DNA from: Vitrella brassicaformis CCMP3155
Lineage: Eukaryota; Protista; Chromerida
NCBI GenBank assembly: GCA_001179505.1
Contig: CDMY01000725.1
Location: forward strand, 1 to 27,084
Reading direction: 5' to 3'
Length of the DNA: 27,084 nucleotides
A program made the position numbers and the translations under genes. Below the pieces are notes generated by a model, which worked only from the letters and a program-made list of their open reading frames with translations, ran no database searches and was not told the DNA's origin. Below, one piece after another: positions 1 to 27,084 of this stretch (positions within the stretch are counted from its first letter, which is position 1; every line of letters starts with the position of its first letter).

Positions 1-490
1 GGCCAGTCGGGAAGAGGGGAGAGGAGTAGGTCAGCACAGGAGCGAGTCCTGGAAGGACGAGGAGGCACATGGACTCAGAGAGAGAGCAAGATCTGGCTGA
101 GGAAAGATGATGCAAGAAGGGCAGCTAGCTGTCGTACGAGAACTCGTGTCGCCTCGCTGAGGACTCACCGGGAGGGTGGCCAGCTGGGCGACGTACTCGT
201 TTTCCACCATCACTCACATGCGCACTCCACCATCACTCTGCGGCTCCAAGGGCGGCTTAGGAAGACGCCCTGCCGAAGGGAATATGGTCGGAAGGACCAA
301 GGATCGTGCCGAAGCAACAGATCTCAAGAGAATGACTCAAGTCATATCGGAAGCGAACGATAACAATCATCACGAAACGCAACGGGCACTAACTCGTTTG
401 GCCAACTTCTCTATCTCCCGTCTTACGCCCCCAGGCCCACGCATGCGTGCACTGCAGCCTTATCTAGCGCTCTTCTTCATCAGCAGCCCT

Positions 491-1325
491 CTATCTTTCC
501 TGGCTGCCTCCCCTGTGCCCATCTACGGCTTGTCGTCCTGCCTGCCTACACACGGCTACCATCCTTCAGCCTGTCATCCATCAGCATCAGCATCAGCTCC
601 ATCGATCCATTCATCCAGGGCTGCATCCTCTCCATCAGCACACGGTCCACGGCATCCAATCCATCCGTCCATCACATCCAGACACATACGTCCACACTTC
701 CAGTCATCTGAGCCGAGCGCCTTCATCAGGGCCACAGACAGGGGCGAAGGGCATCGTGAGCACTTCGCAACACCGCCTGCTTGGCAGTGGGGGCAGTTGC
801 AGCCGCCTGCTTGGCAGTGGGGGCAGTTGCAGTCGCCTGCTTGGCAGTGGGGGCAGTTGCACCCTCCTGCACACACATGGACAGTGGGCCGAGCGTGTGC
901 ATGTGCAGACCACAGACTCTCTCTTTCTCCTGCTGACCGTCACAGCCCCTGCCGCTGCAGTGAGGGCAGTTGCAGCCGCCTGCTTGGCAGTGGGGGCAGT
1001 CGCAGCCGCCTGCTTGGCAGTGGGGGCAGTTGCAGCCGCCTGCTTGGCAGTGAGGGCAGTTGCACCCTGCACCAGACCAAGCGTGTGCATGTAGATCGAT
1101 GAGATCGATGTCATGTGTGGATCGAAGTCTGTCTCTCTACTGACCGTCATGGTGGCCACAATTGCAGCCTTTGGGATTGCAGCTTTGGAGATTGCAGCCT
1201 TGGAGATTACAGCCTTGGAGATTGCAGCCTTGGAGATTGCAGCCCCCGTGATGACACTGGCACCCTTCCTCCTCCCCGGTCACTGCACACACATGGACAG
1301 CTGGCAAGTTTGGTGTGTGCTGATC

Positions 1326-1378
<53 letters not shown>

Positions 1379-2464
1379 TGACCGTTGTGGTGGCAGGAGC
1401 ATCCTTTTTCGCCTCTCTTGCACTGGCATCCTTTCTCGTTGCCGGCCTCGGTCAAGTCAGAGGGCGTCTCTGCACACACATATGGAGATCGATCTCTATC
1501 TCTGTCTCTGTCTCTCCCTCTCTCTCTCACACTGACCGTCGTGGTGGCACTTGCAGCCCCCACTAGACCCCTTCCCGCCCCCTTCCTCATCATCGATGTC
1601 CTCCGGCACATTCAGCTTGGAGTCCTCAATGGCCAGCGGCGCCCCGATTGGCACTATGCTGCTGTCGGAAGGGGTGATGGCGTGCTTCTTAATCAGCCTC
1701 CTCAGCTCCTTTTCGTCCGCTCCCCTTGACCTCGGCAAGCTTCTTGCCGCCTTTGATGAGATGGAATGTCGGCAGCATGTCGGTTGGCCTCTCGTTGAAT
1801 GCCAGGTTGTCCACATCAACCTTGCCGAATGTGACTGCGGGGTACTCGTGGCTGAGGGATTCGAGCTTCGGCGCTATTCGATCGCAGGCAACGCACCAGG
1901 AGGCCATGAAATCGATGACGAGGAGGACTGATGGCGGCGTATCTCTCTTGATGGCCTCCAGAGTAGGTCCATCGGCGATGTGGATGATCTCGTTCTCCTT
2001 GCCGACCTCGGTTAAGCCAGAGGGCGTCACTGCACACACATGGACAGCTGGCAAGTGTGCGTGTGTAGATCGATCTCTATCTCGGTCTCTCTCTCACACT
2101 GACCGTCGTGGTGGTGGTGGTGGTGGTGGCAGCTGCAGCCTTTCTCGCCTGTCTTGCACTGGCACCCTTTCTCCTTGCCGGGCTCGGTCAAGTCAGAGGG
2201 CGTCTCTGCACAGACATGGACAGCTGCAAGTGTGTGCGTGTGTAGATCGATCTATGTCTCTGTCTCTCCCTCTCTCTCGCACTGACCGTCGTGGTGGCAC
2301 TTGCAGCCCCCGCAGCTGCAGCCTTGGCAGGTGCAGCCCCCACCAGACCCTTCCCCGCCCCCTTCCTGCTCGCCGGTCACTGCACACACATGGACAGCTG
2401 GCAAATGTGTGCATGTGCAGACCTTCTCTTTCTCTTGCTGACCGTCATGCTTGAAAAGCACAGT
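491..2464 (-). CDS. Cys/His-rich (metallothionein-like) repeat protein with an embedded thioredoxin domain; 3' exons of a multi-exon gene with a 1-bp frameshift in the Trx exon
   Basis: GT-AG exons traced by hand: 2464-2443, 2379-2287, 2205-2104, 2029-1537, 1469-1383, 1282-1145, 1066-938, 866-690, and probably 537-491. All internal junctions are phase 1. The Trx domain reads IDFMASWCVACDRIAP...FGKVDVD...MLPTFHLIKGGKKLAEVKG/ADEKELRRLIKKH. Flanking exons encode GCTCQGCSCGGCKCHHD, CQC..CSCHHHHHHHD, (GCNLQ)n and (GCNCPHCQAG)n. An extra base at 1722-1725 shifts the frame: the exon is 493 bp, whereas the other internal phase-1 exons are multiples of 3. Confidence 0.8.
760..1066. repeat. 30-bp coding tandem repeat (7 copies over two exons) encoding C[ND]CPHC
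   Basis: Unit gcagttgcagccgcctgcttggcagtgggg is visible on the + strand: 3 copies at ~777-866 and 4 at ~955-1066. Confidence 0.9.
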
Positions 2465-2584
2465 CTTGACGTACCACACACACACACACACACACACAGA
2501 GAGAGATAGAGAGAGAGAGAGAGAGAACGAAGCAGCAGTCCAGACTCCGTACAGAAGGTGTGTGTTTCATTAGTCAGTGCTCAC

Positions 2585-3600
2585 GTCTGTGTCGATGTAG
2601 ACCTTGCCGCCCTGACAGATACGCATATATAGAAAAAGCGACAGAGAGAGAGACACAAGAATGTATCGGAAGTGGTGCGTGAGCATCAGGCGGGAGACGC
2701 TGACCGGCGCGAGGAGCGAGTGAATGTTCTGCCAAAATGGGGTTTTGAGCTTCAAGGCCGGCAGCCACTGGCTGATATTTTTGTCTGTCGATGGCGGGGT
2801 ATCCGCGGTGTCCCAGTAGATGGGAAAAAGGGCACGACAAGAGCACGATGTGATGGAAGTGGTGGAGCGGAAGTCCTAGATTCTTGTGGGCAGAATCGAC
2901 CTGCAAGGAATGCATGCATGAGGGGATAGCAATAGCTGCAGGAGTCTCTCACCTACCTGTGCAGTGTTTTCCATGTCGAGCTGCCAAAAAGGCGGCACAG
3001 GAACGTAGGCGAGGAGAGACCACGCATCAGAATTCTTGTTATCGTTGACGATGCCGTGGTCAGGGATCTCAAACTGGACCATGCCCTCCTTCTTCGAGTA
3101 TCCGCTGAGCTTGCGCGGCACCCCTTCCTTGGATTGCCAATCCATGAGCGTAACGCCCCCCATTTATGTCTTCCACCTGCACAGGTAGGCAACACAAGTC
3201 GTGCACGTGAGCGCACATGACATCCGCAGCAGCCGGCACTGGACAGACCATTCTAGGGGGGGACGCTCTCCGGGAGTGCTGTTCGGCTGGCCTAGGCCAT
3301 GAATCACGAAGTCCGGCCTTCCGAAGATGGGCGAATGACATGCTTGACATCAAAAGCATTGATTGCAAAGTGTGCTTTAAATTTGTGTGCGCTCTTGACT
3401 GCATTTCATGATATACCCAGCAGAGTATTCGGGACGTGCTTCCTCTCAAGTCGAAGGAAGGAGTTGTCGACGTCAGCTTGACCGATGGAGGAATTGTGGC
3501 GCGAGCCCCAAGACCAGCCCAGAGTCACTGGGAGGTAGCTCAGCAGTGTCAGCAGATGGAAATATGCCAACATTGCAATGCCGTGACGGGGCGACATCAT
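2585..3600 (-). CDS. 5' exons of the same gene: hydrophobic leader plus a segment ending in a DxD glycosyltransferase-like (GT32-type) motif
   Basis: Exons 3163-2957, 2875-2657 and 2611-2585 join in frame (phase 0) to exon 2464-2443, giving SRLMLTHHF..GGKVYIDTDTVLFK. ATG 3600 opens a hydrophobic N-terminus (MMSPRHGIAMLAYFHLLTLLSYLPVTLG). Linking it to the rest requires crossing an in-frame TAA at 3166-3164, so the 5' model is uncertain. Confidence 0.45.
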
Positions 3601-3872
3601 GCTGCTTGCCCCGGTGGTCGTTGATTTTGCCGACGACGAGGTGCGCCCGATGTCAGCGGCTTAGAACTTAGTTAGAACTACGGTGTCAAAGAGGAGACGC
3701 TCCCAGCCAGCTTGGGAGAGAGCGGTTTCATACGATGCCCTAGTCCCACTTACGGCCAACACGCGTAGATCGAGACGCCCCCACTCGCATGCACATCTTG
3801 CCGCCTTCCGTGTGTCATATTTGTCGGCCCCCTTCTCGTGCGTGGCTCCCGAATACGTCCTGCCTAGATTAA

Positions 3873-6588
<2,716 letters not shown>

Positions 6589-6792
6589 TGAGACAGACAA
6601 GTGGTACTGCACGATGCTTCCGTAGCAGCTCGAACTGCACGCGGGACCTGACGGCACGGTGAAAAGACGGGATGCAAGGTGACTGTCGCGTGAAGAAGTA
6701 GTACTAGTAGTAGTCGCCTGGCTTGTGCGTCCCTCCCGGAGAGCCACCCCTTCTCAATGTGCTACCTCGCGTCAGCAACTGAGACAGCCATG

Positions 6793-6839
<47 letters not shown>

Positions 6840-7742
6840 CAACGACGGCAGTGCGGCGGTAGTGTCGTCCTTCGATGGGCACGATGTGGTTGGTCGCGGA
6901 CAGTCAGTACAGCCACTCACCAGCCCATGCCGTCAATGGTGAAGGAGTGATACTGTGTGTGAGCTCCAGACACGCATGCAAACTGCTGTCATTGTCATTT
7001 CATAGTGGCTGACTGACCGGTCCATGGAAGAACTGCATGACCGACCGCCGCACACAAACAGTGCACAAATTGATCTTCCCAGCCGCTTCTAATTGTGTGT
7101 CTCTGTGCTGTGTGTCCTTTTCAGGCGTACGTTACTTAGGGAAGGAGAGAAAGAGATTGCTTCAGTGTATCTGTCTATGAATGCATGTGATGACACGACA
7201 ATTTAGGGCATGTATGGGTGGGTGCGTGTCATATTTGTGGGTGTGCATAATGTGGGGGAGATGTTGTACCTCTGTAGGTAGGGTGGTAGGTAGGCAGGTA
7301 AGCAGGTCGTTGCATGGGCGAAGGGTCATACCCGATGAGTCATACCCGATGAGTCAGCTGACGTGGAATCGGATTCAGTCAGATCCAGGGTCCATCCATG
7401 TCTGACAGGCAAATTCGATTCATGCATGCGTCCCGACTGAGAAACCCGTGACATAGGGAAAACTGCACCCAAGACGACAAAAAACGGGGAAAAACAGGCC
7501 CAACCAGTCAGTGTGCAACTGCCTCGATCGATGCACTATACATAAAGTCCTCTCGCCACAAACACACACATGCCCACCCCTCCCTGTCTGTCGCATGATC
7601 TCGTGCTAGCGAAACGCCTATCTAAGGAATCAGACCACCTACAGACATACAAAATCCTCTCACGACGCACAGCTGCCTGAGGATGTAATGCACGCACACC
7701 CGACTCCCAAACAACACCACCATGCAGTCTTTTCCTGTTCAT

Positions 7743-8410
7743 TCAGGCGCGATCTTTCTTGACGCGAGGTCCCGTCCAGAGGACCACCCAGGGCAGCGCC
7801 ACCAGTGTCCACACCATCGTCCTGGCGAAACGCGCAAAATCGTGGTCGTCCACCTCGACACTCGCCAGCCGTATGAGCAGATCCGACACGCTCAAACTGC
7901 ACGCGCGCGCGCGGAGAGAGAAACAGAGGCATAGAACATCCTTTCTTATGCAGCCAGGGCAGTTCCGTGGGAAACGATCTGCTCACTCATTGCTCCAGAT
8001 GTCGATGGCGTGCGAGTACTGGGCCAGCACAGGCACGACGTTGTCCAGGAACTTGGCCTGCATCATGCCAATGGTCCACCCGAGCGCCCAGGCAACGCCC
8101 TGCTTGTTGGCCTGGACGTAGGCATTGATCATGAGCGCCAACGTCCCGCCCAAGCACGCCGCAACCGCATCCCGCGATGTCAGGCCGATGGCAGTCATTC
8201 CGACGGCAGTCAGTGGCCGCATTCTCTGTCGGTGCAGTGCATGTGAAGACGCGTGTGTCAGAGGTGCGTGGGCGGGCCGGATGAAGGCGCCACGCGTCAG
8301 CAGGGGCGACAGGAGAGATACAAGCAGAAGGCGGAAGCTGCAAACACCAGCACGCGCTTGCGAGTAGACATTGACTGTATGCCAGTGGTTTCTCACCTCA
8401 ACGCCACCAT
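7743..8410 (-). CDS. Predicted plastid-targeted small membrane protein (172 aa), unknown family
   Basis: Three GT-AG exons (8410-8397, 8337-7987, 7896-7743) splice in frame to a stop. Product: MVALSFRLLLVSLLSPLLTRGA-FIRPAHAP (signal peptide, Phe at +1, basic/hydroxylated transit-like stretch) followed by 2-3 hydrophobic segments. Confidence 0.7.
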
Positions 8411-8739
8411 ACTGTCTGAGCCTCGGGATCTTGCTGCAAGCCGTTCAAAGATGCGCGCACGCAGTGTGGCCGACGACGAGGTGTGCCCGAGTCGGAGGCT
8501 TCATACATAATACATTGGAGGACCCCATCAATCCGAAAAGGTACCGTTAAACGCAAAGTGCTTTGCTTTTCAGGAGTGGGTGCATTCCACTCTTTTTCTT
8601 GAACAGTGATGAGGTGGACTCTCTTTTGCTCCGTGGGGCATCAGATCAACGAATCTGATGAAAGATCTCGTTTGCGCTTGGTCAGGACAACGACAGCAGT
8701 TGGGTGTCTGCCGAGGAGCGCAGGAGGTGCCCGTGGAGA

Positions 8740-9536
8740 AGCAGTGGGAGGCCGACCGGCCTGCCCTGCAGAGCCTGGGCATCTTCCCCGAGGGCATGCG
8801 GACCCCATATTCGGGCTCGGTATGTGCCGATCAGACAAAGGAAAGCCGTTGCCGTATACAACACCCCCACCCATTGGTCTCGTGTGTGTGCGGGCGTGCC
8901 TGTAGGCGTGGCCGTTGCGATTGCCATCCACAACATCCTCGAGGGCATCGCCGTGAGTGTCCCGATCTTCTACGCCACAGGCAGCAAATGCAAGGCATTC
9001 TGTAAGCAACTTACTTGTGCACACAGACGACAGGGAGACGGAGGAATGCATGCGCGTCTGTGTATGTGTATGTGTATGTGTGTGTGTCCTCTAGGGTGGT
9101 CTGTGCTGTGTGGCGCTGCGGAGCCGGTTGGCGGTTTGTTGGCGTGGGTCGTACTCACAAACCTGATGGTGAGTGACACCCACCACCGCAAACACAATCA
9201 CAAAGCCCCACACGCCCCATCATGTCGCCATTCTCTTCGGCCTCGTGGGCGGCATCATGGTCCACATCTGCAGCAAGAAACTCATCGCGACCGCCCTGCG
9301 ATACGACCCACACGTACGCACACACACACACACATACACTTGCGAATGCAGCGGACACAGCCCCAACTGGGGCGGGGAGACGGGAAGAGACAGACAGGCC
9401 AAGTGCGTGAGAAACTAGCCACACATGTGGGGGTGTGCTTATGTGATTGTGTCAGGACTACCTATCCTCTGACATCGTGTTGGTGGGCATGGCTGTGATG
9501 GCGCTCAGTCTGGTTCTCCTGGCCTTCTATGGCTGA
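8740..9536 (+). pseudogene. ZIP-family (ZupT/GufA-like) zinc/iron transporter, 5'-truncated and frameshifted
   Basis: Exons ~8740-8819, 8906-9001, 9095-9168, ~9206-9313 and 9456-9536 give [49 protein letters not shown]...FGLVGGIMV...TALRYDP...GMAVMALSLVLL*. The TM4 motif reads GIFPEGM (HN missing) and is out of frame with DPIFG. No N-terminal TM1-3 is found upstream. Confidence 0.8.
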
Positions 9537-10038
9537 GGAGAGGGGCACATCCAGGCCCCCCGCCATACAGTATTGTTATCTTTTTCGATTCATGTACGTC
9601 CAGATGGCTGACACGGGCCGGCGTGGCGCACACCTCTCTATGTGTCCGCCTGCCCGCCCCCTTCACGACGGCTCTAAGACTTTTATCGGTGGCGAGATGA
9701 TGAGGCATTCATTCTTGGGCCCGCCCTGCACCTTTCTCCTTGTGACCTTCGTGGGTGCGGATGAATGGGGGCGGTATTCATTCGTGTGGGTGTTTGTGTT
9801 GGTGTTTGTTGTGTTGTGCTTCGCTGCTGCACATGACTGACGCAACACAGAGATAGATGAGACAGGCAGACGCATCAAGACTAGACGAACCGGTGGCAAG
9901 GGCAGCGGAACAGAAAGACGGCGATGAGCGTGTTGCATGCTGTGGCGGGGGGCATCTGTGTAGAAAGCTCAATGTGTGGTGTGGACTAACCACCTCTCTC
10001 CCTGTCCCTCCCCTTTACTCTTTTTTTTTCTCTCTACG

Positions 10039-10080
<42 letters not shown>

Positions 10081-11854
10081 TGTGCATGCGGTGTTGTTGT
10101 GCTGTGGGTATGCCCTCCCCTCCCTTATCGTGGCTTTCTGGGGTAGGATGTGCCGCCTGGTGTGACGCGCCTCCATCGTCCCCTCTTTGAGATACAGAGG
10201 CTACTGGACTCGGGCGGGCAAATCGGCGGAAGTCTGTGGACTGCCTTGCCATCCACACCACATGCCTCTGTCTGTGCGCGATGTGTTGTGCTTCTTTGCT
10301 TCGTTGCTCCGTGCTGTGTTGTGTTGTGTGTCCTTCATTGATGCCTACGTGTGTGCGGCTGTGTGCTTGGCGTGCATGGCACGAGTGTCCGTGGATTTTC
10401 AGACGTCCTCTTGACGGACGGAAGCGCCGCGACACCGAGCATGGGTGCCACTCGTGTGTGCGTGTGCATGGGTGATGATTTCCATCGCTAGTTAGGCGAG
10501 ATATGACGTGGTGTGTAATGTGTGTGCGTGTAAGTCTTTCTACATGTAAGTGTATTTGTATCTATCGGTGGATGATGGCTGACTGTCTTCCATAGCTGCT
10601 TTGGTGTCCGTAGTCGGTCGGTATGGGTGTAAGAGATGTCCGTCGATTAAGGTGATAAATGGCCCGACAGGGTCTTGGAGGGAGCGAGGTGAGTCGCTGG
10701 GGGATACATTTCGATTTTCCATCGCCCTGAGACGGCGAGAAGATGCACATTTTTCCGAATGCGCACATACCGCCTTGCGATCACATGGCGGCGGCAATAT
10801 ATATATTATGAGCTGCCTGCCACTCATTTGACTGAGCTGCTGGAGCCCACTTCGTTCGTTATATCAGAGGACGGACAATCCTCATCGTCTCCCTCGTCCG
10901 ACCTCTCTGCTGGCTGTCTCTGTATCGGTGCACACATGAATGGCCATGACATTGATGGTACGTACATGCGCGCAGGGCTCTTACACGTCTTGTCTGTCTG
11001 TCTGTCTGTCTGTATGGCCGCTCGAATGGCTAGTTCGTGAGTGATGCATGGGTGGCGGTGGCCCACTTTCAGACAGATGGGTCGTCGGGCTGGCATTCAT
11101 CTTTGTCTGCGGATGTGCCGGTGAGCCGCTCACTTTTTTGAAGGCCCGGTTCGTGTGTGTGGGACTAGGTGTGCCGACACGTCGGCTGAGATTGGTTTTT
11201 CCGCGGTGGGTTCGGCCAGTGCCTATAGGCACGATGTGATTCCTGATATTGCGTGTGCATGGTGTGGGCATGTCAGTCAGCAGATGACATCACGACTCGG
11301 ATGGATTATATATCAACTGTCGCGTGGATTGTCGGCCGCAGGTGACATACACGATCAGGCAGGCCCATCGAAAACCATATGACATTCCACCCCGCACAGC
11401 ACCACACTGCTCATCAATCGTGCAGTCGGCCGGCGCTTCAGGCTTAAGAGCAAAAGTGGATCTAAAATCGACTTTCACCAGCGCAAAATAAAGCTCTTGT
11501 GCTCCTCTCACAGTTTCACTCACATTTCTTCACATGGCCATCTCCGGCCTTGTGGGGGGGGTTAAGGGTTTTGGATGGACAGGATGGGTATGTGGAGTGG
11601 ACAGGGATTTAAGTAAGGTTTGACCGAATACTGTAATTAAGCATTGGTTGGTTTACTTGTACTAAATATTGTTTGTCACACGCACAGCACACTCGGGGAT
11701 GCACATACATGAGTGAGTCAGCGCAGCAGCACCAGCAGCAGCATTACCTGGTGCGTCGGAGTCTCCGTGATCTGACGACATCGGCGACGGAAATGTATGG
11801 AGAAGCGGTCGCACATCTATACACACCTCACGCACTACAAACACAGGGGATCAC

Positions 11855-12105
11855 GGGTCTAAACCCAAAACCCTAAGTGCGGTGAAGGGTTTAGGGTTTA
11901 GACCCAACCCGACAACCCTAACCCTACACGCAGATGTTTGATTTTCTGCAGGAGTGTCGGGAGGTTTTTGGGATTTGTGCGCTTTGGATTCCGACTGGAA
12001 TCAATCCAAATTCCAAAGTCGCAGGGCTTCGGGAGGTGTGTGGTGAGTGGGGTTTTGCTGGGTTCAGGCAACCACACCCGACAACCCTAACCCTAAACCC
12101 AGAGG
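11855..12105. repeat. Interstitial telomere-like repeats (CCCTAAA/TTTAGGG variants) including a 20-bp inverted repeat
   Basis: Arms gggtctaaacccaaaaccct (11855-11874) and agggtttagggtttagaccc (11886-11905) differ by 1 mismatch. acccgacaaccctaacccta occurs at ~11907 and again at ~12079. Confidence 0.7.
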
Positions 12106-12214
12106 TTGGTTTTTGCGAGGGAAGTGCACGCAGACGCCTGAGTTGACCATCGTCCATTGGATCCAGGAATGCATCTATGCAGTCAGTCAGTCAGTACACA
12201 TGCACCAAACAGTC

Positions 12215-12508
12215 AAACAGACAGACAGACGGGCACAAACGCACTGCACGCATACGGCAAGACAGGCAGGCAGGCAAACAGCAAATCGCCACATGCATCG
12301 CCAGTAGGTCAACATGCACGCACCGAACAGACATACACATACACTGTAGCGAGACAGGCATAGCGAGACAATTGCGCCCCTCTGTATGACACACCCTCAC
12401 AGGCAGGCAGGCAGACACCGCACTGTCACGGCATAGAGGCACACATCTTCAAGGCACTCGCTTGGTACGTACGTGCGACAAAAGCGACAAACGCATGCTA
12501 GAAAAAAC

Positions 12509-12539
<31 letters not shown>

Positions 12540-14575
12540 CACACACAGACAGACAGACAGACACACACACAGACACACAGAGACACAGACAGACACACAG
12601 ACAGACACACAGACAGACACACCCACACACAGACACACAGGCCGTGTGGTCGTTCTTCGCTCACTAATGCGCGCAAGCACTGCCCCGCCCCCTTACGTAT
12701 GAAACGCTGCATGCCCCAGAACGCCACCCCACCAGCGCCGACTGCTAGAAAACATCGATGAAACAGCACCGATAGACCTATGCTGAACGCCAAGAAGAAG
12801 TGCACCATGAACGTTGTGGAGAACTGTCTGGTACAAGACGATTCAGACAGACCGGAAAAAACAGCATATCCCCTCAAGATGAGGAGCCAGAAATGAGGGC
12901 TGCCAGCGACGAAGCATGCGCAAAAAAGCCATGGAAGTAGACATCTTTGCTCCGAACATGCAGACACACACGCATGCACCGACAGGCAACGCAACACATG
13001 CAAGAGACCCACCCAAGGATTGCAGCACGCGAACGCTCACAACAGCGTTTGGGAGACCCCCTCACTGAGTCGATCACACAGACACAAGCTCACTCCTGAA
13101 CCGACAGATCGACTGACTCACTCCTCTCTGTGGTGCTGCAAAAATCGGTGAGTGTAACACGTAGCTCCTCAAAAATCGATGATGTAACCTCGCGATGAGG
13201 AGGGAGGTGGCATCAATTGTGGCCAACAATTCAGCCACTCGCTGGATGCCCTCGGGCTAGAAAAACNNNNNNNNNNNNNNNNNNNNNNNNNNNNNNNNNN
13301 NNNNNNNNNNNNNNNNNNNNNNNNNNNNNNNNNNNNNNNNNNNNNNNNNNNNNNNNNNNNNNNNNNNNNNNNNNNNNNNNNNNNNNNNNNNNNNNNNNNN
13401 NNNNNNNNNNNNNNNNNNNNNNNNNNNNNNNNNNNNNNNNNNNNNNNNNNNNNNNNNNNNNNNNNNNNNNNNNNNNNNNNNNNNNNNNNNNNNNNNNNNN
13501 NNNNNNNNNNNNNNNNNNNNNNNNNNNNNNNNNNNNNNNNNNNNNNNNNNNNNNNNNNNNNNNNNNAAACAGACAGACAGACGGGCACAAACGCACTGCA
13601 CGCATACGGCAAGACAGGCAGGCAGGCAAACAGCAAATCGCCACATGCATCGCCAGTAGGTCAACATGCACGCACCGAACAGACATACACATACACTGTA
13701 GCGAGACAGGCATAGCGAGACAATTGCGCCCCTCTGTATGACACACCCTCACAGGCAGGCAGGCAGACACCGCACTGTCACGGCATAGAGGCACACATCT
13801 TCAAGGCACTCGCTTGGTACGTACGGGCGACACGACACACGCATGCAGGAAAAAAACACAGACAGACAGACAGACAGACAGACACACAGACAGACACACA
13901 GACACACGCACAGACACACACACAGACACACCCACACACAGACACACAGGCCGTGTGGTCGTTCTTCGCTCACTAATGCGCGCAAGCACTGCCCCGCCCC
14001 CTTACGTATGAAACGCTGCATGCCCCAGAACGCCACCCCACCAGCGCCGACTGCTAGAAAACATCGATGAAACAGCACCGATAGACCTATGCTGAACGCC
14101 AAGAAGAAGTGCACCATGAACGTTGTGGAGAACTGTCTGGTACAAGACGATTCAGACAGACCGGAAAAAACAGCATATCCCCTCAAGATGAGGAGCCAGA
14201 AATGAGGGCTGCCAGCGACGAAGCATGCGCAAAAAAGCCATGGAAGTAGACATCTTTGCTCCGAACATGCAGACACACACGCATGCACCGACAGGCAACG
14301 CAACACATGCAAGAGACCCACCCAAGGATTGCAGCACGCGAACGCTCACAACAGCGTTTGGGAGACCCCCTCACTGAGTCGATCACACAGACACAAGCTC
14401 ACTCCTGAACCGACAGATCGACTGACTCACTCCTCTCTGTGGTGCTGCAAAAATCGGTGAGTGTAACACGTAGCTCCTCAAAAATCGATGATGTAACCTC
14501 GCGATGAGGAGGGAGGTGGCATCAATTGTGGCCAACAATTCAGCCACTCGCTGGATGCCCTCGGGCTAGAAAAAC
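12215..14575. repeat. ~1.0-1.05 kb direct duplication flanking a 300-N gap (likely unmerged contig or haplotype overlap)
   Basis: 12215-13266 and 13567-14575 are near-identical apart from the (CAGA/CA) microsatellite and a few bases. Copy 1 ends exactly at the gap and copy 2 starts exactly after it. Confidence 0.9.
13267..13566. other. Assembly gap (300 N); others at 16253-16552, 19341-19640 and 21338-21637
   Basis: Runs of N of identical length. Confidence 1.
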
Positions 14576-14629
14576 ATCTCTGTCTGCCCCATCCACGCCG
14601 CATCAGCACCCCTATGCATGGGTACTCAC

Positions 14630-15600
14630 TCAAAGAGCGAAGAGGTAGCCCCAGGGTATGAAGGGAGTCATGATGACAAGCCCCAGCACGTTGAGTAAAG
14701 TAAAGGGGACGGGAAATCCTCCCATGCCTCCCTTGCGACCGCGTACCAGCCACGGCAAAGCAAAGAACACGAGAAACAGCACCTTGACCAGCACCTGACA
14801 CACACACACGTGCAACATGCCCTCACTCACAGTGTCTACCTGACTCACTTCACTGGTGCAGTCGTGCACTCACCGAGATGAGCAGGATGGAGGCGAATGG
14901 CAGCGGGCTATAGATGCCACACGCAGACAGGATGGCGATGCTCGTGATGAAGATGCCGAGGATACTCAGCGCAAGGTTGGGAACCATACTCCCCGAGAAC
15001 AGCTGGCTGTAGGCAGCAGACACACACATGCCTGTTAGTAAGCATTCCCACGCAGGGGGCTAGTGTGTCCGCGCACTTACTTTGCAGCAAACTTCGGAGC
15101 CCACAGGCAAGTCAGACCAATGCTCCCTCCGGCTGCGCACACGCAGGGAGACAGATACATATACAGACGTCTCAAAGGCCGTCTTCTGTTGTCACACAGG
15201 AGCCCCCTCACTTACCGACCACATTGATGGCAAACACCACCCGCAGGGCCAGATGCTTCACTGCCGTCGTTGAATGACGCAATCGCCGCTGCTGTGTGAG
15301 CGGTCGATCTGTGCTCGTCACCTTTACGCGGCCACCTACCCTTTACGCGACAGCCTAGATAAGTTTCTCCCCTGGCCGGTCGGTCGGTCGGTTATGGGTT
15401 TGACGAGACGCCTGTCCCTAAGCCCGGCGCCTACCTTTCGGCGCTACCGGACATCTTCTCTGTCCACAGCACACACCAAACAAAGAGCATGCACACGCAC
15501 GAAGCATGCACAAGGCCTCTCTACCCACCCATCCCTATGGTCCAATACCAAAGGAAAGGCACTGGCACCGGCCGACACACAGATGACAACAGAGGGCACT
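14630..15600 (-). CDS. Small 4-TM membrane protein with a probable bipartite (ASAF) leader
   Basis: Exons ~15290-15216, 15132-15081, 15006-14874 and 14794-14630 splice in frame: AVKHLALRVVFAINVVAGGSIGLTCLWAPKFAANQLFSGSMVPNLALSILGIFITSIAILSACGIYSPLPFASILLISVLVKVLFLVFFALP...PFIPWGYLFAL*. An upstream stretch at ~15590-15530 reads VVICVSAGASAFP. The start codon is unresolved. Confidence 0.7.
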
Positions 15601-15626
15601 GACTGCCTTGTAGAACGTTGACGAAC

Positions 15627-18600
15627 ATGTCTCTATGCGCACCCCTGCGCATGTGGACTTGGAGTGCGTGTATATGATGAATGACTTGGAGTGCGTGTAT
15701 ATGATGAATGTCTCTGTGCGCACACCTGCGGTGGACTTGAAGTGTGTGGATATCATGAATGTCTCCGTGCACACCCCTGCGCATGTGGACTTGGAGTGCG
15801 TGCATATTATGAATGTCTGTGTGCGCTATTATGAATGTCTGTGTGCGCACACCTGCGGGTGGACTTGGAGTGTGTGTATATCATGAATGTCTGTGTGCGC
15901 ACCCCTACGCATGCACGTGTGGACTTGGAGTGCGTCTATATCATGAATGTGTCTGTGCGCACCCCTGCGCATGTGGACTTGGAGTGCGTCCATATCATAA
16001 ATGTCTCTGTGCGCACACCTGCGGGTGGACTTGGAGTGTGTGTATATCATGAATGTCTGTCTGCGCACCTCTGCGCATGCACGTGTGGACTTGGAGTGCG
16101 TGTATATGATGAATGTCTCTGTGCGCACACCTGCGCATGCACGTTTGGAGGGTGTGTATATGGTGGATGTCTCTATGCGCACACCTGTCCATGCACGTTT
16201 GGAGTGTGTGTATATGATGAATGTCTCTGTGCGCACACCTGTGCATGCACGTNNNNNNNNNNNNNNNNNNNNNNNNNNNNNNNNNNNNNNNNNNNNNNNN
16301 NNNNNNNNNNNNNNNNNNNNNNNNNNNNNNNNNNNNNNNNNNNNNNNNNNNNNNNNNNNNNNNNNNNNNNNNNNNNNNNNNNNNNNNNNNNNNNNNNNNN
16401 NNNNNNNNNNNNNNNNNNNNNNNNNNNNNNNNNNNNNNNNNNNNNNNNNNNNNNNNNNNNNNNNNNNNNNNNNNNNNNNNNNNNNNNNNNNNNNNNNNNN
16501 NNNNNNNNNNNNNNNNNNNNNNNNNNNNNNNNNNNNNNNNNNNNNNNNNNNNGTCCACGCGTGCATGAGCAGGTATGTGTATAAGTACATTCATTACACA
16601 TATACCCCCTCCAACTCCAAGCGTGCGTGCGCAGGTATGCACACAGAGACATTCATTACACATCCACCCCCGCCAACTCCACATGTGCGTATCAGATGGA
16701 TATACAGAGGCATTCATTACATACACCTCCTCCAACTCCAGGCGTGAGTGCGCAGGTATGCGCACAACGACATTCATGACATACACCCCCTCCAAGTCCA
16801 CGCGTGCGTCTGCAGGTGTGCGCAAAGAAGAATTTATTACATACACCCCCTCCAACTCCAAGCGTGCATGTGCAGGTGTGCGCACAGTGACATTCATTGT
16901 ATACACCCACTCCAAGTCCAAACGTGCATGCGCACGTGTGCGCACAGAGACATTTATCATATACACCCACTCCAAGTCGACGCGTGCATAATGTCGACGC
17001 GTGCATAATCACATGCACGCGTCGACTTGGAGTGCGTGTATATCATGGACTATGCGCACAGTTGCGCATGCACGGGTCGATGTACAGGTCGACTTGGAGT
17101 GCGTGTATGTCATGAATGTCTCTATGCGAATACCTGCGCAGGAAGGTTTGGACTTGGAATGGGTGTATATCGTGAATGTCTCTGTGCGCACACCTGCGCA
17201 TGCACGCGTCGACTTGAAATGCGTGTATGTCATGAATGTCTCTGCGCGCACACCTGTGCAAGCACGTCTCTGTGCGCATACCTGCGCAAGCACGTTTGGA
17301 CTTGGAGTGCGTGTATATCCTGAGTGTCTCTGTGCGCACACCTGCGCATGCACGCGTCGACTTGGAGTGCGTGTATGTCATGGATGTCTCTATGCGCACA
17401 CCTGCGCATGCACGGGTCGACTTGGAATGCGTGTATATCCTGAATGTCTCTGTGCGCACACCTGCGCATGCACGTGTCGACTTGAAGTGCGTGTATGTCA
17501 TGGATGTCTCGTGTGCACACCTGCGCATGCACGGGTCGATGCATGGGTCGATTTGGAGTGGTGTATGTCATGGATGTCTCTATGTGTACACCTGCGCAGG
17601 AAGGTTTGGACTTGGAGTGCGTGTTTACACTCAATGTCTCTATGCGCGCACCTGCGCATGCACGGGTCGACTTGGAGTGCGTGGTCGACTTGGAGTGCGT
17701 GTATATCCTGAATGTCTCTGTGCGCACACCTGTGCATGCACGTGTCGACTTGGAGTGCGTGTATGTCTGGATGTCTCTGTGCGCACACCTGCGCATGCAC
17801 GGGTCGATGCATGGGTCGATTTTGAGTGGTGTATGTCATAGATGTCTCTATGTGTACACCTGCGCAGGAACGTTTGGACTTGGAGTGCGTGTTTACACTC
17901 AATGTCTCTATGCGCACACCTGCGCATGCACGGGTCGACTTGGAGTGCGTGTATGTCATGGATGTCTCTGTGCGCACACTTGCGCATGCACATTTGGAGT
18001 GAGCATGTATGGTGAACATCTCTGTGCGCACACCTGCGCATGCACGTGTCGCCTTTGAGTGTGTGCACATGATGAATATCTCTGTGCGCACACCTGCGCG
18101 TGCACGTGTCGACTTGGAGTGTCTGCACATAATGAATACTTCTGTGCGCACACCTGCGCATGCACGTTTGGAGTGTGTGTATATGATGAACATCTCTGTG
18201 CGCACACCTGTGCATGCACGTTTGGACTTGGAATGTGTGTATATGGTGAATGTCTCTGTGCGCACATGCACGTTTCCTCTGTGCGCACACCTGCGCATGC
18301 ACGTTTTCTCTGTGCGCACACCTGCGCATGCACGTTTGGAGTGTGTGTATATGGTGAATGTCCCTGTGCGCACACCTGTGCATGCACGTTTGGAGTGTGT
18401 ATATGGTGGATGTCTCTATGCGCACACCTGTGCATGCACGTTTGGAGTGTGTGTGTATGATGAATATCTCTGTGCGCGCAGCTGTCCATGCACGTTTGGA
18501 GTGTGTATATGGTGGATGTCTCTATGCGCACACCTGCGCATGCACGTTTGGAGTGTGTGTATATGATGGATATCCCTGTGCGCACACCTGTGCATGCACG

Positions 18601-19340
18601 TGTCGCCTTGGAGTGTGTGCACATGATGAATGTCTCTGTGCGCACACCTGCGCATGCACGTGTCGACTTGGAGGGTGTGCACATGATGAATATCTCTGTG
18701 CGCACACCTGCGCATGCACATTTGGAGTAAGTATATATGGTGAACATCTCTGTGCGCACACCTGCCCATGCACGTGTCGCCTTTGAGGGTGTGCACATGA
18801 TGAATGTCTCTGTGCGCACACCTGCGCGTGCACGCGTCGACTTGGAGTGTCTGCACATAATGAATAACTCTGTGCGCACACCTGCGCATGCACGCGTCGA
18901 CGTCGACTTGGAGTGTGTGTATATGATGAATATCTCTGTGCGCACACGTGTGCATGCACGTTTGGACTTGGACTGTGTGTATATGGTGAATGTCTCCGTG
19001 CGCAAGGGTGTGTATATGATGAATATCTCTGTGCGCATACCTGCGCATGCACGTTTGGAGTGGGTGCACATGATGATTGTCTCTGTGCGCATACCTGCGC
19101 ATGCACGTTTGGAGTGGGTGCACATGATGAATGTCTCTGTGCGCACACCTGCGCATGCACGCGTCGACGTCGACTTGGAGTGTGCGCATATGATGAACAT
19201 CTCTGTGCGCACACTTGTGCATGCACGTTTGGAGTGGGGGTATATGGTGAAGATCTCTGTGCGCACACCTGCGCATGCACGCGTCGACGTCGACTTCGAG
19301 TGAGTGTATATGATGAATAACTCTTCGCGCACACCTGCGC
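15627..19340. repeat. Satellite array, ~60-bp unit (52/54/60/66-bp variants)
   Basis: Consensus tctgtgcgcacacctgcgcatgcacgtgtcgacttggagtgcgtgtatatgatgaatgtc is repeated dozens of times. Block 16553-16990 is inverted. The array is interrupted by the gap at 16253-16552 and ends at the gap at 19341. Confidence 0.95.
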
Positions 19341-20356
19341 NNNNNNNNNNNNNNNNNNNNNNNNNNNNNNNNNNNNNNNNNNNNNNNNNNNNNNNNNNNN
19401 NNNNNNNNNNNNNNNNNNNNNNNNNNNNNNNNNNNNNNNNNNNNNNNNNNNNNNNNNNNNNNNNNNNNNNNNNNNNNNNNNNNNNNNNNNNNNNNNNNNN
19501 NNNNNNNNNNNNNNNNNNNNNNNNNNNNNNNNNNNNNNNNNNNNNNNNNNNNNNNNNNNNNNNNNNNNNNNNNNNNNNNNNNNNNNNNNNNNNNNNNNNN
19601 NNNNNNNNNNNNNNNNNNNNNNNNNNNNNNNNNNNNNNNNGCGGGCTCAGCAAATCCGAGAAATGGTCCCGGTGCAGTCCTATGGAAGTGTTTGCATTGA
19701 GTAAGGACAACATGTGCGCTGGAGTATTAAGCAAGGGATGATGAATATGGCATATTTCTATGTGTAAATATGTGTGACCATGAATACTACGCCACGAGGC
19801 TATAGGGTCATCCCGGGACCTCGTTCATTCATTCATTACACCTCTTCTCCACTATTCCCCCCGCTCCCCTTTCCACGCCCCTGAAAGAAGGTAGAGTCTT
19901 ATTACACTCTCAAGCATTCATCCCTCTGTGCCATTGGGTTCTGGGCTTGCAGCCTTCGAACTTAGGCCGCGGTGCCATTGCCTTCGAACTTACGCCGCTA
20001 TGCCATTGGGCCCTGGGCCTGCACCCTTCGAACTTAGGCTGACTTTGTGCCTTGCCATCTCCCATCGCTGCACCTCTAGATCTCGAGAAGAAAAATGCAG
20101 CTGTACGTGCTCCCCCATAGTTCGTCCCTCTGCACCAAAAAGGTTGTGGACTTGCCGCCCTGCGAGTTTGGCTGCTTTGAGCTTATGTTTTCGTCTCGCT
20201 TGGGGCCCTTTCTGTATTCGGCAGCGTCTATATCGAGGTCTTCAGTTGAGTCTGTCTCTAATCCTTGGCCATCGCTATTTGGTTCTGCATGCCTGGATGT
20301 GCATTGCGGATATTTCTTCGAAGACTCAGCGCTTCGCAGTTTCCCATCCTCTACCA

Positions 20357-22700
20357 TCTGTGCATGCACGCAAGGACGCGCAAACGGTATATGGGATCAT
20401 TGTGTCTGTGCGCACACCTGCGCATGCACGCGTCGACTTGCAGGGGGTGTATATGATGAATGCCTCTGCACGCATGTTTGCGTATGAAGGCGTGGACTTG
20501 CAGACGGTCTAAATGTCTCTGTGCGCACACCTGCACATGCACGAGTGCCTCGACTAGGAGGGAGTGTCTCTCTTGACAAGGTGTGCGCATGCACGCAAGG
20601 ACGTCCAAACGGAACATGGGATGAATGTCCGCACACAAGCGCCTGCACGCGTGGACTTGAAGGAGGTATCTCTGTCCGCACACCTGCGCATGCACACGTA
20701 CGCGTGGAGTTAGAGGGCGTGTATATGGTGAATGTATCTATGCACACACCTGCACAAAAACGTATGCGTCGAGTTGAAGGGAGTGTGGGAGTTGTTGGTG
20801 ACGTTGTTGAATGGCCTTCACAAGGACCTGAACCGCGTCATCAAGAAGCCCGATGTGGAGGAGCCAGACATCACCCGCAAGAAGCTCAGTGAGGGTAAAC
20901 GGGAAGAGAAACTGGCTGCCGAAGCTGGTCCAGACACCTTGCTATTCTTCCAACTGTGACTCACGAGGATGTAAACTCATCCCCAATCGATGTTTTGCAA
21001 CACTTGCAACGGGTGTTGTGTCTTCGACCATCATTGCAGTCGCTTGTTTGTTATGCAATAAGGTCTCTTCTCGCGCAAACGCAGCAATCACGCCAGCTAC
21101 CTATCTCAGAGCTCTGAGTCGTGTGACACGCACAAACAGATAGTCTGACCGCTTTCGTGTCTTCGTGTCTCCCTTTGGTGGTAGAAGTGCAGCACACCCT
21201 TGAGAGGGAGAGCATGCAAGAGATGGATGCTTGCATGAGGAATGATGTACCTATGTACCTTGTCATCAACGTGCCCTGCCAATGAGAGAAGTCACCTTCG
21301 GGTAGATTCTTCAGCTTGCTGTCGGGATTCACCGGTCNNNNNNNNNNNNNNNNNNNNNNNNNNNNNNNNNNNNNNNNNNNNNNNNNNNNNNNNNNNNNNN
21401 NNNNNNNNNNNNNNNNNNNNNNNNNNNNNNNNNNNNNNNNNNNNNNNNNNNNNNNNNNNNNNNNNNNNNNNNNNNNNNNNNNNNNNNNNNNNNNNNNNNN
21501 NNNNNNNNNNNNNNNNNNNNNNNNNNNNNNNNNNNNNNNNNNNNNNNNNNNNNNNNNNNNNNNNNNNNNNNNNNNNNNNNNNNNNNNNNNNNNNNNNNNN
21601 NNNNNNNNNNNNNNNNNNNNNNNNNNNNNNNNNNNNNTCGCAGTTTCCCATCTTCCACCATCTGAGGGAGGGTTTTCATTGCACACGCCACGCAACTATA
21701 GGCTTGCGCAGGCGTGCGCACAGAGATATTCATTGTACACACCAAGTACAAGCGTCCACAGGCGATAGATAGAAAATACGCTCATCGCACACACCAGCCA
21801 ATTCAAGGGTGTGCAAGTGTGCGGACAAAACCATTCATTATACACACCGGCCAACCACAGGTATGCGCAGGTGAACGCATAAAGATATTCATTTCACACA
21901 TGATGCAACTGCAGGCGCACTCCTCGCACACGCGCGTCGAATTGCAGACGGTATATAAGATAAATACCTCTGTTTGCACACAAGCGAATCCACGCGTACG
22001 CGTGGAGTTGGAGGGCGTGTATATGATGAGAGTTTCCGTGCGCACACCTGCACCTACACGGATGCATCGAGTTGAAGAGAGCGTGTCTGTCCGCACACCT
22101 GTGCATGCACGCAAGACGCGCAAACGGTATATGGGATCATTGTCTCTGTGCGCACACCTGCGCATGCACGCATCGACTTGCAGGGGGCGTATATGATGAA
22201 TGCCTCTGCGCGCATGTTTGCGTATGAAGGCGTGGACTTGCAGACGGTATAAATGTCTCTGTGCGCACACCTGCACATGCACGAGTGCCTCGAGTAGAAG
22301 GGAGTGTCTCTCTTGGCAAGGTGTGCGCATGCACGCAAGGACGTCCAAACGGAACATGGGATGAATGTCTGCACACAAGCGCCTGCACGCGTGGACTTGA
22401 AGGAGGTATCTCTGTCCGCACACCTGCGCATACACACGTACGCGTGGAGTTAGAGGGCGTGTATGTGGTGAATGTATCTATGCACACACCTGCACAAAAA
22501 AGTATCATGAATGTCTCTGTGCGCCCACCTGCGCATGCACGCGTGGACTTGGAGTGCGTGTATATCATGAATGCCCCTGTGCGCACAACTGCATATCATG
22601 AATGTCTCCGTGCGCACCCCTGCGCATGCACGTCTGGACTTGGAGTGCTATATTTTGAATGCCTCTATGCGCACACCTGCGCATGCATGCGTGGACTTGG
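20357..22700. repeat. Diverged satellite units and a ~400-bp direct duplication (20357-20760 vs ~22101-22500)
   Basis: The same gtgcgcacacctgcgcatgcacg core recurs. The block gcacgcaag.acgcgcaaacggtatatgggatcattg...cacacacctgcacaaaaa appears twice. Confidence 0.85.
20783..20930 (+). pseudogene. Fragment of a ubiquitin-specific protease (USP4/15-like peptidase C19) exon
   Basis: ELLVTLLNGLHKDLNRVIKKPDVEE...EEKLAAEA matches the family motif ELLxFLLDGLHEDLNRVKKKPYxE...EEVAxEAW. It is isolated and directly fused to satellite, with no other USP exons visible. Confidence 0.7.
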
Positions 22701-22985
22701 AGTATCTCTCATCGGCAAGGCACGTTGATGACAAGGCACATAAGTACATCATTCCTCATGCAAGCATCTATCTCTTACAGGCTCTCCCTCTCAAGGGTGT
22801 GCTGCACTTCTATTACCAAAGGGAGACACGAAGATACGAAGGCGGTCAGACCCTCTATTTGTGCGTGCCGCACGATTCAGAGCTCTGAGGAGGTAGCTGG
22901 CGTGATTCCTGCTTTGCGTAGGAAAATACTTCATTACACAACGAACAGGCGACTGAGATAACGATCGACGACGTGACACTGACAC
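21010..22985. repeat. Inverted pair of ~230-280 bp coding-like relics (21010-21289 and 22705-22985)
   Basis: The reverse complement of 21065-21289 aligns with 22705-22925, with differences mostly transitions. Both encode HVDDKxHxYIIPHASIxLLxALPLKGVLHFYxQRETRRxExGQTxxLCVxHDSEL*. Confidence 0.8.
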
Positions 22986-23501
22986 TGCAGGTCCTGCTGA
23001 ATATCGATTAGCCATGCGTTTACATACTTGTGAGTTGCCATGAGAAACTTAGCAACTGTTGGCCAGTTAAATATCTGTGTGTCTTGCTCCGCTCATGGCA
23101 GGTGCGCACCAGAAATACCAAAGACAAAGTTTCTACGCATCTTCGGAAGGTGAACAAGAAGCTCAATTGACTTGTAACATCTGATAACATCAGTCTTCGA
23201 TGGTCTAATCCAGATTGGCGATCGTTAACACACCTGAAGATGCACACGCCGCCCCTTTCAAAGAAGAAAACACGCCCGTTCGAAAGCAATTCTACCCGAC
23301 ACCGAGATGGATCAAAGTGAGAGATATGAGCATGAGAAAGGCTTCCGCTTTCAATACAGGAGAACGGAAGCCAGATGGTCCTCGAGTATTTTTTTCATGC
23401 ATACCGAAGTATTGAAATCTCCCTATTATTGCAACAGCTGCTTTACCGCCAGCTACAGAAGGAAAGTGGCTGCACACGCACATTGTTCCGTACTGTCTTT
23501 T

Positions 23502-24260
23502 CTACTGTTCTACCATATTGGCGCCCACTCCACGCATGAATGAGGCTTCGGCCTTTACCTGCCTCACTGCAAATCCACTGATTCTTACACTACGAACATG
23601 TACACAGATAGAGGTACTTGTATAGCAGGATGAGTAAGGCTGTGCATCTTCCTCATCTTCATCGTCCTCCCCACCCTCTTCCTCAGCAAACTGGTGTACG
23701 CGCATACATGAAGAGCTAAGTGCAAGAAAAAGTGCTGTTGCGACGAAGAGACCCACAGCAGACACGAACACATACATGAGCCATTGGGCGCTGATTTTAT
23801 TGACTTCTGTGATGTCGTAGTAGGCCATGATAATGAAGGTGCACGTAGCGAGGCCGATCAGCATGGTTTGAAGCTCCAAGAAAGTCGATATAATGCGACG
23901 ACGTAGGCGCTTCCTCCTGGAGCTTGCTTGCTTTCTCTCCGTTGCCTTGTCATCGGAAGGGATATCCTCGATGACATCCCCAAACTCATCACGGTTTTCC
24001 CTCAGGTAGGGGCCGAATCCGCTTTTTCGCAATGGCTCGTAGCCGCTTTCGACGAGGCCGAGAAGGGTCGTCTTCGTCTTCACTCTGGAGGACCTGATGC
24101 CAAGGGATCCCTTCTTCTCCCAAAGCTTGTCTACAGCTTGGCCCACTGTCCGAGCCAATGGCATGTTGAGGTGCTCTTTTGGCCAATACAACTCGACAGC
24201 TCCCTCGGCTCGGCGGAACCGTAATTGAATCGTGGCCCGACCCAGGGGGGGGAAACTCCA
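23502..24260 (-). CDS. Unknown protein (possibly the remnant of a longer decayed ORF) with two predicted TM segments and an acidic tail
   Basis: The reading frame is open from ~24260 to 23502 with protein-like composition (WSFPPLGRATIQLRF...MLIGLATCTFIIMAYY...WLMYVFVSAVGLFVATALFLAL...EEEGGEDDEDEED). No family was recognised. Confidence 0.4.
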   Translation of the reverse strand, partial: WSFPPLGRATIQLRFRRAEGAVELYWPKEHLNMPLARTVGQAVDKLWEKKGSLGIRSSRVKTKTTLLGLVESGYEPLRKSGFGPYLRENRDEFGDVIEDIPSDDKATERKQASSRRKRLRRRIISTFLELQTMLIGLATCTFIIMAYYDITEVNKISAQWLMYVFVSAVGLFVATALFLALSSSCMRVHQFAEEEGGEDDEDEEDAQPYSSCYTSTSICVHVRSVRISGFAVRQVKAEASFMRGVGANMVEQ

Positions 24261-25054
24261 ACGTCACTCAGAGCTGTCTGGCGGTTTCGCACACTGCGAG
24301 GTCACCGTACAAGCAGAGGTATAGTTTACACGGTTCCGAAAGGCTGTGACGCAAGGACCACAATCGCAGCGGGCTTGATTTCGCCAATCTGTGAAGCTTC
24401 AAGGTCATCGAGCCGGCGGGACAGCTGTCCACTCAAGTCTCGGTAGCTATCCAGCCTCGGGAGTCTCACCCACAAATAGATACACGCAACATACACGAAA
24501 ATAAATAGTGCGCATAGCACGGCCGACGGGCCCACAGAGGTCTAGGACGGGCAGACAGTCTATACGTATGCATCTTTGCATTGAGAACTGACGCTGTTTG
24601 ACGAGGCGAGCAGGCAAACCATGCACAGCCAAGAATTCAACAGGTACGCACCCAACTTCTGTCTCTCATGGACAGGCACGACGTAGGCAGCCGGGCGAGC
24701 AACGAACACTCGAGCTCGAGCCGGTGAGGTCCACTCTTGGTGTTCGCTGCGAAAGAGTGTGCCAGCCTCCGAAGAGGCGCTCAGCACTGTGTAAAGTAGA
24801 ATGGATCGCCGTTTCGTCCGTCTCGCTGCAGAGGCATTTGGCCACTGGGTGGAGCAAATGATTTAGTTCGTAAGGAAACTCGCCAAGAGGAAGCCCCGCC
24901 TCTGCGCCATCCCCGCCGCCGAAGGCACATCGTCCAGTAAGAACACCATCAACCATTGGGGCCGGCTCCTGTCCATAGAGCTGGTAAAACCCGACCCGGA
25001 CTTTCCCCTGCCTGCCGCGGAGCAACATCTATCTGGTCTCGTGGGGTCGTCCGT

Positions 25055-26179
25055 TCACGCCATGTACTTCACGACGTATCTCTCGACCTTGACCTTCTTG
25101 ATGGAGCCGATCATCCAGAACCTGAATAGATGGCAGGCAACACACATACAGACGTGGAACGTACAGACGTGGATGCTCAAGGGGCGCAAAGCGAGTCGTT
25201 CCATCCATTCTATTGTCTGCTCACACAGTGCCGTCCGGGTCTTCTGGTTCTTTTGTCACGCTCCCGCCCTCGAACTTGCACACGCTCTCGATGATGTCTC
25301 CGACAGTGATGCCGCGGCCCTGCATGACACAAACACACATACACACAAGGCAGCCTTACACTAACTGTGCCTCTGTGCTGTGCTGTGTATGGCGTGTAAG
25401 CCCGCAGGGCCTACCGGCTGTGATTCGACGATGGGCAGCGTGAATTCGGTGGGCGAGTGATAGACCCTGTTGAATGCGTCTCCTACGCGCAGACAGACAA
25501 ACACACACGAGATCGTACAGCCCAAACATCTGTGCACGTAAGCGTGTGTGTGGCGTGGGTGTCTGCCTGACAACCTCCTGTAGCGTGTGTGTGGCGTGGG
25601 TGTCTGCCTGACAACCTCCTAATAGGTTGTTTGTGAGCAGCATCGACGGGTATGGGTACACCACCTCAGTCCACTCCTCCTTCGTGAAGCCGATGGAGTC
25701 CTTGTATGCCTGGGCCTTCTCGTCCTCCGTGGCGCCGCCGTAGATGGCGGCTCGGAGTTTGGGCTCCTGGACGCCGCGCCCGGAGCTCCCAACGGACGGT
25801 GCCGGCCTCTTCCAGGAGATCGTCCAGCTCGAGCTTGTCGGGCTCGTCGGGCCGACTGTTGTTCTGCTCGGCGCCTCTGAGCTCCACCAACACCTGCCCT
25901 CCAGCAGTGACATACATACATACAAACGCGACGCCAGCCATGCCAACCAATCAACCCACACCCTCACACACCTTCTGCAGACGGCTCTCGCAGAACTCCT
26001 TGGTCTTGTTGTACTCTGCATACACGGTATGCAAACCACAATAACACATACAGAGCAGGCGTACATGGACAGCTTCCTTGATCGCTCGCGCGCTGACCTG
26101 ATGTGATGGCATCGTGACGTGAGTTGTACTTGCCCACTGCGGCCTTGATAGCCGCGAGCTCCTTGCTGATTTCAGTCAA
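25055..26179 (-). pseudogene. Multi-exon gene of unknown family with a frameshift and an internal 41-bp duplication
   Basis: GT-AG exons 26179-26098 and 26015-25972, then from ~25895 (VLVELRGAEQ...EAGTVRWELRAR / QEPKLRAAIYGG...WTEVVYPYP, frameshift near 25770), with later exons down to ...KKVKVERYVVKYMA* at 25055. A tandem duplication lies at 25541-25620. Confidence 0.5.
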
Positions 26180-26211
26180 CTGGTCACACAAAGGGAGGCA
26201 CAATGTGTGCG

Positions 26212-26620
26212 TTAACCTCTGACTACTAAATAGCATTTTTCAGATGTAACATGATGACTTTCAAATCTATAATCCCTACGAAACTCTAACCATTGTCTAT
26301 ACGATGTTATGATCATACTTTCTTCGTAAAGTGCTTTCTGCAAAAACTTGCCATACAATGAATTCATTAATAGTTTATATAGTGATCTCTTAGCTTTTTC
26401 TCCTTCTCTTACTGCTTGCTGCTTCAACTCATATGATGGTTTTATGTATGATGTAAGAATATTTCTTGTTTTATCCAAGACATGGCATTCTTTCCCTTCA
26501 ACAAAACTAATTGTGTATCCGCAACTTAAAGCATCTTCTATTTGAATACTTGTATAATATCCACTTCCTTTATGCAAATCCCAAACTAATCCATCATCTT
26601 TTCGTGCTAATATGTGATAC
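26212..26620 (-). mobile_element. polB: Fragment of a protein-primed family B DNA polymerase (Polinton/virophage/linear-plasmid type)
   Basis: GYYTSIQIEDALSCGYTISFVEG...YIKPSYELKQQA...KRSLYKLLMNSLYGKFLQK contains PolB motif B (KxxxNSxYGKF) with pPolB-like upstream context. The segment is visibly AT-rich compared with its flanks and has no introns. Confidence 0.85.
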
Positions 26621-27084
26621 GTTGGCGTATCCTCTCCTCTGTGCCTGTCTGGGTGTGTGTGATGTGCGTGATAAGACCGAGGCAGACAGACAAACAGACA
26701 GAAGAGAAGCACCAACGCGCCACCGCCCTCTCTGTACGTGCGGGTGAAGTGTGAGAGAGAGGGGTGACTGGCTCTAGTGGTGGTGAATAGGTGGGTGATG
26801 AGGTGGATGATGTGATGGACCCTCAAGACGAGTAACACGGGGTCAGCGTGTGTGGCTCACGTTGTCTTCTCTCCGAGGGGAGGGGAGGAGGACCCTTGAC
26901 GTGCGTAACACTCCACGTAGTCCACGGCGACGCAACACGACACTCACGGCAACGCAACACCACAAGACGCAACACAGAACAAGCCGAAGGGCGGACGCAC
27001 CACAAGGGGGGATCGCTGATGTGTCCTCTGACGGCTTAGCTAGCAGCGCTGGCTATATTGGCTAACTTGCTCAACCACGACATG

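What the first reader, a model, noticed from the sequence alone, without database searches (positions are those of the whole stretch)
491..3600. Chimeric metallothionein-like/thioredoxin protein built from duplicated Cys/His cassette exons
Seen: a WCVAC thioredoxin domain is sandwiched between at least six short exons encoding CxC...CxCHHD, a His7 run, (GCNLQ)n and (CNCPHC)n. The introns between them are homologous (gtcag... / ...gtgtgcag), so the gene grew by exon-plus-intron duplication. Established: CxC/CxxC and His clusters bind Zn/Cu/Cd in metallothioneins, and thiol redox state governs metal release. Inference: a covalent metal-sponge plus disulfide reductase. I do not recognise this architecture.
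Basis: partly seen in the sequence, partly recalled or inferred. Interest (0 to 1): 0.8.

Follow-up and report, generated by a model that had tools for sequence, protein, structure and literature searches.

The report
Broken thioredoxin gene with Cys/His mini-exons
In the alga Vitrella brassicaformis, a thioredoxin exon was copied together with its introns into a row of cysteine/histidine-rich mini-exons, but the gene is now broken by a frameshift and a retrotransposon insertion, so the proposed metal-sponge/thioredoxin fusion protein cannot be made from this sequence.

Summary
The DNA observation is correct. On the minus strand, six phase-1 mini-exons (21-40% Cys+His) flank a thioredoxin (Trx) exon with a WCVAC site, and all the introns are homologous. 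The mini-exons derive from the two ends of the Trx exon.

The single "sandwich" protein is not encoded.
1. The Trx exon is 493 nt (3n+1). An extra G in the run at 1722-1725 shifts the frame, giving a TAA at 1689-1691. Three DNA-like runs and one RNA-like run show the same sequence. The nearest paralogue (contig C520) reads through in one frame.
2. The deposited protein (CEM31547.1, 294 aa) ends at that stop, so four of the six cassettes lie downstream of it.
3. It interrupts the CNCPHCQAGG array at 772/773, and the contig ends inside it.
4. The N-terminal exons match their gene family in different frames.

A decaying duplicate on contig C749 lacks the Trx exon. No other protein with these cassettes was found among 5.8 billion. 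The locus is transcribed and spliced at a low level.

Best reading: a young, Vitrella-specific modular gene that is now decaying. Moderate interest as a case of gene birth and death, not as a new protein class. An earlier first-reader note in this scan (s1-205578) covers this same stretch.

The parts
1..772 (-). First 772 nt (in gene orientation) of a ~1.2 kb LTR. The contig begins inside it.
   Evidence: At least 20 copies at 82-97% identity with a sharp edge at 772/773. Flanks differ between copies. Termini are TGTTGC...GTAACA; 3 copies are followed by TGGTGCATCT and 5 are preceded by a GGCGGGG tract. Read depth is 10-30 times the rest of the gene.
773..866 (-). Native part of cassette exon c6: three CNCPHCQAG(G/D) units, cut mid-unit by the LTR.
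   Evidence: The splice joint 866|938 is seen in RNA-like run X1.
938..1066 (-). Cassette exon c5: four CNCPHC-type units, 40% Cys+His, phase 1-1.
   Evidence: This repeat DNA occurs only on C725 and C749.
1145..1282 (-). Cassette exon c4: CQCHH, then (GCNLQ) repeats, then CNCGHHD. Unique in the genome.
   Evidence: Pfam Pentapeptide PF00805, E = 9.7e-8, 31.9 bits against a cut-off of 20.2.
1383..1469 (-). Cassette exon c3 (GCQCKRGEKGCSCHHN type).
   Evidence: Its 5' end is homologous to the Trx exon's 5' end.
1537..2029 (-). Thioredoxin exon, 493 nt (3n+1). WCVAC at 1884-1898, extra G in the run 1722-1725, frame-A stop TAA at 1689-1691. Frame B (1538-1720) encodes the last Trx helix, a linker and a CKCHHD tail.
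   Evidence: PF00085, E = 4.7e-15. Exon length. All four runs are identical to the window over 1563-1992 with no gaps. The C520 paralogue reads through in one frame.
2104..2205 (-). Cassette exon c2 (GCQCKTGEKGCSC plus His7-Asp).
   Evidence: Included in deposited protein P0001. The C749 copy is 94% identical.
2287..2379 (-). Cassette exon c1 (Gly/Glu linker plus CTCQGCSCGGCKCHHD).
   Evidence: Homologous to the 3' end of the Trx exon, including the donor and the start of the intron.
2443..2464 (-). 22-nt segment with a cassette-type donor (CATGACG|gtcagc). It is needed for the family frame but is skipped in the deposited model.
   Evidence: No RNA coverage.
2585..2611 (-). 27-nt exon. It reads GGKVYIDTD in the family frame and GRQGLHRHR in the deposited model.
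   Evidence: The preceding LLAP segment that fixes this frame matches the family, and one search shows APGGRVVIN continuing in one frame in C91.
2705..2900 (-). Exon 2, 196 nt. The first half (2829-2906) and the second half (2705-2788) match the N-terminal gene family in different frames.
   Evidence: Joint 2900|2957 in RNA-like run X1. tblastn of four family members. The C749 copy is 192 nt.
2957..3176 (-). Exon 1. The family-frame ORF starts at ATG 3163. TAA at 3164-3166 sits where C749 has TAC. The deposited model starts at ATG 3082.
3417..3600 (-). Upstream exon with a hydrophobic, signal-anchor-like ORF that is conserved in the family. How it joins exon 1 in frame is unresolved.
   Evidence: ORF. 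X1 contig 3417-3620. Matches to C419 and C335.
3891..6588 (+). Divergent neighbour: a high-Mr thioredoxin reductase ending in GCGGGRCG. Its start codon is 291 bp from the ATG at 3600.
   Evidence: Pyr_redox_2 and Pyr_redox_dim. Spliced in X1.

Best explanation
This is a young gene specific to Vitrella brassicaformis. A thioredoxin exon, together with its flanking introns, was duplicated in tandem several times, probably by unequal crossing-over between the microsatellite-rich introns. Internal deletion and internal repeat expansion turned the copies into symmetric phase 1-1 mini-exons that encode Cys/His-rich peptides. That much is shown. As the sequence stands, the gene is broken. A one-base insertion in the Trx exon ends the reading frame before the last Trx helix, which strands four of the six cassettes downstream of the stop. 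An LTR has replaced the native 3' end. The N-terminal exons cannot be read in their family's frames as one ORF. The locus is still transcribed and spliced at a low level. I therefore read it as a recently inactivated, decaying gene (a transcribed pseudogene). At most it makes a truncated 294-aa product. It does not make a Trx domain sandwiched between metal-binding cassettes. By inference only, the intact ancestor would have been a signal-anchored Trx flanked by thiol/imidazole-rich modules, possibly serviced by the thioredoxin reductase transcribed divergently next to it.
For: Exon and intron homology. Frameshift: the Trx exon is 3n+1; frame A stops at 1689-1691 while frame B encodes the missing helix and a cassette-type tail; the C520 paralogue P0070 reads the same stretch in one frame; three DNA-like runs and one RNA-like run match the window with no gaps over 1563-1992. 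The deposited 294-aa model ends at that stop. LTR. No other contig holds the continuation of the repeat array. N-terminal frame discontinuity against four family members, and a TAA where C749 has TAC. The sister copy on C749 lacks the Trx exon and has broken acceptors, a 2-nt deletion, recurrent in-frame TGAs and a disrupted TrxR copy. Exons are no better conserved than introns between the two copies. P0001 is a singleton absent from MMETSP, while P0070 is present there. No protein with E <= 1e-30 to the Trx exon among 1.84 billion representatives, and none with the c1+c2 cassettes among 5.8 billion.
Against: The 206 codons downstream of the frameshift have no stop in the cassette frame, against 6 and 9 in the other frames, and all their splice sites are intact. 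The c5|c6 joint is spliced in RNA. So the break is recent, or the exons are still used in some way. The deposited model is an uninterrupted 294-aa ORF that keeps the CxxC site. The c6/LTR junction rests on the assembly alone, because no listed read contig bridges 772/773. The runs carry three coded organism and study labels, and I assume they are the one cultured strain. The N-terminal exon structure is not fully resolved, even in family members.
Confidence: 0.6

Rival explanations
1. The gene is functional as annotated. It makes the 294-aa protein CEM31547.1: an N-terminal region, two Cys/His cassettes (c1, c2) and a Trx domain with a short non-canonical C-terminus. Exons c3-c6 would be 3' UTR. 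The product would be a small redox protein with an N-terminal metal-binding or His-rich stretch.
For: The ORF from ATG 3082 to TAA 1689 is uninterrupted if the 22-nt segment is skipped. The WCVAC site and the Trx core match PF00085. Transcription and splicing of exon 1 to exon 2 are seen in X1. A TrxR lies head to head.
Against: About 50 residues of the model are out of the frame that the N-terminal family uses. The last Trx helix is replaced by 10 off-frame residues. Four spliced introns would lie downstream of the stop. The protein is a singleton absent from the MMETSP transcriptome proteins. There is no RNA evidence for the 2585-to-2379 join.
Confidence: 0.25
2. One reading: one covalent protein with Trx between at least six Cys/His cassettes is made, either through +1 ribosomal frameshifting near the GGGG run or at the GAT-TAA stop, or because the cultured strain's sequence is unrepresentative.
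For: The downstream frame is clean for 206 codons with intact splice sites. Contig depths in X1 are similar (about 5-7) for exon 0, exon 1, the Trx exon and the c5|c6 joint, which fits one transcript (weak, because depth is one figure per contig).
Against: The extra base is present in both DNA and RNA. No frameshift signal is known for this organism, and I did not test for one. Even if read through, the C-terminus is LTR-derived. No homologue with this architecture exists in the databases searched.
Confidence: 0.07
3. The downstream cassettes are translated on their own from an internal frame-B AUG (about 1816-1814) or via an alternative acceptor inside the Trx exon (gggag|cggacg). The product would be a Cys/His cassette protein without the Trx core.
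For: A frame-B ORF runs from about 1819 into the cassette frame. The alternative acceptor would keep phase 1 (my reading of the sequence).
Against: There are many upstream AUGs. The X1 contig is collinear with the genome over 1563-1992. The candidate acceptor lacks the tgtgtgcag context shared by all the other introns.
Confidence: 0.04

Closest known systems
Thioredoxin-domain proteins (Pfam PF00085); nearest relative is the Vitrella paralogue CEM20087.1 on contig C520
   Same: The Trx core matches PF00085 (E = 4.7e-15) and a CxxC motif is present. It is 59% identical to the C520 paralogue, and the two share the Gly/acidic tail and the donor site at the end of the exon.
   Different: The active site is WCVAC rather than the canonical WCGPC (the canonical motif is from memory). 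The last helix is out of frame. The exon sits inside an array of Cys/His mini-exons. The C520 paralogue has lost its CxxC and, by my reading of its sequence, ends in a hydrophobic tail anchor.
Metallothioneins
   Same: Short modules of 21-40% Cys+His with CxC and CxxC spacing and no aromatic residues.
   Different: No cassette matches any Pfam metallothionein family at E <= 1. The modules are exons of a larger gene, carry HHD or His7 tails, and four of the six are not in the open reading frame. Metal binding is untested.
His/Cys-rich nickel-storage proteins such as Helicobacter Hpn (from memory, not tested)
   Same: A His7 run next to Cys pairs in c2.
   Different: No sequence relationship was tested or is expected. 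The resemblance is compositional only.
Pentapeptide-repeat proteins (Pfam PF00805)
   Same: The (GCNLQ) repeats of c4 score above the Pfam cut-off: 31.9 bits against 20.2.
   Different: There are only about five repeats, which I judge too few for a stable beta-helix. Cys occupies the position that is usually Ala. This is probably a convergent pattern created by repeat expansion.
Genes truncated by LTR-retrotransposon insertion; unitary or duplicated pseudogenes that are still transcribed
   Same: LTR anatomy (TG...CA ends, primer-binding site, purine tract in other copies) abutting a coding repeat in mid-unit. A frameshift in a homopolymer run. A decaying sister copy.
   Different: The downstream exons are still free of stops, so inactivation is recent. 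No RT or integrase domain was found within 1.3-1.7 kb of internal sequence.

Membership tests
Thioredoxin (PF00085) | Profile match to the Trx fold above the curated cut-off | tested here: met
   55.9 bits against a cut-off of 23.5, E = 4.7e-15, residues 34-105 of the frame-A piece.
Thioredoxin (PF00085) | CxxC redox motif at the start of helix 2 | tested here: met
   WCVAC at 1884-1898. This is a variant of the canonical WCGPC.
Thioredoxin (PF00085) | Complete fold, including the C-terminal helix, in one reading frame | tested here: not met
   The profile match stops at position 93 of 103. The helix is encoded in frame B after a 1-nt insertion, whereas the C520 paralogue reads it in frame.
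Metallothionein (Pfam families) | Profile match to any metallothionein family | tested here: not met
   No metallothionein family hit at E <= 1 for any of the six cassettes.
Metallothionein (operational definition) | High Cys content with CxC/CxxC motifs and few or no aromatic residues | tested here: met
   21-40% Cys+His and no Phe, Trp or Tyr in c1-c6.
Metallothionein (operational definition) | Binds metal ions through thiolate clusters | not testable with these tools
   Needs expression and ICP-MS or spectroscopy.
LTR of an LTR retrotransposon (window 1-772) | TG...CA termini with short inverted ends | tested here: met
   TGTTGC...GTAACA in 10 copies.
LTR of an LTR retrotransposon (window 1-772) | Primer-binding site after 5' copies and a purine tract before 3' copies | tested here: met
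   TGGTGCATCT follows L005, L007 and L008. ...GACCGGCGGGGTT precedes L004, L006, L008, L009 and L010.
LTR of an LTR retrotransposon (window 1-772) | Target-site duplication | tested here: inconclusive
   A possible 4-bp AGAA in L003, none clear in L002 or L011. The window copy runs off the contig.
LTR of an LTR retrotransposon (window 1-772) | Internal gag/pol domains | tested here: not met
   No Pfam hit in nine ORFs of the adjoining internal sequence. Only 1.3-1.7 kb was examined, with assembly gaps, so the element may be non-autonomous.
Pentapeptide repeat (PF00805), exon c4 | Profile match above the cut-off | tested here: met
   31.9 bits against 20.2. The repeat number is too low to infer a beta-helix.

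The most novel reading that the evidence does not exclude
The intact form of this gene is still made, either in other Vitrella isolates or in this strain by +1 frameshifting. It would be a signal-anchored thioredoxin embedded between six or more Cys/His-rich cassettes, co-regulated from a shared promoter with a Plasmodium-type thioredoxin reductase. It would act as a redox-gated metal store, an architecture with no counterpart in current databases.
Probability: 0.1. Interest if true: 0.7.

Novelty: new variant of a known kind. Interest (0 to 1): 0.3.

Why it matters
As a protein, it matters little. The sequence cannot encode the proposed fusion, and the deposited 294-aa model is already public as a 'thioredoxin domain-containing protein'.

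As a case study it has some value. It shows, with all intermediates still legible in one genome, how the two ends of an ordinary domain exon plus its introns can be copied into symmetric phase 1-1 mini-exons that become Cys/His-rich repeat modules. It also shows how quickly such a construct is lost again, through a homopolymer frameshift, an LTR insertion and a decaying segmental duplicate.

It is also a caution for annotation. The deposited model keeps an open frame by reading about 50 residues out of the family frame and by skipping a small exon.

Tried and rejected
1. I first counted the 196-nt exon 2 as a disabling frameshift, because C749 has 192 nt. I withdrew that as a firm lesion when the deposited model showed an open path that skips the 22-nt segment. 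What remains is the weaker statement that the two halves of exon 2 match the family in different frames.

2. A hypothetical 64-nt intron inside exon 2 (gtgccc...tatcag) would reconcile the frames. I rejected it for two reasons. The family similarity (TDK..W) extends into it. The X1 RNA contig also runs 6 nt past the would-be donor.

3. The apparent variants at 2750-3090 in runs X2-X4, including a 1-nt deletion at 2756, turned out to be letters of the C749 paralogue laid at 90% likeness. They are not alleles.

4. I could not class the repeat by protein domains. I classed it by its ends instead.

5. I could not resolve the join between the signal-anchor exon and exon 1, even in the C335 family member, so I did not count it as a lesion.

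6. Searches that returned nothing useful:
- The look-up of encoding contigs for P0001
- ESM Atlas for the CNCPHC repeat
- Pfam for the N-terminal family and for the C293 domain
- word-index searches with P0001 regions 1-68 and 117-182, which returned only P0001 itself

7. The Chromera mercury-response paper does not mention metallothioneins.

Exons were searched one by one by reference, and the deposited protein P0001 was used where a longer query was needed.
Full report
**Source.** The window is scaffold C725 (27,084 bp) of a 72,700,666-bp, 1,064-scaffold assembly. That is exactly the size published for Vitrella brassicaformis CCMP3155 (PMC4501334). The deposited protein from this locus is named as from that strain. 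The genome was assembled from Illumina reads with velvet, and genes were called with Augustus.

**Observation.** The gene lies on the minus strand. A scan for the recurrent donor and acceptor strings gives this exon series, in plus-strand coordinates:
- c1: 2379..2287 (93 nt)
- c2: 2205..2104 (102 nt, with His7)
- Trx exon: 2029..1537 (493 nt)
- c3: 1469..1383 (87 nt)
- c4: 1282..1145 (138 nt, GCNLQ repeats)
- c5: 1066..938 (129 nt, CNCPHC-type decapeptide units)
- c6: from 866

All cassette introns are phase 1. The exons end in ...CxC(H)HHD plus G|gtcag and begin after ...tgtgtgcag. The cassettes are 21-40% Cys+His and contain no aromatic residue. The Trx exon matches Pfam Thioredoxin (E = 4.7e-15) and carries WCVAC at 1884-1898. 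The seven introns align to one skeleton: GTCAG, a (GA)n tract, GATCGATCT, an ACACGCACAC-type tract, then GCCAGCTGTCCATGTGTGTGCAG.

**Origin of the cassettes.**
- The 5' ends of c2 and c3, acceptor included, align with the 5' end of the Trx exon for about 40 nt.
- c1 aligns with the 3' end of the Trx exon: the Gly/Glu linker, GGCTGCAAGTGCCACCACGACG, the donor and the first 30 nt of the intron.
- The nearest Trx paralogue, on contig C520, shares that Gly/acidic tail and donor but not the CxCHHD motif.

The mini-exons are therefore internally deleted or re-expanded copies of the Trx exon with its introns. Another gene, on C293, starts with a hydrophobic signal-peptide-like ORF and also carries two such cassettes. 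So the module has spread within the genome.

**Why the sandwich protein is not encoded.**

1. *Frameshift in the Trx exon.*
- Every cassette length is divisible by 3, but the Trx exon is 3n+1.
- Read from its phase-1 acceptor, frame A runs through the Trx core to ...EVKGS and then hits TAA at 1689-1691.
- The last Trx helix (ADEKELRRLIKKH), the linker and the cassette-type tail that ends on the phase-1 donor are in frame B.
- The C520 paralogue (P0070, 59% identical) reads the equivalent ...LKGSDEQKLRRLIEVH... in one frame. Aligned at DNA level, the window has GGGG (1722-1725) where C520 has GGG.
- Contigs from three DNA-like runs and one RNA-like run match the window over 1563-1992 with no mismatch and no gap. 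So the extra base is real and is not corrected in RNA.
- I take run X1 as RNA-derived because it carries GT..AG joints in the neighbouring gene.

2. *The deposited model stops there.* An exhaustive search with the frame-A piece found one protein at E <= 1e-30. This is P0001, 294 aa, whose last 112 residues are the query. It is CEM31547.1 / A0A0G4GMX4, "thioredoxin domain-containing protein", and a singleton cluster. It consists of exon 1 from Met 3082, exon 2, the 27-nt exon, c1, c2 and the Trx exon up to the TAA. Exons c3-c6 lie downstream of its stop.

3. *The C-terminus is an LTR.*
- Window 1-772 has at least 20 copies in the genome at 82-97% identity, all ending sharply at 772/773. Read depth there is 10-30 times that of the rest of the gene.
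- In gene orientation the element starts TGTTGC and ends GTAACA, about 1.2 kb later.
- Three copies are followed by TGGTGCATCT, the complement of a tRNA 3' end. Five are preceded by the same internal sequence ending in a GGCGGGG tract. Other copies have unrelated flanks.
- That is LTR anatomy. No gag or pol domain was found in the short internal stretches available, and target-site duplications were inconclusive.
- The LTR interrupts the CNCPHCQAGG array in mid-unit, and the scaffold ends inside it.
- CNCPHC-type DNA occurs only on C725 and C749, and exon c4 only here. So the native 3' end is not in the assembly.

4. *The N-terminal exons do not share one frame.*
- Exon 1 and exon 2 belong to a small Vitrella family with no Pfam match, found on C91 (two genes), C335, C419 and C130.
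- tblastn of those members onto the window shows four segments in three different frames: the signal-anchor exon (3597-3409), exon 1 (3163-2957), the first half of exon 2 (2906-2829) and the second half (2788-2705).
- An in-frame TAA (3164-3166) sits where C749 has TAC and C91 has Tyr.
- The deposited model keeps an ORF by reading about 50 residues out of the family frame and by skipping a 22-nt segment (2443-2464).
- I do not count this region as a proven lesion, because the family's own exon structure is not resolved. It does add to the picture.

**Sister copy.**
- C749 holds a segmental duplicate that includes the start of the divergent neighbour, the N-terminal exons, c1 and c2 (94% identity). 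It has no Trx exon, no c3 and no c4.
- It continues directly into at least nine CNCPHC-type exons. These show a deleted acceptor, a CAA in place of CAG, a 2-nt deletion and an in-frame TGA that recurs through tandem copies.
- Its TrxR copy is split across frames and has TGAs.
- Between the two copies, exon 1 differs at 11 of 207 nt (pN/pS about 0.6), while the adjoining introns are 98-100% identical. So there is no sign of purifying selection, although the counts are small.
- An X1 loose end at 1059 is exactly a C749-type exon-exon junction, so that array is also transcribed and spliced.

**Expression.** X1 contigs lie on exon 0 (3417-3620), on exon 1 joined to exon 2 (2957|2900), on the Trx exon, and on c5 joined to c6 (938|866). 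Each has a contig depth of about 5-7. No contig covers c1, c2, c3 or c4, partly because the tool skipped the low-complexity introns. So the joins from the Trx exon to its neighbouring cassettes are not shown. P0001 is absent from the MMETSP-derived proteins, while the C520 paralogue is present there.

**What argues for caution.** Downstream of the frameshift, 206 codons have no stop in the cassette frame, against 6 and 9 in the other two frames, and all splice sites are intact. The break is therefore recent, or there is a route I cannot see: +1 frameshifting, an alternative acceptor, or an intact allele elsewhere. The c6/LTR junction is supported only by the assembly. I assume, from the small number of studies, that all the runs come from the one cultured strain.

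**Mechanism.**
- *Shown:* tandem duplication of exon plus intron, derivation of the cassettes from the ends of the Trx exon, the frameshift, the LTR, the decaying duplicate, and low-level spliced transcription.
- *Inferred:* the intact ancestor was a signal-anchored Trx flanked by thiol/imidazole-rich modules. Its redox state could have been set by the thioredoxin reductase transcribed divergently 291 bp away. That neighbour spans 3891-6588, has Pyr_redox_2 and Pyr_redox_dim domains, and ends in GCGGGRCG.
- *Uncertain:* if the protein entered the secretory or plastid route, as the conserved hydrophobic first exon suggests, its cysteines might equally have formed disulfides rather than metal clusters.
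- *Not tested:* metal binding. No cassette matches a Pfam metallothionein family.

**Comparison with known families.** The locus contains a Trx domain that passes the profile test and the CxxC test but fails the test of a complete fold in one frame. The modules are metallothionein-like in composition only. Exon c4 hits the Pentapeptide profile above its cut-off, but with too few repeats to imply a beta-helix. No protein with the cassettes was found among 5.8 billion clustered proteins of 162-515 aa. No close Trx relative was found among 1.84 billion representatives.

**Verdict.** My best reading is a young, lineage-specific modular gene caught in decay (confidence 0.6). Interest is moderate to low.

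Noticed in passing
window 3891-6588 (+): A high-Mr thioredoxin reductase is transcribed divergently from the Trx gene, with 291 bp between the two ATGs. It has a hydrophobic signal-like N-terminus followed by a Gly/Ala/Ser-rich leader, and its C-terminus is GCGGGRCG. From memory, that is the CGGGxC redox centre typical of Plasmodium-type TrxR. A second copy at 82% identity lies on C518, and a broken copy lies on C749.
   Followed up: partly
G000:C749:9990-14300 (L024): A segmental duplicate of the whole head-to-head locus. It has no Trx exon but at least nine tandem CNCPHC-type exons. One multi-exon unit carrying an in-frame TGA has itself been re-duplicated. The array is transcribed and spliced (X1 loose end at window 1059).
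   Followed up: partly
G000:C293:79300-80350 (L018:1040-2080, minus strand): A separate gene with a signal-peptide-like first exon, two GEKGCxCHHN-type cassettes with the same gtcagtg...gtgcag introns, then a ~75-aa exon with no Pfam match. The cassette appears to be a mobile exon module in this genome.
   Followed up: partly
window 1-772; L002-L012, L026, L027: A ~1.2 kb LTR family (TGTTGC...GTAACA, primer-binding site TGGTGCATCT) with at least 20 copies. It is transcribed (X1 depth 60-130) and is often found at scaffold ends or next to N gaps. The adjoining internal ORFs have no Pfam domain, so the element may be non-autonomous. In L002 the sequence directly next to the LTR edge reads, by eye, like a retrotransposon gag protein (not tested against Pfam).
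   Followed up: partly
G000:C91:69800-72600, C335 (several), C419:2100-3200, C130:25200-25900: A Vitrella gene family with no Pfam match. It consists of a signal-anchor exon, an exon with a ...VQFE...FWQLD... motif, and an exon ending ...SFWxNxxSLxAPGG. The N-terminal exons of the window gene are a copy of it.
   Followed up: partly
G000:C520:239606-240100 (L025:3607-4221): A Trx-like paralogue (CEM20087.1, 345 aa) that has lost the CxxC motif and, by my reading of its sequence, ends in a hydrophobic tail anchor. It is present in MMETSP transcriptome proteins.
   Followed up: partly
window 8860-9030 (+): One exon gives a sub-threshold match to the ZIP zinc transporter family (PF02535, E = 0.0017, 18 bits against a cut-off of 35), including an HNxxEG motif. 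This agrees with the earlier scan note of a ZIP gene next to the Trx/TrxR pair.
   Followed up: partly
window 13001-14000, 16001-17000, 19001-20000, 21001-22000: Four 1-kb composition bins at 35-39% GC, set in a 52-59% GC background. An earlier scan note reports a PolB-like fragment at 26180-26644. I did not examine these.
   Followed up: no
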